Shown here one piece after another: positions 1-64,000 of a stretch of 64,000 bases of DNA. The stretch comes from a virus (lineage: Duplodnaviria > Caudoviricetes): IMG/VR virus record IMGVR_UViG_3300028888_000002; one strand, written 5' to 3'. The notes below the pieces were generated by a model that had not been told where the DNA came from, did not search any database, and worked only from the letters and a program-made list of their open reading frames with translations. Position numbers and translations under genes: made by a program. Every line of letters begins with the position of its first letter. The stretch's first letter is position 1.

Positions 1-630
1 GGCATACTTGAGGTGCAACCAGGCATCGCTTACGCAGTAGCCCGTCGGGGTGCCCACCTTGAAAGCGTTGTTGAACACCGTATCGTCAACCCAAAACGGG
101 TCCATACGTTCGGACAACTTGTTAATGCAGACACGCACGGAGTCGGTTTCATAGACTGCGGAGCCTTCGCCATAGTCATTCACTGCAACGCCACGGATAT
201 TTTCAGCGTTACCCGAAAGATTACAGATATTCACAGCGTCAATGAATGCTTCGGGGAGGGGCTTGTATTCAAGCGACACCACGTTAAGGTCACGAATAAG
301 GTTCATTACTTTGGACGAATCCTGGAGGGTCATAGTAGCCTTTGTGCGACCCGCCTTGATTTTAACCTTTGAGTCCACGACTTCAAGCGACAAGGTAACG
401 TCGGACATACGGGAAACAAGGTTAAAGAAGTCCGCACCCTTTACAGAGAACGAAACGTTCTGCGTGTCGCACGGGGCAGACACAGCGATTTCGCTGTTGT
501 AGGAACTGACAGACGCACCCGTGAAAAGAAGGAGGTCCGTGCCGTCAATCAAAGTGTTGCCTGTTTCAACACCAGGCATTACCTTTTTGAGAGATTCAAT
601 GAGTTTAGCTTTTTCAATTTGGATTGCCAT
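1..630 (-). CDS. DNA polymerase III beta-clamp-like protein (C-terminus runs off window)
   Basis: Not in ORF track; translated by hand from ATG at 630: MAIQIEKAKLIESLKKVMPGVETGNTLIDGTDLLLFTGASVSSYNSEIAVSAP...FFNLVSRMSD...YETDSVRV; matches DnaN N-terminal architecture; sits in replication module. Confidence 0.7.
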   Translation of the reverse strand, partial: MAIQIEKAKLIESLKKVMPGVETGNTLIDGTDLLLFTGASVSSYNSEIAVSAPCDTQNVSFSVKGADFFNLVSRMSDVTLSLEVVDSKVKIKAGRTKATMTLQDSSKVMNLIRDLNVVSLEYKPLPEAFIDAVNICNLSGNAENIRGVAVNDYGEGSAVYETDSVRVCINKLSERMDPFWVDDTVFNNAFKVGTPTGYCVSDAWLHLKYA

Positions 631-683
631 TGTAGGTTTCCTTTATGTTGTTGTGTTCACGATAGGTATATAGTCGCATAGCG

Positions 684-1313
684 TCAATTACACGCTTTCT
701 TGAATGCGTCCCAACGTTCGTCGTCTGCGTCAAAGCCTTCCAGGATAATGGGGGCTGCTTCGTGTGCATAGGGCAGGGCACGGACCGTGTTGTATTCGTA
801 AAATTCTTCTGCGTCACGCAGTTTCAGTTCTTGCAGCAGTTCGGGATTTTGGAGTTCTTCTTCGGAGTATTCGCCCTTGTGGAGTTCCATAATATCCTTG
901 TCGTCGTAGTCGTCTGCAAGACACTTGATACAGAGCTGTCTTTCATACACTGCAACAGTGACCTGGACTTCTTCGGTAAACTCACGGTCAAACAGGAACT
1001 TGCGATAATCGTCCCTGGCGACCCAAGACTTAATCCACCCCACCGAAAGTTCGTTGTTGCCCGTTTCTGCCACAAGCTGCATCCTGCACGACGACAAGAG
1101 GTCATTTGCGGTAAGCCATTTTTCCAGGTCTTTAAGGGTGTATTCCTTGTCCCTGGTCCTGGTGACTTCCGTTGTGCCAATCATAGCCTTTTCAAGCCCG
1201 TGCAGAATGCAAATGTTGTCACCCTCAAATTCGTCACGGCAGGTCGCTTCGTCAAATCGTTCCTTGACGAGTGCCCCGCAGTGGTCCAAATTGTATTCGG
1301 TATTCTGTTCCAT
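684..1313 (-). CDS. hypothetical phage protein
   Basis: 209 aa ORF, ACCGAGGA RBS upstream, co-oriented with neighbours. Confidence 0.75.
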   Translation of the reverse strand: MEQNTEYNLDHCGALVKERFDEATCRDEFEGDNICILHGLEKAMIGTTEVTRTRDKEYTLKDLEKWLTANDLLSSCRMQLVAETGNNELSVGWIKSWVARDDYRKFLFDREFTEEVQVTVAVYERQLCIKCLADDYDDKDIMELHKGEYSEEELQNPELLQELKLRDAEEFYEYNTVRALPYAHEAAPIILEGFDADDERWDAFKKACN

Positions 1314-1337
1314 ATTATCCTCGGTTTTGTCGGTTAA

Positions 1338-2819
1338 TTATCTACGGGGGCGACCGCCACGGCTACCCGTGCGTCTTCCCGTCCGTCTTGCGGGCATACT
1401 GTCTTCGTCTTCGCTGCCGTCCCATTGTTCTTCCTGGCTCATATCCACACGGGACAACAGTTCGCATTCCATATAAGGTCTGCCGATAGCCAAACAGGTG
1501 GTGCAGACAACAGAATCCTGGACGGGGGCACCGTCACGGGTCGTATTGCAGGCAAGGCGGGTAATGCCACGCTTCTTTTCTGTGGGCGTGTGGTTAATCG
1601 TAATCATTTTGGTTACGTGAGCCACCTTTCGTATATCTTCGGACACCTGGTTTTCGGCTGCGTCCTGTTCGCCACCCACGGTAGCACGTCCCGTTTGGGA
1701 AACGGTTGCGAGCATACACTTACGGGTGCTTGCAAGACCACGAAGGGCTTTCCAACAGCGGTTAATCTTTTCACGTTCGTCGCTGCCAGGTCCCAGGTCC
1801 ATAATGTCTGCGTAGTCCACGCAGATAACTTCGGGTGCCCAACCGTTATAGACTTCCATATCCTTGAGTTCGGCTTCAAGACCCTTTACAGACAGGGTGC
1901 CTGTCGGGAACGTTCGCAGCTCAAACTTGTCGTTACGGGTAATCTTTCGGAACGCAGCCTGGGCTTTCTCAATGCCCTCAATGCTTGCGTCCACCCTATG
2001 CGACGGTTCGCTAACGTCGGCAAGTTGAGCGTTGCCCTCGTCGTCATAGACCATAACGGGATAATGCAATTCTTCGCCATAGCGGGACGACCCCGTAAGC
2101 ATTTGCCAAAATCTACGGACAACCTGCTTTTCGGACATTTCTAGCGAAACGTAAAGGACGTGCTTTCCCTGCAACGCAGCCTGGACCGCAATAGTCATAA
2201 GCCACCAGGTCTTACCGCTTTTCGGTGGACCGATAACGGCTACGAAGTCTTCCTGGATAAATGGACCGATTACGCTGCCCAGGACACCAGGCATTGTAAA
2301 GATTTCTTCTTCCTCGTTGACGAAAGCGTTGGCGATTGTGGCAGCGTCCCTAAACAGGTTCACGACCTGTGCCTGTCGCACGTCGGGCTTCGTAAATTCC
2401 GCAATAGCGTGATACCCGCTAGATACGTCCCCGTTTTGAATGGCACGGTTCAATTTTTCCGTTAGCAAGACCAGGGTGCGTTTCTGCAAATACTTGATAG
2501 CATTGTCGGTAGCCAGGGCTTCGTTTGTCGGCAACCATTCGTCGGACGCAGTGTCAAGAAAAGCCTTGACCATTTCCCCGTCGGCTTCTTTGAGTTCCGT
2601 ATAACGGTTGGCGTAAATGTCACTAATTGCCGTCTTCGGTGCTTCGCCATAGCGGTCATAGAAAGTCAAGACCCACGACGAAACAATCTTGCCCATATTG
2701 CTTTCAAACAGGATAGGGTCACACGACTTTCGGCATTTAGCCAAAAGGGGCGTGGACATAATCATATTCGCTAAAAGCCTACGTTCTTCGCTTATATCTA
2801 CTTTTTGGCGTTGGAGCAT
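1338..2819 (-). CDS. DnaB-like replicative helicase
   Basis: Walker A GPPKSGKT, YVSLEMS, Walker B ICVDYADIM, TVSQTGR, SEDIRKV motifs. Confidence 0.9.
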   Translation of the reverse strand: MLQRQKVDISEERRLLANMIMSTPLLAKCRKSCDPILFESNMGKIVSSWVLTFYDRYGEAPKTAISDIYANRYTELKEADGEMVKAFLDTASDEWLPTNEALATDNAIKYLQKRTLVLLTEKLNRAIQNGDVSSGYHAIAEFTKPDVRQAQVVNLFRDAATIANAFVNEEEEIFTMPGVLGSVIGPFIQEDFVAVIGPPKSGKTWWLMTIAVQAALQGKHVLYVSLEMSEKQVVRRFWQMLTGSSRYGEELHYPVMVYDDEGNAQLADVSEPSHRVDASIEGIEKAQAAFRKITRNDKFELRTFPTGTLSVKGLEAELKDMEVYNGWAPEVICVDYADIMDLGPGSDEREKINRCWKALRGLASTRKCMLATVSQTGRATVGGEQDAAENQVSEDIRKVAHVTKMITINHTPTEKKRGITRLACNTTRDGAPVQDSVVCTTCLAIGRPYMECELLSRVDMSQEEQWDGSEDEDSMPARRTGRRTGSRGGRPRR

Positions 2820-2853
2820 TTAAAACTTATCCTCGTAAGATATATATAGTCCG

Positions 2854-5076
2854 TTAGCGACCAAACCTGGCACCCTTGCGTTCCAGGATTTCTGTCAGCA
2901 AGTCGGTGGAAGCGGTTTCCTTTCCGTCCAAAACGCCATCAAGCATTTTCGCCCTAGCGTCCAGGACTTCAATGGCTTCCATATCCACGGTTCCAGGTGC
3001 TACAAGATAGTAAGAAGTGACGGAGTTATGCTGCCCCGACCTGTGCAGACGGTCTTCTGCCTGCCTGTGGAAGTTCGGGGTGTGCGAAAATTCAGCGAAA
3101 GCCACATCGGAGCAGACTTCCTGGAAGCCGTCAATGCCGACACCGCCCGCCTGGATATTGGCGACGATTACACGGCACTTTGGGTCGTTAATGAACTTCT
3201 TACGGGTTTCTTCACGTTCCGTGGCGGTCATACCGCCATAGATAATCGCAGGGCTGTAATCCTTGAGCGTGTCATAGAGGACTTCCACGACGGAGCGGTG
3301 CCACGCAAACAGCAGCAACTTCTTGTCCGATTCCAGGAAGTCTTCAATCCACTGCAACATAGACTTCTCTTTGAGAGCGTAGGCGGTTCGGAGCAGGTGG
3401 GCGACCTTATTGCGGGCGTTCTCACGTTCGCCCTTGATAGTTTCACCCGAAAATGCGATACGTTCCTCTTCGTAGTAATCGTCCATAGCGGATTGGTCCA
3501 CTTCAAGCGGGACGACTTCCATAACTTTGGGCGGGAGGTCTTTCATTACTTCGTTCTTCGTCCTGCGGAGCATACAGCGGACAAGCAGTTCGTGGAGTTC
3601 TTCCACATTGGACGCACCGTTGAACTTTACCCTGCCATAGCTGTCAGTCTGCGGGTCACAATACCTGTTCTTGAACATATAGAAGTTCTTGAACATAGAC
3701 GGCTCCACGATAGAAAGCAGCGTCCAAAACTGCATAGGCTTTGACATAGCGGGCGTTCCGCTCATACCGATACAGTGCGGGATAATCTTTGAGAGTTCCT
3801 TGAAAGCGATAGCTCTTTGAGAGTCGGGGTTTCCGATAGCCTGCACTTCGTCGCCTACAAGCAGACGGAACCCAACCTGGGCAAGCGGACCATCGCACAC
3901 GTAGAACACGTTGGTTTTACCGTTGCGTTCGGTGGACTCAAAGTGCCCCGCCCAATCCGAAAGCACGTCCCAATTTATGATATAGCTCTTATACTTTGAC
4001 AGCGGGTGCGGGGTCTTACCGCTCAACACTTCAACGTCGGGATAATGCTTCTTTGTAGCCCCTACCCATTTCCTATACGCTTCCTGCCACTGCAACTTCG
4101 TAGGGGCGTTCACCACATAAAGAGCGGGATAGGCATTCGCATAGACCATCCAGGACAACGCTTCTACGGTCTTACCGCAGTTGTGGACGACTGTATGGTT
4201 CGCAACAAAGTTCCCGAAATTCAGCACCTTTACGTCGTAGGTCATTCGCATTCCTGCGGACGTGATAGACACGACTTTCGCCATAGCGGACTTGCCGTCC
4301 CTTTCAACCTGGACGTATGCGTTCAAGGTGTCCTTGATTTCGGTCCAACCACTATCCGTAAGCACCTTATGGTCGGGCGTGGCAATAATGTAGGTATCGT
4401 CTTCAAGGGTAGCGTGGACGCAGCGTTTGATACCGCTTTGGATAACGTCCACGACTTCACCCATACCCAACGTATGCCCGTCTGCCAACAAACACTGAAT
4501 ATCCCAATCGCACGTCCCCTTTGTCCTGGCGAAAGCACGATACAGGGATTCCAGGGAAGTCTTGCGGGTCTTCCCGTTATTTCGGACGGTCACGGTCATA
4601 TCGCCACAGACGCAACCCATTTCGTCGCCCAGGGCAAGGCGACCGTGACGGAGCTGTGCGAACTTCAAGAAATCAATTTGGTAAGAACGCAGCCCAGGAA
4701 TAAGGGTTCCTTCGGGGTCCAACTTCGTAGCGTCAATCTTTGCCTGCTGCTTAACACGGGGGTCTTCACGCTTTTCGTTGGGGTCCTTTTCTTTCGGGGG
4801 ATTTGTCCAACCCGAAGCCTCCATCCAGGTCTTCGTCCCAATGTTCCAGGGAACTTCCCATTTTTGAGTCGCAGCGTTGTATTGACGTTCGGGCAGCTTG
4901 CGAACGCCTTCAAGAACTTTCTTCCAGGCATCCTTGTTATACGTGAACCAGGTCAACGCCACAATGGACTTGTCAACTTTCGTAAATTCGGCTTCATATC
5001 GCACACCCGCAATAGGTTCAATGGGCGTGGGGGCACGGCTCAATCTGTCCGACAAGCCAATAAGGTCATAACTCAT
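2854..5076 (-). CDS. SNF2/HARP-like helicase containing an intein
   Basis: N-terminal HARP-like segment (RKLPERQYNAATQKWEVP), DEMG..GKT Walker A interrupted by intein, DEVQ, SGTP, QAEDRLHRSGQ motif VI. Confidence 0.92.
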   Translation of the reverse strand: MSYDLIGLSDRLSRAPTPIEPIAGVRYEAEFTKVDKSIVALTWFTYNKDAWKKVLEGVRKLPERQYNAATQKWEVPWNIGTKTWMEASGWTNPPKEKDPNEKREDPRVKQQAKIDATKLDPEGTLIPGLRSYQIDFLKFAQLRHGRLALGDEMGCVCGDMTVTVRNNGKTRKTSLESLYRAFARTKGTCDWDIQCLLADGHTLGMGEVVDVIQSGIKRCVHATLEDDTYIIATPDHKVLTDSGWTEIKDTLNAYVQVERDGKSAMAKVVSITSAGMRMTYDVKVLNFGNFVANHTVVHNCGKTVEALSWMVYANAYPALYVVNAPTKLQWQEAYRKWVGATKKHYPDVEVLSGKTPHPLSKYKSYIINWDVLSDWAGHFESTERNGKTNVFYVCDGPLAQVGFRLLVGDEVQAIGNPDSQRAIAFKELSKIIPHCIGMSGTPAMSKPMQFWTLLSIVEPSMFKNFYMFKNRYCDPQTDSYGRVKFNGASNVEELHELLVRCMLRRTKNEVMKDLPPKVMEVVPLEVDQSAMDDYYEEERIAFSGETIKGERENARNKVAHLLRTAYALKEKSMLQWIEDFLESDKKLLLFAWHRSVVEVLYDTLKDYSPAIIYGGMTATEREETRKKFINDPKCRVIVANIQAGGVGIDGFQEVCSDVAFAEFSHTPNFHRQAEDRLHRSGQHNSVTSYYLVAPGTVDMEAIEVLDARAKMLDGVLDGKETASTDLLTEILERKGARFGR
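4180..4614 (-). mobile_element. mini-intein (145 aa, no homing endonuclease) in helicase Walker A
   Basis: Starts CVCGD (block A), ATPDHKVLT (block B), TYDVKV..FVANHTVVHN (blocks F/G), +1 residue Cys; splicing restores DEMG-CGKT. Confidence 0.93.
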
Positions 5077-5079
5077 ATC

Positions 5080-6135
5080 TTAACCATTCCTATAATCGGG
5101 GATTGTTACGTTACGGTTCGTTCGGCACCACTGCACGAAACGGAACCACCTTTCATTTCCAGGATAGATAAACGTCAATGGAAGCACCTTGCCGTTGGCA
5201 GACGCATTCCATTCTTTCACAAGCGTTACCGCCATACCTACGTCGGCAAGACGGACCCTGTTATCCACCACGGACATAAGCATATCACGGTTGGCGTAAT
5301 ACCAATCCACAAACTTCTTTACACCGTTCCAATAGGTAGCCATAGAAGTGGACGGCATACCCCGCAGGTATTCCGAATCCTTGATAGCCTGTTCCGCAGC
5401 GGTTACAGCCAACTTCGGGAGTGCGGATTTGATAGCGGTGTCCTTGTTCATTTCCCACAGGACCTCGCAAAACGGACTCCATTCCGTGCCCGCCTTTGTC
5501 TGCGAGCAAAGGAACGAAGCCAGGGACTTGCGGGGTATCTTCCCGTTCTCAATGGGCGGGAACCAATACCCGCCATTCTTGTGGGCGTTTTCCACGTAGT
5601 CCAGGCATTTTTCAATAGTGTCTAGGGCAGACGGAATGTCGGCAAACTTTTCTTTCAAGAGAGTGGGACCGCCCCCTTTCTGTTCGGTCTTCGCCAACCA
5701 TTTCTTGTCCCACTTGTGGGAGTTCACGAAAAATCCCGTCGCAAGCCAAACGACTTCACGGCAGGTCGTGTCCCAAACATTACTGCTCAACTTCGTTACG
5801 GACAGGAACGAATAGGACTGCGTGAGTTCGTGAAGCCTGCTCAAATCGGCATCGGACATACTGTCCTTATGGGCGACCAGGTGCAGGTTAAATCCACGCT
5901 TGGGGGCTTCTGCTTTTGGCTTCGGCTTGGGCTGCTTCGGTCGGTCCTCACGGATTGTTGCGTGGGTTCGGACAACAGAAAAACGGGGGGCAGCGAACTG
6001 TTCCGTGAACAGGTCTTGTGCTTCCAGGCGAACTTCAAGAATATCCTTGCCACGGACGACGACACGGGCAGAAACGCCCTCGTTTTTCAGCCATTCGTTC
6101 AACTTGGGCAAAAGTGTGTTAGCTGTTTCTGCCAT
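5080..6135 (-). CDS. hypothetical protein
   Basis: Long ORF coupled to neighbours; start could also be GTG at 6159. Confidence 0.7.
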   Translation of the reverse strand: MAETANTLLPKLNEWLKNEGVSARVVVRGKDILEVRLEAQDLFTEQFAAPRFSVVRTHATIREDRPKQPKPKPKAEAPKRGFNLHLVAHKDSMSDADLSRLHELTQSYSFLSVTKLSSNVWDTTCREVVWLATGFFVNSHKWDKKWLAKTEQKGGGPTLLKEKFADIPSALDTIEKCLDYVENAHKNGGYWFPPIENGKIPRKSLASFLCSQTKAGTEWSPFCEVLWEMNKDTAIKSALPKLAVTAAEQAIKDSEYLRGMPSTSMATYWNGVKKFVDWYYANRDMLMSVVDNRVRLADVGMAVTLVKEWNASANGKVLPLTFIYPGNERWFRFVQWCRTNRNVTIPDYRNG

Positions 6136-6515
6136 CACGCACCCTTTAACGTCTTCCACTTTTGCAGCATTTGTTCAAACGTGCCCAACGGTATCGGGCA
6201 GGTCTTGATAAAGATATTCCCCAATTTCTTCTGTGACAAATCCGCTTCGGACAATGCAGGAGCTATCGGGAGCATTTTGCCACGATAGAGCGGGTCAAAC
6301 CATACAGCGGACGGCTTCCACTTGCGTCGCTGCATTTCACGGATTACCTTGCCGTGATACCAAACCAATGAACCCCAGGGGAGTGCATAGAACCAGGTCC
6401 TCACATTCGTGGGGCTACGCCACTGCGACGAGCGGATTTTACAAATGTCCCTGTGCAGGGCTGTCAGCAGCCTGTCGGGTAGTTCGGGTAAAAGATTAGG
6501 GTGCCAAAGTTGCAT
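6135..6515 (-). CDS. TIGR02328/pyrimidine-dimer glycosylase (DenV)-like protein
   Basis: MQLWHPNLLPELP..LL..HRD.C..R, YH..VI.EMQRR.WKP..WFDP.YRGK pattern typical of this family. Confidence 0.75.
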   Translation of the reverse strand: MQLWHPNLLPELPDRLLTALHRDICKIRSSQWRSPTNVRTWFYALPWGSLVWYHGKVIREMQRRKWKPSAVWFDPLYRGKMLPIAPALSEADLSQKKLGNIFIKTCPIPLGTFEQMLQKWKTLKGA

Positions 6516-6780
6516 TAGTCGTGTCCTTGTCTTGTAAATTTTTTATGACGCTAACGATTTCGTCAATAGAATCACAGCCGTCAAAAGAGCCGTCCTGGAC
6601 AGTAATAAAGAAATCGGATTCCACGTCGCATTCCAAAAACAGCCTATCTACGTTGTCAAAGCAGGTAACGCTAGACAGGCGTTCGGAATTTTCCAGGCAT
6701 TCCCGTGTGGTGCCGTATTGGTTTTCAAACCAATCTAGCACCCATTCTTTGATATTGGTCGTGTTGGTTAAGTCTTTCAT
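6496..6780 (-). CDS. acyl-carrier-protein-like protein lacking the phosphopantetheine Ser
   Basis: Acidic 94 aa; aligns by eye with ACP (IKEWV..EQ-YG, FDNVD vs ADSLD, VESDFFITVQD vs LEEEFDTEIPD, SIDEIVSVI). Confidence 0.6.
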   Translation of the reverse strand: MKDLTNTTNIKEWVLDWFENQYGTTRECLENSERLSSVTCFDNVDRLFLECDVESDFFITVQDGSFDGCDSIDEIVSVIKNLQDKDTTNATLAP

Positions 6781-6822
6781 AGCTCACTACTACATATATA
6801 GCAAGATACCGCCAAACTTGCA

Positions 6823-7257
6823 CTAATGGTCGGTTTCGGTTTCCTTGACAAGCCAATAGGTTCCGTAACGCTTGCCCGTTCGGGGGTCCTTGTCGGTCCT
6901 GCATTCAATATGCAGACCCAACTTCTTCAAGTTGAAAATTTGGGCACTCAAACGGAAGCAGCCGAACATTTCCAGGGCATCAAGCGGTGTAATCGTGTGC
7001 CCGCCCTCAAGCCATTCCTTGATAGAGAGCATTTGCGACTTCTGCGACGACTTGTCAATCTGCCAGGACGGTTGAACGCCACTTTGGTCTGCCGTGGGCT
7101 TGACCTGCAAATTGAGCAGCAGGGCATCGGGTGTAATCGGGGTCCAATCCTTAACTACAAGGTCGGACTTGCCCTTGAACTTGATATAGATTTTCTTCGG
7201 GAGTTTACCCTCGTAGGCTTCTATGAGTTCCTGCGGAACGATAAACGGTTCTGTCAT
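6823..7257 (-). CDS. winged helix-turn-helix DNA-binding protein
   Basis: C-terminal SQM..IKEWLE.G.TITPLDAL..FGCFRLSAQI..LKK.G..I...YWL phage HTH pattern. Confidence 0.75.
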   Translation of the reverse strand: MTEPFIVPQELIEAYEGKLPKKIYIKFKGKSDLVVKDWTPITPDALLLNLQVKPTADQSGVQPSWQIDKSSQKSQMLSIKEWLEGGHTITPLDALEMFGCFRLSAQIFNLKKLGLHIECRTDKDPRTGKRYGTYWLVKETETDH

Positions 7258-7281
7258 TGTGCTATCCTCGGTTTAGGGTTA

Positions 7282-8391
7282 TTACGACATAGGTGCAAAC
7301 AGAGTAGTCGCTTTGCCGTCCGTCCACACGGTCGGGTGTGTCAAGAACTTCGTAGCCTTGAACACTACGGGTGAATTGTCGTCAAAGCGTTCCATAAGTT
7401 TAAGAAGTGCCAAAGCGTCCATTTTGACACCCGTGTAGTTGTCAAATGCGTAGTCCGACGGGACCGCCTGCACACCCAGGTATTCCGTGCCATACGTGAG
7501 CATTACAGGGCAGAACCCCTTTGTCGTATGCTTCACGATTACGGACAAGCGTTTCAGTTCGTCACGGAGCGACTTTACGTTCACTTTAAGGACCGTGGTG
7601 AACTTGTCCTGGGTATCAACGATATGGTGGAAATCGGGGTAGGTCCCGCCAACGAACGCACCATACACAGAGAACTGCTTACCCTCAAAACTGTAATGCC
7701 CTACGTGCAACATAAGGTTACAGTCAGTGCCTAGCAGGGACATAGCCTTGAACGCCTTGCACGGAATGGCACGACGGAATGTAGGTTCCTGGACTAGACT
7801 TGTGTAAATGAGTGCGTGGCGGTCCGTCGCAGCGAACCCGTGATTTACGTCGCTGCTTTCAAACAGAATGCTGTTCAATGCCGTGTATTGGGTGTCTTCA
7901 ATGCACAGGGGCGAAATGTATTTGTGGATATACTTAATGTCATATTCCGTCATAGTTACCCACCCCTCGTCCGTATCAATGGGGATAACTAGCGTCGGGC
8001 AGTCCTTACCAGGAACGCCCGCAATCTTACCGCAGGTCAAGCAGTTGTCCTTGAACACCAGGGCTGTGCCCTCACGTTCCACCAGGAACACACCGCTGCT
8101 GCGGGGAGCCTTTGCGAGCATATTTTCCAAAGTCGGGTATTCAACAGCCAGGTCAATTTCCCCACTTCCACGAAGCCCTTTCAACGAAAGGTCAGCGTAG
8201 CATTCCGTATCGGTCACACGGATAAAGCCGTCCCCGTCCTTATAGTAGATACGGACAAACTTTAAAATTTGGACGGTTGTCCTCTTCGGGACAATGCAGT
8301 TCACGGCAGAAATGAACCGTGCGAGCAGGTCACGGGAAATGCTAAACGACGCTTCGGCTGTCTTTGATTTCAATGCAAGATTAAAAGCCAT
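7282..8391 (-). CDS. DNA polymerase III beta sliding clamp-like protein
   Basis: 369 aa; ISRDLL..ISAV..IVPKRTT.QILK.V, ALNSILF, AATDRHAL, GTYPDFHHIV, C-terminal LFAPM, all DnaN hallmarks. Confidence 0.8.
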   Translation of the reverse strand: MAFNLALKSKTAEASFSISRDLLARFISAVNCIVPKRTTVQILKFVRIYYKDGDGFIRVTDTECYADLSLKGLRGSGEIDLAVEYPTLENMLAKAPRSSGVFLVEREGTALVFKDNCLTCGKIAGVPGKDCPTLVIPIDTDEGWVTMTEYDIKYIHKYISPLCIEDTQYTALNSILFESSDVNHGFAATDRHALIYTSLVQEPTFRRAIPCKAFKAMSLLGTDCNLMLHVGHYSFEGKQFSVYGAFVGGTYPDFHHIVDTQDKFTTVLKVNVKSLRDELKRLSVIVKHTTKGFCPVMLTYGTEYLGVQAVPSDYAFDNYTGVKMDALALLKLMERFDDNSPVVFKATKFLTHPTVWTDGKATTLFAPMS

Positions 8392-8392
8392 A

Positions 8393-8647
8393 CTATAACC
8401 CGTAGGAAAGTTTTACTTGTTGCAGTTTATTCTTAAATTCGTCGGTGGTCCAATCGTGCTTACCGCAGAAGTCCTCGCCCCGTCCCCAGGCAACGCACTT
8501 GTCGTCCCACAGGTGAGCAACAAAGTAGCCCACTCCCGACGTAAAGACACGTAAGCACGGGTGCTTCTTTTTCGCTGCACCCTTGATAGTGCAATCGGGG
8601 AATACTTCCTTGCAGATAGAAACAAACTCTTTGGCTTCCATAATCAC
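8393..8647 (-). CDS. hypothetical protein
   Basis: 84 aa ORF in operon. Confidence 0.6.
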   Translation of the reverse strand: MIMEAKEFVSICKEVFPDCTIKGAAKKKHPCLRVFTSGVGYFVAHLWDDKCVAWGRGEDFCGKHDWTTDEFKNKLQQVKLSYGL

Positions 8648-8654
8648 CCCTGGG

Positions 8655-9587
8655 TTAAATCATATCCAATTCTTTCATAACGCTGCGGGCTTCGTCGGGC
8701 GTAAGGTCGCCAGGGTCACGGGGGTTCCCTTTAGCGTCAAGCCCAAATTCAGCAGCACACACTTCAACGGAGCAGCCACAGGCTGAAATATCCCTGGCGT
8801 ATTCACGGGCGTGTTCCTGGGCTTCGGGTTCGGGGTCAAACAGGAACACCACTTCTTTCCACATAGAAATCAAGTTCACCTGTTCACGGGTAAGGGAAGT
8901 CCCGAACGTTGCGACGGAGCCTGGACCCATACGCCATTGGTCAAACACGCCTTCCACGACCACGATACGGTCCTTGTTTCGGGCAAGTTCGGCACCATAC
9001 AGCAGGTGCTTATGGTGGACCACGGCTTTATCCACGGGGCAGCACTTGTAGCGTAAATCCTGCATTCCCGTATAGTCACGCCCCTGGAACGTGCAAAGGT
9101 TCCCCCAAACGTCGTAAACGGGGATTATGACACGGAAACGAAAGTCAATCCCTTGCCAATATCCAATATCGGTAGTCCCCAGGATTCCGTGATAGAACTC
9201 CAATTCTTCGGGGTCAAACTTTCGGACTTCGCTCAAATAGCGACGGTGGCATTCCTTTAACGGCTCGCCTGGAAGCGTGATACTCTTTACGTTAGACTTG
9301 TGCGTTTGTTCCGCTTGCAGAAACGGATTGATACCCTTTGAATACTTCTGTATAAGCTGCCGTGCCGTGTCCATAGGGATATGGGCAGCAAGCGACACAG
9401 CCTTTACAGGGTGCCCGCCTTTGCAACGCCAACATTGGTAATCCCCTTTAGCTATACCAAAAGAACCGTGGTTACTATGGTCCGAACAAAAGGGGCACTG
9501 TATGTTAATCCTACCAGGTGAGCAGTTTTTACCTTCATCCCAATACGGCACATTAAGGTCAGTGAATAAACTTTTCCAATCAATCAT
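8655..9587 (-). CDS. DNA primase (zinc finger + TOPRIM)
   Basis: CPFC..H..CWRC Zn finger, RVIIPVYD..G....FQGR, VVVEGVFD TOPRIM, DPGDL. Confidence 0.9.
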   Translation of the reverse strand: MIDWKSLFTDLNVPYWDEGKNCSPGRINIQCPFCSDHSNHGSFGIAKGDYQCWRCKGGHPVKAVSLAAHIPMDTARQLIQKYSKGINPFLQAEQTHKSNVKSITLPGEPLKECHRRYLSEVRKFDPEELEFYHGILGTTDIGYWQGIDFRFRVIIPVYDVWGNLCTFQGRDYTGMQDLRYKCCPVDKAVVHHKHLLYGAELARNKDRIVVVEGVFDQWRMGPGSVATFGTSLTREQVNLISMWKEVVFLFDPEPEAQEHAREYARDISACGCSVEVCAAEFGLDAKGNPRDPGDLTPDEARSVMKELDMI

Positions 9588-10222
9588 TGTGCTTTCCTTT
9601 GTTGAGCAAGCAACGACCTAAATGGCTTCCAACTTAATTCACCCCCATTAGCTTTATATTGCTTATAGGCTTCTAAATCCCTGTGAATACTTGCGGTTGC
9701 TTTTTTAGTCATAGCTTTACGGTATTCTGTATTAGTCCCCCACAGACGCTTAATAACTTCTGCGTGTTCCTCACGCTTTTCAGCAGTCCATATCCGTTCT
9801 TGTGCATTATGCAGCTTACTATGGAACTCTTTTGTAGCCCGTATAGCTGCACAGGCTTCTTTAACGTGCAGGGTATGTTCGGGCGATTGCTTTACGCCTG
9901 TCTTTGCTTCGCTAATGTGCTGTCGGTGTTCTACCGTAAATTCGGGGACGTGCCCTTTCCCCCATAAGGTTTGTTTATACTTATCGGATAAATCCCTTGT
10001 AGAGTGCGTTCGGTTATGCTCCCGCCCGTTCATAAATACCAACTCACACGCAGGTCTGTTATAGAGTAACCCTAATTCCATAAGGTCCTTACGGGATAAA
10101 CCCATATCTTCAAACCTATGGTGAATATGGTATTTTTCTAAAGATTCCGTCGCTTCTTTAAACCCTTGAATAGTATCAATAGGCTCACAACAGTAAGCTA
10201 CCGCTTGCTTCTTGCTAAACAT
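9584..10222 (-). CDS. free-standing HNH homing endonuclease with NUMOD3-like repeats
   Basis: YHIHHR..LYNRPACELVFM...EHNRTH core; TVEHRQHISEAKTG and QSPEH motifs; AT-richer than flanks. Confidence 0.8.
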   Translation of the reverse strand: MFSKKQAVAYCCEPIDTIQGFKEATESLEKYHIHHRFEDMGLSRKDLMELGLLYNRPACELVFMNGREHNRTHSTRDLSDKYKQTLWGKGHVPEFTVEHRQHISEAKTGVKQSPEHTLHVKEACAAIRATKEFHSKLHNAQERIWTAEKREEHAEVIKRLWGTNTEYRKAMTKKATASIHRDLEAYKQYKANGGELSWKPFRSLLAQQRKAQ

Positions 10223-10224
10223 AA

Positions 10225-10320
10225 AAAGCCACCTCCAATTTGTTGGGGTTATTTACGCCCCGACGATGCATCAAATCGGAGGGGCTGTTTTTAATATAGC
10301 AACATTGCAACATTCTAGCA
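10225..10320 (-). promoter_or_regulatory. promoter and RBS-sequestering leader hairpin of HNH gene
   Basis: TTGCTA-N17-TATATT, then AGCCCCTCCGATTTG...CAAATTGGAGGTGGCT stem burying the GGAGG SD just before the ATG. Confidence 0.65.
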
Positions 10321-10331
10321 ATTACCGAAGT

Positions 10332-10631
10332 TTAAACGTCAACCTTAATGCTGTCAAGATACTGCTGAATGATAGCGTGAACACGCTGACGGGATATGCC
10401 CTCGTTAATGGCAATCTGCGAATAAGACATACCCTTTTCGTGCATTTCGTAGAACTTCTTTCCACGCAGGTCACGGTCTTCGGTAATCTTGCCCTTTACA
10501 GGACGGAAGCCCTGGTGCAAATGGGCACGGGCAAAATAGGCACATTGGGCATAAGTTTTGCCCTTCGGGATTTTGTTGTTCTTGACGGCTTCAATCTGTG
10601 TAGCCGTCCAATTCTTGTATGGAGTCAACAT
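10332..10631 (-). CDS. DNA-binding protein (Myb-like N-terminus, C-terminal HTH)
   Basis: GMSYSQIAINEGISRQRVHAII HTH; N-terminus resembles 58187..58570. Confidence 0.75.
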   Translation of the reverse strand: MLTPYKNWTATQIEAVKNNKIPKGKTYAQCAYFARAHLHQGFRPVKGKITEDRDLRGKKFYEMHEKGMSYSQIAINEGISRQRVHAIIQQYLDSIKVDV

Positions 10632-10641
10632 ATAGCACCTC

Positions 10642-10773
10642 TCATTTATAAAACAATTCTTGTATCATTGTTACAGCATATAGAGCGAATATGGATATTG
10701 CTATCATCGTGACGAGAATACACACGACGACAAAAGATATGGTCCCTAACGCTCTTAATCCACGCCAAAACAT
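10642..10773 (-). CDS. small membrane peptide (43 aa)
   Basis: Hand-translated MFWRGLRALGTISFVVVCILVTMIAISIFALYAVTMIQELFYK; one hydrophobic helix. Confidence 0.5.
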   Translation of the reverse strand: MFWRGLRALGTISFVVVCILVTMIAISIFALYAVTMIQELFYK

Positions 10774-10802
10774 CTGTCAATACCTATATAGCAACAAAGC
10801 TG

Positions 10803-10958
10803 CTATTCTTCGTCTTCCCGCAGCAATTCCAGGTGAGTAGTCGTCGTGGGCGGTTGCATAGCCATAAACGCTTCTGCCTTTGATTCCGTCGTGAAAAGAC
10901 GATACTTTGGCTTGTATGCGGGGTTAGTAGATTCACAGACTACCAAAAACTTAATCAT
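10803..10958 (-). CDS. small hypothetical protein (51 aa)
   Basis: ATG overlaps upstream TGA; fills gap. Confidence 0.5.
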   Translation of the reverse strand: MIKFLVVCESTNPAYKPKYRLFTTESKAEAFMAMQPPTTTTHLELLREDEE

Positions 10959-11446
10959 TGCAATTCCCTCCCACAAATGGGACAGAACAAGATACTATCG
11001 CTAGAAATCTGCAAGTCTTCGTTGAGTGGTGACGCTTTAAGGACATAGCCCTTTTCACTGTCACGGACAACCTGGAACGTGCTGTCGTCCCCGAAGTCTT
11101 CGCCCCCGATACCCACTTCAAGCAGACCGCAGTTGCAGTGCGGGCACTTGTTGGGTATCATAGCCTTTGCCTTTTCGGTCAGCTTCAATCCCAGGGGGTT
11201 CTTACCAATGTCAGCCCTGGCACGGTAGTTACGCTCAAGCTGCATAGCGTCGTTGGCTAGGTCGTAAAGGTGAGAATGGATTACCTGGAAGTCAAGGTAG
11301 CAGGAATGGACCACATCAAGTTTTTCCTTGTATTCGGGGTGTTCCTTAATAAGTTCTTCCAGGAACTTGCCACAGTCCAATTCGTTCGCCTTACGGACAA
11401 GGGGCTTCAAACTCTTTGCGTAGTCGTGGAAATCCTTGAAGTTCAT
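10955..11446 (-). CDS. zinc-ribbon hypothetical protein
   Basis: CPHC and terminal FCPICGREL. Confidence 0.7.
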   Translation of the reverse strand: MNFKDFHDYAKSLKPLVRKANELDCGKFLEELIKEHPEYKEKLDVVHSCYLDFQVIHSHLYDLANDAMQLERNYRARADIGKNPLGLKLTEKAKAMIPNKCPHCNCGLLEVGIGGEDFGDDSTFQVVRDSEKGYVLKASPLNEDLQISSDSILFCPICGRELQ

Positions 11447-12351
11447 TCCTCCTCCACTTCTGCGAACAGGACGGAGTTGAACGGGGTCTTCGTGCCCTTA
11501 ATCCAAACAAGCGTGTAGCTGTTATAGACTTCAATATCGGTCAATTCGTAGATTTCGCCCACGGTGAGTTCGCCCTTGTCGTCGCCCCACCACCCCGAAT
11601 TTTTGTCGTTTCGTATGCACTTGATTTTACGGGGTTCGTGGTTATCAATGTCAAGTTCACCGAACATAAGGGAACGCCTGGATTCCTTGCTTTCGGGATT
11701 ATCCTTGTGGCTTCCGAAAGACGGGGGGACATTGATAGCCAGGTGCGTAATCCTTACAAGGTATAATTCGTTGTCGTTTCCTTTTTCAAACTCACCGCAA
11801 AGCGTCACGTCGGACGTAAAGCCGTTCAATACAAGCGTCTTCAAAGTCTGCCCGCAGAGGTAGCGGTGCGAATCCACATTCACCACCGCCACAAGCCCGT
11901 GTTCCTTGTCGGGACGGATAGTCGCAACGCTACCAACCTTGTAAACCAAGTTGGCTGCTGTAGCCGACGGCTTTTCGTTTGTCGGGAGCAGTGAAGCGGG
12001 ACGCATATTTTCGGGCAACTCCAAAAAGTCCGCAATAACCCGTTCCGAAACACGATACTTGCGACCGTCGTTCGTGAAATTCACGGGGATTTCCACGACG
12101 GTAATGTTTCTAGGCTTCTGCGAACTAAACGGGTCCGCAGGGTCGCCACTGTCGGTCTTTTCCAGGAAGCCTTGAACTTCCTTAAAGTCCGTGTGGGAGT
12201 TTATAAGGTAATTCAAGCAGGTTGTAAATTCCTTTGCAGCCTTGACCCAATCTTCGTTTTCAAGGGCTTCACCGTTCGCATACTTGTCAGCGTTCATTTT
12301 AATGGTGTCAGCCACGTAGTAAAGTTTGTTCTTGATTTCTTCTCTTGTCAT
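11443..12351 (-). CDS. multidomain hypothetical protein
   Basis: Start moved to MTREEIK; C-terminal LTVGEIYE..FNSVLF small phage domain. Confidence 0.7.
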   Translation of the reverse strand: MTREEIKNKLYYVADTIKMNADKYANGEALENEDWVKAAKEFTTCLNYLINSHTDFKEVQGFLEKTDSGDPADPFSSQKPRNITVVEIPVNFTNDGRKYRVSERVIADFLELPENMRPASLLPTNEKPSATAANLVYKVGSVATIRPDKEHGLVAVVNVDSHRYLCGQTLKTLVLNGFTSDVTLCGEFEKGNDNELYLVRITHLAINVPPSFGSHKDNPESKESRRSLMFGELDIDNHEPRKIKCIRNDKNSGWWGDDKGELTVGEIYELTDIEVYNSYTLVWIKGTKTPFNSVLFAEVEEE

Positions 12352-12355
12352 AGGA

Positions 12356-12538
12356 TTAACCCCCGAAAACAGTTTCAATGTAACCGTCCAGGGCGAAAGC
12401 ACCCAGGAGGACAAGGGCACCTGCGATGCCCTGTGCCCAATAGACGACCTTTGCAACCCTAGCCTTGTGGCGGTTGTAAGCGGTCCAGGAAGAATATCCG
12501 TTAGGAATGTATTCGTTGAAATGGAAATTGTTAGCCAT
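12356..12538 (-). CDS. small membrane protein
   Basis: GGAGG RBS; C-terminal hydrophobic helix. Confidence 0.6.
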   Translation of the reverse strand: MANNFHFNEYIPNGYSSWTAYNRHKARVAKVVYWAQGIAGALVLLGAFALDGYIETVFGG

Positions 12539-12555
12539 TGTGGTTGTCCTCCAGG

Positions 12556-12870
12556 TTAAATCTTTTCGTGTTCAATGCGGTAGATTTCGGCTTCCACCTT
12601 TTCCATATAGGTGTCCGTGACTTCGCCAACGGTTACGTCCTTAATGCCCGCAAACGCAGCTTCAAGAGCAGTCTTGCATAAGGCTGCAACTTCGGCAGAC
12701 TTGAAAGCGTAGGTTGCGTGATACCTGCTGCAAAAACCGCCATTGTAGCAGAACTTTGCGTCAGCGAACTTCTTTGCGATACGCCCCACTTTGGAAGCGT
12801 AATTGATAATGTAGGTGACGCTAACCGTAAACGGGTAGGTCTGCAATGTTTGGTAGTCGGCAGTAATCAT
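12556..12870 (-). CDS. hypothetical early protein
   Basis: First gene after strong promoter; leader GACAACCAC..AACCGAGG; start MITADY. Confidence 0.7.
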   Translation of the reverse strand: MITADYQTLQTYPFTVSVTYIINYASKVGRIAKKFADAKFCYNGGFCSRYHATYAFKSAEVAALCKTALEAAFAGIKDVTVGEVTDTYMEKVEAEIYRIEHEKI

Positions 12871-12914
12871 TTTGGAAGCCTCGGTTAAAGTGGTTGTCTT
12901 TCCTTTACACCCTA

Positions 12915-12958
12915 AATATAACAAAATACCTGTGTGGTGTCAACAGGTATTGTTAAAA
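12915..12958 (-). promoter_or_regulatory. sigma70-type promoter with inverted-repeat operator
   Basis: TTGACA-N17-TATATT; AATACCTG..CAGGTATT flanks the -35. Confidence 0.8.
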
Positions 12959-12977
12959 ATGATATGTTAAATTTAGT

Positions 12978-13694
12978 TTACACTACTTCAAAATCACGGG
13001 GCTTGTTCCGTATCGGGAAGTCGTGTTCACGGATTAGGTCCACGTAGGTCTGCAAGGACTCACGGTAGTCCTGGTGTTGGTCGGAGTCGCCACCTACTTT
13101 ACCGTTGAGCAGAGTTTCATTAGTCATAGCTACGCACAAATGCAGGTGTTCGCATTCAAGACCGAGGAATTGGTCTTCGCTGCCCCACTTGTTGAAGCGT
13201 GGCTCAAACAGGAACCCGTGGTTGTATGCCATTACGTCCTGTATCGCACCCACACGCATACAGAACCCGCAGGAATAGAACGGGTTGCACAACGTCCCTG
13301 TGTCCACGACCGTGGCACCGCTCAAAGGGACGAAAATCTTTTGGTGCCGTGCGTCGTGTTCGCAGGAATACAGCATACAATCAATGCTGTATGTCCGCAT
13401 AAGGTTTAGGACCTTTTCGGGGTTGTATTCCGTCGGGTAGCGGTCCCCGTCAAAGAACTCAACGTAGTCGTTGTAATCGGGCGAAAATTCCCGTAGAATA
13501 AACTGCAAGCCCGTGTTACGGTTCATTCCCCTATGACCTGCCGACGGCATAAGGACATAGCGACAGCCCAGGGCTTCGCATTCCTTAATGTCTTCGGCAG
13601 TCGGAGCGTCAAACACGAACACGGTATGGTCGTCGTGCGGGAACTTTCGGATATTTTCCGTTTGGTTATGGGATAGAATTACACGATAGAGCAT
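12978..13694 (-). CDS. glycosyltransferase (GT-A/GT2-like)
   Basis: VFVFD, RGMNRNTGL, FFDGD DxD motif, FEPRFNKWGSEDQ. Confidence 0.7.
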   Translation of the reverse strand: MLYRVILSHNQTENIRKFPHDDHTVFVFDAPTAEDIKECEALGCRYVLMPSAGHRGMNRNTGLQFILREFSPDYNDYVEFFDGDRYPTEYNPEKVLNLMRTYSIDCMLYSCEHDARHQKIFVPLSGATVVDTGTLCNPFYSCGFCMRVGAIQDVMAYNHGFLFEPRFNKWGSEDQFLGLECEHLHLCVAMTNETLLNGKVGGDSDQHQDYRESLQTYVDLIREHDFPIRNKPRDFEVV

Positions 13695-13697
13695 AGG

Positions 13698-15431
13698 CTA
13701 ATACTTCATAACGTAAATAGACCCATTCAACTTCACGAACAGCATTTCGCCCCTGGCGATTTCAGCCAAAGCGTTACCGCCATTGGACGGGGAAGCGTTG
13801 TCATACGTGAAGGCTTGTTTTACGAGGTTCATATACACGTCGGACGTATTACCCGATATGCCCTTACCTGTGCTTCCCCAATAGTTCGGGGGCACAAAGG
13901 ACGTGTCTTTACAGAAATATACTGTAGTTGTAGGCAAATGACTACCGTCCTTGTCCTGCGAGAACAAGTTAGCCTGTGCGGTAGAACCCGTCGGGTTCGC
14001 CACAGTCCCAAACGGCAACAGCATATGGTGAACCCTTACCGTGTAGATAACACCGTCAACAAGTTCGTCGTAGTCAATATATAAACTATTACTCGGAGTC
14101 CACCATCGGCAGTTTTGGTCGGTCTTAATAGTTTCCCATTTTACGGTATTGTCGGTAGGTGCAAAGATAGCTCCCCACGTATAGTAATCTAGTTCCGTAG
14201 CACCCTTAAATTTGAACGAAGCCGTCTTACTATTGTAATAGAATGAAATAGACCCCTGGTAATCGGGACAATCCTCCTTGACGGTTATAAAGGACGCACC
14301 GTTGCGGATAACACAAATCCTTGCCCAATCCCAATTAGTTGCGGGGTCGGTCCCACTACTTTTCATAGAATAGGCATAGCGGGTATTCACGCTATCGTCA
14401 AACAACAGCGGGATTGCCGTAATGTCAAAATTGGACAATACAACTTTTTCCGAACCTCCACCGCCACCACCTGCGGAGGCAGTCTTCCAGGTAACGGAAC
14501 CGTTCTTATGAATAGTGACGACTTTGCCTTCGTCCAAATTAGAGAAGCGAATTTCGTCGGAGTCGTAGCCACACGCTTGATAACGGGAAGACGCATAGGC
14601 GTGAGCCACAATAAGGACAACTTCGCAGCCCCATTCCATTGTAGCCATAATTTGCTGATACAGACCAGGCTTACTCGTTGTCGGGGTCAAGTTACCGCCA
14701 GGGCTTTGAGAAACAATACCATAATTGGCTACAATACCACCGCCCTGCATCCAATTAGCATAAACGACAAACGGAACGTAACCGTCCCAATAACCGCCAG
14801 GGTTGGCAGTGAAACGGCTACCCGATAGACAATCCTGTGCTATGACTTGACCGCCTTGCCTACCCTCAAAATCGGTAGTGGCTCCCGAAACTGTTTTGTA
14901 AGCACCGACCTTAACCACACCATTGTTAGAAATGCCATTCGTATGAATTAACGGTGCAAGGGGCGTGGACCAAAAGTTGAAGCCCCCAGGTAAAGAAGAC
15001 GCAGCGTAAGGATATGCAGAATAAATGTTAATCATATCCTTTGTGACAGCCATATTCCAACTGCCATTCAACTTGAAGTCGCTGCAATCTATGAACGTGC
15101 TGTCATTCAAAAAACGGCTATCCAGGATTAGTCTTACGTCCGAGGGAAGTTTACCGCTTATGAAAATGTTAAGGGGCGGTTTTACCTGTGGACCACGCCA
15201 CGGGGCAGATGCACCGTCCAATTCACGGATAATTAGTTCCCCCAGGTCCACATTACGATAGCCCGAACTATCCCTTGACGGGGATATAGCTTCAATAACG
15301 TTGTCAATCTTTTCCTGCGTGATTACGAAATCATAATGGATAGCTTCTGCCAACTGATTAGCGTTTACAGGCTTAAAAATATCGTTTGGGCGATAATCGG
15401 TGTGGATTTCGTTATTCGGGTTATTCAGCAT
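13698..15431 (-). CDS. putative tail fibre / receptor-binding protein
   Basis: 577 aa, Gly/Ser/Thr/Asn-rich beta composition, poly-Gly linker. Confidence 0.5.
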   Translation of the reverse strand: MLNNPNNEIHTDYRPNDIFKPVNANQLAEAIHYDFVITQEKIDNVIEAISPSRDSSGYRNVDLGELIIRELDGASAPWRGPQVKPPLNIFISGKLPSDVRLILDSRFLNDSTFIDCSDFKLNGSWNMAVTKDMINIYSAYPYAASSLPGGFNFWSTPLAPLIHTNGISNNGVVKVGAYKTVSGATTDFEGRQGGQVIAQDCLSGSRFTANPGGYWDGYVPFVVYANWMQGGGIVANYGIVSQSPGGNLTPTTSKPGLYQQIMATMEWGCEVVLIVAHAYASSRYQACGYDSDEIRFSNLDEGKVVTIHKNGSVTWKTASAGGGGGGSEKVVLSNFDITAIPLLFDDSVNTRYAYSMKSSGTDPATNWDWARICVIRNGASFITVKEDCPDYQGSISFYYNSKTASFKFKGATELDYYTWGAIFAPTDNTVKWETIKTDQNCRWWTPSNSLYIDYDELVDGVIYTVRVHHMLLPFGTVANPTGSTAQANLFSQDKDGSHLPTTTVYFCKDTSFVPPNYWGSTGKGISGNTSDVYMNLVKQAFTYDNASPSNGGNALAEIARGEMLFVKLNGSIYVMKY

Positions 15432-15470
15432 ATCGGAAACCTCTTTTCCTTAAAAATAACTTTTTATTCC

Positions 15471-18386
15471 CTACAACGCTTCGGTCGCAGCGATAATTTT
15501 AGCTCTAAAATCATACACGGAGTTCACGAACTTTTCAATCTTGTCGGCATAGTCCTTGAAGATTTCAAATCGGAACGGGGAATACTGCCCGTTGTTTTCG
15601 GGCAACTGCCCAATGAACTGCGGGGTGGAAATATGGAACTCCGACAAGTCGTCCTGCAAGTTCTTCAAGCGTTCACCGTTATCACCGCAAAGCCCCGCCA
15701 AATTATAAGCTAAAAGATACAATTCGTGGATAATATCCATAAGCGACCACTTTTCGGGGTCCACGTATTTAGCACACTTCGGAATAGGATTACGCATAGT
15801 GATATAGTGGTATTCGTCACCGCTAGGGCTTACAGCGTCCACAGACAGGAACGAACCCAGGCTAGGACTGCCCGACAACTTTGACACCGATATGCTTTCG
15901 CACGGGAACACATAGAACGTATAAGAGTCGTTTGACCCGTAGGACTTCGTTGTGCTTTCCAACGCTTCGTGAACAATCGCCATTTGCATAGAGCGGGTCT
16001 GCGACACGTAGCTAGAATGGTAAAACAGGATATGCCCAGGGTTGGCGATTTCGTAATACAGGCTTGAACCCGATTTGACCTTTGCGTATTTTGCGACAAA
16101 TTCAAGGTAGGGCATTTCCTTGTAATGCCAGGACTGCATAGAAAGTAAATCGCCATAGACACCGAAGCACGGGAACTTCGTTTCTCGCCCGTGGTCTATT
16201 GAATAGCCGATAATGTCAGCAAGTTCTTCGTTGACGCTAGTTGCCGATTCATTGAACGAACGGTAATAGGTCACGAACGTAGTAGGTGCCTGGGCTTCTT
16301 CGGCAGACGCAGGAACCTTGCCGTCGGGGAAGAAGATATTGCCCAGGTAAACAGATTCGTTCTTTACTAGAACTTTCGCAAGGTTTAGCTGTGCGGACTT
16401 GTGCTTGTAAAGGGATTCGGAAACGGGACCCAATGCTTTCGGCTGTGCCGTGGCTGCGTCAAGGGCTGCGTATTGCTCCATAAGGATAGCGTCGTCGTTT
16501 ACGTTGTCGCCACCCTGGTAGCCGACGGTCATAGGCTCACGGGTATCGTTCCCCTGGTCGTCCTTTGCAGGCGTGTCTTTTACAGGAGTAGCCACATTCA
16601 GCCCTGCCGTGACATTTGTCATATTCGCAATAATGTAACCCGCCACGCAGTTGAACTCTATGCTACGGTTTCGGACTTGATAATTCGTAGAATCATTAGA
16701 CGGGAACATAACGAACCCGATGCCGTCCGTAGGATATGCCACGTTCACGCTGTCACCCTCGGCAACGGTCTGCCCGCCCGAAGACGTTTGTATGACCTGC
16801 CCGCTCTTTTTGTTCACCTTGTAAGCGACAAACGGGACACCCAAATTACGGTTCCAATCGTCGTTTACACCGCTTACAGGGTTAAACGACGGAGCAGCCA
16901 TATACACTTCGTCGTCGTTCAAGCTGCCGTCCTTACCGCTGATTACGTGGGCAGCTTCATTGAACGCAGACATAATAGCGTCATACATTTTTTCATACGC
17001 ATTTTCTGTGGGTTCAAGGACGTTGTTGTTTTCAAACTCAACGACCATTTGTCGCCATATCGCAGTCATTTGATTTTCCACTATGTCAGCGAACCCGCTG
17101 TCAAGCCTCCACCTGTCGTAGTTCTTACCGCTAGGGTGGACATTGTTTACGTCCATTTGCAACAGCCAAAACTGCGTAATCGTGGACGGTTCAACACCGT
17201 AAGCCTGGAAGCCTTCCAGGATATAGTTGAGCAGCATATTGTAGGCGGTTTCGTAACGCTGCTGCCATTGGTCCATAAGTGCCACGAACGTTTCCGTGAA
17301 AATCGGGGCAAAGATTTCGGACACGCTAGGCTTGTCACTGTCACCGTCCGAAACTTCAACGTTCGTGCCGTTAAGCGACATTTTGTCAGTATCTAACTGT
17401 GCGAACGTGTGACCCACACGCAACGGCTTTGCAGACCCCTCGCCATACGAACGCCTGGGGTAGAAAGCGTTAATCGCAGGTAGATATTCGTTAGTGTAGG
17501 AACTGCCCCAATACTGCAAGGCACGTTCAAGCATATACATTGTATTGGGCAGGTAATACGGGGTGCCGTCAAGATACCAGGTGTCGGGGTTTTGATAGTC
17601 AAACTTGCCGATATACGAAGCCTGCCTTACGACCATTTTCGGGTCGGGAACAGGTAACGGGAGCGGTGTAAATCCCCGTCCTGGCGGGTTGTTATTAAGG
17701 TCTATTTGGTGGACGGTCCCGTTGCTCTTTGACGGGATTGGCAGCTTATACCAATACGCACAGGTGACGTTCGGAACAATGCTGTCAAGCAGCGGGAGCG
17801 GTGTAATCTTGAAATACAGGGCACCCCAATACTGCTGTATCATTCCCAGGTAGGATTCCAGGCACAGCAGCCCGTCGGTCATAGAAATAAGGGCTAGGAT
17901 TGTCTGCTTAATGGTAGCCTTTACACCCGAAAGCAAATCGCCCGCAAGACTGCCTGTCTGCGTGGCAAGAATGCCCATAGCATCGTAAAGTGCCCAATAG
18001 TTAGCTTCGCCCATATAGCGACGCAGGATAGGCGTGTCCTGGACGATTTCCCAGGCTTCCTTTGCGAAATCCAGGGTGAACGTCCCCGTGAAATCTGCAC
18101 CCAGGTCGTTAATTTTCCCAAGCAGTTCCGCATACATTTCTTCAATCTGCTTCAAGCGGTCCAACCAATCGTTCAACCACTTGTCAATCTGCTTCAACGA
18201 AGACTTCTTACCCTTAATGAGCGGACCCATTAGCGTATGAAGCGTGTCATACGCATTACGGGCACCCAGGACGGCTGCGGAAACATACGGGTTGTTGTCC
18301 TCGGCTGCAATAGCTACGTTGTCGTCCATTATGCTGTCGGACGGCTTTTCCTTGAACAACGAACCGATTTTGGAAAAAAGGTTCAT
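15471..18386 (-). CDS. large hypothetical (probable virion) protein
   Basis: 971 aa ORF adjacent to fibre-like gene. Confidence 0.65.
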   Translation of the reverse strand: MNLFSKIGSLFKEKPSDSIMDDNVAIAAEDNNPYVSAAVLGARNAYDTLHTLMGPLIKGKKSSLKQIDKWLNDWLDRLKQIEEMYAELLGKINDLGADFTGTFTLDFAKEAWEIVQDTPILRRYMGEANYWALYDAMGILATQTGSLAGDLLSGVKATIKQTILALISMTDGLLCLESYLGMIQQYWGALYFKITPLPLLDSIVPNVTCAYWYKLPIPSKSNGTVHQIDLNNNPPGRGFTPLPLPVPDPKMVVRQASYIGKFDYQNPDTWYLDGTPYYLPNTMYMLERALQYWGSSYTNEYLPAINAFYPRRSYGEGSAKPLRVGHTFAQLDTDKMSLNGTNVEVSDGDSDKPSVSEIFAPIFTETFVALMDQWQQRYETAYNMLLNYILEGFQAYGVEPSTITQFWLLQMDVNNVHPSGKNYDRWRLDSGFADIVENQMTAIWRQMVVEFENNNVLEPTENAYEKMYDAIMSAFNEAAHVISGKDGSLNDDEVYMAAPSFNPVSGVNDDWNRNLGVPFVAYKVNKKSGQVIQTSSGGQTVAEGDSVNVAYPTDGIGFVMFPSNDSTNYQVRNRSIEFNCVAGYIIANMTNVTAGLNVATPVKDTPAKDDQGNDTREPMTVGYQGGDNVNDDAILMEQYAALDAATAQPKALGPVSESLYKHKSAQLNLAKVLVKNESVYLGNIFFPDGKVPASAEEAQAPTTFVTYYRSFNESATSVNEELADIIGYSIDHGRETKFPCFGVYGDLLSMQSWHYKEMPYLEFVAKYAKVKSGSSLYYEIANPGHILFYHSSYVSQTRSMQMAIVHEALESTTKSYGSNDSYTFYVFPCESISVSKLSGSPSLGSFLSVDAVSPSGDEYHYITMRNPIPKCAKYVDPEKWSLMDIIHELYLLAYNLAGLCGDNGERLKNLQDDLSEFHISTPQFIGQLPENNGQYSPFRFEIFKDYADKIEKFVNSVYDFRAKIIAATEAL

Positions 18387-18389
18387 AGG

Positions 18390-18827
18390 CTATTTCTTCT
18401 TGTTGTCGGGAAGTGCAGGGGCGTTCATATTGACACGGTTCAAGATACCCTTTGCCATAAGGTAGTTAATGTATGCAAGCAAATGCTTGCACGGAGCAGC
18501 TACCTGCTTCGGGTTATTGATTTTCTTGTTGACGTGACCCGTTCCAGGATAGGTGGACCCGATTTTTGCAAGCGGGTCCTGGACGTAGTATTGGAACGCA
18601 GGACAAGAGCAGAAAATGTAAGACACGGGACTTTGGAAATTGACCTTGCCCGTTTCGTCCTTCTGCAATTCCACTTCCATAGTGTATAAGCCGTTGGACC
18701 CCGTGGCTGTCCCTTTAAGCAGGACGTAATGACCGTTATGCTTTGCGGAACTGTGACGGACCTTTGGAGTTACCTTTGGGGAAAACACCTTTGAATAGTT
18801 GTCAGCTAGATTTTTTAGCGTAAGCAT
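18390..18827 (-). CDS. SWIM zinc-finger protein
   Basis: CSCPAF...PCKHL. Confidence 0.75.
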   Translation of the reverse strand: MLTLKNLADNYSKVFSPKVTPKVRHSSAKHNGHYVLLKGTATGSNGLYTMEVELQKDETGKVNFQSPVSYIFCSCPAFQYYVQDPLAKIGSTYPGTGHVNKKINNPKQVAAPCKHLLAYINYLMAKGILNRVNMNAPALPDNKKK

Positions 18828-18845
18828 TTTGCATACCTCGGTAAT

Positions 18846-19679
18846 TTAAGCGGACTGCACCCAACCGCTATCGGTGTAGTAGAAACCGTTCTTTGACACG
18901 GTGTAGGGCATTACGGTAGCGTCCTGGGTATGAGCCACGATAGGGGCATCCGTGGACGGCTTACTGTAAAAGAAACTGTCGGCTGCGACGTTCACGGTCC
19001 CGCCTTCGGGCATAGGACTAGGCGACGGCACAGGGGTATCTTCTTCAATTTCATTCAAGAGCATAGCGACGTTGCTCTTGAACGTTTCAAAACCCGCTTC
19101 GGCACCAGGGGCGTTGCACCACATCGCAGGGCATAGCTTACCCGTGATTTGGTTGTGCATAATGATATTGCTTACCTTGATACCAAATTCGTCGCAAAGC
19201 CACGCAGTAAGCTGCACGGCTTTCATATAGGTTTCGTCGTTGAAATACCACCCGTCGTCCATAGGGTCACAGCATTTACGCCCCGTCTTGCAGGAACAGA
19301 TTTCCACGTTAATGGTGTTAGCGTGACCCGCCACACCTGCGTGGCTCATAGAGAGCGGACCCTTGTAGGTTGAGGGACCCCAACCAGGGACTTCACAGGC
19401 GTTCTTTTTACCCACACGGGACCCACAGCTATACGTGCAGAAATGGGTCTTCGGGTTCACCATTTCCCAAATAGCGGATTTACCCACAAGATAGTGAGCG
19501 TTTGAGCCACGCTCCGCATACGACTTGTAGGCTGCGAGCATACCCGCAGGACCGTCGCTGTTACTTGAAAAACCCGAAGTGAAATGAATGACAATATAGG
19601 CGGGAGCGTTCCTGCCCCACCTTGTAATGTTAGCCCATAGCTTGTGGGCTGACGATATGGACGGTTTACTGACAGCCAT
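18846..19679 (-). CDS. N-acetylmuramoyl-L-alanine amidase (endolysin)
   Basis: YIVIHFT, AHYLV, SHAG..NTINVEIC, IIMHNQITGKLCP; Pro-rich linker and short C-terminal binding domain. Confidence 0.88.
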   Translation of the reverse strand: MAVSKPSISSAHKLWANITRWGRNAPAYIVIHFTSGFSSNSDGPAGMLAAYKSYAERGSNAHYLVGKSAIWEMVNPKTHFCTYSCGSRVGKKNACEVPGWGPSTYKGPLSMSHAGVAGHANTINVEICSCKTGRKCCDPMDDGWYFNDETYMKAVQLTAWLCDEFGIKVSNIIMHNQITGKLCPAMWCNAPGAEAGFETFKSNVAMLLNEIEEDTPVPSPSPMPEGGTVNVAADSFFYSKPSTDAPIVAHTQDATVMPYTVSKNGFYYTDSGWVQSA

Positions 19680-19707
19680 ACCTTAAATATACATTATTTG
19701 TAGAAAG

Positions 19708-20118
19708 CTAGGTGCTTTCCGTGTCTTTCAAAAAGTCGTCAATCCAACCCTTTTGAGCATTTTCCCACAGGGTCATAGCGAATTGAGAAGCCAGGTCGTT
19801 ATACAGAATGGATTTAACCATACAGGTCATAGCCCCTGGGGACATATTCCCGATGGCTCCCGCAGTAAGGGCACCCATCAGTTTTTGGGCGACATTTTCA
19901 GCCATAAAGTAGCCCACGATTACGGGAACCAGGTTCCCGTCTTCCCTGCGGGTTTCTACAAGTTCATTGAAGCAGTCGGACAGTTCGTGAGTCTTTTCTG
20001 CCAGGGACTTGATTACAGGTGTCAACGTGAGTTCTTTCAAAGTCTTGTCATTTAGCAAGGATTCTTTGAGTTGGTCGTAAGCTGCTTTCCAATTTTCTTT
20101 AAGTTCTTCGTCAATCAT
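19708..20118 (-). CDS. hypothetical protein
   Basis: Start MIDEEL overlapping upstream stop. Confidence 0.65.
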   Translation of the reverse strand: MIDEELKENWKAAYDQLKESLLNDKTLKELTLTPVIKSLAEKTHELSDCFNELVETRREDGNLVPVIVGYFMAENVAQKLMGALTAGAIGNMSPGAMTCMVKSILYNDLASQFAMTLWENAQKGWIDDFLKDTEST

Positions 20119-20873
20119 AGAGTAACCGCCTTTGGCTTGTCCTGCCAAAATTTGTCAATTATTCCCAACTTCGCATACCGCTTGATAGCCTGTTCCGCAG
20201 ACGTAATGTTGCTGTAATGCGTCGGCACGTCCAATAGAAGCTGTTGCAGCGTGTAGTCGGGGTGCTTCTGTGCTTCAAGTTTAAGTGCATCTATGGTTCG
20301 GGTGAACGTCGTAGAACGCTTACCAATCTTGCTCCCCGCAGGTGCCTGGTTCTCGCCTATACGCTCAAAGCAGGTCTTCCAATAATCCAGGTCCGCAGGG
20401 AACAGGTAAATCCCGCTGTTCGTCCCACCGTAAACGTCCTTTTCAAACGGGTCGTAGCCCCTGGCAAAACGGGCATACTGTCCGTCAACGACAATAAGCC
20501 CCAACCCCAATTCTTCCAGGATTACTTTCTTCGGGGAGTAATACCAATCTTTCAAGACACTAACGGGGACAGCGATATAGGAAGCCGTGGCTACGTTACG
20601 CCAACGGCTCGCCTGGGCGAACACCTTGTAATTCAGTTCCATCTTCGCTTCAATCGTGAAGACCCGCTCCCCATTCTCATAGACCAAATCGCAGGACACC
20701 CCCGAAATACCCACTTCTTCGTGAAGCGTGTAGTTCGGGAACAGGTTTGACTTCTTCAAGATTTCACAAAGTTCAACTTCGCTAAAAGTCTTTTTCAATT
20801 TACAACTCCGTTCATTATGCTTAAAGCTGCCAAACGCTTCCTTAAATTCGGCTATGGGCATCATCATTGACAT
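20115..20873 (-). CDS. PD-(D/E)XK nuclease-family protein
   Basis: HEEV..SCDLV...TIEAK...Q. Confidence 0.7.
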   Translation of the reverse strand: MSMMMPIAEFKEAFGSFKHNERSCKLKKTFSEVELCEILKKSNLFPNYTLHEEVGISGVSCDLVYENGERVFTIEAKMELNYKVFAQASRWRNVATASYIAVPVSVLKDWYYSPKKVILEELGLGLIVVDGQYARFARGYDPFEKDVYGGTNSGIYLFPADLDYWKTCFERIGENQAPAGSKIGKRSTTFTRTIDALKLEAQKHPDYTLQQLLLDVPTHYSNITSAEQAIKRYAKLGIIDKFWQDKPKAVTL

Positions 20874-21169
20874 TTGACAACCTTTGCTGTCTTGCCCGCC
20901 AACAGTGCGTCAAAGATAGGGAATACGTCGTTTGCACACAGACCGCCCAGGTGCTTCATTTGACTTTTCAAGCAGCGGATAATCGTGTCTTTACCCTCAT
21001 CGCAGACAAGGTAAATGTTCTTTGCGTAGTATTCCCCGTTCTTAACGCCCACTTCAAAAATGCGGGTGTTCATTTGGGTGCGTTCCAGGAAATCCACCAA
21101 CCGTGGGAATGAAAGCCCCTGGCACATTCCGCATTCATTCATACATTCCAAAAAGCCTTCAAAGTTCAT
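20864..21169 (-). CDS. hypothetical protein
   Basis: Coupled ORF, start MNFEGF. Confidence 0.55.
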   Translation of the reverse strand: MNFEGFLECMNECGMCQGLSFPRLVDFLERTQMNTRIFEVGVKNGEYYAKNIYLVCDEGKDTIIRCLKSQMKHLGGLCANDVFPIFDALLAGKTAKVVKCQ

Positions 21170-21509
21170 AGTTTTTACATTCCTTTTCCCATTCTTCTTC
21201 GCTGCGTTTAATCCACCCATAGAACTCTTTGTCCCACAGCACTTTCATAGCTAAACGCCAGGGGTGCGTAATGAACGACAAAGTTCTGTAAGCGATATAC
21301 ACCAGGCGGTCTTTCCAAAATTCGGGTTCCCACGACGACAAGGCGTATGTGGAAATATCCCAATCCGTCGGGTCCGACGTTCTGCAATACGGGCAGTAGA
21401 ACGGACCCTCTTCGTCGCCCAGGACAAATTCGCTAGAACCCGTCCACAGGCACTTTCGGCAACGGACGGGGTAGTAGCTTTTCCAATGGTGCTTTTGGAC
21501 TAGCTTCAT
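21159..21509 (-). CDS. zinc-finger hypothetical protein
   Basis: CRKC.W.G and CPYC. Confidence 0.6.
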   Translation of the reverse strand: MKLVQKHHWKSYYPVRCRKCLWTGSSEFVLGDEEGPFYCPYCRTSDPTDWDISTYALSSWEPEFWKDRLVYIAYRTLSFITHPWRLAMKVLWDKEFYGWIKRSEEEWEKECKNYEL

Positions 21510-21787
21510 TTCTTGCCCTTGAATTTCTTCGTCTTTGATTCGGTCGGGGCAGCGACGGGAACAGCTTGAAATTCCTTACGCATAAATTCCGTCACACGGG
21601 CGTAAGCCTTGTCGTTGCTTTCCTGCGAGAAGCCCCGATATTCGGTTCGGGCGGGATAGACCGTGGTCGTGCCGTCGTCTTCTTCACAGAGGACGATAGC
21701 CCAACCAAAAATATGCAAAAATGAGTTCACGAAATGGAACAAGCCCGTTTCACGAAATTCCGACCAACTTTTCTTTTCGTAAGCCAT
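21506..21787 (-). CDS. conserved phage hypothetical protein
   Basis: WSEFRETGL..VN..LH.FGWAI...YPART..RGF pattern. Confidence 0.7.
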   Translation of the reverse strand: MAYEKKSWSEFRETGLFHFVNSFLHIFGWAIVLCEEDDGTTTVYPARTEYRGFSQESNDKAYARVTEFMRKEFQAVPVAAPTESKTKKFKGKK

Positions 21788-22350
21788 TACTTACCTTCCT
21801 TTTGTTCAACATACTGTTTAAGTGCTGCCAGGGCTGCACCGTCACCGTTGTCACGGTCATACAGGCGGGGGTCAAACGATTCTGCGTCCAGGGGCAACTT
21901 CACCTTGATTACACGACCCTTGACGTAATCGGCATAGTCGTAGCCGTCAAGCAGTTCGTGTGCTTCTTCCAGGGCGAGCGGTCCTGGCGTGTAATGCAGC
22001 AACCCCATTCCAAGCGGGTGTGAGCAGTTGTAGAGGGCACACAGGACCTCGTAGCGGTCAAGCCCCATATCCTTAAAGTTAATAAGTCCCATAGCGGTTT
22101 CCTTGCGTTTCTGTTGTTCTTTCATACGATATTCAAAGGGGTAGATAGCCTTGCAGACGACCTCGTTTTCAAAGTTCTTCTGCCAATAGCGTTCCTTGAA
22201 AAACCATTTCTTGCGGACGGCACAGCGGGCAGCGGAGCAATACATAGCTTCGTGGGATAGCCACAGGTTGTCTTTCAAGCGGTCGTTGCACCACTTGACG
22301 AAATCCTTGTAGGAAATATGCAGGTTGCTGTCAAGCACGGATTTATACAT
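21787..22350 (-). CDS. two-domain hypothetical protein (internal start at 22092)
   Basis: GGAGG RBS before MYKSVL; second AAGGA RBS before MGLINF...LYN.S.PLGMG..DYVKGRVIKV..LYDRDNG. Confidence 0.65.
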   Translation of the reverse strand: MYKSVLDSNLHISYKDFVKWCNDRLKDNLWLSHEAMYCSAARCAVRKKWFFKERYWQKNFENEVVCKAIYPFEYRMKEQQKRKETAMGLINFKDMGLDRYEVLCALYNCSHPLGMGLLHYTPGPLALEEAHELLDGYDYADYVKGRVIKVKLPLDAESFDPRLYDRDNGDGAALAALKQYVEQKEGK

Positions 22351-23017
22351 TCTTGTCCTCCACGTTAATAGGCGGTAATTCCATAGACTTTTCGTCCATA
22401 AGGCACTTGACCCCGTAATCCCCAAGACGGAGTTCGGCATAGGCGTTCACTTCGGCTTTAGCCCTGGCTACGATTTTAGCCATATCCTCACGGAACCTGT
22501 CGTGGGCATACCGAATGCTTGCAGGGGAATTTTCACGGAAGCACCGCATACTATGGAGCAATTCTTTCATTTGCGTTTTACCCATAGGCTTGCCCGATTC
22601 AAGTGCCTGCTCAATTTCAGCTTCAAACCGCTTAATTCCGTCACGGAAATCGTTGAATTTCTCGTCAATGTGCTGCCCATATTCGTAGGCGAGGTTTTCC
22701 ATTTCAACGGGGGACGTGGGTTTACCGTGAATGCGGGTGATGGTGCAGGGCACTCCACTATCTACGTGACCCGCAGTGAGAAATTCTGCCCATTGGATAG
22801 GGGTCATTTCCACTTCAACAATAGCAGGGTTCTTTCCGTGGACGTGTCTATCGGTCGGGGTGCCACCCCAATTTGTCACAGATGCTTGACTGATACGAAT
22901 ATACACGGGGGAGTCGGTCTTGATTTCGGAGCCGAACATCGGCATCGGGGCACCGCATTGAAGTCGCCCCCAGGTAATCACGCCCATATAGTCTTTTTCA
23001 TAGGTCTTGTCGTTCAT
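22343..23017 (-). CDS. hypothetical protein
   Basis: 224 aa; VEVEMT..QWAEFLT...GVPCTI conserved-looking core; ACCGAGG RBS. Confidence 0.75.
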   Translation of the reverse strand: MNDKTYEKDYMGVITWGRLQCGAPMPMFGSEIKTDSPVYIRISQASVTNWGGTPTDRHVHGKNPAIVEVEMTPIQWAEFLTAGHVDSGVPCTITRIHGKPTSPVEMENLAYEYGQHIDEKFNDFRDGIKRFEAEIEQALESGKPMGKTQMKELLHSMRCFRENSPASIRYAHDRFREDMAKIVARAKAEVNAYAELRLGDYGVKCLMDEKSMELPPINVEDKNV

Positions 23018-23031
23018 AGGTGTTCCTCGGT

Positions 23032-23319
23032 TTAGCGTTCAAACATTTTATTCCAGGCAGGGTGCATTTCATACTTCGCCTTGAACTGCGATTTGGTAAG
23101 GTTCGGAACATTCAACCAATAGGTGCAGTTCCGTTCGTGCAAATACTTCGGAATGAAATCATATCCCCCGCTAGGGGAAATGGTCTTCACGTCAAAAAAC
23201 TTCGTCTTATTGTGACGAACAGCAAGGAAGGGTTCCCCCAAATCGGTGAGAACCACAATTTCCTTATGGGCGGGAGCCGTTTCAATCGGCTCCCAAACTT
23301 TCTTACGGGATTTAGACAT
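23032..23319 (-). CDS. hypothetical protein (WxPIETAP family)
   Basis: WEPIETAP..TYW pattern. Confidence 0.65.
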   Translation of the reverse strand: MSKSRKKVWEPIETAPAHKEIVVLTDLGEPFLAVRHNKTKFFDVKTISPSGGYDFIPKYLHERNCTYWLNVPNLTKSQFKAKYEMHPAWNKMFER

Positions 23320-23584
23320 TAGTCACCCCCATTTGCTTATACAGAACTGCGTAAATCGTCCCTTCAACCGCAGAGTGTTCGCCCAAGATACGTGTAGCGA
23401 CACACTTCTTACCCGACGTAGTTTCGTAAACAGAAACGTAGTAGAGGCAAGTAATACCTGCTTTACCCTTTTTGGTAGTGAACGACCTGCCGTCAATCGT
23501 GAACTCAAAAATTCCGTTGGCATCGTCGCATTTCGTCATAACGATATTCTTGTAGAACCAATCGTTAAATTCGTTCCTATTCAT
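23312..23584 (-). CDS. hypothetical early protein
   Basis: First gene after operator promoter; leader GACAACCACTTCAACCGAGGATAGC. Confidence 0.7.
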   Translation of the reverse strand: MNRNEFNDWFYKNIVMTKCDDANGIFEFTIDGRSFTTKKGKAGITCLYYVSVYETTSGKKCVATRILGEHSAVEGTIYAVLYKQMGVTNV

Positions 23585-23628
23585 TTTGCTATCCTCGGTT
23601 GAAGTGGTTGTCTTCTCTTTACGTCTAT

Positions 23629-23670
23629 AATATAACAAATTACCTGCTCTTTGTAAACAGGTAATTTAAA
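23629..23670 (-). promoter_or_regulatory. sigma70-type promoter with inverted-repeat operator
   Basis: TTTACA-N17-TATATT; AAATTACCTG..CAGGTAATTT. Confidence 0.75.
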
Positions 23671-23681
23671 ATTTTTTAAAA

Positions 23682-24914
23682 TTATTTACGCAGGGCTGCG
23701 TATTCGTCGGGATAGGCTTTCTGTATCGCTTCTTCGGTAATCGTGTAGGTCTTAATCCCGTCGGCAGCATATACCTCGTTCAAGCGGGTCGCTGCGTCGG
23801 GATAAAGTTTCATAAGCACGTCTAGCTTCGTGTTGGGGTCTTCGCCATAGAGAGTAGCCAACCGCATAACGCCACACTTCATTTGCAGGTCGTAAAGTTC
23901 TGCACGGGTGAGTTTCTTCGGCTTCTGTTCTTTGGGGACGACCACGGCAGTTTCGTCGTGGGAGCCATCAGCAGCAGCGTCAAGGTGGACGCTTGACACC
24001 TGTTCAGCGGTAATAACGGGCTTACCCGTTTCTTCCACGACCTGCTTTGCTTCTTCCACGTTCTCAACCACGGGAAGTTCCTGGGGTTCTGCGGGCTTCA
24101 CTTCAAGCACGGTATCGTGGTCTTCAAGGAACCTCACGGATTCGGAAGCGTCCACGGTTTCGGGTTCTGCGGGCTTCGCCTTAATTTGCAGGTCAATATG
24201 GTCCACGGCATTGGTGGCAACCGCTTGAACGTCCACAGTAAGCGTCCCGTCTTCGGACAGGTCCTTGATTTCCTTGCTGACAACCTGCATTTCGGGGTGA
24301 ACCAGGGTGGTTACGGTTTCTGCTGTTTCCAGGACGCTTTCCTTGACATCTTCGGGAATGTCTGCGACGCTTACGGGTTCCTTTGGCGGGTAGTTCTCAT
24401 AAGACGGTGCCAGGGCTTCCAGGCATTCGGCTTCGTTCTTGATTAGCCCGCTAGGTATCGGGTCAAGAACACCCAGGGTTTCGTCCACAATCGGGGCTTC
24501 GGGTTCTTCCTGCGGTTCGGCTATCGGCTGTGCAATCGGTGGACCTGGGGGGATAGAGGTCTGCACACAGTCGGGACCCGCCAACAGGCAATCGCAGGTG
24601 TCCTGTTCCTTTTGTGACGGCTCCACCGTTTCTGCCTGCTTTTCGCAAACTTCGTCGGAGCCGAGGACATTGTTCAAGGCTTCCATAAGTTCTTCAAACG
24701 TAGTGCCCGTGAACGGCTTGTAAAGCACCATAATGTTGGTGAGTTCCAACATACCGTTATCGGCTTTCTTTTCGTCGTAGCAAAGCCCAAAGACAGGGTA
24801 TTCCCTGTGTTTAATCTTGCTGCCGTCTTCGGCAACCGTGCCCTTAACGTCAGCCTTGTAGTTGGCACGGGCAAAGTAGCGAAGGTCTTTGGATTGTTTC
24901 TTCGTAATGAGCAT
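23682..24914 (-). CDS. acidic, Pro/Glu-rich hypothetical protein
   Basis: Long ORF with disordered middle, KPAEP repeated. Confidence 0.7.
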   Translation of the reverse strand: MLITKKQSKDLRYFARANYKADVKGTVAEDGSKIKHREYPVFGLCYDEKKADNGMLELTNIMVLYKPFTGTTFEELMEALNNVLGSDEVCEKQAETVEPSQKEQDTCDCLLAGPDCVQTSIPPGPPIAQPIAEPQEEPEAPIVDETLGVLDPIPSGLIKNEAECLEALAPSYENYPPKEPVSVADIPEDVKESVLETAETVTTLVHPEMQVVSKEIKDLSEDGTLTVDVQAVATNAVDHIDLQIKAKPAEPETVDASESVRFLEDHDTVLEVKPAEPQELPVVENVEEAKQVVEETGKPVITAEQVSSVHLDAAADGSHDETAVVVPKEQKPKKLTRAELYDLQMKCGVMRLATLYGEDPNTKLDVLMKLYPDAATRLNEVYAADGIKTYTITEEAIQKAYPDEYAALRK

Positions 24915-24918
24915 AGTC

Positions 24919-25767
24919 TTAAACTCCAATGTTGCCGTAAATGTAGAACGGACCCGTGAGTGCTTTCAAGCGGGCGTTCGCTTTTTCATAGTAGGTCTTG
25001 TCCGTTTCAAAACCTATAAACTTTCGCTTTTCCATAACCGCTGCGATAGCGGTTGTCCCGCTACCCATACAGTTGTCCAGGATTACTTCGCCTGGATTAG
25101 TGAACGTCCGTATAAGGTATCGGAGCAGTTCAACGGGCTTCTGCGTCGGGTGCAGGACCGTGGATTCGTGTTCACGCTGAATAGCGATAATGCTTCGGGG
25201 CAGCTTCTTACCGACGGGCACGGTCGCTTCAACACGCTTAACGCTATCGTATGTCCTGCCCTCGTAATCACGCCCGAAGTCCTTTTTGGGCGGGTCGCTC
25301 AAATTCAAATGTGCCCCGTAGCAGTTGTTGGTCTGCTTATGAGGACCGCTTCCACGGGAGTGGTTAATCGGACCGTCTTCATACTGCGGGTTGTAGGTCG
25401 GCAGGGACTTGTAGAACACGGCAATGTCTTCGTGGCAACGCATAGGCATTCGGTTGGCATTGAGAAAGCCCGTCACCCTGCACTTGTCCCATACCAGGTT
25501 GTAACGCCACAGCTTTTCGTTTGAGAGCATAAGTTTGGCGGTAAACATTCCCTGGCAAAACAACAGGATAGCCCCATTATCCTTGATTACACGTTCATAC
25601 TGTGCCCACAGCGGTTTAAAAGGAATAATCCTATCCCATTGGGCGTTCGGGTTATTCTTATGCAGGACTTCATAGGGCAAGTCACAAATAATAGCGTCAA
25701 TGCTGCCGTCGGGGATTTCTTTCATACCCTCAAGGCAGTCCATATTGTAAATTCGGTTTAGGTCCAT
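24919..25767 (-). CDS. DNA N6-adenine/N4-cytosine methyltransferase (beta class)
   Basis: MDCLEGM, DLPY motif IV, HPTQKP, LDNCMGSGTT motif I. Confidence 0.93.
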   Translation of the reverse strand: MDLNRIYNMDCLEGMKEIPDGSIDAIICDLPYEVLHKNNPNAQWDRIIPFKPLWAQYERVIKDNGAILLFCQGMFTAKLMLSNEKLWRYNLVWDKCRVTGFLNANRMPMRCHEDIAVFYKSLPTYNPQYEDGPINHSRGSGPHKQTNNCYGAHLNLSDPPKKDFGRDYEGRTYDSVKRVEATVPVGKKLPRSIIAIQREHESTVLHPTQKPVELLRYLIRTFTNPGEVILDNCMGSGTTAIAAVMEKRKFIGFETDKTYYEKANARLKALTGPFYIYGNIGV

Positions 25768-25791
25768 ATTACAAATATAGCAGTTTAGCGG

Positions 25792-26004
25792 TTAATCGTG
25801 ATACGGGACAGCGAACCACCACTTTACGGGAACTTGCAGGCAACGCCCGATATGCGGGGAAAAGACACTGAATCGCTGCGAGAAAAAATCATAGTAGCCC
25901 GTGCAGGGTTCGGAGCAGCCCTCAATGATTACCAGGTAAGACAGGGGCTTCGGGTCCATACTGCTAGGGCGAACGTCCTTAAACTTGTGCCAGGTTCCGA
26001 ACAT
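25792..26004 (-). CDS. hypothetical protein
   Basis: 70 aa ORF in operon. Confidence 0.55.
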   Translation of the reverse strand: MFGTWHKFKDVRPSSMDPKPLSYLVIIEGCSEPCTGYYDFFSQRFSVFSPHIGRCLQVPVKWWFAVPYHD

Positions 26005-26007
26005 AGG

Positions 26008-26442
26008 CTAATCCTTGTTTACGACCACCACGGGGGTCGCACTAATGAACGACGGGTTACGCCCGTAGCTATACTGCATAAGCAAATTCTTACGGTATTT
26101 GTTGACTTTCAAATAGACGTTCAACCAAATATGAAACCATTCAATAGGCGTGTGACGCACGGACATAGTTTTGTCCGTATCGGGGATAGGCATAGCCCCC
26201 ACGGTAAGAGGTCGCCCCGCCATATTCGGGTTGTTGCTGTATGACTGCGTGAGAGCCATCATAGCGTTGGCATAACGTTCACGCAATTCATACATAGCCA
26301 TTTTGTGCTTGAAGTCGGATTCGGCTTTGCACCGTTCAAAGCGGTCCACCTGGTCTTTAAGGACCGATGCCTGGTCTAGCAGCTTCCCTGCAAGTTCCAG
26401 GTGCGTGTCCAGGACTTGAATAAATTCTTTCGGTATAGGCAT
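26008..26442 (-). CDS. hypothetical protein
   Basis: 144 aa ORF with coiled coil. Confidence 0.65.
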   Translation of the reverse strand: MPIPKEFIQVLDTHLELAGKLLDQASVLKDQVDRFERCKAESDFKHKMAMYELRERYANAMMALTQSYSNNPNMAGRPLTVGAMPIPDTDKTMSVRHTPIEWFHIWLNVYLKVNKYRKNLLMQYSYGRNPSFISATPVVVVNKD

Positions 26443-26453
26443 AGTTACCCCAT

Positions 26454-26651
26454 TTAAGCGTCTTCTTCATTGATAATCGTAATGGATTCAATACGTTCAA
26501 CGTCACGCTGTTGGAAAATCTTTTCAAAGAGTTTAGCCCTGTTTTCAGCCATACATTCCACCGTGTAGGCTTCACGCTTCACGCTTGCAGGGCGGTTCTG
26601 CGTGGCTGCTAACTTGTGGCAATCAATGAGGACATAAGTATAGTATTTCAT
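26454..26651 (-). CDS. hypothetical protein
   Basis: GGAG RBS, 65 aa. Confidence 0.55.
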   Translation of the reverse strand: MKYYTYVLIDCHKLAATQNRPASVKREAYTVECMAENRAKLFEKIFQQRDVERIESITIINEEDA

Positions 26652-26663
26652 AGCTGCTCCCTG

Positions 26664-27299
26664 TTATTTGATTAAAAGCACGTTATAAGCGTCCAAGCCC
26701 GAAGTAGTTTGATACGGGACACGCATACGGAAATCCCCACGAATCCCGCTAGTGTAGTCGTCGTCGGGGTTAAATTGAATAAGGCAGTAACCCCCGTCGC
26801 ACGGGTCCACGGTCCCCGTCAAGAACCGCATATCCCGCCCGTAGTTTTTGTTTATGCCCCACGCACTGTCTTCAACAAAGCAGTATTCGTGGTAGCCCCC
26901 TACACGGTCCAGGAACGCTTTGGTGTTCTGTAAATAACTGTCACGGATATTGTCGGTAGGGTTGGAATTAGCCTTACCCTGCGTGGCACCCATATAGCGG
27001 GCAGCGTCAATGAAATCGTCAATGGTCGGCAAACGCCAACCGTTCGGCAGTTCACTCAAAATGCGTTTAATAGCCGTGGTCGTGTAGTAGTAAACCCTGT
27101 CGGCAAAGTCCACGGCATAAACGCCCCGACCAAAGTCGTCAATGCTCAAACGTTTTGCAGTCCAGGTCTTGCCGTTAATCGCCACGGTTTCGGGGTTGAA
27201 ATCCTTTACAGGCGTGACGGGGTGACTATAAAGGGTATTGGCATACCCGATAAAGTCGGACATACCCATATTACTTACGAGGTTACAGTCTAATGCCAT
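26664..27299 (-). CDS. FISUMP (Fibrobacter succinogenes major paralogous) domain-like protein
   Basis: TVAINGKTWTAKRL..YYYT..A...LPNGWRLPTIDDF..VLLIK resembles TV.IG.Q.WMAENL..LY.W..CP.GW.LP. Confidence 0.7.
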   Translation of the reverse strand: MALDCNLVSNMGMSDFIGYANTLYSHPVTPVKDFNPETVAINGKTWTAKRLSIDDFGRGVYAVDFADRVYYYTTTAIKRILSELPNGWRLPTIDDFIDAARYMGATQGKANSNPTDNIRDSYLQNTKAFLDRVGGYHEYCFVEDSAWGINKNYGRDMRFLTGTVDPCDGGYCLIQFNPDDDYTSGIRGDFRMRVPYQTTSGLDAYNVLLIK

Positions 27300-27310
27300 A
27301 GAGCCACCGC

Positions 27311-27622
27311 CTAGTCAAAGAAACCAACTTCTGCCATAGCGTCCGTGACCAACTTCACCTGGTAGGCGTAGTTGTAGCCGTCCAGGTTCACGGTCTTGTG
27401 ACGGTTGCCCTGGGCGATATGGACCAGGAGGCACGGGCTTTTCGTGAAGTAGAAGTTCCAATGGTCAATAGCACCGTTCGGACGCTGTTCAACCCAATGT
27501 TCGGGCTTCCAACCCATAGTGTGCATAAGGTCTGCGACGAACACGACAATGGGCAGGTTCGGGTCCAGGAAGTTTTGGGTGATGCCGTTGGCGATTTCTG
27601 CGATTTCCTTGTTCATAGTCAT
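27311..27622 (-). CDS. hypothetical protein
   Basis: ACCGAGGATAGC RBS. Confidence 0.65.
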   Translation of the reverse strand: MTMNKEIAEIANGITQNFLDPNLPIVVFVADLMHTMGWKPEHWVEQRPNGAIDHWNFYFTKSPCLLVHIAQGNRHKTVNLDGYNYAYQVKLVTDAMAEVGFFD

Positions 27623-27636
27623 TGTGCTATCCTCGG

Positions 27637-27960
27637 TTAGATATGGTTTTCCTTGACGAAAGTGCTGCTAGAGTAAATGGACGAAGCGATTGTGTTCACT
27701 GCGGTCAAGAGCGTGTCCTTGTCGTCAAGCTGTGCAGGAACCTTGAAATCCAGGATAGCCGTTCCGTTGACGGGACAATCGCTCAAATCCACGGGAACAC
27801 CGTTAGCCCTAAAGGAATGTGCAGTGAAACTCCAAACGCCTGCAAAAATGTCATAGCTTGCGTCAATGTAGAAAGCTGCGTTACGCTTCGTCGCCTTTGC
27901 GAACCACTGCTTGACCTGCTTTCCGTTACGGGTATATTTGAGAATTGTTTCTACTGCCAT
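27637..27960 (-). CDS. hypothetical early protein
   Basis: First gene after operator promoter, start MAVETI. Confidence 0.7.
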   Translation of the reverse strand: MAVETILKYTRNGKQVKQWFAKATKRNAAFYIDASYDIFAGVWSFTAHSFRANGVPVDLSDCPVNGTAILDFKVPAQLDDKDTLLTAVNTIASSIYSSSTFVKENHI

Positions 27961-27997
27961 TGGGCTATCCTCGGTTATTGGTTGTCTTTCTGCGTAT

Positions 27998-28042
27998 AAT
28001 ATAACAAAATACCTGCCGTTCGTCAACAGGTATTGTTAAAAT
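27998..28042 (-). promoter_or_regulatory. sigma70-type promoter with inverted-repeat operator
   Basis: TTGACG-N17-TATATT; AATACCTG..CAGGTATT. Confidence 0.8.
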
Positions 28043-28059
28043 AATATGTTATATTTTTA

Positions 28060-29385
28060 TTACATACAGCAAATGTCTTGCCGTGTGAGCGGGCGACCGC
28101 AGACGGGGCAGGCTACGCCCTCAAGGTCGCTGTATGCGTCGTCCAGGTAGTCGTTGCAATCCGAAATATCCTCTACGGCACCCCTGTAATTATGGATTGA
28201 GCGGGATAGTGCCGAAAGTTCCCTGTCGGACCACTTGCACGGCTTCGGGGCTTTCAGCTTCGCAATTTTCCCCAGGGCGGTATCGGCAACGTCCAGGGTT
28301 TCAGTGACTTCTTCGTAGTTACGGATAGACTGCACTAGCGGACGCAGGCGACCTTCCCATTTGCACGGCTTCGGTTCCTGCAAGTCTTCCAGGGCGTTCA
28401 AAGCGGACCTGCACCGACGATAGCGGGTCACGACGGAGCCATACTGCGTGATAGAATCCGAAAGGGCTACAAGTTCCTTTTCCGTATGCTTCGGGGGCTT
28501 CGGGAACACCAGGGCACCCAACTTTTCAAGGGCGGGCGTTACACGGGCGAGAACACGGCAGGTCCCGACGTAGTTGTTGCAGACTTCAAGTTCCTTTTCC
28601 AATCCCTTGATTACTGCGGACTTGTCCCCGTTCTCAAGCCATTCGGGGATTTCGGGGTAGTTCTTGATAGCCTTGTAATCGTCAATCGTGCGTTTGAGTG
28701 CTTCCAACTTGCGGGTGAGTTCGTCAATCTTCGGCTGCGTAGCCTTTGCCTTTTCGTAAAGGTCTTCGGCTTTTTCCACCCAACTGAATGACCCCACGGA
28801 CTTTTCAAGACCCTCAACCGTTTCCTGTGCGGTGTTCACCAGGTCCGACGTGTCGGAAACCTTACGCTTTGCAAGCGTAAGAATATCGTCAACGCATTCA
28901 AGCCCCGCAAGTTCGTTCAAGTATTTGGACGCTTCGCCTGGTGTAGCTGCGAGCAGGAACGGTGCGTCAAACTGCTTCTGCACGGAAGCGTCTGCCAGGT
29001 TGAACAGCTTCGTGACGGCTTCGGGCACGTCGGTTCGGAGTGCTTCGTAAACCGTGTCGTCCACAATGTAGCCGTTAAAGGTGTTGGACCGCTTGCGTTC
29101 TACTACGTGACCGTCCACCACTATCGTCACGGACGTATATTCGTCGTCCTTGAACTTAATAGTGCTGCTTTCCTTTGTCGTCGGTTTCTTGCTAGGCTTC
29201 GTCTGCTTCTGTGCCCAATACGATACGAAGTCGTGCGGGGCTTCGTTGAAAAGGACCCAATAGAACGCACGTAGCACGGCTGTCTTGCCGTGGTTGGAAC
29301 CACCCTGCAAAACGGTGGAACGCCCCAGGTCCAATTCAAGGTCCTTGTGGCATTGGAAATTGTGCAATTTAATCTTTGTTATCAT
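28060..29385 (-). CDS. Rad50/SbcC-like ATPase, N-terminal half
   Basis: IKLHNFQCH, Walker A GGSNHGKT, Q-loop QKQFD, coiled coil, ends at zinc hook CPVCG; no signature or Walker B. Confidence 0.85.
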   Translation of the reverse strand: MITKIKLHNFQCHKDLELDLGRSTVLQGGSNHGKTAVLRAFYWVLFNEAPHDFVSYWAQKQTKPSKKPTTKESSTIKFKDDEYTSVTIVVDGHVVERKRSNTFNGYIVDDTVYEALRTDVPEAVTKLFNLADASVQKQFDAPFLLAATPGEASKYLNELAGLECVDDILTLAKRKVSDTSDLVNTAQETVEGLEKSVGSFSWVEKAEDLYEKAKATQPKIDELTRKLEALKRTIDDYKAIKNYPEIPEWLENGDKSAVIKGLEKELEVCNNYVGTCRVLARVTPALEKLGALVFPKPPKHTEKELVALSDSITQYGSVVTRYRRCRSALNALEDLQEPKPCKWEGRLRPLVQSIRNYEEVTETLDVADTALGKIAKLKAPKPCKWSDRELSALSRSIHNYRGAVEDISDCNDYLDDAYSDLEGVACPVCGRPLTRQDICCM

Positions 29386-29410
29386 AATAGTATATAGTCG
29401 TGTAGCGTTA

Positions 29411-29614
29411 TTATTGCTGCGAACCCAACTGCATAAATTCGTGAAGTTTGCGTTGGCAGTCTTCGCACAGGTTATAGTTCACGTATGAATGTGCGTATTC
29501 TTCGTGGCAGTTGGACCAATCCGTATTCGCCACGACCTTTACAGAACCGCCCATATCCAGGGTGTTGTTGTATCGGGCGGGCTTGCTGTGACAGCGGGAG
29601 CATTCACCGTTCAT
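29411..29614 (-). CDS. small zinc-finger protein
   Basis: CSRC..LCEDC. Confidence 0.6.
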   Translation of the reverse strand: MNGECSRCHSKPARYNNTLDMGGSVKVVANTDWSNCHEEYAHSYVNYNLCEDCQRKLHEFMQLGSQQ

Positions 29615-29702
29615 AAAGACCCCTATTGGTTGCTAATGCAAAGGAACAGCATTCCTGCTGCCCCTAGAATGAACGCTAGTCCATACTGCAAGATTTTGAA
29701 AA

Positions 29703-30338
29703 TCACTTAATGAGTTCCTTCGGCAAAAGGCGTTCCCTGGTTTCGGGGTAGCGACAAATCAAGTAGCCACGGAGCATAGCGTAATAGACCTTGTAAAGAC
29801 CCTGTGCAGGACCGTAAATGTGCGTATCAATTTGGAAGAACGCACTCAAGAACGGCAGCAGCGGATTGTCTGCGTAACGCTTGACGGGTAAATCCTTCGT
29901 GTATTCGTCCATACACGGGAACATCACCAACGGACGTTCCGTTATAGCGACAACGCAAATGGGGGTTTTCTTATAGGCGTAGGTAAACTTCGTTACGCTT
30001 TTCAGCTTCTCAACGTTTTCAGTCAAGCCCAAACTCTTTGTAAGGCTGCGGGCGAAGTCTGCCAAGAAATTGAACTGTTCCTCGGAGCAGTCCATAAGGC
30101 TTTCAAGAATGCCCTGGGGCTTTTTATTACGCAAGCGTTCAAGCAGGCACTTGCCCAACTTCGTGACCTTGTAACCCCACGGGTCCGTTTCTTTCTTTGC
30201 GGGCTGTGCCTTGTCTTCAATATCCTTGCGACGCTTTACGCTCTTTTCAAGAGTCTTGCGACGTTCTGCAATCCTTTCAAAGACAGCCTTGTATTTAGGC
30301 TTTTCGTCTTTTACGGGTTTCTGTTTTTTGGTAGCCAT
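29703..30338 (-). CDS. hypothetical protein
   Basis: 211 aa, AAAACCGAGGA RBS, basic N-terminus. Confidence 0.7.
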   Translation of the reverse strand: MATKKQKPVKDEKPKYKAVFERIAERRKTLEKSVKRRKDIEDKAQPAKKETDPWGYKVTKLGKCLLERLRNKKPQGILESLMDCSEEQFNFLADFARSLTKSLGLTENVEKLKSVTKFTYAYKKTPICVVAITERPLVMFPCMDEYTKDLPVKRYADNPLLPFLSAFFQIDTHIYGPAQGLYKVYYAMLRGYLICRYPETRERLLPKELIK

Positions 30339-30555
30339 TTCGTTTCCTCGGTTTTTGTGAAAAGTTGTATGAATAAGTTTGTCCGTTGTCGGACAAGCAG
30401 CCTGCCGTAACGTCCAGGCATTGAAAGGTCCGTGAAACTTCGTCGTCCACCTGGGGTTCTACAAGTTTACGGAGTTCCGTTTCGGACAAGGTGCTGCTGT
30501 TCGCAGACACCTTAACCGTCACGGTGTAAGTCTTTTCAAAGACCAATTTAGCCAT
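30295..30555 (-). CDS. hypothetical protein
   Basis: Start MAKLVF. Confidence 0.5.
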   Translation of the reverse strand: MAKLVFEKTYTVTVKVSANSSTLSETELRKLVEPQVDDEVSRTFQCLDVTAGCLSDNGQTYSYNFSQKPRKRNGYQKTETRKRRKA

Positions 30556-30751
30556 TAAGCCATTCCTCTTCGGGGATAACCTTGATACGCTTTGTAACTT
30601 CGGATATAAACACGTCGTCACCTAGATTTTGGCTCTTAACAAAGGTGGCGTGTTCCACAGCGGATTTCTTTGTCCCGAACGTTGCGGTATAGTTTTCGTG
30701 TGAAACCTTGTCATACCAGGTTACGTTATATTCAATAACTGCGTTTTCCAT
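30548..30751 (-). CDS. hypothetical protein
   Basis: AAGGA RBS, start MENAVI. Confidence 0.55.
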   Translation of the reverse strand: MENAVIEYNVTWYDKVSHENYTATFGTKKSAVEHATFVKSQNLGDDVFISEVTKRIKVIPEEEWLNG

Positions 30752-30801
30752 TTTTGTTTTCCTTTTCTTAAAGTGGCAAGGATAAAATAACAAAAATGTT
30801 T

Positions 30802-31383
30802 TTAGAACGAATACTCTTTGTCTGCGTCAATATCGGTTCCCGCCACGTCGCCAACCATAAGGACTTGAACGCCTATCTTGTCCACAAGCGTAGCGATTAC
30901 CTGCCCAAGTTCCTTACGGGGCTTGACTTCTTCACCGTCACGCAAATGCCCGAACGGTTCGTCAAGCAGCAAGAACGGTCGCTTGCCTGCAAGACGCAAG
31001 CAGCCGACACGCAGGGCGAAGCTAACGGAGTCAACTAGACCGCCACCCGAAGAATCCAACGGGTCCAACTTCGCACCGCCCTTACAAATACGGAACTCCG
31101 TGTCAACCTTGCCACGCTTCGGGACAAAGTTCACGGCAAATTCATAACCAGGGAAAAGCAGGTCCAGGCAATTCTGCACGGACCTTTGAACAGCGTCTTT
31201 AAGTTGGTCCTGCGTCTTTGACGCAACGTCCTGCAAGAGAGCCAGGGCTTTCTTTTGGTTGCTGCAATCAGCCTGCAAGCCTTCCAACTTCTTTCGGTTG
31301 TCTGCAAGCGACTTTTCGGCAAGGTCAAGTTGGGCACGACCCGACACGACTTTCTTGTGAAAATCTTCCAGGGTCAGCGACAT
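30802..31383 (-). CDS. Rad50/SbcC-like ATPase, C-terminal half
   Basis: Coiled coil then signature SSGGG, SFALR, Walker B/D-loop LLLDEPFGHL. Confidence 0.85.
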   Translation of the reverse strand: MSLTLEDFHKKVVSGRAQLDLAEKSLADNRKKLEGLQADCSNQKKALALLQDVASKTQDQLKDAVQRSVQNCLDLLFPGYEFAVNFVPKRGKVDTEFRICKGGAKLDPLDSSGGGLVDSVSFALRVGCLRLAGKRPFLLLDEPFGHLRDGEEVKPRKELGQVIATLVDKIGVQVLMVGDVAGTDIDADKEYSF

Positions 31384-31625
31384 TACACACCCGCTTCGGT
31401 AAGAAGTTTGTCGGCAGCTTCAAGGTATTCTTCCTGGGCTGCACGGTTGTCTTCAAGTTCCTGCTCAATCTTTTCCTGCAACGCTTCGGCTTCTGCAAGG
31501 GAAGAAACGTTGTAGTCACGCTGCCAGGTTTCTTCAATAGCCTTTTTCTTGCCCTCGGCTTCGGAGCGTTGATTTTTGAGTTTGTCAATACGGGCTTTGA
31601 CGTTTTCAATATCTACTGTTGCCAT
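31383..31625 (-). CDS. short coiled-coil protein (possible third Rad50 segment)
   Basis: 80 aa heptad-rich, coupled to the C-terminal half gene. Confidence 0.65.
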   Translation of the reverse strand: MATVDIENVKARIDKLKNQRSEAEGKKKAIEETWQRDYNVSSLAEAEALQEKIEQELEDNRAAQEEYLEAADKLLTEAGV

Positions 31626-31670
31626 TTTTCGGTTTTCCTTTTTGGTTCTAATTGTTATATAGTCCGTGGG

Positions 31671-32609
31671 CTACTTTTTTTCTTCGGGGACATAGGAATC
31701 AATAATGTCCTGTGTAGCCTTGCGAACTTCCTTGTCCTTTTCTTTCAAAATCGCAGCCTGCACGTTTGCGATAAAGTCAAGGTGCGGGACTTCAAAATCC
31801 TGCAAGCCTTCCAGGTAGGTTTCAAGTTCCTGGCGGGATTCACGCTTCGGGTCGGGGTGGACCTTTCCGAACTTTTTGAGCGGGACTTCCTTTACGGACA
31901 AATCGGACGTGTCAAGAATGTAGCAGCGGGGCTTGTAGTCTTCCATATCCGAAGCCTGGATATTCAAGCAGCCACAGGTCACGACGGACGCATTCTTGAA
32001 ATTCTTGATATAGCCGTGGTGATAGTCACCCGTAAGAATAAGCTGTGCGTTGGAACGCTCCAACAGTTCCTCGGCAATCACGCCAATGTCCGTGATAGGC
32101 TTGCCGTCCTTGTTATGCGGGCGAGCGTCGTTGTCGGGGAAGACAAGTTCGTGGACACACCAAATATCGCAATCGGGTATCTTTTCGGGTTCGGTCCCGA
32201 AAGGATATGCCTGGATTTCGGTCTTGATACTTTCGCCCTTAACGGTGTCAACACAGGACGTGGAACGCAATTCCGTGACGTTGCTCAAAGAGAAAATCCC
32301 ACCGATTGTGGACTTGCTGACATTCTCATATTGGTGGTGCAGTTCGTCGTGGTTCCCGATTAGGACACGCACGGGCGTGTTGCCAAAGCCCTGCAACAGA
32401 CGCAAAGCCTGGTTCGTCGCTTCGGTTGAAGTGCGGGCACGGTGGAACAGGTCGCCCAAAATCCACACTTCGTCGCAGTGTTCCTGTTCAACGATAGGGT
32501 AAAGCTGCTCAACAGACTGTCGCTGTTCTTCAAGCCAATTATCGGGGTCAACACGGCACGACGGGGCATCGCCACGCAAGTGCCAATCAGCCGTTAGTAA
32601 ACACTTCAT
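31671..32609 (-). CDS. Mre11/SbcD-like metallophosphoesterase nuclease
   Basis: ADWH, LGDLFH, GNHD, CVHE, TGDYHH. Confidence 0.92.
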   Translation of the reverse strand: MKCLLTADWHLRGDAPSCRVDPDNWLEEQRQSVEQLYPIVEQEHCDEVWILGDLFHRARTSTEATNQALRLLQGFGNTPVRVLIGNHDELHHQYENVSKSTIGGIFSLSNVTELRSTSCVDTVKGESIKTEIQAYPFGTEPEKIPDCDIWCVHELVFPDNDARPHNKDGKPITDIGVIAEELLERSNAQLILTGDYHHGYIKNFKNASVVTCGCLNIQASDMEDYKPRCYILDTSDLSVKEVPLKKFGKVHPDPKRESRQELETYLEGLQDFEVPHLDFIANVQAAILKEKDKEVRKATQDIIDSYVPEEKK

Positions 32610-32839
32610 TAACGCAATTCCTTCTTGTAGAAATCGTCTTCGCTGTCCATAACGTCCACAGGCGAAACGCAGTAACCGCTACCCCTGGGAATGTTGCCGT
32701 CCGTGACCTGCTCGGATTTTTCCTTTTCAGCCTTGAACGCTTCTGCCAACTTTTTAGTGGAGCAGAACCATTCTTTCTTAAAAAGGTCGTTACCGCTGCG
32801 GGCACCGCTGTTTTTGGTAATCTTGTAAATCGTCTTCAT
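32609..32839 (-). CDS. hypothetical protein
   Basis: AAGGA RBS, 76 aa. Confidence 0.6.
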   Translation of the reverse strand: MKTIYKITKNSGARSGNDLFKKEWFCSTKKLAEAFKAEKEKSEQVTDGNIPRGSGYCVSPVDVMDSEDDFYKKELR

Positions 32840-32851
32840 AAGGGTTTTCCT

Positions 32852-33139
32852 TTATCCTGCATTGAAACTAGACAGGATAACTATTGCTTCTTTGTCGGTT
32901 TCCAGGTCGGTGTAGCCAACCGCTGAAATTTCGTCAACTTTCTGCCAACGACCAATTTCAAAGTCGTAGTCGTATTGGACACGCTCGCTTCTGCCCTTGT
33001 AGTCCCCGTCCTGGGTTTCCTTGTCAAACACCTTGTCTTCCAAGAGTTGTTCCAACTTCTGCCTGTTGGCACAGGCGATAACGGCAGCGTCGTAGGTGTC
33101 GTAATCTACGTGATTAAGTTTAACTAGATAGAGTCGCAT
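32852..33139 (-). CDS. hypothetical protein
   Basis: MRLYLVK..YDTYDAAVI.....VILSSFNAG phage small-protein pattern. Confidence 0.7.
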   Translation of the reverse strand: MRLYLVKLNHVDYDTYDAAVIACANRQKLEQLLEDKVFDKETQDGDYKGRSERVQYDYDFEIGRWQKVDEISAVGYTDLETDKEAIVILSSFNAG

Positions 33140-33146
33140 AGTAAAT

Positions 33147-33215
33147 AAAAAAGCCCCGCCCATTTCCCGCACTTTAGACAACCACGACCGAGGATTGGGA
33201 AAAATTGGGCGGGGC
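33147..33215 (-). terminator. terminator-like hairpin with large loop antisense to early-gene leaders
   Basis: GCCCCGCCCAATTTTTCCC / GGGAAATGGGCGGGGC followed by T-run; loop AATCCTCGGTCGTGGTTGTCT. Confidence 0.75.
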
Positions 33216-33223
33216 AAAATTCC

Positions 33224-33787
33224 TTAAAGGTTATTCAACCGTTTGCTAATCCGTGTTAGAGCTATCTTTGCACACATCAAGGCGTTCTTATATCCTTCGT
33301 CGGTAAGGATTTCATAAGCCTGGTAGTTGTGCCCGTCTAGGTGGGTCCTAAACTTGCCGTCACGGACGCAGGTTGAAGATAAGGGGTATGCCAACTTTAC
33401 AGGTATGACACAACCAATCTTCCCGTCTTCATTAAATTTAGCAAATAATCCGTCAACGCACAAGGTATTGTGTTCGCCATTGTCGTATATTCCGACGTTT
33501 TCCACGAAAACAATGCCGTCCGATATGCTGTTGTTAAGGTGGAATGCCTTCTTGCAAAGCTGCTCACGCAGTTCACGGACCCTGCTTTCCCAGGTCGGCT
33601 CAATGCAGGTAGCACTTACAATGACCTGCTGAAGTTCATTGACTATCTTTGAAGCGGTTGCAAGCGTGTAACGCTTGCCCTGGAACTTACGCAGGACTTT
33701 CGGGAGTTCCGCAGAAAGATACTGTTCGCACGTAGGCTGTTTAGGCTTGTTCGGAGCCTTCCTACCTTTTATTAGTCTAGCCCGCAT
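33224..33787 (-). CDS. hypothetical protein
   Basis: 187 aa coupled ORF. Confidence 0.65.
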   Translation of the reverse strand: MRARLIKGRKAPNKPKQPTCEQYLSAELPKVLRKFQGKRYTLATASKIVNELQQVIVSATCIEPTWESRVRELREQLCKKAFHLNNSISDGIVFVENVGIYDNGEHNTLCVDGLFAKFNEDGKIGCVIPVKLAYPLSSTCVRDGKFRTHLDGHNYQAYEILTDEGYKNALMCAKIALTRISKRLNNL

Positions 33788-34037
33788 TCAACAGACCCTC
33801 CAGGATTGTGCAAAAGATAATGGTAACAAGCATACAGCCGAAAATGATAGAGAGCAGCAGGTAGTTTTCCGCATTCTTTACGGCTTTCGTGTAAGCCTGG
33901 TGCGTAGAACGCAGCAGAACACGCAGGTCGTTGACCTGCTGCTTCGCTGCTTCAAGTTCCGTCGGTGCGTCCGTGCTATTCAAATAACACTCAACTTCCA
34001 TAACGGTAAGTTCGGTATTTTCAACAAAATCGTCCAT
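33777..34037 (-). CDS. membrane protein (coiled coil + C-terminal TM)
   Basis: GGAG RBS; hydrophobic C-terminus. Confidence 0.65.
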   Translation of the reverse strand: MDDFVENTELTVMEVECYLNSTDAPTELEAAKQQVNDLRVLLRSTHQAYTKAVKNAENYLLLSIIFGCMLVTIIFCTILEGLLNAG

Positions 34038-34079
34038 TCGTGGTTGTAACTCCTACACTACCTATATAGGCGTATAGCG

Positions 34080-34463
34080 TCAAATTTCCACGTTGGAGTC
34101 AACCGAAAGACCTGCGAACGCCTTGCTGACCTTTTCTGCAAGCGACCACAGGACGGACATTTCAGCACCGTCGTATTTGTCAATCATATAGGATTCAAGG
34201 CATACGGTGTTCGGGTAGTCGTCCTTGAGCTGCCCCGCTGCCTTTGCGACCTGGAACGCTTCCTTGCGGTCCGCATAGCGGTAGGTCCCGTCCGCAGCCT
34301 TGATTACGAATCCGAAGCATTCGGGAAGACCCTTGATGATAATGCCCTTTTCCCTGCGGTCGTCCATAAGGTATTCACGGGCGGTGTTGTGGCTGTTAGC
34401 CACCGAAAACGGGTGCTTGAAGTCGGTATAGAAGCCGACGAACGGGCAAACTACGTGTTCCAT
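34080..34463 (-). CDS. hypothetical early protein
   Basis: FGF....Y.DRKEAFQVAKAAGQL..L.S conserved phage motif; first gene after promoter. Confidence 0.7.
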   Translation of the reverse strand: MEHVVCPFVGFYTDFKHPFSVANSHNTAREYLMDDRREKGIIIKGLPECFGFVIKAADGTYRYADRKEAFQVAKAAGQLKDDYPNTVCLESYMIDKYDGAEMSVLWSLAEKVSKAFAGLSVDSNVEI

Positions 34464-34500
34464 ACACTTAATCCTCGGTTGAATGGTTCAACGTAAGAAT

Positions 34501-34600
34501 AATATAACTAATTACCATACCGCAGTCAACAGGCGTTGTTAAAATTTTTGTTTACATTTTACTTACGCTATTGCTAAACATTGGATATTTTGTTATATTG
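34501..34600. promoter_or_regulatory. divergent promoter pair at strand switch
   Basis: Minus: TTGACT-N17-TATATT with degenerate operator; plus: TTGCTA-N17-TATATT. Confidence 0.75.
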
Positions 34601-34605
34601 CGGGT

Positions 34606-34809
34606 ATGACAAAACCACAGACCGATATTTCGGGAATGCTCGCTATGCTTCCCGAAGACAAGCAGAAACTTTACATTAACACGCTCTATGCAGTAGCCAG
34701 GACAGCGATTGAAGCCCGCTGCGGTGCCCTGCGTGTTATGGACCTGGAAACCCTGCAATCGCTTGAAGACGAAAGCAACGCCCGATTTGAAGAATGGTTA
34801 TTTCAGTGA
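34606..34809 (+). CDS. hypothetical protein (likely leaderless)
   Basis: ATG about 6 nt after -10 box. Confidence 0.55.
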   Translation: MTKPQTDISGMLAMLPEDKQKLYINTLYAVARTAIEARCGALRVMDLETLQSLEDESNARFEEWLFQ

Positions 34810-34858
34810 CCGCTAAAATAAGTTATATTTCCTATTAAACAACTAGCAGGACACTATT

Positions 34859-35380
34859 ATGCCTAAACTGAAAATACGCCTACACGAATCCCACGGCTCT
34901 ATGAAAGTTTGGGCTGTCACGTTTGACAGCGAAGACCAGGCTAACGAAGAAGACTACTATCTTCGTGACGGTTGGGGCAGCGAATTGAATACAGCCGTAT
35001 CGGGCAACACCCTTTATGCGGACGGCAGCAAAGCCGAACAAATCTTAAAGGAATGGTTCCCTGGAAAAGAAATCCAGGTCGTAGCTGCTCCGAGGGACGT
35101 GGAACAAATGCTTCTCGGCAATTTCACCGAAACCCTGGGCGAGAGCAAAAAGAAAGAAGACGCTGCGTGGGAACCGCCCGCCCCCGTCAAAATCAAGACA
35201 CTCAAAAAAGACGACCTGTTCACCTTGAAGCCGATTGAGAACCCGAAGGAATCCCAGGTGTGGTGCTTCCAGGGCTACGACCGCACTGACAGGACCTATT
35301 GGGCTATCCGTTGGGACAACATCAGCGTAAGCCGTGAGTTTAAGGGCGACAAGGACGTTTACACGGAATTTAACTTCTAA
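34859..35380 (+). CDS. two-domain putative internal head protein
   Basis: N-terminal MPKLKIRLHES; domains joined by GESKKKE. Confidence 0.65.
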   Translation: MPKLKIRLHESHGSMKVWAVTFDSEDQANEEDYYLRDGWGSELNTAVSGNTLYADGSKAEQILKEWFPGKEIQVVAAPRDVEQMLLGNFTETLGESKKKEDAAWEPPAPVKIKTLKKDDLFTLKPIENPKESQVWCFQGYDRTDRTYWAIRWDNISVSREFKGDKDVYTEFNF

Positions 35381-35958
35381 TGCAGACACTATACGTTCCG
35401 AAATATGGCATACACTATCGGGTGAACCCGAAGAACCCCTGCGAATTGCAGTGGTCCAAAAAGCCGTTCGGTCCTATGACTGCGTGGCAGAAAGCCTACA
35501 CGTTCAAGCGACCAATCCGTGCTTTGGACATTGACGACGAAACGGACCAGGGCGTTGTCGTTTTGAATGACAGCACGACCTACGTCGGTTCGGGCGTTCG
35601 TGTTTGGGGCAAGAAGTTCTATACTGCGGGTTCCCGCATTTACAGCCTATACGCAATAGGGGAAAGCAAAATGACACGAAAGCTGACAATCAAGGTCCAC
35701 GAAAGCACCGCTGAAAATATACCCGACGCACTTAAAAACAAGCTCCGCAACGTTATTGGCTATGAATACGATAACGGCAAATGCGTAGCGTTTGATTTTG
35801 AGCCGACGCACGAACACAATATCGTTTTCCTTTACGACGACAACGGGACCATATTGGATTACGTCAATTTCGGGGACAACTACGACGCTGCAAAGTATCT
35901 TTACGATATGACCGCCAGGGACATTAAGGCGGGCAGAAAAGTTAGCAACCACCTGTAA
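35380..35958 (+). CDS. two-domain putative internal head protein
   Basis: Internal GESKMTRKLTIKVHES. Confidence 0.6.
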   Translation: MQTLYVPKYGIHYRVNPKNPCELQWSKKPFGPMTAWQKAYTFKRPIRALDIDDETDQGVVVLNDSTTYVGSGVRVWGKKFYTAGSRIYSLYAIGESKMTRKLTIKVHESTAENIPDALKNKLRNVIGYEYDNGKCVAFDFEPTHEHNIVFLYDDNGTILDYVNFGDNYDAAKYLYDMTARDIKAGRKVSNHL

Positions 35959-35970
35959 GGGGGCGAATTT

Positions 35971-36291
35971 ATGGCAAGTATGAAAATCAAAGTCCACAGC
36001 ATTTCCGAAGACAAGGGCGACGTAGATTTGGACGCTATGATGTCGGAGTTCAAGCAAGTTCTCGGCAACGACTACAAGCTGCGTGGTTACACGCAGAACA
36101 CCAAATATGAGCAGCAGCTTGTGATTGAAGTAAAGGGTGTCGGTGAATTTTTCTGTGGCTACGCATTAGTTTACAACGGTGGCAGATTCAAGGTCCGCAC
36201 CTGGGACGCTGACACTAACTTTGACTTGGACTGTGATATGACGCTTTTCAAGAAACTTCAAACAATCTTCTACAAGTATTGCGGGGGCTAA
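35971..36291 (+). CDS. putative internal head protein
   Basis: N-terminal MASMKIKVHSISE. Confidence 0.6.
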   Translation: MASMKIKVHSISEDKGDVDLDAMMSEFKQVLGNDYKLRGYTQNTKYEQQLVIEVKGVGEFFCGYALVYNGGRFKVRTWDADTNFDLDCDMTLFKKLQTIFYKYCGG

Positions 36292-36294
36292 TCC

Positions 36295-36537
36295 TTGAAC
36301 ATTGAAGACTACCCAAAACCGATAACCATTGACGGACTAGCTCCGTTGCACCGCAAGCGACACACAGCGGGGACAAAAGAAACCTGCTGTATTTGCCACG
36401 AACGCAAGACATATCGCTACATTGGGGGTAAGCCCGTATGCAGCTATTGTTCTAGCACAGAACAAGCGGAAAGAATGGGACCAAATTGGAGCAGCAGGAT
36501 TATTCGTAAAGAGGACCTGGTGTATGCTAACAATTAG
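36295..36537 (+). CDS. small zinc-finger protein
   Basis: CCIC..VCSYC. Confidence 0.5.
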   Translation: MNIEDYPKPITIDGLAPLHRKRHTAGTKETCCICHERKTYRYIGGKPVCSYCSSTEQAERMGPNWSSRIIRKEDLVYANN

Positions 36538-36581
36538 TGAAAATAACGGTCACACTGTTCGTTTAATCAAGGACTAAACAA

Positions 36582-37166
36582 ATGCCACGCAATCTTGACG
36601 ACATAAATTTTCTCAAAGACAGGCATTCCCTTAATGTGATTACCCGTCTAGCCGACACGCAGGTGTATGTCGCCTTGAAGCATAGTATCACGATTGTAGG
36701 CTACAACGCAGAAGTTTACCTGCCCGTGATTTCCGAGGGCACGGAAAACTTCCCGATTGTGGACCGTGGGGACAGTTCCATTTACAGCGGTATGCCCCTG
36801 GATGGTGCCTACAACCAGGAAGACAGGACGGGTTCCGTGTATAACGAAAAGGACCACGAATACCGTTACAAGACCGAACCCGATTTTATCGCCCGCATAG
36901 CATTCCTGGACCCGCAGGAACAGCCTGTAATCCGTGGCGAAGAAATGTTCCTGGACGAAGAAAACACGGCATACACGCTCAAAAACACTAGCGGTCACAG
37001 AAACTATTGCCCAGGCGATATTGTGTTGCATTCCAAACTACTTGTGCATTACGGTGACGAGGACTTGTCGTATTTTGTCAAGAACATTAGGACGCTCCGC
37101 AACCCGAACGCCAAAAAAGAGAGCGAAGAATCGCTCATTTACCTGGACCTTGTGTTGCACGTCTAG
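36582..37166 (+). CDS. hypothetical protein, possibly head-completion/neck
   Basis: 194 aa with AAGGA RBS; function from context only. Confidence 0.5.
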   Translation: MPRNLDDINFLKDRHSLNVITRLADTQVYVALKHSITIVGYNAEVYLPVISEGTENFPIVDRGDSSIYSGMPLDGAYNQEDRTGSVYNEKDHEYRYKTEPDFIARIAFLDPQEQPVIRGEEMFLDEENTAYTLKNTSGHRNYCPGDIVLHSKLLVHYGDEDLSYFVKNIRTLRNPNAKKESEESLIYLDLVLHV

Positions 37167-37215
37167 CGTCAAATTGTTATTTTAGGTTTTGTATAACCAT
37201 AAGCAGAGGTTGAAT

Positions 37216-37623
37216 ATGTCTTTACAGGATATAGCTAACAGAGCAAAAAGCAAACAGAACACTACTCTTTTGGAAGACATTATCTGTAGTGCTTCGGAAA
37301 AGTTGAATGACGCTTTCAGCGGTTTGGAAGACCTGCTTGACGAAGACGCTAGTGACAGCGTGTGGGCTACGCTTGACAAGTTGCCCGACGGTCCTGTAAA
37401 GCAGGAACTTGAAGAACAGGTTGGTCGCCTTTACAAGCTAGTCAATGGCGAACTTAAAGAAGCCGACGACGACCTGTCCGCTATCGCTGAAGAAGTCAGT
37501 TGGGACAGTAACAGCGTTGACACCTGGAAAGACGTTGTTATGGCTGCACTTCCCGCAGGTGCGTCGGCTTCTATGGCTAACGACGTGGAAGCAGCCCTTG
37601 AAAACATTAAGAGCGTTTACTAA
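37216..37623 (+). CDS. acidic helical hypothetical protein
   Basis: GAGG RBS; start MSLQ. Confidence 0.65.
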   Translation: MSLQDIANRAKSKQNTTLLEDIICSASEKLNDAFSGLEDLLDEDASDSVWATLDKLPDGPVKQELEEQVGRLYKLVNGELKEADDDLSAIAEEVSWDSNSVDTWKDVVMAALPAGASASMANDVEAALENIKSVY

Positions 37624-37640
37624 TCAGTGAGGACACCACT

Positions 37641-38924
37641 ATGGGTTTCAAAATCAAAGTAAAGGAAGGAAACGGCTACGCAGGTGGTAAGGGCTTTCCG
37701 AAGAAAAACGGAACGTATATCATTACTGTAAAGGACCTTAAACCAGGACTTCACAAAGGTCCATATTCTGTTAAGGCACGTTGGTCCAACTACGCTATGG
37801 ATTGGGTTCTTGAAGACCTGGACGAAATCCCGCATTTGGACAGCTCCGTAATGGTTATTGACTACAAGCCGTTCAACCAGGAAGAATATGACCGCCTGCG
37901 TGAACAGGAACAAATCCGTGACCTCGGTTCCGTCCGCAGAAAAGAACCGTTTGACATTCCCGTGGCAAAGGCGTTCCGTGGGGAATCTTTCTACTCCCAG
38001 GGCAACCGTGACGGTCGCAAGTATGCCCCGATGAAGACCCAGGAATCGTTCCCGAACCGTGCAGCGTTCCTGTCTTACAAGAAAGGCTACAACGAAGCCC
38101 TTGACGGCATTTACGAAGAAACGGGCGACCCCGACTTTGACAAGGAAGTTAAGGACCTTAAATCAAAGCCTGGTATGGACAGCCTTGTTTCCGCTTTGGA
38201 CGGCTTGACCGACGAACAGCTTGCCTTGCTTGAAAAGGGCTTTGGCGACGGTGAATATGCCGAAAAAATGAACACTGCCGTAATGGATATTAAGGCAAAG
38301 GACCTGCACCCGACGCAGAACGAAATTGACGTTGGCAAGTCCCTGTCTTACCAAATCAGCGGTAAGAACCCCGACCAGGTTAAGCAAATCCTTGATGGCG
38401 GTCCTGTCACCATTAACTTGCCGTTGGTCGTCTATGACTACAACGGAACGTATTACATAGTGGACGGGCACCACCGTTGGTCCCAGGTGTTCTTGCTCAA
38501 CCCGAACTGCCAAATCAACAGTATCGTTTTCAAAAATTCCGCAGGCGACACCGCCCAGGACCCCGCAGATATGCTGCGTGACTTCCAGGGTGCTATCGCT
38601 ATCGCAAACGACGGTGAAGTTCCGCAAAGCACCGTCAAGCCTGGAATGAATATGTTTGATTGGTCGTCCGACCAACTCCGTGACTACCTGGAAGAAAATA
38701 TCCAGGACGGTATGATTTCCGCTTACCAGGATTTCTACAACTCCGAAATTGACAAGGAAGACATTGAAAATTCTGTTGTCAGTAACGCAGGCTTGATGAA
38801 GAAATCCAATAAGCCTATCAATAACGCCCCTAGCCGTGCTGTTATGCCACAGACCGACACGGGCGTTGACAAGACGGGCGTTGCGGGTCTTGAAATCGCA
38901 AAGAAGGGTATGACCGACCTTTAA
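37641..38924 (+). CDS. modular protein with ParB/Srx-like domain
   Basis: N-terminal MGFKIKVKEG; DLHPTQNEI..PLVV...YIVDGHHRW. Confidence 0.75.
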   Translation: MGFKIKVKEGNGYAGGKGFPKKNGTYIITVKDLKPGLHKGPYSVKARWSNYAMDWVLEDLDEIPHLDSSVMVIDYKPFNQEEYDRLREQEQIRDLGSVRRKEPFDIPVAKAFRGESFYSQGNRDGRKYAPMKTQESFPNRAAFLSYKKGYNEALDGIYEETGDPDFDKEVKDLKSKPGMDSLVSALDGLTDEQLALLEKGFGDGEYAEKMNTAVMDIKAKDLHPTQNEIDVGKSLSYQISGKNPDQVKQILDGGPVTINLPLVVYDYNGTYYIVDGHHRWSQVFLLNPNCQINSIVFKNSAGDTAQDPADMLRDFQGAIAIANDGEVPQSTVKPGMNMFDWSSDQLRDYLEENIQDGMISAYQDFYNSEIDKEDIENSVVSNAGLMKKSNKPINNAPSRAVMPQTDTGVDKTGVAGLEIAKKGMTDL

Positions 38925-38937
38925 TGGAGCGTGTGAT

Positions 38938-40014
38938 ATGAACCAACTTGAACAGCTTGAAGTTTATCTTAAACACCTGGGTCGTCCCTATGTGATTAAG
39001 AACGCTGACCCGAAAGCGTTCAACAAAATCCCCTATACCGACGAAAACGGCAAGGACAACGAAGTTGAATACACAAAGGTCGTCACGATTGACAGCCCCG
39101 AATCCGTAAAGGATTATTACCCGAAGATTGACCTGTGGTATATCCCGTCTTTGGATAAATTCGTAGAACACGGAAGTGCTACGGATGGTGAAACCAACGC
39201 ACTGCAAGCAGACACCGCAAGGGACATCCTGGACTATATCGGGTATGTCTATTGGGAAATGGAAGACCTGGGCGACCAACTTGACAACTCCACCAAAAAC
39301 ACCGAAAAACGTTTTAGCAATTCCAAAAAGGAAAGCAGTATGAAAACCTACGAATGCTCTATGCAGAAGAAAATTGAAAGCCTCGCCAAAAAGCGTTCCG
39401 AAAAGCGGACCGTGACGAAAAGCTACGACGTTTACAAATACGACGAACTTTCCGACGACGCAAAGGCAAAGGTCAAGGATTTGTTCTTGCAGTGGCGTGG
39501 CGAAGACGGTGACATTTTCAAGGAAGACTGCGAAAACAGCCTTGCAGAAATGTTCCCGAACTCCGATTTGAAAGTGCAGTATTCCTTGACCTACTCCCAG
39601 GGCGACGGCTTCAACACCTACGGCACCTTGAACATCAAGGACCTGCTCAACGCAGATTTAAGCAAATACCCGCTCAACGATTCGGGCATTACCGCACCTG
39701 CAAACAAGGACGCTATCCTTGCTGCTTGCGACAAGGCTGACGTTTACGACATTGACCTTGAAGAAAACCGTCGCTACGGCTATTCTTTGGCTGACCGCCT
39801 GGAAGTCGTCCCGAACAACGACGAAGACCTCACCGACGAAGACACCGCCCTGTTGAGCGACCTTGAAAACTTTGCCCGTGAAGTAATGGAAGCAATCAAT
39901 AGCAAGTTTGAAAAGAACGGCTATGACTACTTCTACGAAATGAGCGAAGAAGATGTCCGTGATATGGCAGACGCAAACGACTACGAATTTACCGAAGACG
40001 GTGAATTAGCCTAA
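38938..40014 (+). CDS. modular protein with C-terminal 'YxFDELSDxAK...SQGDG...YEFTEDG' domain
   Basis: Domain common in mobile-element leading regions; linker KKESSMKTYECSMQKKIESLAKKRSE. Confidence 0.7.
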   Translation: MNQLEQLEVYLKHLGRPYVIKNADPKAFNKIPYTDENGKDNEVEYTKVVTIDSPESVKDYYPKIDLWYIPSLDKFVEHGSATDGETNALQADTARDILDYIGYVYWEMEDLGDQLDNSTKNTEKRFSNSKKESSMKTYECSMQKKIESLAKKRSEKRTVTKSYDVYKYDELSDDAKAKVKDLFLQWRGEDGDIFKEDCENSLAEMFPNSDLKVQYSLTYSQGDGFNTYGTLNIKDLLNADLSKYPLNDSGITAPANKDAILAACDKADVYDIDLEENRRYGYSLADRLEVVPNNDEDLTDEDTALLSDLENFAREVMEAINSKFEKNGYDYFYEMSEEDVRDMADANDYEFTEDGELA

Positions 40015-40024
40015 CAGGTGAGAA

Positions 40025-41047
40025 ATGCCACACAAAGCGTTCCTTAAAAAGAAGTCACTTCTTGACAGGTTCAAGGACGACCACGAACGGACGGGCTTCA
40101 TACAGTCTGCCCGTGCGAAGCATACCTGGAACAATCCGCTTACCAGGCGTAAGCGGACAAAGGAACTCAACGGGTGGATTAAGTCGTTCGCAGGCAAGAA
40201 CCATATACGCAAGCTGTCCAGGTTCAACGCACAGCAAGCGGGGCGGTATGAATCCTTGCAGGTAGCTCACCCCGACGTGGAGTTTGACTGCCTGCGTTAT
40301 GCCGACACGCTTGAACTGCCGAACGGTGTATGCGTGAAAGTCTATCCGACAATCCGCTGCCCCCGCAGGTGTGCGTTTGTTTTCCGTGTAATGGGCTTCG
40401 GTGAAGTGGACCCCGACGTGAACAAGAATGCGGGAAAACTTAACTATGCCATACACGGGTATTACCCCGTATATGGTCTTGAACGCCAACCGTCCGAGGA
40501 ATTTGACATTTACTGCGACGACGTTAGCGAACTACAAAAATGGTCCAACTGCAACGGTTGGGGTATGGGTGTAGGTCCGTCGGCTTCTTCTATGGAAGTT
40601 GCCAGGGAAGTCGCAAAGGGCAAAGAAACTATGAAGAACGAAAAGGCTATACCCATAAACTTCAATCTGTGCTACACGTTTGACCTTGACGACGAACTTG
40701 CTAAAAAGTTTACCGACGGTGCCAAAGGCAATAACAAAATATCCGTCCAACAGAACGACGGATATACCGACGTTTTCTTTGATAAACTAGACGACCTCGT
40801 TGACTTCCTGGACGAAGTTGCAGTTGGGGCAGATAGTGACAAGGTTGACAATTCGTTCCGTTATGCAGTCTTGAATTGCAAACGCAGCAGGATTGACCCT
40901 GCCGACTTACAGCCGTGTGCCGACAAGTATGGCGTAAAAACAAAGATTGAAAAGTCTATGAACCAAAACGGTTTACCCGAATACGAAGTCACGCTATATA
41001 AGGACTTTGAAGACGTGTCCGCAACGCTTGTGGACTTTGGATTTTAA
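40025..41047 (+). CDS. modular protein with highly basic N-terminus (prohead-core-like)
   Basis: Basic first 75 aa ending RYES, followed by acidic domains. Confidence 0.55.
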   Translation: MPHKAFLKKKSLLDRFKDDHERTGFIQSARAKHTWNNPLTRRKRTKELNGWIKSFAGKNHIRKLSRFNAQQAGRYESLQVAHPDVEFDCLRYADTLELPNGVCVKVYPTIRCPRRCAFVFRVMGFGEVDPDVNKNAGKLNYAIHGYYPVYGLERQPSEEFDIYCDDVSELQKWSNCNGWGMGVGPSASSMEVAREVAKGKETMKNEKAIPINFNLCYTFDLDDELAKKFTDGAKGNNKISVQQNDGYTDVFFDKLDDLVDFLDEVAVGADSDKVDNSFRYAVLNCKRSRIDPADLQPCADKYGVKTKIEKSMNQNGLPEYEVTLYKDFEDVSATLVDFGF

Positions 41048-41059
41048 CGGAGGCTATCT

Positions 41060-42850
41060 ATGGCTAAAATTACTGTAAACAGAAAAGTTTTTAAGGGCTT
41101 TAGCTCCGAAAGCAAAAACGAAACAAAGTTTGACCCGTCGCAATATGACTATTTCAAGGCAAGCTACACGCTTGACGGCACCAACCGTGTAAAGAACACC
41201 AACGGTATCGTTGACGCACAGGGAACGCTTGAAATGGCACAGCGACACGGTGCAACCAACCTTAAATTGGTAGGTGTCAAGGACGGCACCGAAACCGATA
41301 TTCCGTTGAGCGACGTAGGTATTTCCGAAAGCAAGGACGAAGCTATGTCCTTGAAAGGTTTCCTTGAAACCCTGGAAGAAAAACTTGTAAAGCAGTTTGA
41401 CCTTGACGAAGAAGAAGTGAAGAATTACCTGGACACTCACACCCAGGAAATGCAGGAACTTTTGGACGACAAGGAATTGTCCCTCAAGGAAAAGGTGCTT
41501 TTCGTGCGTAGCGAAATCACGGGCGAAAAGGACGAAGCCAAAGAACCCGCAGAAGAAAAGTTGGGCTACGAAAAGGGACATAAAAACAGCAAAGGCGAAA
41601 ACGCTCCGTGGGTAATTCGCAGCCACGAAGACAACCGCATTCTTGCGTCGTTCGCAAAGAAAACAGACGCAGAGGAACATTTGAAGCGTATGAAACAGTA
41701 TAGCAAACAGGAAAGTATGTCCGCTGACGAACTTGACAAGTATATCAAGGACGTAAAGTCCTTGCTCAAATCCAAGTATGGTATGGACTTCAACGACAAG
41801 GACACCTGCCGTCTTAACGTCGGTTGGTTGGAAAAGTTGGACGCTATGTTCTACCAGGGCAAACCCGTTGAAGACGGTGCAAAGGAAGTCGCAGCATTCT
41901 GTGGCTACAACAAGAACGAATCCAAGCAGTCCGAAGCGAACGGACCTTTTGACGCACCTATCAAGGATTGGTATATGGGTGCATACAAGGAAGACGACCT
42001 GGGCGACAGGCTCAACGGAACGTTCAAGGGTGCCCTCCAAACCTTGATGCGTGGCGACGACATTTACGACTACATTGGTGTAGGCGACTCCCTTATTCGT
42101 GAACGCCTGTTTAGCAAACTTGCGGAAATGCTTGACGTTGACTACGACGAAATCTACAACGTGTGGCTTAACGAGGGTGCTGCAAGCAACGAACTGACTG
42201 CCAAAATTAACAAGATTGGCATAAAGCGAACAAGGACTATCCCGCCCACTATCAAGGACAAGGTGAACAAACTAGGTAGGGGCGTATTACCACCGAAAAT
42301 CGTAAAGGTTACGGGCGAATCCAAGAAATCCGAACGCCTGTTCAATAAAGCCGAAATGGAAAAAATCGCATTGTCCGAAGCGTCTAGCCTAGACAACTAT
42401 CGCAAAGACGTTATTTCCGAACTTGCGGTGTCGTTCCATTATGGTGAAGACGGGGCAACCAAACTAGCCAACAAATACAGTGATACTATAAACGACGCTT
42501 ACGTTGAAGGCGAATCGCTCCCGTATGAAACGGCAAGGCTAATCGCCCGTCAAGACGGAAACGGCTACGCCAACGAAAGCAAGAAACAGGAATCCCGTAA
42601 GTCCGAAGTTCGCCTGGAACTCATTGACACAATCGTGGTCCCGAAGTGGCTGTGGGAAGCATACAACTTCGGAAACGAATACGGTGAAGACCTGGACGAC
42701 CACGAACAGAACATTCTTTCGGAGTTCAAGGAAAAGTATGCCGATTGCCACCTTGACGACGAAGACGAAGAATCCTACTTCAGCAGCTATAACGACTTTG
42801 ACAGTTATGGCGGTCAGTGCTACACCGTAAAGGTGTATAAGGAAAAGTGA
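41060..42850 (+). CDS. polyprotein-like modular protein (about 7 small domains)
   Basis: Linkers SSESKNE, ISESKDE, KQES, NESKQSE, GESKKSE, NESKKQESRKSE separate recognisable small phage domains. Confidence 0.75.
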   Translation: MAKITVNRKVFKGFSSESKNETKFDPSQYDYFKASYTLDGTNRVKNTNGIVDAQGTLEMAQRHGATNLKLVGVKDGTETDIPLSDVGISESKDEAMSLKGFLETLEEKLVKQFDLDEEEVKNYLDTHTQEMQELLDDKELSLKEKVLFVRSEITGEKDEAKEPAEEKLGYEKGHKNSKGENAPWVIRSHEDNRILASFAKKTDAEEHLKRMKQYSKQESMSADELDKYIKDVKSLLKSKYGMDFNDKDTCRLNVGWLEKLDAMFYQGKPVEDGAKEVAAFCGYNKNESKQSEANGPFDAPIKDWYMGAYKEDDLGDRLNGTFKGALQTLMRGDDIYDYIGVGDSLIRERLFSKLAEMLDVDYDEIYNVWLNEGAASNELTAKINKIGIKRTRTIPPTIKDKVNKLGRGVLPPKIVKVTGESKKSERLFNKAEMEKIALSEASSLDNYRKDVISELAVSFHYGEDGATKLANKYSDTINDAYVEGESLPYETARLIARQDGNGYANESKKQESRKSEVRLELIDTIVVPKWLWEAYNFGNEYGEDLDDHEQNILSEFKEKYADCHLDDEDEESYFSSYNDFDSYGGQCYTVKVYKEK

Positions 42851-42873
42851 TTCTCTTGTTGAGAAGCATAGTG

Positions 42874-42903
42874 AGGCTCCCGTCCGAAAGGGCGGGTGCC
42901 TTT
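42874..42903 (+). terminator. intrinsic terminator
   Basis: GC stem with GAAA tetraloop and T-tail after the modular cluster. Confidence 0.7.
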
Positions 42904-42936
42904 GCTATTGACCGTTCACGGATAATTTGTTAGATT

Positions 42937-43359
42937 ATGGGTATGGAAAATCAGCCTGCTACCATTTCACAAAACGAGCTAGACCAAATAAAGTCCCGCC
43001 TAAACCGTAAAATGCTAAACATTACGGAGTATTCCATAGACGGTATGGAAGCCCTGTTGCATTCTATGGACGATATTGACAACGCTATCTTCGGGAAAGT
43101 GAACCTGGACGAAGCGTCGGTCCGTGAACTCATAGACCTGTCAAAGCAGCGTAACGAATCGTTTAGGGTTCGCCTGGACTTTATGAAAGCCCTATCGGGT
43201 CACACGGTAGATACTTCCAACGTGGAAGTTGAGAAGCCCGCAGAAAAGATTGACACGACGGTTATTTCCGAAGACGACGCAGAACGAATCAAGGCTGAAA
43301 TCCTAAAACGAAACGGCAACGCCCCGCCCAACGTGCAGGACGCAGTGATAGTCAAGTAA
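42937..43359 (+). CDS. hypothetical protein, candidate small terminase
   Basis: 140 aa helical; size and context only. Confidence 0.45.
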   Translation: MGMENQPATISQNELDQIKSRLNRKMLNITEYSIDGMEALLHSMDDIDNAIFGKVNLDEASVRELIDLSKQRNESFRVRLDFMKALSGHTVDTSNVEVEKPAEKIDTTVISEDDAERIKAEILKRNGNAPPNVQDAVIVK

Positions 43360-43379
43360 TAAAAATCGTAAGAAATTAT

Positions 43380-43422
43380 TTTAACAATACCTGTTGACAT
43401 TCAGCAGGTATTTTATTATATT
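43380..43422 (+). promoter_or_regulatory. sigma70-type promoter with inverted-repeat operator
   Basis: TTGACA-N17-TATATT; AATACCTG..CAGGTATT. Confidence 0.8.
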
Positions 43423-43453
43423 GTAGGTGTAACCACAACCGAGGATAGCCCCA

Positions 43454-44305
43454 ATGGAACTCAAAAGAACCTACATTCGCACAGACAAGAACGGCACAAA
43501 GCACTACGACGTGACATACCGCTGCGAGTGGTGCAGGGGCACGGGCATTCGCCCACAGTATATGCACGTTTTCGGGGGTGTATGCTTCTACTGTGACGGT
43601 TCGGGCTTCCATACCCGTGAAGTCAAGGAATACACGGAAGAATACGCAGCAAAGTTGGAAGCGAAGCGTAAGGCAAAGCAGGAAGCCAGGGAAGCCGAAG
43701 AACAAGCTATCCGTGATGCCTGGAACCCGCTTGATGAAGTCAAGAAGCAGGGCTTTGACGCAGTTATGGGCATTGTCGTGGACGCAAAGACGGGCAAGCC
43801 CGTGGAACGCCACGAAAAGGGCAGCAGTTGGCTCTATTTCACGGCAAAGTGCAAGAACATTTGGAACCTGTATTTCACGGACCTGGACAACCCCGTTATC
43901 GCAGAAGACAAGAACTACCAGGTCGTGCCGATGCCCTGGAACGAAGTGTTCGTCCCGAACTACACCGCTATGACATTGCAGTGGAACGAAAATATAATGC
44001 AGACGTTCCTGGACAACCACTACTACGGCTACCCGAAGTGCCCCAAAAGCGACGCTGTGGGCAAGGTTGGCGAACGCTTGACCGTTGATGCCACCATCAA
44101 GGAAATCAAGTCCTACGACACGTTCTACGGCACCAAATACTTCTACACGTTCCAGGACCGCAACTTCAACCTGCTCCGTTGGGAAACGAGCAAGGACCTG
44201 GAAATGGAAGTCGGGACCGCTGTAAAGCTGACGGGGACCGTCACGAAGCACGACTCCGACGGTTTCGGCTCTTACACCAACCTTAACCGCTGCAAGGTCG
44301 CATAA
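43454..44305 (+). CDS. DnaJ-type zinc finger + OB-fold-like protein
   Basis: CEWCRGTG, CFYCDGSG; C-terminal VGKVGER..GTVTKH..T.LNRC. Confidence 0.7.
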   Translation: MELKRTYIRTDKNGTKHYDVTYRCEWCRGTGIRPQYMHVFGGVCFYCDGSGFHTREVKEYTEEYAAKLEAKRKAKQEAREAEEQAIRDAWNPLDEVKKQGFDAVMGIVVDAKTGKPVERHEKGSSWLYFTAKCKNIWNLYFTDLDNPVIAEDKNYQVVPMPWNEVFVPNYTAMTLQWNENIMQTFLDNHYYGYPKCPKSDAVGKVGERLTVDATIKEIKSYDTFYGTKYFYTFQDRNFNLLRWETSKDLEMEVGTAVKLTGTVTKHDSDGFGSYTNLNRCKVA

Positions 44306-44338
44306 CATATTTGTAACAATATAGTAAGGAACAGAACA

Positions 44339-44659
44339 ATGAGAAGTCTTGAAGAATGTATCACAAAGTTGGCTTACAGCGGTTGCCCCTGGAAACCCGA
44401 AAATATCGCCAACGTCCAGGTCCATACAATATATGGTGGCGACTCCGAAGTTGACCCCGAAGATATGGGGTTCCACCCGAACGGGGGCTGCGGTTGCGTA
44501 ACCCTGGGCGACGAGGAAATTTTCGGAATCCGCTGCGACCACCTTATGTGGTTGACGGGGGACCACGAATACCTGGGTGACGGCAAGGACGGTGTTCTGC
44601 TGCTAGGGAACCACAAGGGGACGCTGTTTATCAAATACCTGTGCGAAGAAACCCCCTAA
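44339..44659 (+). CDS. hypothetical protein
   Basis: AAGGA RBS, 106 aa. Confidence 0.6.
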   Translation: MRSLEECITKLAYSGCPWKPENIANVQVHTIYGGDSEVDPEDMGFHPNGGCGCVTLGDEEIFGIRCDHLMWLTGDHEYLGDGKDGVLLLGNHKGTLFIKYLCEETP

Positions 44660-44704
44660 AGCCAAATTGGAGCCTAGTTGCTATATTACTCTTACACGTG
44701 ATTC

Positions 44705-44780
44705 GTCGGTGCTGCCGTCTAACGCATCAGTCCTAGCGGAAGACGGCAGTCACCGACACCTTGAAGTTTTATAGGACTGA
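44705..44780 (+). promoter_or_regulatory. leader hairpin/pseudoknot over RBS
   Basis: 16-bp stem 44705-44720/44741-44757; apical loop TCAGTCCTA (44727-35) complementary to TAGGACTGA (44772-80). Confidence 0.7.
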
Positions 44781-44785
44781 CCCCA

Positions 44786-45652
44786 ATGACCGAACCTACA
44801 ACCACGAACCGAACAACTAGAAAAGGTTACGACCCTACCGAAGAATGGCTATCAGTTGCAGAATCCCTTGAAGTTTACCTAGAAGAAGCAGCACAGCCAT
44901 CCGCCCGATACGAATACAAGCCCGACGGCATTAAGCGAATACCATTCACGAACAAGCAGTGGATTAGCTTCACGGGGACAGAAACACCCCCAGGTTCGGG
45001 TTTGGTGTGGCTGAAACCTGGGAACCATTACAGGGCAAAGGACAGGCTAATCCACGTAATACCCTACAAGTATTACAGGGGCTTTGAATGGCGAATTATT
45101 TGGTGTATGGTCCGTAACACCCTGCTTTGCAAGCAGTTAGCGTCCGTGTATGTCCGTCTTGAAGCCGTAAAGGACACAATCGCCTTCTACCTTAAAGACT
45201 ACACGGACTGCCCCCTAAACCTCATTGAGCGGGTATCAAGTGCAATCGGGTTTACGGCTATGACTATAATAGACTCCCATTCGGAATGCACAGCCGAAGA
45301 CCTGGCAGGCATTGAAAGCAAGTATGCGACTACAAGGGGAGCGGTTGACTATGAATGCCGTCAAGACCTGTGGAAAATGCTTAAAAACCACGGAATTGGG
45401 TCATTGAGAACCCGAAAGCAACAGGAAGCATTGATTGACAAGGTTCTAACCCTCCCGAAATTCGCCCATTTGAGCAACAACACGAAGACATCGCTTCTGT
45501 TTAGATTAAGGCGAAACCACCTGCTGAAACCCGACACCGACAAGATTAAAGACAGGGTTTCGGATATAAAACTGAAACAATTAAGCAATATACCGCTTAC
45601 AGCCTCGGACCGCCAATACGTCCACCGACACAAGGATTTATTCATTATTTAA
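44786..45652 (+). CDS. hypothetical basic protein, candidate replication initiator
   Basis: 288 aa; immediately upstream of repeat-rich non-coding region; function inferred. Confidence 0.5.
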   Translation: MTEPTTTNRTTRKGYDPTEEWLSVAESLEVYLEEAAQPSARYEYKPDGIKRIPFTNKQWISFTGTETPPGSGLVWLKPGNHYRAKDRLIHVIPYKYYRGFEWRIIWCMVRNTLLCKQLASVYVRLEAVKDTIAFYLKDYTDCPLNLIERVSSAIGFTAMTIIDSHSECTAEDLAGIESKYATTRGAVDYECRQDLWKMLKNHGIGSLRTRKQQEALIDKVLTLPKFAHLSNNTKTSLLFRLRRNHLLKPDTDKIKDRVSDIKLKQLSNIPLTASDRQYVHRHKDLFII

Positions 45653-45654
45653 GC

Positions 45655-46060
45655 TAGAATCCCCGAATAATTCGGGGATTACTTTGTATGCGAAAACGTG
45701 ACATTTTTTTATTCCGTATAGGATATAAGGCTACCATACCGAGAAAAAAAATGTCACGCTAGAATCCAGGATAAAAGCTGTGGGCACGAAATGTTCGCTT
45801 CGCTCACATTATCGTGCCTATCACGCCCTTACGGGCGTGATGGTAGAGAAGATTTGGATTTACAGGTCTTTAAGGCAGGTGAAGTTCCTGGCTCCGTGAA
45901 AGGTGAGCCAAAGGGGGGAGCAAAGCGACCCCCGACGTGAACCTTTCCGAGTAGGGAATATGGGTGGTGGTTTGGGTTGGGTGAAAATTGTGTGAAAATG
46001 AGTGTCAAGAGCGGGGAGTAGCAAAAGGACCGTATGCGTGAGTTTAAAAATGTTACTATG
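45655..46060. other. putative replication origin (non-coding, multiple inverted repeats)
   Basis: AATCCCCGAA palindrome, CGTGACATTTTTTT/AAAAAAATGTCACG IR, hairpins with TTCGCTTCGCTC and GAGCAAAGCGA loops, G/T-rich tract. Confidence 0.55.
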
Positions 46061-46147
46061 TAACAGATTATTTGTTATATTTCCCTACAAGAGCGACAGC
46101 CACGCATATAGCCCCGACCCTTACGGGGTAAAAGGAAGGTTACACTT

Positions 46148-47950
46148 ATGGCTGAAAGCGGACTTGCAGGATTAAGCACGGCAGACTTGTATAAGGCTGC
46201 TGCAATAGCCGAGGGCTATGAATCCGTCCCTGTTGACATTGAAACGTTCATTAACGACCCGTTCTACATTGGCGAAATCTACGGTGAGGGTCGTGTCTAT
46301 CCCTATTGGTTGGACAAGCTGAAAAAGCTGTTCCCGAACCCGCTTTACAGCCCGTTCATTGAAGTCTGCATTACGGGGTGTATCGGTGCGGGTAAGTCCA
46401 CGGTGTCCATTATCGGGGTCCTTTATGACCTGTATAGGGTGACGCTGCTGAAAGACCCGCACAAGAAATTCAAGCTAATACCGACCACGCCTATCGTGAT
46501 TACGCTCATTACCGCAACTATGGACCTGGCGGGTGCCGTCCTTGCGGACCAACTTATAGACGTTATTGGCTGCTCCCCGTATTTCCGTTCAAAGCTGCTT
46601 CCAGGCAAGGGCGACAAGATAGATGAAGAAATGTTTCCCCACCACGTAGGTATCGCCTACGGTTCCCGTATGCGTCACTCTTTGGGCAAGGCTGTCATTG
46701 GGGCTATCATTGACGAAGCGAACTTCCAAAACGCAGTAGCGGACCAGGCGGTGCAGAACTACAACAGCATCCGTCGTCGTATGTTTTCCCGTTTTATGAC
46801 TAAAGGCGGTGAAGTGCCCTGCCGTATGTGGGTCGTGTCGTCCCGAAACGAAAGCACGTCGTTCCTTGAAAGCCATATTGACGCAGAACGCAACAACCCG
46901 AAAGTCGCTATCTTTGAGCCTGCCATTTGGGAAGTCCAGGCACACAAGGGTATTTACAGCGGGGCGACCTTCCCCGTCTTTATCGGTTCCGACATTGAGC
47001 AGCCGAAAGTCATTACAAGCGACGCAGAACTTGACGACTACCAGGGTCGTGTTATCCAGGTCCCCGTTGAATACCGAAAGGACTTTGAGAACAATTTGCC
47101 TGGTGCCTTGCAGGATTTGGCGGGCGTGGCTACCCGTAACGGTGTGAACCTAATCTACAACGTGGAAGCCCTGGATAGGTCAATGTGCCTGGAAAACTGT
47201 ATGACTACGGACGAACTGCACTTGACCTTGAACGACAACGACCAAATCGCTGACTTCTACAAGGGGAACCTTCCGAAAGGCAAGTATTACGTCCATTTGG
47301 ACGGTGGCTTGCGTAGCGACCGTTTCGGCTTCGCTATGAGCCGTGTCACGGAGCAGATAACGGTCACGACCACTTCTGCCGTTAGCGGTGTGGAAGTGAG
47401 CAAGATTAGCCCCGCAGTAGAAACCCCGCTTGTGTTCGGTATCAAGGCGTTGCCAGGGTCCGAAGTCCCGTTTTGGAAGGTCCGTGTGTTCCTGGTTTAC
47501 CTGCGTAGCCAGGGCGTGAACATAGCCTTGATTACGTGCGACGGCTACCAATCTGCCGATATGATGCAGCTACTCACGAAGTTGGGATTTAACGTGAAAT
47601 ACGCTTCTGTGGATAAGACCAAAGACCCGTATTTGAAGTTGAGCAGCAACATTCTTTTGAGTTTGATTAAAATGGCGAAGTCCCGTATTTTGAGGACCGA
47701 ACTAATCAACCTGCAAAACCTACCGAAGAAGATAGACCACCCTGCTACAATCGTCGTGGACGGGAAGCAGGTTGCGGGTGGCAAGGATATTGCGGACGCT
47801 GTGGCTTCTAGTTCCTACGAAGCTATCTGTGCTTCTATGACCCTGGGTGCGTCGTCGCTGCTCCAAATGCAGCAGTCAAAGCCTACCCAAATGACTATGC
47901 ACCAACGCCAGGAATACGTTATGGAACACTTTTTTAAAATGAAAAGGTAG
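46148..47950 (+). CDS. terL: terminase large subunit
   Basis: YPYW, Walker A TGCIGAGKST, Walker B IIDEANF, nuclease YVHLDG, ITCDGYQS, KIDHP..KDIADAV. Confidence 0.92.
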   Translation: MAESGLAGLSTADLYKAAAIAEGYESVPVDIETFINDPFYIGEIYGEGRVYPYWLDKLKKLFPNPLYSPFIEVCITGCIGAGKSTVSIIGVLYDLYRVTLLKDPHKKFKLIPTTPIVITLITATMDLAGAVLADQLIDVIGCSPYFRSKLLPGKGDKIDEEMFPHHVGIAYGSRMRHSLGKAVIGAIIDEANFQNAVADQAVQNYNSIRRRMFSRFMTKGGEVPCRMWVVSSRNESTSFLESHIDAERNNPKVAIFEPAIWEVQAHKGIYSGATFPVFIGSDIEQPKVITSDAELDDYQGRVIQVPVEYRKDFENNLPGALQDLAGVATRNGVNLIYNVEALDRSMCLENCMTTDELHLTLNDNDQIADFYKGNLPKGKYYVHLDGGLRSDRFGFAMSRVTEQITVTTTSAVSGVEVSKISPAVETPLVFGIKALPGSEVPFWKVRVFLVYLRSQGVNIALITCDGYQSADMMQLLTKLGFNVKYASVDKTKDPYLKLSSNILLSLIKMAKSRILRTELINLQNLPKKIDHPATIVVDGKQVAGGKDIADAVASSSYEAICASMTLGASSLLQMQQSKPTQMTMHQRQEYVMEHFFKMKR

Positions 47951-47971
47951 CTATCGGTCTATATTACAAGT

Positions 47972-48913
47972 ATGAACGTTTGCGATTTAGATATTGAACT
48001 TTGGAAGTTTCGGGACATTTACTTTGACGAGGGACCCCACGTCTATACGGACTCTTTGGGGACCAAATACACGTCCGTCACCACGTTCGTGCAGCAGTGC
48101 GGTGAACACCTGGAACTTGAAAAATACGTGGGCGAGTTCTCACTGCAAAGCGGTGTCCCGAAGGACGACCTGTTTGCTATCTTTGACGGCAGTTTTAAGG
48201 ATTTGTCGCTTCCCGTAATTTACGAAATGCTTACGTGCGACAGGGCTGACGTTCCCGAAGACTTGCTGAAGGCTTTGGTTGCCCGTGACAAGTATAAGTT
48301 CTGCGACATTTTGAAATGGCGTGAAATCGCACAGAACTACGCCACGAAGCACAATATGAACGTTGCCGACGTGCAGGCTATGTGGGACAAGAACAAGAAC
48401 GAGGCTGCGTCTATGGGAACCCAGGTTCACGCCTATATGGAAAACCTGTGGCGACGTAAGCACTACGAACCCGAAGTTCCCGTGGGTGACTACGAAACCG
48501 TCCGAAAGAACGGGTTGGAAGCCTACAAGTATCTGTGCCGTCGGTTCGTCCCTATCCGTAACGAATTTATTGTCTATAAGCCCGAATGGGCTTTGTGCGG
48601 GACGATTGACTTTCTGTGTTGGGACCGTGCCGACGATTGCATAGCCATTTTGGATTGGAAGACAAACAAGAAAATTGACAGGGAAAACCAATATCGCAGG
48701 TGCGTGGGTCCGCTTGACGGATTGCCCGATTGCAACTTCACGCACTATTCTGCTCAATTAAGCACCTATAAGCTGCTCATAGAGCGAATGACAAACCTGC
48801 GTGTTGAAGAATTGGCGTTGGTCCACTTGAAGCGTGACGGTTGGGAGTTCATACCCTGTATGGACTTGAGCGTTGAAATAGGTGCCTATTTGGGCAATAG
48901 AAACAAGGGGTAA
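47972..48913 (+). CDS. PD-(D/E)XK exonuclease
   Basis: YTSVTT, GTQVH, CGTID, ILDWKTN, Y..QLSTY. Confidence 0.85.
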   Translation: MNVCDLDIELWKFRDIYFDEGPHVYTDSLGTKYTSVTTFVQQCGEHLELEKYVGEFSLQSGVPKDDLFAIFDGSFKDLSLPVIYEMLTCDRADVPEDLLKALVARDKYKFCDILKWREIAQNYATKHNMNVADVQAMWDKNKNEAASMGTQVHAYMENLWRRKHYEPEVPVGDYETVRKNGLEAYKYLCRRFVPIRNEFIVYKPEWALCGTIDFLCWDRADDCIAILDWKTNKKIDRENQYRRCVGPLDGLPDCNFTHYSAQLSTYKLLIERMTNLRVEELALVHLKRDGWEFIPCMDLSVEIGAYLGNRNKG

Positions 48914-48918
48914 AGATT

Positions 48919-49323
48919 ATGGCAGTTTCAGCCGAAGTAATGAAAGAAGTAATGCAGGAAGCAGCCGACTACTGCGGTGTTGAAATCGGGGACTTGTCGG
49001 ACGGCTTCCATACGTTCAACAGCCTTTACAGGCAGCGTTGCGTCCTGTTCGCCACGCTTGTGAACCTGTTCCCCGAACATTCCTGGAAATCCAGGAAGCA
49101 CGAAGACGGCAAGCCGTGTTTCGGGGGCGGTTGGTTCGTTGTCTGCATAGACACGCCCGACGGTCCGTATTCGTATCACTACGAAGACAAAGATTGGGAT
49201 ATGTTCAAGTGCAGGTCCCTGGAACGTGCGAAGCCGTTTGACGGTCATACGGACGAGGACGTTGGCAGGCTCTTGTCGCTTGCTATGCAGACGTTTGTCA
49301 AGCATACCCAAAATCTTGCCTAA
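48919..49323 (+). CDS. WDGH-type conserved phage protein
   Basis: SDGFHTFNSLY..R..LF, SWKS..H.DG, SYHY, FDGHT. Confidence 0.7.
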   Translation: MAVSAEVMKEVMQEAADYCGVEIGDLSDGFHTFNSLYRQRCVLFATLVNLFPEHSWKSRKHEDGKPCFGGGWFVVCIDTPDGPYSYHYEDKDWDMFKCRSLERAKPFDGHTDEDVGRLLSLAMQTFVKHTQNLA

Positions 49324-49385
49324 AATGGCGTATATCCGTAAGCCGTGCGTTTTGTCGTTTACGGATTTTTATTTATATTTAGGCT

Positions 49386-49772
49386 ATGGCAACAAAGCGT
49401 GATAGGGTAAATCGTGTAAAGGGCTTGGTCTATCTACCGATAGACGGTTCCCGCCTGGTTAAAGGCGAGCGGGTCACTTTGACGCACGTCCAGGAAGCTG
49501 ACATTTTCCCCGACGTGATTAAGGACCCTATGGAAATGCGGGAGCCGATAAATGGCGACGCTGTTGGCGACGCTATCTTTGACGCTATGAAGGAACCGAC
49601 CTATATTCCCGAAGTCATAGGGGACGACGAGTCGGACGAAGAAAACCCTATCGCTTTGGGATTTGAAGACGGTAACTTTAACATTTTGCTAGACACGGGT
49701 GCGTCGTCCTACGACGACGATTACAGCGAAGACGATTACCTGGTGTGCGACCCTATGGAGGGCGAAACCTAG
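49386..49772 (+). CDS. acidic hypothetical protein
   Basis: 128 aa preceding fibre gene. Confidence 0.6.
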   Translation: MATKRDRVNRVKGLVYLPIDGSRLVKGERVTLTHVQEADIFPDVIKDPMEMREPINGDAVGDAIFDAMKEPTYIPEVIGDDESDEENPIALGFEDGNFNILLDTGASSYDDDYSEDDYLVCDPMEGET

Positions 49773-49785
49773 ATTTGAGGTTGTT

Positions 49786-52236
49786 ATGGCAGCGAAGAAA
49801 GACATTGCAGTGACACGAATTTATCAGTTGGAACAGGGCGTTTACAACGGCAATTCCTATGTTGTGATTGATGACGGTGTTCGTAACCATAAACTCAAAA
49901 AGTTGCCGTTGTCGCAGATTAAGGGACAGAAAGGCGACAAGGGTGACAAGGGCGACAAGGGCGATACGGGTGCCCAGGGTCCGCAGGGTGAACAGGGTCC
50001 GCAGGGCGTTCAAGGTGAACAGGGCGTTGAGGGTGTTTCCCCTACTGTGACTATTGAATCTGTTGCCCCGTCGGGTGATACTCCGCAGGGCTACGAAGTC
50101 ACGATTACCGATGCCGAACACCCGCAGGGACAGACTTTTGAAGTCCACGACGGACGCACTTCTTTTGCGGATTGGCGTAGGGCTTACGCCAACCAACTTG
50201 CTCCGTATGCTGACAATAAGTTTGATTTGAATAGCAGTTTGGTTTCTTACGACGGTAGCAGCGACGATATTTATGTGGACGATGACGACCACAAGCTGTA
50301 TTTCAAGGCGGGTGTTTATGTTGTTATCGCCACGGTCATAGTTGAAAACACGTCCACTGCAAGTGCCTACAAGGAAATATCCGTGAATCCTGGTTCGGGT
50401 ATTGCAGGTCTTATTTGGCAGCAGGATTGGTCCATTGGTTCCAATAAGGAACGCAGGACGCTCGCCTACATTCTTGACGTTGCTAACGACGATACGCCAC
50501 TTACTCTTACGGTTGACGGCTTTACCGACGTTGAAGGTCATACGGAACTTTCCCGTATTGACTGTTATAAGTTGGCGGGTGCCCTTGAACCTGGTGGCGG
50601 TGGTGGTGCTTCGGTCACGATTACACCGACGTTCGGGAATGGGGTAAAGATTGCGGACTTCACCATTAACGGAACTAGCGGGGTTATCAATATCCCGCAT
50701 ACGCACGTTATGTGTGACGCTACGGGTTCGGGTGCTACCGACGAAAGCGTGTTACCGCAGGCAGGCTCCGAAGATACTTTGTATTTTGTCAAGGAATCCG
50801 TTTCGTTGGGAAGCAGGTCGCTTGACAGGTATAACATTTACATTTGGCGTGACGACAAGGTTCCTTCGCAGGACCCGTCCGCAGTATTCCCCGATAACTC
50901 AAAGTATGTTCTTGTGGACGAGGCTTCGTATTCTTCCACTGAAATCATTTCTATGTTCGGTGACGTGGGTGCTGAAATAGCAGCTATCGTTGAAAGCCGT
51001 ATTCTTTATACGGTTGAACTTGGGTCTATCACGACTCAAAAGCAATTTGAGTTTAATGGTTCTGTTGGCGGTTTTGTTTGGACTTTGTTTAACCCCAATA
51101 TGGATATGGAAGTCGTGGCGGGTGATACCCCTACGAACCTTGCGTTTGCTACTACGGATAATATCCCTATTAACGAATCGGGTAAGTATCTGTGTATCGG
51201 TATTTACGAATATGACCTGGAACATAACACGTTTTCTTATGTTGCTGACACGGGAAATATCGTTTCAACGATAACTGACAAGGGTGCAAGTAACAAGGGC
51301 TTGCAGGTTGTTCAAATAGCTAATGTGAAGCAGGACACTACAACGGGTGAATACAAGCAGCGTTTGTTGTCCGCTAAACTTTATGCGGTTGTGTTTGCGT
51401 CCAACATTAACCCGTTAAAGGTTGCGGGTTGCCCGTTTGAAAACGCAATCTACACTGTTCCGTCGTTGGGTTTGGCTAACTTAAATTATTCAATAGACCC
51501 CTCGGCTATGGCTACTAGCTTGCCGTCGTTTAGCGGGACTGAAGGCGATACACCGAATGGTTCCTTGTCGGAATTTCATATCTTTACGGCATTGACTAAC
51601 GTGCAGATTGTCCTACCGCCTGCACCTCCGCCACCGCCCGTCCCGACTTCCCCGTTTGTGACAATGCCCGTCACTACTTCTACGGGTGATTACACGGTAA
51701 ATCCGACGAAAGTTACTTACGATTCTAGTGAGTTTGACAACATTACTTTGGACACGTCTAGTGGCGTTCTGTTGCAGAAGATTGTTCCGCAGGCTGATGT
51801 CAATATCACCGCCTGGACGATTGTTGATACTAGCCCGAACGCTGTTACGAACAACCCGCCAGGTGAAATGGTCTATGACGAGAACTTCCAGGAAATTTGC
51901 GGGCATAACGCCACGTTGCAGGCTTCGCTAGACTCCGAGGGTGTTATGCCTGGGACGGGAAACCAGGCGTATGTGCATAGGTTCGTTGTTGACAACAATC
52001 AATCCATTCAGTTGTTGGCGGGTCATACCTATTGGTTCCCGATTATTTCCAATCCGAACCTTGCTGAATGGTGGTATGCTACCGTTTCGGAAAATGGCAC
52101 GACCGTGTATAATCCGACAACGAGCGGTGCTGCTATTAGCAGCTTGTATTACTTTGCTACCGAGGGTATCAAACAGACTATGCCCGTCGCACGTATGACC
52201 CTGGAAGACGACCAAAACAATACTTACGATATTTAA
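49786..52236 (+). CDS. collagen-repeat tail fibre protein
   Basis: (GXY)n GDKGDKGDKGDTGAQGPQGEQ, GVSPTV, poly-Gly and poly-Pro linkers. Confidence 0.8.
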   Translation: MAAKKDIAVTRIYQLEQGVYNGNSYVVIDDGVRNHKLKKLPLSQIKGQKGDKGDKGDKGDTGAQGPQGEQGPQGVQGEQGVEGVSPTVTIESVAPSGDTPQGYEVTITDAEHPQGQTFEVHDGRTSFADWRRAYANQLAPYADNKFDLNSSLVSYDGSSDDIYVDDDDHKLYFKAGVYVVIATVIVENTSTASAYKEISVNPGSGIAGLIWQQDWSIGSNKERRTLAYILDVANDDTPLTLTVDGFTDVEGHTELSRIDCYKLAGALEPGGGGGASVTITPTFGNGVKIADFTINGTSGVINIPHTHVMCDATGSGATDESVLPQAGSEDTLYFVKESVSLGSRSLDRYNIYIWRDDKVPSQDPSAVFPDNSKYVLVDEASYSSTEIISMFGDVGAEIAAIVESRILYTVELGSITTQKQFEFNGSVGGFVWTLFNPNMDMEVVAGDTPTNLAFATTDNIPINESGKYLCIGIYEYDLEHNTFSYVADTGNIVSTITDKGASNKGLQVVQIANVKQDTTTGEYKQRLLSAKLYAVVFASNINPLKVAGCPFENAIYTVPSLGLANLNYSIDPSAMATSLPSFSGTEGDTPNGSLSEFHIFTALTNVQIVLPPAPPPPPVPTSPFVTMPVTTSTGDYTVNPTKVTYDSSEFDNITLDTSSGVLLQKIVPQADVNITAWTIVDTSPNAVTNNPPGEMVYDENFQEICGHNATLQASLDSEGVMPGTGNQAYVHRFVVDNNQSIQLLAGHTYWFPIISNPNLAEWWYATVSENGTTVYNPTTSGAAISSLYYFATEGIKQTMPVARMTLEDDQNNTYDI

Positions 52237-52248
52237 GGGGACGTTTAT

Positions 52249-52587
52249 ATGATTAAGGATTACAGCAAGGCTGTTATGGCGACGAAGACAAGTCCCGAAG
52301 GCGTTGCCCTTTACGAAAAGGTAAAGGACCTTTCGGGTCGTGAGTATAACCGTGCCGTGTCGGGACCGTTCTTGGACGATATGCTTGATATGCTCAACGA
52401 CAAGCAGTCGTTGGATTTTTTACCGTATATGCCTACATTCCTGTCTGCGTTGCAGGCGGGTATGTTTGATACTGCTGCGAAGTATCTTGAATCTTTGGAG
52501 CTGTCCGAAGACCTTGAAGCTATCAAGGGTGAAGTCATTAGGCGTTTGCACGAAGCGGACGACGTTAAGGAGGCTGACAATGGCTGA
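52249..52587 (+). CDS. hypothetical protein, possible fibre chaperone
   Basis: Follows fibre gene. Confidence 0.55.
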   Translation: MIKDYSKAVMATKTSPEGVALYEKVKDLSGREYNRAVSGPFLDDMLDMLNDKQSLDFLPYMPTFLSALQAGMFDTAAKYLESLELSEDLEAIKGEVIRRLHEADDVKEADNG

Positions 52588-53032
52588 AATGAACAAAATC
52601 TTGACTAACGTTCAGCAGAACTTGTCCGACCCCGCAAAGGATTTGGCTCGCAAGAATATCGGTGCCTGCGGTAACGCCCCCGATGACGCATTCTATGTCA
52701 ATCGTGGTGGCGAGTGGGTCAAGGCATACGACTTGCAACAGATACCCATTGAGGGTTTCCCCGTGGACGACACCGAGGAATATCAAAAGATTGGGGAGTT
52801 CAACGGCTATCTATATCCGTATGTGGCTATCGGGGTTGAGGGGACGGCAACTGTCGGTCTGTTCAACTACGATACAAAGGAATACGACGACGAGATAACC
52901 TTGACGGACGGGGCACAGACAACAGAAATTTCAACAAGGGGTAAATATGAAATACACGCAAAAGGAACAGGGATTGTCACTGTGGTTGTGCAGGCTGACG
53001 AGTTTGAAGCGGAGGGCAGCGGAAATGAATAA
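52580..53032 (+). CDS. fibre-associated protein
   Basis: QNLSD.AK..ARKNIGA and APDDAFYVNRGGEW fibre motifs; AAGGAGG RBS. Confidence 0.6.
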   Translation: MAEMNKILTNVQQNLSDPAKDLARKNIGACGNAPDDAFYVNRGGEWVKAYDLQQIPIEGFPVDDTEEYQKIGEFNGYLYPYVAIGVEGTATVGLFNYDTKEYDDEITLTDGAQTTEISTRGKYEIHAKGTGIVTVVVQADEFEAEGSGNE

Positions 53033-54101
53033 GTTAAGCGGAATGTTATCACAAGTAATGATTTTTATCTTGTCCGTTGCCCTTGCGACCGTTGACGGGT
53101 GGGGGGCGTGTACTTCGGGCGACTATTACCCAAGAAACGGTTCTGTGTCTGTAGTTGGTTGTGCTAAACCTTTATCATCTTTTTGTTCTTATTCCCCGTC
53201 ATCTACTGTTACCGATAATAACTATTATTATGCAAATTGTACGGCGGGAATAATTGTATATTGTTCAAATACGGATAGGGTTTGGAATTGTCATACAAAT
53301 AGTGGCTCTAATGTGCGAGTTACTCAATATCCCATCCCATCGGGTTGTGGTGGTAATATTTGCGGTTCTCTTCCCTTTTATGCTTTTTGTACTTCTCGAT
53401 GTGACAATAGTTGTGAAGCAGATAGTCTAAAATGTTTGCAGAATGGTGGCACTTGGACGAACACGGGAGCGTCCACCTGCGACGGAAAGTCCTGCAAAAT
53501 GTCCAACTGCCTACAATCGGACACGCTTTGGCTCAACGACTCAAAGGCTGCTTGCGATGCCATCGGTGGCGAGAACAACTATGCCATAACCGATATAGAC
53601 GAAACTTGCGTCCGCAGCGGTATCTGCTGCCCGCCCGATTCAGCCCTAGTAGGCAATACTTGTAAGTGGCGTTGCGATAGCCTATACAACGCCTGCACCG
53701 CAAAGAACGGCTACCTGTATGCGGGTGTCCTGCAAGACACGACCATAAGCGGTGCCGACTCTACATTTACGAACAAGTGCTACTACAACTGCTCTTATGC
53801 TTACAATAAGGACTCCACCACGTCCGTAACGGACGGAAACACCGCCTGTTCTAGCCCGTCAACTCCAATCGCTGACTGCACTAGAATGCCGAATGATTTT
53901 TCGTCCGTCCGAACCACCTACGGGGACTCTGTATATTCCTACGATTTCCTAACCCCAGGTTCGGCAGCATATATAGACTCTATCGTCCTTACGCCTTGCT
54001 CAAGGTTTATGTATCGTTGCACGGTCAACGGTAAATACAAGTATTGGTATAGTGACGCAGACATTCCTACGGGCTGCACGAACATTGTCAAGATTAAATA
54101 A
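53025..54101 (+). CDS. secreted cysteine-rich protein
   Basis: N-terminal signal-like hydrophobic stretch; very many Cys; AT-rich N-terminal cassette. Confidence 0.7.
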   Translation: MNKLSGMLSQVMIFILSVALATVDGWGACTSGDYYPRNGSVSVVGCAKPLSSFCSYSPSSTVTDNNYYYANCTAGIIVYCSNTDRVWNCHTNSGSNVRVTQYPIPSGCGGNICGSLPFYAFCTSRCDNSCEADSLKCLQNGGTWTNTGASTCDGKSCKMSNCLQSDTLWLNDSKAACDAIGGENNYAITDIDETCVRSGICCPPDSALVGNTCKWRCDSLYNACTAKNGYLYAGVLQDTTISGADSTFTNKCYYNCSYAYNKDSTTSVTDGNTACSSPSTPIADCTRMPNDFSSVRTTYGDSVYSYDFLTPGSAAYIDSIVLTPCSRFMYRCTVNGKYKYWYSDADIPTGCTNIVKIK

Positions 54102-54113
54102 GGAGGCTCACAA

Positions 54114-54341
54114 ATGACCGCAAAAGACCTACTCAAACTTGCTGCTTCGGCACCTATCGCAGTCGCTTCTTCGGGAGCTGCGTATGTTGCAGCTACTACG
54201 GACTCCGACGAAAACGCAAAGAAGATAGAACAGCTTGAAGAACGCCTGGAACAGTTGCAGGAACAGAACAAGGGCTACGTCTATATGCTCCAAAAGGCTG
54301 AAAACGAAATAGTCCTGCTCAAATCTAACAAGGCGAAGTAG
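54114..54341 (+). CDS. small membrane/coiled-coil protein
   Basis: AGGAGG RBS; hydrophobic N-terminus then heptads. Confidence 0.6.
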   Translation: MTAKDLLKLAASAPIAVASSGAAYVAATTDSDENAKKIEQLEERLEQLQEQNKGYVYMLQKAENEIVLLKSNKAK

Positions 54342-54393
54342 CCCTAATTCGTTGGGTTATTGCTATATTATATCTACTCACAGGGGTTTTACC

Positions 54394-55962
54394 TTGAATA
54401 TCTTTGGACAGTTTACACAGCGGTTTTTGAACACCTTTGCGGACTACACGATGCTCAATCAAATCGGGCAACGTGTTACGTCCGTTGAAGAACTTATTGC
54501 GTCTAACGAACACGACCGCCAGGTTATTCGCCAAATGGCTTCTAACGGGTCGTCCCAAATGTATCTGCTCACGCAGTTGTATGAGCAGTTCACCCGTTAC
54601 CGTGACGACGTAAACAAGTATGAACCGCTGAAAGCCCATTACCTTGTAATGGCTATGATTGAAACTATGTCTTACGATATTCTTGCGGTGGACCCCCGCA
54701 CGAACCTTACGTTTGACATTACCGTTGACGACCGCTACAACAAGTCCAACGTGGCTAACCAAATCGTCAACACGTTCCGTCGCTCCACGCAGTTGGATAA
54801 ATACATTTCCAAAATCCTGTTTGACGCTATCTTTTACGGTCAGTATTTCGTTGAGTATATTCGTGACAAGCAGGGTCATATCGTAGGGTTGAAAGACACG
54901 TTCCAACCAGGCTCTATCTTTACGATTACGTTGGAAGGTCTTAACGCCACGCCAATGTATTACAAGCTGTCTGTGGACCAAACCAACCATATTGAAATCC
55001 TGGATAACAAGGAAATCGTGTGTTTGGATATGCAGTCCGACCGCTACCGCTATTCCTTGTCGTCTATGAACGTGTCCTTGCAGTCCAGGGACGCAGTTAT
55101 CGCACAGAACGGTAGCCTGGGTCGTCCGTTCTGCTTTGAAATCTACGACAAGCTGACCGCCCTGGAAATGTTGGAGCAGTTGGACCTTGCGTCCATTAAC
55201 GCTTCGCTTCAACGTAACTCCCTTGTGTCCGTTACGGCTCCCGACGGTCTTGACCTGGAACAGTTGAAGGAATTTACAGCCTGGTATGAAAAGGCGATAA
55301 ATAATACGGGTGGTGATACGGTCACGTCCTATAACCTTGATACTATCCGTATGTATGCAGCCGAAGCCACGAAGCTGCGTGTAATCCCGCAGCAAAGTCA
55401 GCGTGGGGCTATCGCTGCTTCCCTGGGTGCTGCCGAAAACGCAAGCGTTGAGGGTCTTCCCGACCGCATTAACAACCTGCGTAACCTAATCCTGGATATT
55501 AAGTCCATTCCTGCCGAATTTATCTTTACGGGTCGTGACGAACAGAAAGTTGGCGGTGCGTTAAGACGCTACGCCCGCTATGCCCGAAAGGTAAAGGCGG
55601 GGCAGGCTGCGTTACAGGCATTCCTGGAAAAGATTGTTACCGACCTGCTCAAATCCTACGGGCACGACGTTACGGGCAACCTTGTTATTCAGCAGTATTG
55701 TGCTATCAATACGTCCGAACTTGACCGCCTGGAATATGCGGACGCTTCCGCTACGGTTATTAGCAACGTCTTTACAGTTCTTGATACGATTGTCAATAAC
55801 GAAAAGATTGCACCTTACGTCAATATCAAGGCTTATATCGCTTATGTGGAATCGCTGCTTGATGGTCTTGCGGGTGCTTCGCAGATTATTAACGTGGACG
55901 TTAATAACGCAGACGCAAAGTCCAATAGCGGTAAGAACGCACCGTTAAAACAGAATGGCTAA
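54394..55962 (+). CDS. portal protein (T4 gp20-like)
   Basis: About 520 aa; DAIFYGQYF, INNLRNLILDIKSIPAEF, RYARYARKVKAGQ resemble gp20-type portal segments; TTG start after GGGG RBS. Confidence 0.7.
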   Translation: MNIFGQFTQRFLNTFADYTMLNQIGQRVTSVEELIASNEHDRQVIRQMASNGSSQMYLLTQLYEQFTRYRDDVNKYEPLKAHYLVMAMIETMSYDILAVDPRTNLTFDITVDDRYNKSNVANQIVNTFRRSTQLDKYISKILFDAIFYGQYFVEYIRDKQGHIVGLKDTFQPGSIFTITLEGLNATPMYYKLSVDQTNHIEILDNKEIVCLDMQSDRYRYSLSSMNVSLQSRDAVIAQNGSLGRPFCFEIYDKLTALEMLEQLDLASINASLQRNSLVSVTAPDGLDLEQLKEFTAWYEKAINNTGGDTVTSYNLDTIRMYAAEATKLRVIPQQSQRGAIAASLGAAENASVEGLPDRINNLRNLILDIKSIPAEFIFTGRDEQKVGGALRRYARYARKVKAGQAALQAFLEKIVTDLLKSYGHDVTGNLVIQQYCAINTSELDRLEYADASATVISNVFTVLDTIVNNEKIAPYVNIKAYIAYVESLLDGLAGASQIINVDVNNADAKSNSGKNAPLKQNG

Positions 55963-56524
55963 AAAGGATTACATTTACGTTCACGGCAAGCCCATCCACG
56001 CAAAGAAGCTGAAAGAGGCTTGCGAGTTCAACAAGGGCTGCTCACAATACATAACAGCCCGTAAGAAAGCCCGTGAGCGTTCCAGGCAAATCCGTGAAAA
56101 GAACGGTCCGCAGTCTATGGAATGGGTGCAGTCCGCTCTTTTCCTGTATGCCTGTAAGAAGTATGGATTGAGCAAGGACTTGAAGCGGGCGATATGGGCT
56201 TACACCACAGCTATGGTCGTGAAGTTGGAAAAGTTCGTAGCCGACTCCGAAAAGATAGCTAGTCGTGAGGGTATCGCAGACACGTTCCATTGGGTCGCCT
56301 TACAGCTCCGTGCAGCTATTCGTCAACATACAAAGCTGCTAGATATGTTCAAGGACGAAGACGTGGAAATCCCGCCTTTGTCAAAAGAGGGTAGCTGCAT
56401 AAGCGGTATTACGCACCACCCGACGGACAAGGACACGGACGAAGCCGTTACCTATGTCTTGACGGATTTCAAGCAGCAAAATCCCGAAGCCGAACACCTG
56501 CTTCCTAAAAAAGACGAAATATAA
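55955..56524 (+). CDS. hypothetical protein
   Basis: 189 aa overlapping portal end. Confidence 0.65.
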   Translation: MAKKDYIYVHGKPIHAKKLKEACEFNKGCSQYITARKKARERSRQIREKNGPQSMEWVQSALFLYACKKYGLSKDLKRAIWAYTTAMVVKLEKFVADSEKIASREGIADTFHWVALQLRAAIRQHTKLLDMFKDEDVEIPPLSKEGSCISGITHHPTDKDTDEAVTYVLTDFKQQNPEAEHLLPKKDEI

Positions 56525-56597
56525 TAGATAGCTTATAGTGCTATGTATGTTATTGGGAAATGGTAGCCTCGGTGAGCCGTGCCCATAGACAAGTTGG

Positions 56598-56760
56598 GCG
56601 AAGGAATACGTGAGTATGTGAACTATTTAAGCGTAGAATTGCTTAAATGGATTGTTTTCGCATCAACGGGTTTGCGTGTGTCCCACTATCACTAGCGGGC
56701 ATAGTGGCAACTCCCTCAACGGTGGCTTGTTCCAAGCACACGGCTCTCTTTGACGAGCCA
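56598..56760 (-). ncRNA. putative omega-RNA of TnpB with guide ATACTCACGTATTCCTTCGC
   Basis: TnpB omega-RNAs overlap the gene 3' end and take their guide from the flank beyond the right end; 5' limit uncertain. Confidence 0.5.
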
Positions 56761-57990
56761 ATCATCAAGACTACACGGGCAGAATGAGTGTCCCTGTCCA
56801 TAGTATAACCACAACCGCACTTGTAGGTTCTATCCGCAAGCGTGGGATGGTTTATACATCCACAGGCAGGACACATCTTTGTGGTTGGTTCCCATTTGGA
56901 AATTTTGAAACTGCGACCGCTCGCTTCCAATGCGACAAGTCGCTGCTTCAATGACCCAAGACAGGATGATTGAACCTGTTTTCCAAACAAGCCCTTCTGC
57001 CACCCCTTAATCTGCTCGTCTTGAAAGTAAATTACATCATAGTCGGTCGTTAATTTGTGGTATATCTTGTTGGCGAAGTCTTTTCGTCTATTTGCCAATC
57101 TTTCATACTCACGCCTTAATTGACTCATACACCTGTAATACCGCTTTGACTTCTTCTTGTTCTTCTCAACTCCACGCTTGTTCAGTTTGCGTGACAGAAA
57201 TTTTAGATAGTCAATTTCTCGCACATCACATTTGTATTTGTCACCGTATGACGTTGTTATGGAATCCTTTATGCCGAAATCAAGACCAACGTTCTTGTGG
57301 GTAGGAATCCTTTTGGATTTCGGCAGCATAACGCTAACTTTTAAGTAATAGCCACTAGCCTTACGAACAAGTTTAGCGTCTGCTATTTCAAACTTCTCAA
57401 ACTGCTGTAATTGGTCAAGTCCGTGAACACGTAGTTTGCGGAATCCTGGAATTGTAATCCTGCACCCGTCCAGGATTTGTGTGTAGCCCGTAATGATAGG
57501 CAGGCAATTAACTTCGGATTTGAATTTTAATGCCCCGACCTTGATACCCTTCTTCTTGGCTTTTGCAAGGTTCACAATGTCTGTTCTCTTTTGGGCGACT
57601 GTCGCCCTGTGGAGAACGGACGGGAGTGAAATAGTGTCTGTTATCGGGTTCTTGTCCTTGTCGTAGTGAACTACGTTCTTATGTTCCGTGTATTTGTAAT
57701 CAAACAGGGAGATGTCTTTGCTCTTGTTGGAGAGCGATAACATATCGTTCACGACCCACTTTGCTTCCTTGAAGCATTGGGCTAACTTCGTAAATACTTC
57801 TTTCGGGTTATGCCGTATGGAAACCTTGAGTTCAAAGACACGGCAAACCTGTGTTTGCCGTCTAGCCCTTGTTTCGGAAATGGACTCCCGAATCCTGGCT
57901 TTAGTGTCTTCGCTTCTTACTGTTTCCATAGATTTGACTTAAACGGACATTTCTCAATATCTAACTCAAATATAGATTATTTTGTGGCAT
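56618..57990 (-). mobile_element. tnpB-only (IS1341-like) element, left end approximate
   Basis: Opposite orientation to flanks; right end hairpin TTTAAGC..GCTTAAA followed by TAGTTCAC; no tnpA. Confidence 0.65.
56643..57929 (-). CDS. tnpB: TnpB RNA-guided endonuclease (IS200/IS605-type)
   Basis: RuvC-I VGLDFGIK, RuvC-II YFQDE, TTKMCPACG..CGCG Zn finger, RuvC-III MDRDTHSA. Confidence 0.92.
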   Translation of the reverse strand: METVRSEDTKARIRESISETRARRQTQVCRVFELKVSIRHNPKEVFTKLAQCFKEAKWVVNDMLSLSNKSKDISLFDYKYTEHKNVVHYDKDKNPITDTISLPSVLHRATVAQKRTDIVNLAKAKKKGIKVGALKFKSEVNCLPIITGYTQILDGCRITIPGFRKLRVHGLDQLQQFEKFEIADAKLVRKASGYYLKVSVMLPKSKRIPTHKNVGLDFGIKDSITTSYGDKYKCDVREIDYLKFLSRKLNKRGVEKNKKKSKRYYRCMSQLRREYERLANRRKDFANKIYHKLTTDYDVIYFQDEQIKGWQKGLFGKQVQSSCLGSLKQRLVALEASGRSFKISKWEPTTKMCPACGCINHPTLADRTYKCGCGYTMDRDTHSARVVLMIGSSKRAVCLEQATVEGVATMPASDSGTHANPLMRKQSI

Positions 57991-58186
57991 AAAAGAAGCT
58001 ATTTATTGCTTATATTCTGCTAGAGGGTCTAGCACATACCCTAAAGAGGACGTGTCTGCAACAGGATATATGCCATTTTATAAATATATAACAGATAATC
58101 TATTGCAAATAGGGCGGTATTATGTTATATTTGTAGTGCGACAACCACGTAATTTGATTCTTTTATAAAGATAAAGGATTGGTGGT

Positions 58187-58570
58187 ATGTCAAGAAATGT
58201 GCCGAAGCGACGTTGGCTAGATACAGAAATCCTGGAAGTGCAAAAGGGTAATGTCCCCGAAGGGCGAACCTACTTGCAGGCTGCGTCCTATGCCCACAAG
58301 CACAATATCCCCTGGAAAGAACTTCGTAAGAACACCTGCAAGTGGTGGTGGACCCCCGCAGAAGACGCTGTGTTAATGTCGGGAAACATTGTTCCGAACC
58401 GTTCCTGGGAATCTATCCGACAGCATAAAGAAGCCCTGGGAATACCCCGTTCGGCAAAGCCCCGCTTTTCCGATTTCAAGGCGTTTAATGAAAAGAACAG
58501 GAACGCTATAAACATTATTCACAGGGGAAAGCCGAATGCCCAGGAAGAAGAAACGACCCAACCCGTTTGA
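58187..58570 (+). CDS. Myb/SANT-like repeat DNA-binding protein
   Basis: Two W-T/L-x-x-E..P.R[ST] repeats; TTGCAA-N17-TATATT promoter upstream. Confidence 0.6.
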   Translation: MSRNVPKRRWLDTEILEVQKGNVPEGRTYLQAASYAHKHNIPWKELRKNTCKWWWTPAEDAVLMSGNIVPNRSWESIRQHKEALGIPRSAKPRFSDFKAFNEKNRNAINIIHRGKPNAQEEETTQPV

Positions 58571-58904
58571 CGAACTGTGCAAGTGCCTGGATATGCAGGC
58601 TACCTTTGACGACAACGTTAAGCGTGTTTATGCCCTGTTGACCAAAGGCGAATTTGACCTGCATATCGTCGCAGAAATCCTAGTTGAAGCTGCGACAATG
58701 CCCGTCCTGGCTCAAGAAAATCTAAAACTCTGTGCTGCCGTCAAGGACCTTACGCACAAGTTGGATATTGCCGACGAGTGCATTAAGGATTACTCCGAAA
58801 GACTGAAAAACGCAGCCATAGCTTCGCAGGAAGGCGTTACGGTTGAAGACGAACACAGGGCTGTGCGTTTCTTGAAGTTTCCAAAGGGTCCCGCAGTAAA
58901 TTGA
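58536..58904 (+). CDS. hypothetical protein
   Basis: 122 aa. Confidence 0.6.
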   Translation: MPRKKKRPNPFDELCKCLDMQATFDDNVKRVYALLTKGEFDLHIVAEILVEAATMPVLAQENLKLCAAVKDLTHKLDIADECIKDYSERLKNAAIASQEGVTVEDEHRAVRFLKFPKGPAVN

Positions 58905-58938
58905 CGCTGTATAACTATATACCTAGTAAGAGGTTTTT

Positions 58939-59562
58939 ATGGCACGAAAGTTTGTCTTTGATATTGAAACTACTCCCCGTCCAGGCATAATGGACACGTT
59001 CTACCCTATGTGGGCTGAAACAAAATATCCTGGCAAGGAAGGTCAAGAGTTGGAAGATATGGCAGCACTACACGCTGAATTTGGAATGGTGTGTGCTATC
59101 GCTATCGGTAACGCCTTGACGGACGACCCCCCGACGGTTCACACCGCAGGTAGTGTTGAAGAAGAAAGTTACCTGTTGGAATCCGTTAGCGATATTTTTG
59201 ACAGCGAAAATGCTATCCTAATCGGTCACAACATTAAGGGTTTTGATATTCCCTTTATGGCGAAAAGGTTTATGGCACAGTTGGGCTTTGTTCCCCGTGC
59301 CCTTAACTTCGGTGGCAAGAAACCCTGGGAAATCCCGCATATTGACACTATGGAACTTATGCGTTTCGGTGGCGGTGCGTCTATGTCCTTGCGTTCGGCT
59401 TGCCTGCTGCTCAATATAGAAGACCCGAAGGGTTCCGTGTGCGGTTCCGAAGTTCCGCAGTTGTTCCGTGAGGGCAAGACGGATATTATCGGAAATTACT
59501 GTGCGGGCGACGTTGTTGCAGAACGTTTAGTTTACAGAAAGGTTATGAAGGCTTTGGCTTAA
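58939..59562 (+). CDS. DEDDy 3'-5' exonuclease (PolB-exo related)
   Basis: VFDIET, GHNIKGFDIPF, HIDTM, YCAGDV. Confidence 0.88.
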   Translation: MARKFVFDIETTPRPGIMDTFYPMWAETKYPGKEGQELEDMAALHAEFGMVCAIAIGNALTDDPPTVHTAGSVEEESYLLESVSDIFDSENAILIGHNIKGFDIPFMAKRFMAQLGFVPRALNFGGKKPWEIPHIDTMELMRFGGGASMSLRSACLLLNIEDPKGSVCGSEVPQLFREGKTDIIGNYCAGDVVAERLVYRKVMKALA

Positions 59563-59581
59563 TTTGCAGTGAGGTTTTTTA

Positions 59582-60091
59582 GTGCATCGTATATACATTG
59601 GCATTGACAATGGCACGTCGGGAACTATCGGTTGGCTTGGCGACGGCATTGAAACGGGTTTCGCTGAAACCCCTAAATTTGTAGAACAGTCCTACACGAA
59701 GGCTGCGAAGAATATCAGCCGTATTAAGCGTTCCGCTTTGCGTGAATTGGTCTTGAAGATTTTGGGCGATAATCAGCCGTGCGAAGCAATCGCAGTCCTG
59801 GAACGTCCCCGTGTGAACCCGAAGCAGTTTGTCACGACGCTTTCGGCTATGCGGGCGTTGGAAGCGACGCTTTGTGTTTTGGAAGACCTGGGTGTTCCGC
59901 TTACCTATACGGACTCCCGTCCGTGGCAGAAGAAAATGTTGCCCCAGGGCATAAAGGGTTCTGCCGAACTCAAGAAAGCCTCAAAGGAAATCGGTTGCAG
60001 ACTTTATCCGCAGTTTGCGGACGCTATCCGTAAGCATAAGGACGCAGACGGTTTGCTTATTGCTGAATGGGCTAGTAGGGAGCGTCTATGA
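59582..60091 (+). CDS. RuvC-like Holliday junction resolvase
   Basis: YIGIDNG..G, VLE, PWQK, DADGLLIAE. Confidence 0.8.
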   Translation: MHRIYIGIDNGTSGTIGWLGDGIETGFAETPKFVEQSYTKAAKNISRIKRSALRELVLKILGDNQPCEAIAVLERPRVNPKQFVTTLSAMRALEATLCVLEDLGVPLTYTDSRPWQKKMLPQGIKGSAELKKASKEIGCRLYPQFADAIRKHKDADGLLIAEWASRERL

Positions 60092-61059
60092 GTAGTATAA
60101 TTGAGCAGCAGGATTTGGTGGCAACCCCTGTTGACATTGAAACGTTCGTAAAGGACCCGCAGTATCTAGGGAATATCGTTGGCGATGGTATTTACCCGTA
60201 TTGGTTGGAGCAGTTCAAGAAAATCTATGCTGCCTCCGATGGTTCTCCGTTCTTTTTGTCGGAGTATAGCGAAGTCCTGTTTGCGGGTGCTTTGGGGGCG
60301 GGCAGAAGTTTTGCTGCTATCGTAGGGTTCCTGTATGAACTCTATATCCTTACGCTTGTAAAGGACCCCCACAAGAAATGGACCCTGCTGCCGACTACAC
60401 CGATTGATTTGGTGGTCATTACTGCGGACGCAAGCAACACGCTTCTTTCCGACCGTATCTTGGACTGCATTAACGTTTCCCCGTATTTCAAGTCTATTTT
60501 GCTGCCGAATAAGGGTTCTGCTCTTGAATCCAATATGTTCCCGAATCACGCAGGTCTTGCTGTTGTTGCTAACAATCGGTTCTTGTTGGGACGTGCTATT
60601 TTCGGTGCTATCGTGGATGATAGTTGCTTCCCGCAGGAAAAACCACTGTGCGATTTATGGTTTAAGAATATATCCGAACTATACACTTGTTCGTGGCGAC
60701 GTGGGTTTTCCAGGTTTGGCTGTGCAGGGACTACACCGCTTCGTATGTGGGTAGCTGTGGCTTCAAGTTCTCCCTTGTATGCCCTGGTTGATGAACGTAG
60801 AAAACGTGGCTATGGCATATACTATGTTTCTCCGTCTATTTGGGAAGCACAGGCGTTTAAGGGTGTCTATTGCGGTGATACGTTCTCCGTGTTTGTCGGT
60901 TCCGATACGGAACCCCCGAAGATTGTCACGGATATAAACGACCTTGTGAAATATAAGGACAAGATTATCCAGGTCCCTGTTGAATATCACCAGGATTTTG
61001 AAAAGAATATCCGTGATGCTGTTCAAGAATTGGCGGGCATCCCTGTCGCAAAGTTTTAA
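60088..61059 (+). CDS. truncated terminase paralogue (ATPase domain only, degenerate motifs)
   Basis: Shares PVDIETF, YPYWL, KDPHKK..PTTPI, SPYF.S.LLP, MFP.H, IWE.QA.KG.Y.G.TF.VF.GSD, IQVPVEY..DFE.N with TerL; ends before nuclease domain. Confidence 0.85.
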   Translation: MSSIIEQQDLVATPVDIETFVKDPQYLGNIVGDGIYPYWLEQFKKIYAASDGSPFFLSEYSEVLFAGALGAGRSFAAIVGFLYELYILTLVKDPHKKWTLLPTTPIDLVVITADASNTLLSDRILDCINVSPYFKSILLPNKGSALESNMFPNHAGLAVVANNRFLLGRAIFGAIVDDSCFPQEKPLCDLWFKNISELYTCSWRRGFSRFGCAGTTPLRMWVAVASSSPLYALVDERRKRGYGIYYVSPSIWEAQAFKGVYCGDTFSVFVGSDTEPPKIVTDINDLVKYKDKIIQVPVEYHQDFEKNIRDAVQELAGIPVAKF

Positions 61060-61100
61060 TCACAAAAACCGCTGTGCATTACAGCAAAGGAAACACTAAA

Positions 61101-61703
61101 ATGGCTACTAAAAAAGTCGCACCGAAAACCGAAACCAAAACTGCTCCGAAGAAGGAAGTCAAGTCTGCTGCCCCGAAAAAGGAAGGGAAGACCGCTCCGA
61201 AGAAAGAAGTCAAGGTAGCTCCGAAGAAGGAAGTCAAGTCCGAAATTCCGACTACTTCTGCCCCGAAGATTATGGCTAAAATGGTTCCTGCAAAGAAGAC
61301 CGCTCCGAAGCAGGACCAGGACTACGTTGTTCTTGAACACGACCTGCTTACGAAGAATTACACGATGATTATTCACGAAGCAAATTTCAAGTTCAATGCC
61401 CCGCACCATTTTAAGGTTATCGCAGCACAGCCCGACACTGACGGTGAACACAAGGGACAGAACCGTGTCGTTGGTATCGTGAACTTCCAGGAAGGTCCGA
61501 TTAAGGAAAACGGTGTGAACGGTGTTGCCAACGAAGACTTGCTTGGTATGGTTCTTTGCCGTTTGGAAGGCTTCCAAAACAGCGAATACAAGTGCCGTGA
61601 AAACGCCCTTGCTATTACGAAGATTGAAGAAGCCCTTATGTGGCTCCGCAAGAGAACTAACGCCCGTGTGAAGCGTGGTGTTGAAGGCACGTCAAAGGTT
61701 TAA
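61101..61703 (+). CDS. Tad1-family anti-Thoeris/CBASS sponge with APKK-repeat N-terminal tail
   Basis: FQEGP.KE.GVNGV..EDLL..V..RL..FQ....CRENA.A.T..EEALMW...R...R..RGV.GT. Confidence 0.8.
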   Translation: MATKKVAPKTETKTAPKKEVKSAAPKKEGKTAPKKEVKVAPKKEVKSEIPTTSAPKIMAKMVPAKKTAPKQDQDYVVLEHDLLTKNYTMIIHEANFKFNAPHHFKVIAAQPDTDGEHKGQNRVVGIVNFQEGPIKENGVNGVANEDLLGMVLCRLEGFQNSEYKCRENALAITKIEEALMWLRKRTNARVKRGVEGTSKV

Positions 61704-61719
61704 TTGGGGGAAATGCAAA

Positions 61720-62013
61720 ATGGCTAAAAAGAAGACCGTGAAGACTGCTCCCGTAAAGAGTCTTGCAGAAGTTATCGTTGACCTTGAACTTGAATTTGAC
61801 GAAATCGCAGGGAGGGTTGAAAAGATTGACGCTTCGTTGGACGATGACGACTTCTGTGATAGAATTGGTATTGAACATACTAACTTGCTTATTCAGCAAC
61901 GCAACGCTATGTTGGAATATCGTGACAAGTTGGGCATTCGCCTAGCCTTGCTCCGTCGTGCGAACGCAAAGGCTGTAGAAGCCGAAATTAAGGAAAAGGC
62001 GGTTAAGGCTTAA
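61720..62013 (+). CDS. T4 Y16Q / crAss001_48-like helical protein
   Basis: E.DE...R..K....L....F......LL..Q..AM..Y...L..R pattern. Confidence 0.65.
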   Translation: MAKKKTVKTAPVKSLAEVIVDLELEFDEIAGRVEKIDASLDDDDFCDRIGIEHTNLLIQQRNAMLEYRDKLGIRLALLRRANAKAVEAEIKEKAVKA

Positions 62014-62729
62014 TGGCTGACTCCACGCAAGATACGCTCGCACACCGTCAAATGGTCGTGGATTTCGCTACGGACTTCTGCACGTCCCTGCTTGAACGTG
62101 CAGACGGCTATGGCGACAAGACTATTTCCGACGCTGCCCTGGATTTCTGTAATGACATAATGGATAGGGCATACCGCCACGACGAATCTAAACTGCACGA
62201 ACCCGAAAAGGAACGTTTTGATTACGTCGGGACGCACCAACATTTGTCAAAGCACACCTACGGTTCCGACGAATATAAGAAGTCCCTTGAATACCTCGGA
62301 CCCGCATTGGACCACCACTATAAAGAAAACGACCACCACCCGCAGCACTTCCCCAACGGCATTAGCGGTATGAACCTTATGCAGTTGGTTGAAATGTGGC
62401 TTGATTGGCTTGCTGCTTGTAAGCGAAACAAGAATGGCAATATCTATCAATCCCTGGAAGTGAACAAGGACCGCTTCAAGATTTCGGACCAACTTTATAA
62501 CGTCCTGCTAAATCAAGCTGACGTGGTTGAATCCGACAAACGTGGCGACGGTTCTACGAACCTGTTTGGTCTTGTTGAAATGTGGTTGGACTGCGTGGCA
62601 GCTAACAGCCGTGACGAGTCAAAAAGCATTCACAGCATTGTTGAATCCGACATTGACCGCACACTGCTGTCCGAACAACTGTATAACATTATTTGCAATA
62701 CAGCGAATACATTTGAACCGCAAGGATAA
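62013..62729 (+). CDS. DUF5662-like HD-domain protein with duplicated C-terminal module
   Basis: H, RHDESK, HHYKENDHHPQHF, LVEMWLDW. Confidence 0.75.
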   Translation: MADSTQDTLAHRQMVVDFATDFCTSLLERADGYGDKTISDAALDFCNDIMDRAYRHDESKLHEPEKERFDYVGTHQHLSKHTYGSDEYKKSLEYLGPALDHHYKENDHHPQHFPNGISGMNLMQLVEMWLDWLAACKRNKNGNIYQSLEVNKDRFKISDQLYNVLLNQADVVESDKRGDGSTNLFGLVEMWLDCVAANSRDESKSIHSIVESDIDRTLLSEQLYNIICNTANTFEPQG

Positions 62730-62731
62730 CT

Positions 62732-62866
62732 ATGGCTAAAACCAAAGAAACTATCTGCAACAACTGTAATTCAAAGTCCTACTGTGCGAACAAGGCTTTG
62801 GGCGTGACGGATTGTATCAATTACAATAAGTTCCCGAAGCCGTCCGCAGACGAATTTAAACGATGA
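62732..62866 (+). CDS. small Cys-rich protein (44 aa)
   Basis: AAGGA RBS; CNNC..C..C; stop overlaps next ATG. Confidence 0.55.
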   Translation: MAKTKETICNNCNSKSYCANKALGVTDCINYNKFPKPSADEFKR

Positions 62867-63153
62867 ACGCATACGCTAACAAGCTGCTTGCAAGAGCCGA
62901 GGGAATTTGGCACAATCTAGGGTTGGCACTTCAAGAGAAGAAATCCCTTGAACACGACGGCTACACGTCCATATCGCTCTATTTTGACCGTATCACACCC
63001 GCCCAGGCTGAAATGCTTGTTTCTCAAATGAGCAAGGCTTTCCGCAGGGCTAACGTGTATTGGAAAGAAGACGAGCGTGGGACGAAGATTTGTGTTGAAA
63101 TCCCGCCTATGGGTTCGGGGACCCCCGTTCCTATGAAACGCAGTTGCAGGTAG
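62863..63153 (+). CDS. hypothetical protein
   Basis: 96 aa. Confidence 0.6.
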   Translation: MNAYANKLLARAEGIWHNLGLALQEKKSLEHDGYTSISLYFDRITPAQAEMLVSQMSKAFRRANVYWKEDERGTKICVEIPPMGSGTPVPMKRSCR

Positions 63154-63174
63154 TAACCACTTTGTTTATATTTT

Positions 63175-63311
63175 GGGAGCAGGACGGTTTGTAGCCATTC
63201 CGTCTTGTTACTTCCATAAGGGTGGAATAGCCCTACGTCGCTACTTTGGTAGCAGGCTCATTGGCGTGGGGCGGGGCAGCGTAGTTCTCGGTTTTCTACG
63301 CTGCCTTTTTC
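63175..63311 (+). ncRNA. candidate four-hairpin small RNA
   Basis: Own promoter TTGCAG-N17-TATATT (63144-63172), four consecutive stems, terminal GGCAGCGTAG/CTACGCTGCC + T-run; no ORF. Confidence 0.65.
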
Positions 63312-63340
63312 TTGACAGCCACCAGGTAATTTGTTATATT
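63312..63340 (+). promoter_or_regulatory. thyX promoter with operator half-site
   Basis: TTGACA-N17-TATATT containing CAGGTAAT. Confidence 0.7.
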
Positions 63341-63366
63341 TAAGGGACCTAAACAAGAGGTTCAAA

Positions 63367-64000
63367 ATGCCCATTACGATTATCAGTGTTACCGAAAACC
63401 CGCTTCAACTCATAGGTGAGTCCGCAGGTATTTGTTGGAATGCACCCGTTGACGACCCGCAGAAGAATATCCTTCGTGCGATTTCCTGCATTGAAGCGGA
63501 CCACGGGCGTGTCCTGGAATATCCCGATATTACGATTGTGATTGACGGTAAGTCTGCCCGTGCGTTCCGTGAACTCTATACGCACATAGGTGGGGGACCT
63601 ACCCGCTTGCAATCGTCCACCCGATATGTTGACGAAAGCAACTTTAAGTATTATACGCCCCCGTCTTGCCAAAAGGACGGTGTGCGTGAAGTTTACGAAA
63701 AGGGTATGAAGCAGGTTGCGGAATTTTACGGGGAGCTTATTGAACTAGGTGTTCCCCGTGAAGACGCAGCTAACGCCCTGCCGTTGGGTATGGACTCAAA
63801 GGTGGTGTGGAAGATTAACTTGCGGTCCCTGGTGAATTTTATGAACAAGCGTCTGTGCAGCAGGGCACTGCTTGAAATCCGACAGTTTGCAAACGAACTG
63901 CGTTCTATGCTTATGGGCAGGAACGTGGAATGGATGTGGATTTGCGAAAACCTGTTTGTTCCGTCCTGCGAACGTTACAAGTTCCTTAACAAGAAAATGT
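63367..64000 (+). CDS. thyX: FAD-dependent thymidylate synthase (partial)
   Basis: Hand-translated: HGRVLEY, SARAFRELYTH..TRLQSSTRYV, EDAANALP, NLRSLVNF...RLC.RA..EIR. Confidence 0.88.
   Translation, partial: MPITIISVTENPLQLIGESAGICWNAPVDDPQKNILRAISCIEADHGRVLEYPDITIVIDGKSARAFRELYTHIGGGPTRLQSSTRYVDESNFKYYTPPSCQKDGVREVYEKGMKQVAEFYGELIELGVPREDAANALPLGMDSKVVWKINLRSLVNFMNKRLCSRALLEIRQFANELRSMLMGRNVEWMWICENLFVPSCERYKFLNKKM

Follow-up and report, generated by a model that had tools for sequence, protein, structure and literature searches.

The RNA locus

Close to the end of the 64,000-nt stretch of phage DNA analysed here (the window), at positions 63144-63311 on the plus strand, there is a gene of approximately 130 nt for a non-coding RNA. 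The gene is real and is conserved in jumbo phages of the ruminant gut. It follows a 96-aa gene (62863-63153, plus strand), for which 22 homologues were found and which always precedes the RNA. The order of the region is conserved, running from an Acb2/Tad1-hairpin protein through Sequestin (PF21825), DUF5662, a 44-aa Cys-rich protein and the 96-aa protein to the RNA. The 96-aa protein belongs to no Pfam or PHROG family and has no Atlas lead above 0.82. Its confident AF2 model, a generic alpha/beta fold, has no PDB match at E < 1e-3.

The 3' neighbour of the RNA is variable, being ThyX, DUF7487, a 'MADxIDW' gene of 120-164 aa or a TnpB insertion. In the window it is a ThyX gene (Pfam Thy1, E = 9e-37) that lies directly 3' of the RNA, and this gene has a strong promoter of its own, TTGACA-17-TATATT (11/12). 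Tad3 is slightly further downstream in some of the relatives.

On the 5' side of the RNA is a promoter-like site (63144-63172, plus strand), in which TTGCAG (63144-63149) and TATATT (63167-63172) are 17 nt apart; the 96-aa gene ends within it, its stop codon being at 63151-63153. The -35-like TTGCAG has 3 of the 6 consensus positions and is below the promoter-scan threshold, while the -10 TATATT and its TTTGT flank are similar to the phage's canonical promoters. A TATATT or TACATT box is present 5 to 9 nt 5' of the first hairpin in all homologues; the -35 is not conserved. A common class of upstream promoter was sought among the homologues and was not found. Because the -35 is weak and only the -10 is conserved in the relatives, it is possible that the RNA is also made as the 3' end of the upstream operon. 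Its terminator is the first intrinsic terminator after that operon, and no more than about 25 nt separate the 96-aa stop codon from the start of the RNA. Among metatranscriptome contigs from four runs over 61000-64000, one long contig spans the region; the other runs have scattered low-depth pieces, none of which is over 63222-63322.

In the MFE structure there are four hairpins, all on the plus strand. Hairpin 1 (63179-63208) has a 9-bp stem and a 12-nt loop, UUUGUAGCCAUU, at 63188-63199, which contains the motif M1 (GCCAUU). Hairpin 2 (63213-63226) is a small, variable CUCC/GGG hairpin. Hairpin 3 (63230-63272) has a 10-bp outer stem on which an inner hairpin (63240-63253) is stacked; a 9-nt 3' bulge, AGGCUCAUU, at 63254-63262, rather than a terminal loop, carries the motif M2 (GCUCAUU). 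The last hairpin is an intrinsic terminator (63273-63310) with a 12-bp G+C-rich stem (63273-63284/63296-63307) and a U-run at 63306-63310. Its 11-nt loop, UUCUCGGUUUU, at 63285-63295, holds the motif M3 (UYCUCGGUU). The MFE of the 142-nt stretch is -65.4 kcal/mol, against -41.9 +/- 3.5 kcal/mol in 200 shuffles, giving a z of -6.66; the opposite strand folds more weakly (z -4.8). The original prediction, which was made from the sequence of the window, had described a promoter, stacked hairpins and a terminator here; this anatomy holds and the loops it quoted are exact.

Homologues and natural variants

The contigs with the 22 homologues of the 96-aa protein were examined for the RNA. In addition, the IMG/VR, JGI metagenome and GTDB genome sequences were scanned with a conserved-motif pattern, the matches then being screened against a covariance model of the first 11 copies. 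Approximately 20 copies of the RNA were identified, giving 16 distinct sequences in the alignment (A2). The source assemblies are all of gut or rumen (sheep, cattle, buffalo or deer), with contigs reaching 216 kb. A looser pattern applied to IMG/VR returned at least 114 loci, all of which are chance occurrences. The closest record found, G001 (101.6 kb), is identical over the 301-nt stretch 63100-63400, which includes the RNA. In the L017/L018 lineage the RNA is absent and an 88-aa gene abuts the next gene. One copy of the RNA is in a 'Clostridia' MAG. This was rejected as a basis for naming the host; the MAG has no 16S and has the phage RBS motif on several contigs, thus it may be largely phage DNA.

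Some of the natural variants have exchanged or gained whole hairpins. In L022 and L070, hairpin 1 has been swapped for an unrelated A+U-rich stem that again has (U)GCCAUU in its loop. The replacement in L022 is beside a 1.3-kb insertion with a 405-aa ORF, and a new TATATT box is located 5' of the hairpin. That the loop motif is again present in a replacement hairpin 1 after this insertion suggests selection for the RNA. In L019 and L021 a 205-nt structured insertion is found in hairpin 2 and the remainder of the RNA is intact; an exact copy of the L019 insertion was not found elsewhere in IMG/VR. M3 has been kept in all homologues but L007. The L007 terminator, from which M3 has been lost, and hairpin 1 share an identical run of 10 nt in their 5' arms, suggestive of an internal duplication.

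Covarying stems and conserved single-stranded motifs

RNAalifold recovered the same four helices, with double compensatory changes at 19 of the 31 pairs, and each homologue folded singly has the same architecture. In a 17-row model alignment, 93% of cells pair, compared to 80% in shuffles, and the covariation score is 0.47, compared to 0.25 in shuffles and reached by none of 500. Sliding the partners by 1 to 3 columns brings the pairing down to 38-62%. Compensatory changes are present in 6 of the 7 modelled pairs of hairpin 1 and in 7 of 10 pairs of the terminator stem, where 100% of cells pair. Since G.U pairs are frequent and A.C rare, the plus strand is the folded strand under selection.

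The three single-stranded motifs M1, M2 and M3 are far more conserved than the stems. Mean pairwise identity is 0.96 for the M1 core (GCCAUU), 1.00 for the M2 core (GCUCAUU), the only invariant motif, and 0.89 for the M3 core (CUCGGUU), against 0.64 for paired columns and 0.57 for the other unpaired columns. It had been expected that homologues would have conserved stems and variable loops. The stems do covary, but the loop motifs are conserved rather than variable. Both M2 and M3 are predicted to be unpaired with a probability greater than 0.8 in almost every copy, and for M2 the unpaired probability is at least 0.95 in 14 of the 16 distinct homologues. A candidate kissing contact between M1 and M2 (AGCC with GGCU) is only 4 bp and its covariation is inconsistent.

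Known families and coding potential

No known cis element was matched in the window, with Rfam 15 giving no matches at the gathering threshold over its whole length. At permissive E-values there was only one chance lncRNA match on 63000-63450 (E = 2.1), and for the L019 variant there were two chance matches only (E = 0.35 and 4.3). ARAGORN identified no tRNA or tmRNA in the window, and BLASTN against the GenBank phages gave no match.

The RNA does not encode a peptide. In 7 of the 16 distinct homologues all three frames contain stops, and the indels are not multiples of three. A 56-codon TTG ORF across the region is not conserved in the homologues, and the minus strand of the RNA has only ORFs of 6 to 10 codons, none of them conserved.

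Several kinds of mimicry and association were considered. The GGCUCAU of M2, which we take to be similar to the initiator anticodon arm, could be seen as mimicry of the initiator tRNA anticodon. This is unsupported by the structure; M2 is in a bulge, not in a 7-nt loop. The inner hairpin of hairpin 3 is unlikely to be a mimic of a Cas12a-like CRISPR repeat, as its stem covaries freely. All of the hairpin stems do so, and there is no conserved CRISPR-repeat-like stem. A TnpB omega RNA was rejected because tnpB is missing at most of the RNA loci, that of the window among them, and is elsewhere a separate insertion on the opposite strand.

M3 and the ribosome binding sites of the phage

M3 is the complement of AACCGAGGA, an RBS shared by many genes. 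In most relatives it is a perfect 9-mer complement (UCCUCGGUU), and the variant in the window (UUCUCGGUU) has one G.U pair. The C/U variation in M3 therefore retains pairing through G.U wobble. The sequence ACCGAGG occurs 17 times in the window, where 6.6 are expected, and none of 100 shuffles reaches 17. At least 11 of the copies are on the sense strand, 5 to 9 nt 5' of a start codon. The terminator loop had been predicted to be antisense to the RBSs near 1320 and 30350; AAAACCGAGGA is present at both, among at least 11 such sites in the window. Both in the window and in G003, a complete 216-kb relative, AACCGAGG and ACCGAGGA are the two commonest 8-mers in the 25 nt before predicted starts. 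There are 34 copies of AACCGAGG in G003 and 15 in G001; a reversed control pattern has 0.

Of the at least 11 RBS copies, 5 follow a canonical promoter in a short conserved leader (...AGACAACCAC..AACCGAGGAUAGC..AUG) and the rest are operon-internal. In one example of this promoter-leader cassette (27950-28026, minus strand), TTGACG-17-TATATT is followed by a leader, ...AGACAACCAAUAACCGAGGAUAGCCCA, and AUG. Similar cassettes are found at 12943, 23657 and 34529 on the minus strand and at 43394 on the plus strand, and operon-internal AACCGAGG RBSs are at 1325, 7272, 18842, 23031, 27637 and 30352, all on the minus strand. The cassette leader is located behind 5 of the 6 promoters that have the extended AGGTAWTTTGTTATATT motif. 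Genes with the motif are in the replication/recombination arm, where DnaB-like, SNF2, primase, methylase and SbcCD-like genes are found, and the majority of the RBS-motif genes are small unannotated ORFs.

The motifs were compared with translation-initiation regions (TIRs) by counting contiguous Watson-Crick matches of at least 8 nt and setting these against 300 shuffled loops. M3 has 5 such matches in the window (p < 0.003) and 5 in G003 (p = 0.03), where there are also 28 matches of at least 7 nt (p = 0.007). The test of M3 covered the window and G003; in G002, a second complete relative, the loop is only 5 nt. The probes match far fewer intragenic windows than TIRs. Duplex energies of M3 are -13.7 and -15.0 kcal/mol with the cassette TIRs, against -8.0 and -10.6 kcal/mol with other TIRs, and M3 is the only one of the three motifs that these energies single out. 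No M3-complementary sites are found in the flanking 3 kb of any of the RNA loci.

M3 pairing cannot be the whole function of the RNA, since G002, which is of the L007 lineage and has the RNA without M3, still uses ACCGAGGA at no fewer than 9 of its RBSs. It has 22 copies in total, compared to 35 in G003. The suggestion that the L007 phage is without both M3 and the RBS motif, which would be co-variation at the level of the genome, was dropped as strong evidence; the motif is reduced, not absent.

M1, M2 and a gene with two matches

The hairpin 1 loop had been predicted to match start codons, and indeed AAUGGCUAC is present at the starts of the genes at 61101 and 30338, with AUGGCUA at 62732. 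There are 3 TIR matches of at least 8 nt for M1 in the window (p = 0.003) and 4 in G003 (p = 0.05), and there is no enrichment in G002. The best are to the start of the Tad1-like gene (AAUGGCUAC, 9 nt) and that of Sequestin (AAUGGCUA, 8 nt), both of which are in the RNA's own operon, and both are retained in G003. G003 also has a small cassette gene in which M1 is matched at 12/12 positions, beside AACCGAGG. Starts reading AUGGCU or AUGGCA are more frequent than any others in all three genomes. Such generic Met-Ala starts largely account for the M1 matches; those to AAUGGCUA(C) start contexts are only modestly above chance, and targeting by M1 is regarded as unproven.

M2 has no TIR matches in the window or in G003 and no enrichment in G002. 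The suggestion that hairpin 3 exposes a second anti-AUG sequence is thus not borne out, there being no enriched target in the three phage genomes. The loop matches as a group had been expected to exceed chance; those of M3 clearly do so and those of M1 modestly, but those of M2 do not.

Two loops had been said to match the gene 29703-30338 together. Its TIR (30331-30355, minus strand) does have a target-like site, AAAACCGAGGAA in the RBS and then AAUGGCUACCAA at the start. No orthologue of this gene was detected in the complete relatives G002 and G003, and it was rejected as a conserved two-site target.

Comparison with known regulators

The RNA is a new, covariation-supported family and is a member of none of the c4, RNAIII/6C and RegA/RegB families. 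Its closest analogues are c4 and the C-rich-loop sRNAs and, by outcome, T4 RegA/RegB. The c4 RNA of P1/P7 is a structured phage RNA with loops complementary to a phage RBS region that block translation (PMC12197685). The RNA described here is also phage-encoded, small and highly structured, and has an exposed loop complementary to a phage RBS, a likeness of mechanism only. It has no sequence or structure match to the Rfam C4 model. Furthermore, c4 has a single downstream target (icd/ant; a2/b2 sites) in its own transcript and governs temperate-phage immunity, whereas the RNA here would address the repeated RBS/leader of many genes in a virulent-type jumbo phage, from a seed in a terminator loop.

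The 3' domain of S. aureus RNAIII, the Rsa RNAs and the 6C RNA of M. tuberculosis have pyrimidine-rich loops that pair with the Shine-Dalgarno sequences of several mRNAs and block the initiation complex, in some cases through two distant contacts on one mRNA (PMC2837412, PMC6486639). The RNA here likewise has multiple hairpins and a loop that matches Shine-Dalgarno regions in several mRNAs, without being homologous to these RNAs; its seed is UYCUCGGUU, not UCCC. This seed reaches 5' of the Shine-Dalgarno into the phage-specific AACC flank, and its presumed targets are the phage's own mRNAs. In RNAIII, one of the seed loops is located in the terminator hairpin.

In T4, the repressor RegA and the endoribonuclease RegB are proteins that down-regulate early phage mRNAs through their translation-initiation regions (PMC3014915). 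The outcome proposed below would be similar to this in function only, with an RNA as the effector rather than a protein. Among the features expected generally of trans-acting sRNAs, an accessible, conserved seed with enriched targets is present in M3, marginally in M1, and not in M2. As to an own promoter and a Rho-independent terminator, the terminator is clear, the -10 is conserved and the -35 is weak.

Possible functions of the RNA

Taken from its sequence and fold, the RNA is quite possibly, with a probability a little short of even, a trans-acting, loop-seeded antisense sRNA, the terminator loop of which would occlude the AACCGAGGA RBS of a cassette regulon. It would arise from a weak sigma-70-type promoter of its own or as the 3' end of the upstream operon, or in both ways. 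The stems would be scaffolds that keep the three conserved motifs single-stranded. In what is the best supported of its activities, M3 would then pair with the AACCGAGGA RBS of the cassettes and with the operon-internal sites in the replication module, occluding the Shine-Dalgarno and lowering translation of this set of genes, for example as infection proceeds. M1 may perhaps add contacts at AAUGGCUA(C) starts, including those of the Tad1-like gene and Sequestin in its own operon. The structure of the RNA, its conservation and its complementarity are plain from the comparisons above, as is the non-random nature of this complementarity; what we infer from them is where transcription begins and ends, that pairing occurs in vivo, and in which direction and when the effect is exerted. 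Points against this reading are the weak -35, the want of an enriched phage target for M2, the generic starts matched by M1, the loss of M3 from a lineage that still uses ACCGAGGA, the absence of the RNA from L017/L018, and the lack of a phage-encoded RNase III or Hfq, neither of which was found in G001-G003. The original prediction was of a multivalent RNA acting against translation initiation, which is supported in part. A structured non-coding RNA with conserved, exposed motifs and an anti-RBS M3 is present; its multivalency is less apparent, with M1 soft and M2 without a target.

The constancy of the motifs might instead reflect recognition by a protein of the phage or the host (a defence nuclease or an RNA-binding regulator, for instance), making the RNA a protein-binding or decoy member of the adjoining anti-defence block. 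This is unlikely, although several observations fit it. The RNA always ends the block that contains the Acb2/Tad1-hairpin protein, Sequestin and DUF5662, with Tad3 just downstream in some relatives. M1 and M2 both have GC(U)CAUU immediately 5' of a helix strand, as if a binding site were repeated, M2 is invariant yet has no antisense target, and L007 retains the CAU motifs though M3 has been lost. Protein binding gives no account of M3 as the exact complement of the signature RBS, nor of its wobble-neutral C/U variation, and the generic fold modelled by AF2 for the adjoining 96-aa protein has no RNA-binding relative. Quite unlikely is a 3'-UTR module of the upstream operon, a terminator with stabilising hairpins whose loops, if active, would act in cis on the starts of their own operon. 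AUGGCU is the start of the Tad1-like, Sequestin, DUF5662 and 44-aa genes alike, and it is two of these starts that M1 matches over 9 and 8 nt in both the window and G003; lineages without Sequestin (L023 and L007) have a different M1. L022, however, has Sequestin and an altered M1. The lack of a conserved -35, the approximately 25 nt between the 96-aa stop codon and the RNA, and the place of its terminator as the first after the operon would all be expected of a 3'-UTR, but a conserved -10 box precedes hairpin 1 everywhere, the M3 targets lie outside this operon, and plain terminators do not need three motifs at 0.9-1.0 identity.

A riboswitch-like leader or attenuator, governing read-through into the downstream gene, is highly improbable. 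In L020, G003, L023 and L007 the 'MADxIDW' gene (120-164 aa) does follow the terminator without a promoter of its own. Elsewhere the downstream gene differs, being DUF7487, a TnpB element or, in the window, ThyX with its own 11/12 promoter, and L017/L018 have the same downstream gene without the RNA. No conserved antiterminator or other alternative pairing was seen and no Rfam riboswitch was matched, thus the RNA was rejected as a member of the riboswitch and attenuator leaders. There is equally little likelihood of a feature of the DNA itself, without RNA function, for instance a hotspot of recombination or insertion or a cluster of hairpins resembling an origin. Mobile DNA has landed here repeatedly, with TnpB in L019, L021 and L030, the 1.3-kb insertion at hairpin 1 of L022 and the 205-nt insertion in hairpin 2 of L019 and L021. 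Against this, the stems covary while their loops are conserved, G.U pairing is strand-asymmetric and there is a canonical terminator, all of which indicates an RNA, as does the substitute hairpin 1 of L022 with its retained loop motif.

Should the antisense pairing of M3 be real, the phage would define a regulon by a copied leader cassette and use loop-seeded RNAs for its control. Such a prediction lends itself readily to a clean test, with a 9-nt seed, dozens of identical targets and obvious compensatory mutations. We know of very few sRNAs of virulent phages with a known target, and of none described for the jumbo phages of the ruminant gut.

The 33.2-kb and 44.7-kb elements

Two other hairpins in the window had been grouped with the RNA in one family of loop-guided silencers. 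The 33.2-kb element (33147-33215, minus strand) is a terminator hairpin following the gene 33224-33787, with a large loop (about 33196-33176) that is antisense to approximately 20 nt of the leader cassette (AGACAACCACG-ACCGAGGAU). This loop has been kept in the orthologous terminators of G003 and G002, on three completely different stems. The 44.7-kb element (44705-44780, plus strand) has a 5'-UTR hairpin at 44705-44757, with the loop UCAGUCCUA at 44727-44735. It is complementary to the RBS of the same gene, UAGGACUGA (44772-44780), which is 37 nt downstream. The element is conserved in G003, where the stem covaries; any action would be in cis, on its own RBS.

Neither element is homologous to the RNA, of which the covariance model detects only one copy in the window. 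The three have conserved anti-leader or anti-RBS loops in common but do not form a single family by descent. The recurrence of such loops in this phage group raises the prior for M3 as an antisense seed. It is conceivable, although on balance doubtful, that there is an RNA-only layer of translational control in these phages, in which unrelated hairpins pair through conserved loops with the cassette (AGACAACCAC...AACCGAGGA) or with a single RBS, as an RNA counterpart of T4 RegA/RegB that would time or cap expression across a regulon. Such a layer would comprise the four-hairpin sRNA, the anti-leader terminator at 33.2 kb and the cis-acting 5'-UTR hairpin at 44.7 kb.

Recurrent promoter, leader and antisense loops

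A near-identical promoter (TTGACA, 11 nt, GGTAWTTTGT, TATATT) recurs at six sites in the window, at 12943, 23657, 28026 and 34529 on the minus strand and at 43394 and 63312 on the plus strand. In five of the six cases it is followed by a conserved short leader with the RBS AACCGAGGA at its end. With looser promoter matches included, the leader comes after 22 of 35 promoters in one complete relative phage genome, G003, and after 11 of 33 in another, G002.

A terminator hairpin at 33147-33215 (minus strand) has a large loop that is antisense to ~20 nt of this promoter-leader cassette. It is kept in the window and in both relatives, near 98727 in G003 and near 189328 in G002, each time on a stem unrelated to the other two. 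A 5'-UTR hairpin at 44705-44780 (plus strand; about 110975-111046 in G003) has as its loop a 9-nt complement of its own gene's RBS, and its stem covaries between the two genomes. This hairpin resembles a cis translational lock.

Variants and insertions of the four-hairpin RNA

In the homologue of the conserved four-hairpin RNA on contig L007, an identical 10 nt (GGCGGUGCGG) is found in the 5' arms of hairpin 1 and of the terminator (3316-3326 and 3412-3422), and the terminator loop has UCAUC in place of UYCUCGGUU, the complement of the phage RBS motif. The shared arms and the altered loop together suggest an internal duplication or gene conversion.

Two homologues, on L019 and L021, have a 205-nt structured insertion inside the hairpin-2 loop (about 3373-3577), which has no match in Rfam and no exact copy in IMG/VR; it may be an expansion domain, an intron-like element or a mobile element. 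In L022 the hairpin-1 loop is interrupted by a 1.3-kb insertion (3326-4715) encoding, on the strand opposite to the RNA, a 405-aa ORF that belongs to no Pfam family. With this insertion come another -10 box and a replacement for hairpin 1 that presents the GCCAUU loop motif; the same replacement hairpin is found in L070.

TnpB (OrfB_IS605 / Cas12f-like TNB) elements also adjoin the RNA on the opposite strand, at 3750-5000 in L019 and L021 and at 690-2000 in L030, with the end sequence TTGAAC in common. The gene downstream of the RNA in L019 is truncated by the TnpB insertion.

Genomic context

The sole match to the RNA in the genome collection, L156, is an 88.7-kb contig in the 1.3 Mb GTDB MAG 'Clostridia bacterium RGIG7175' (G004). 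This MAG lacks a 16S gene, and six of its contigs hold 13 copies of the 11-mer of the phage RBS (control, 0). Most of the bin may thus be phage DNA, so the match does not reveal the host.

Upstream of the RNA, in the window (61101-62013) and in relatives, anti-defence-type genes are clustered. The protein of the first gene in this cluster combines an N-terminus rich in Lys with an Acb2/Tad1 hairpin domain, and matches PHROG 2428 (E = 1e-43). The name 'Tad1' for this gene, at 61101, is tentative, because the Pfam match to the domain is exactly at the cut-off (27 bits). The cluster also includes Sequestin (PF21825), and in some relatives Tad3 is downstream of the RNA. Elsewhere in the window, an SNF2-family helicase gene (2854-5076, minus strand) may carry an intein, given a sub-threshold Intein_splicing match at residues 260-299 (28 bits; cut-off 35.8).
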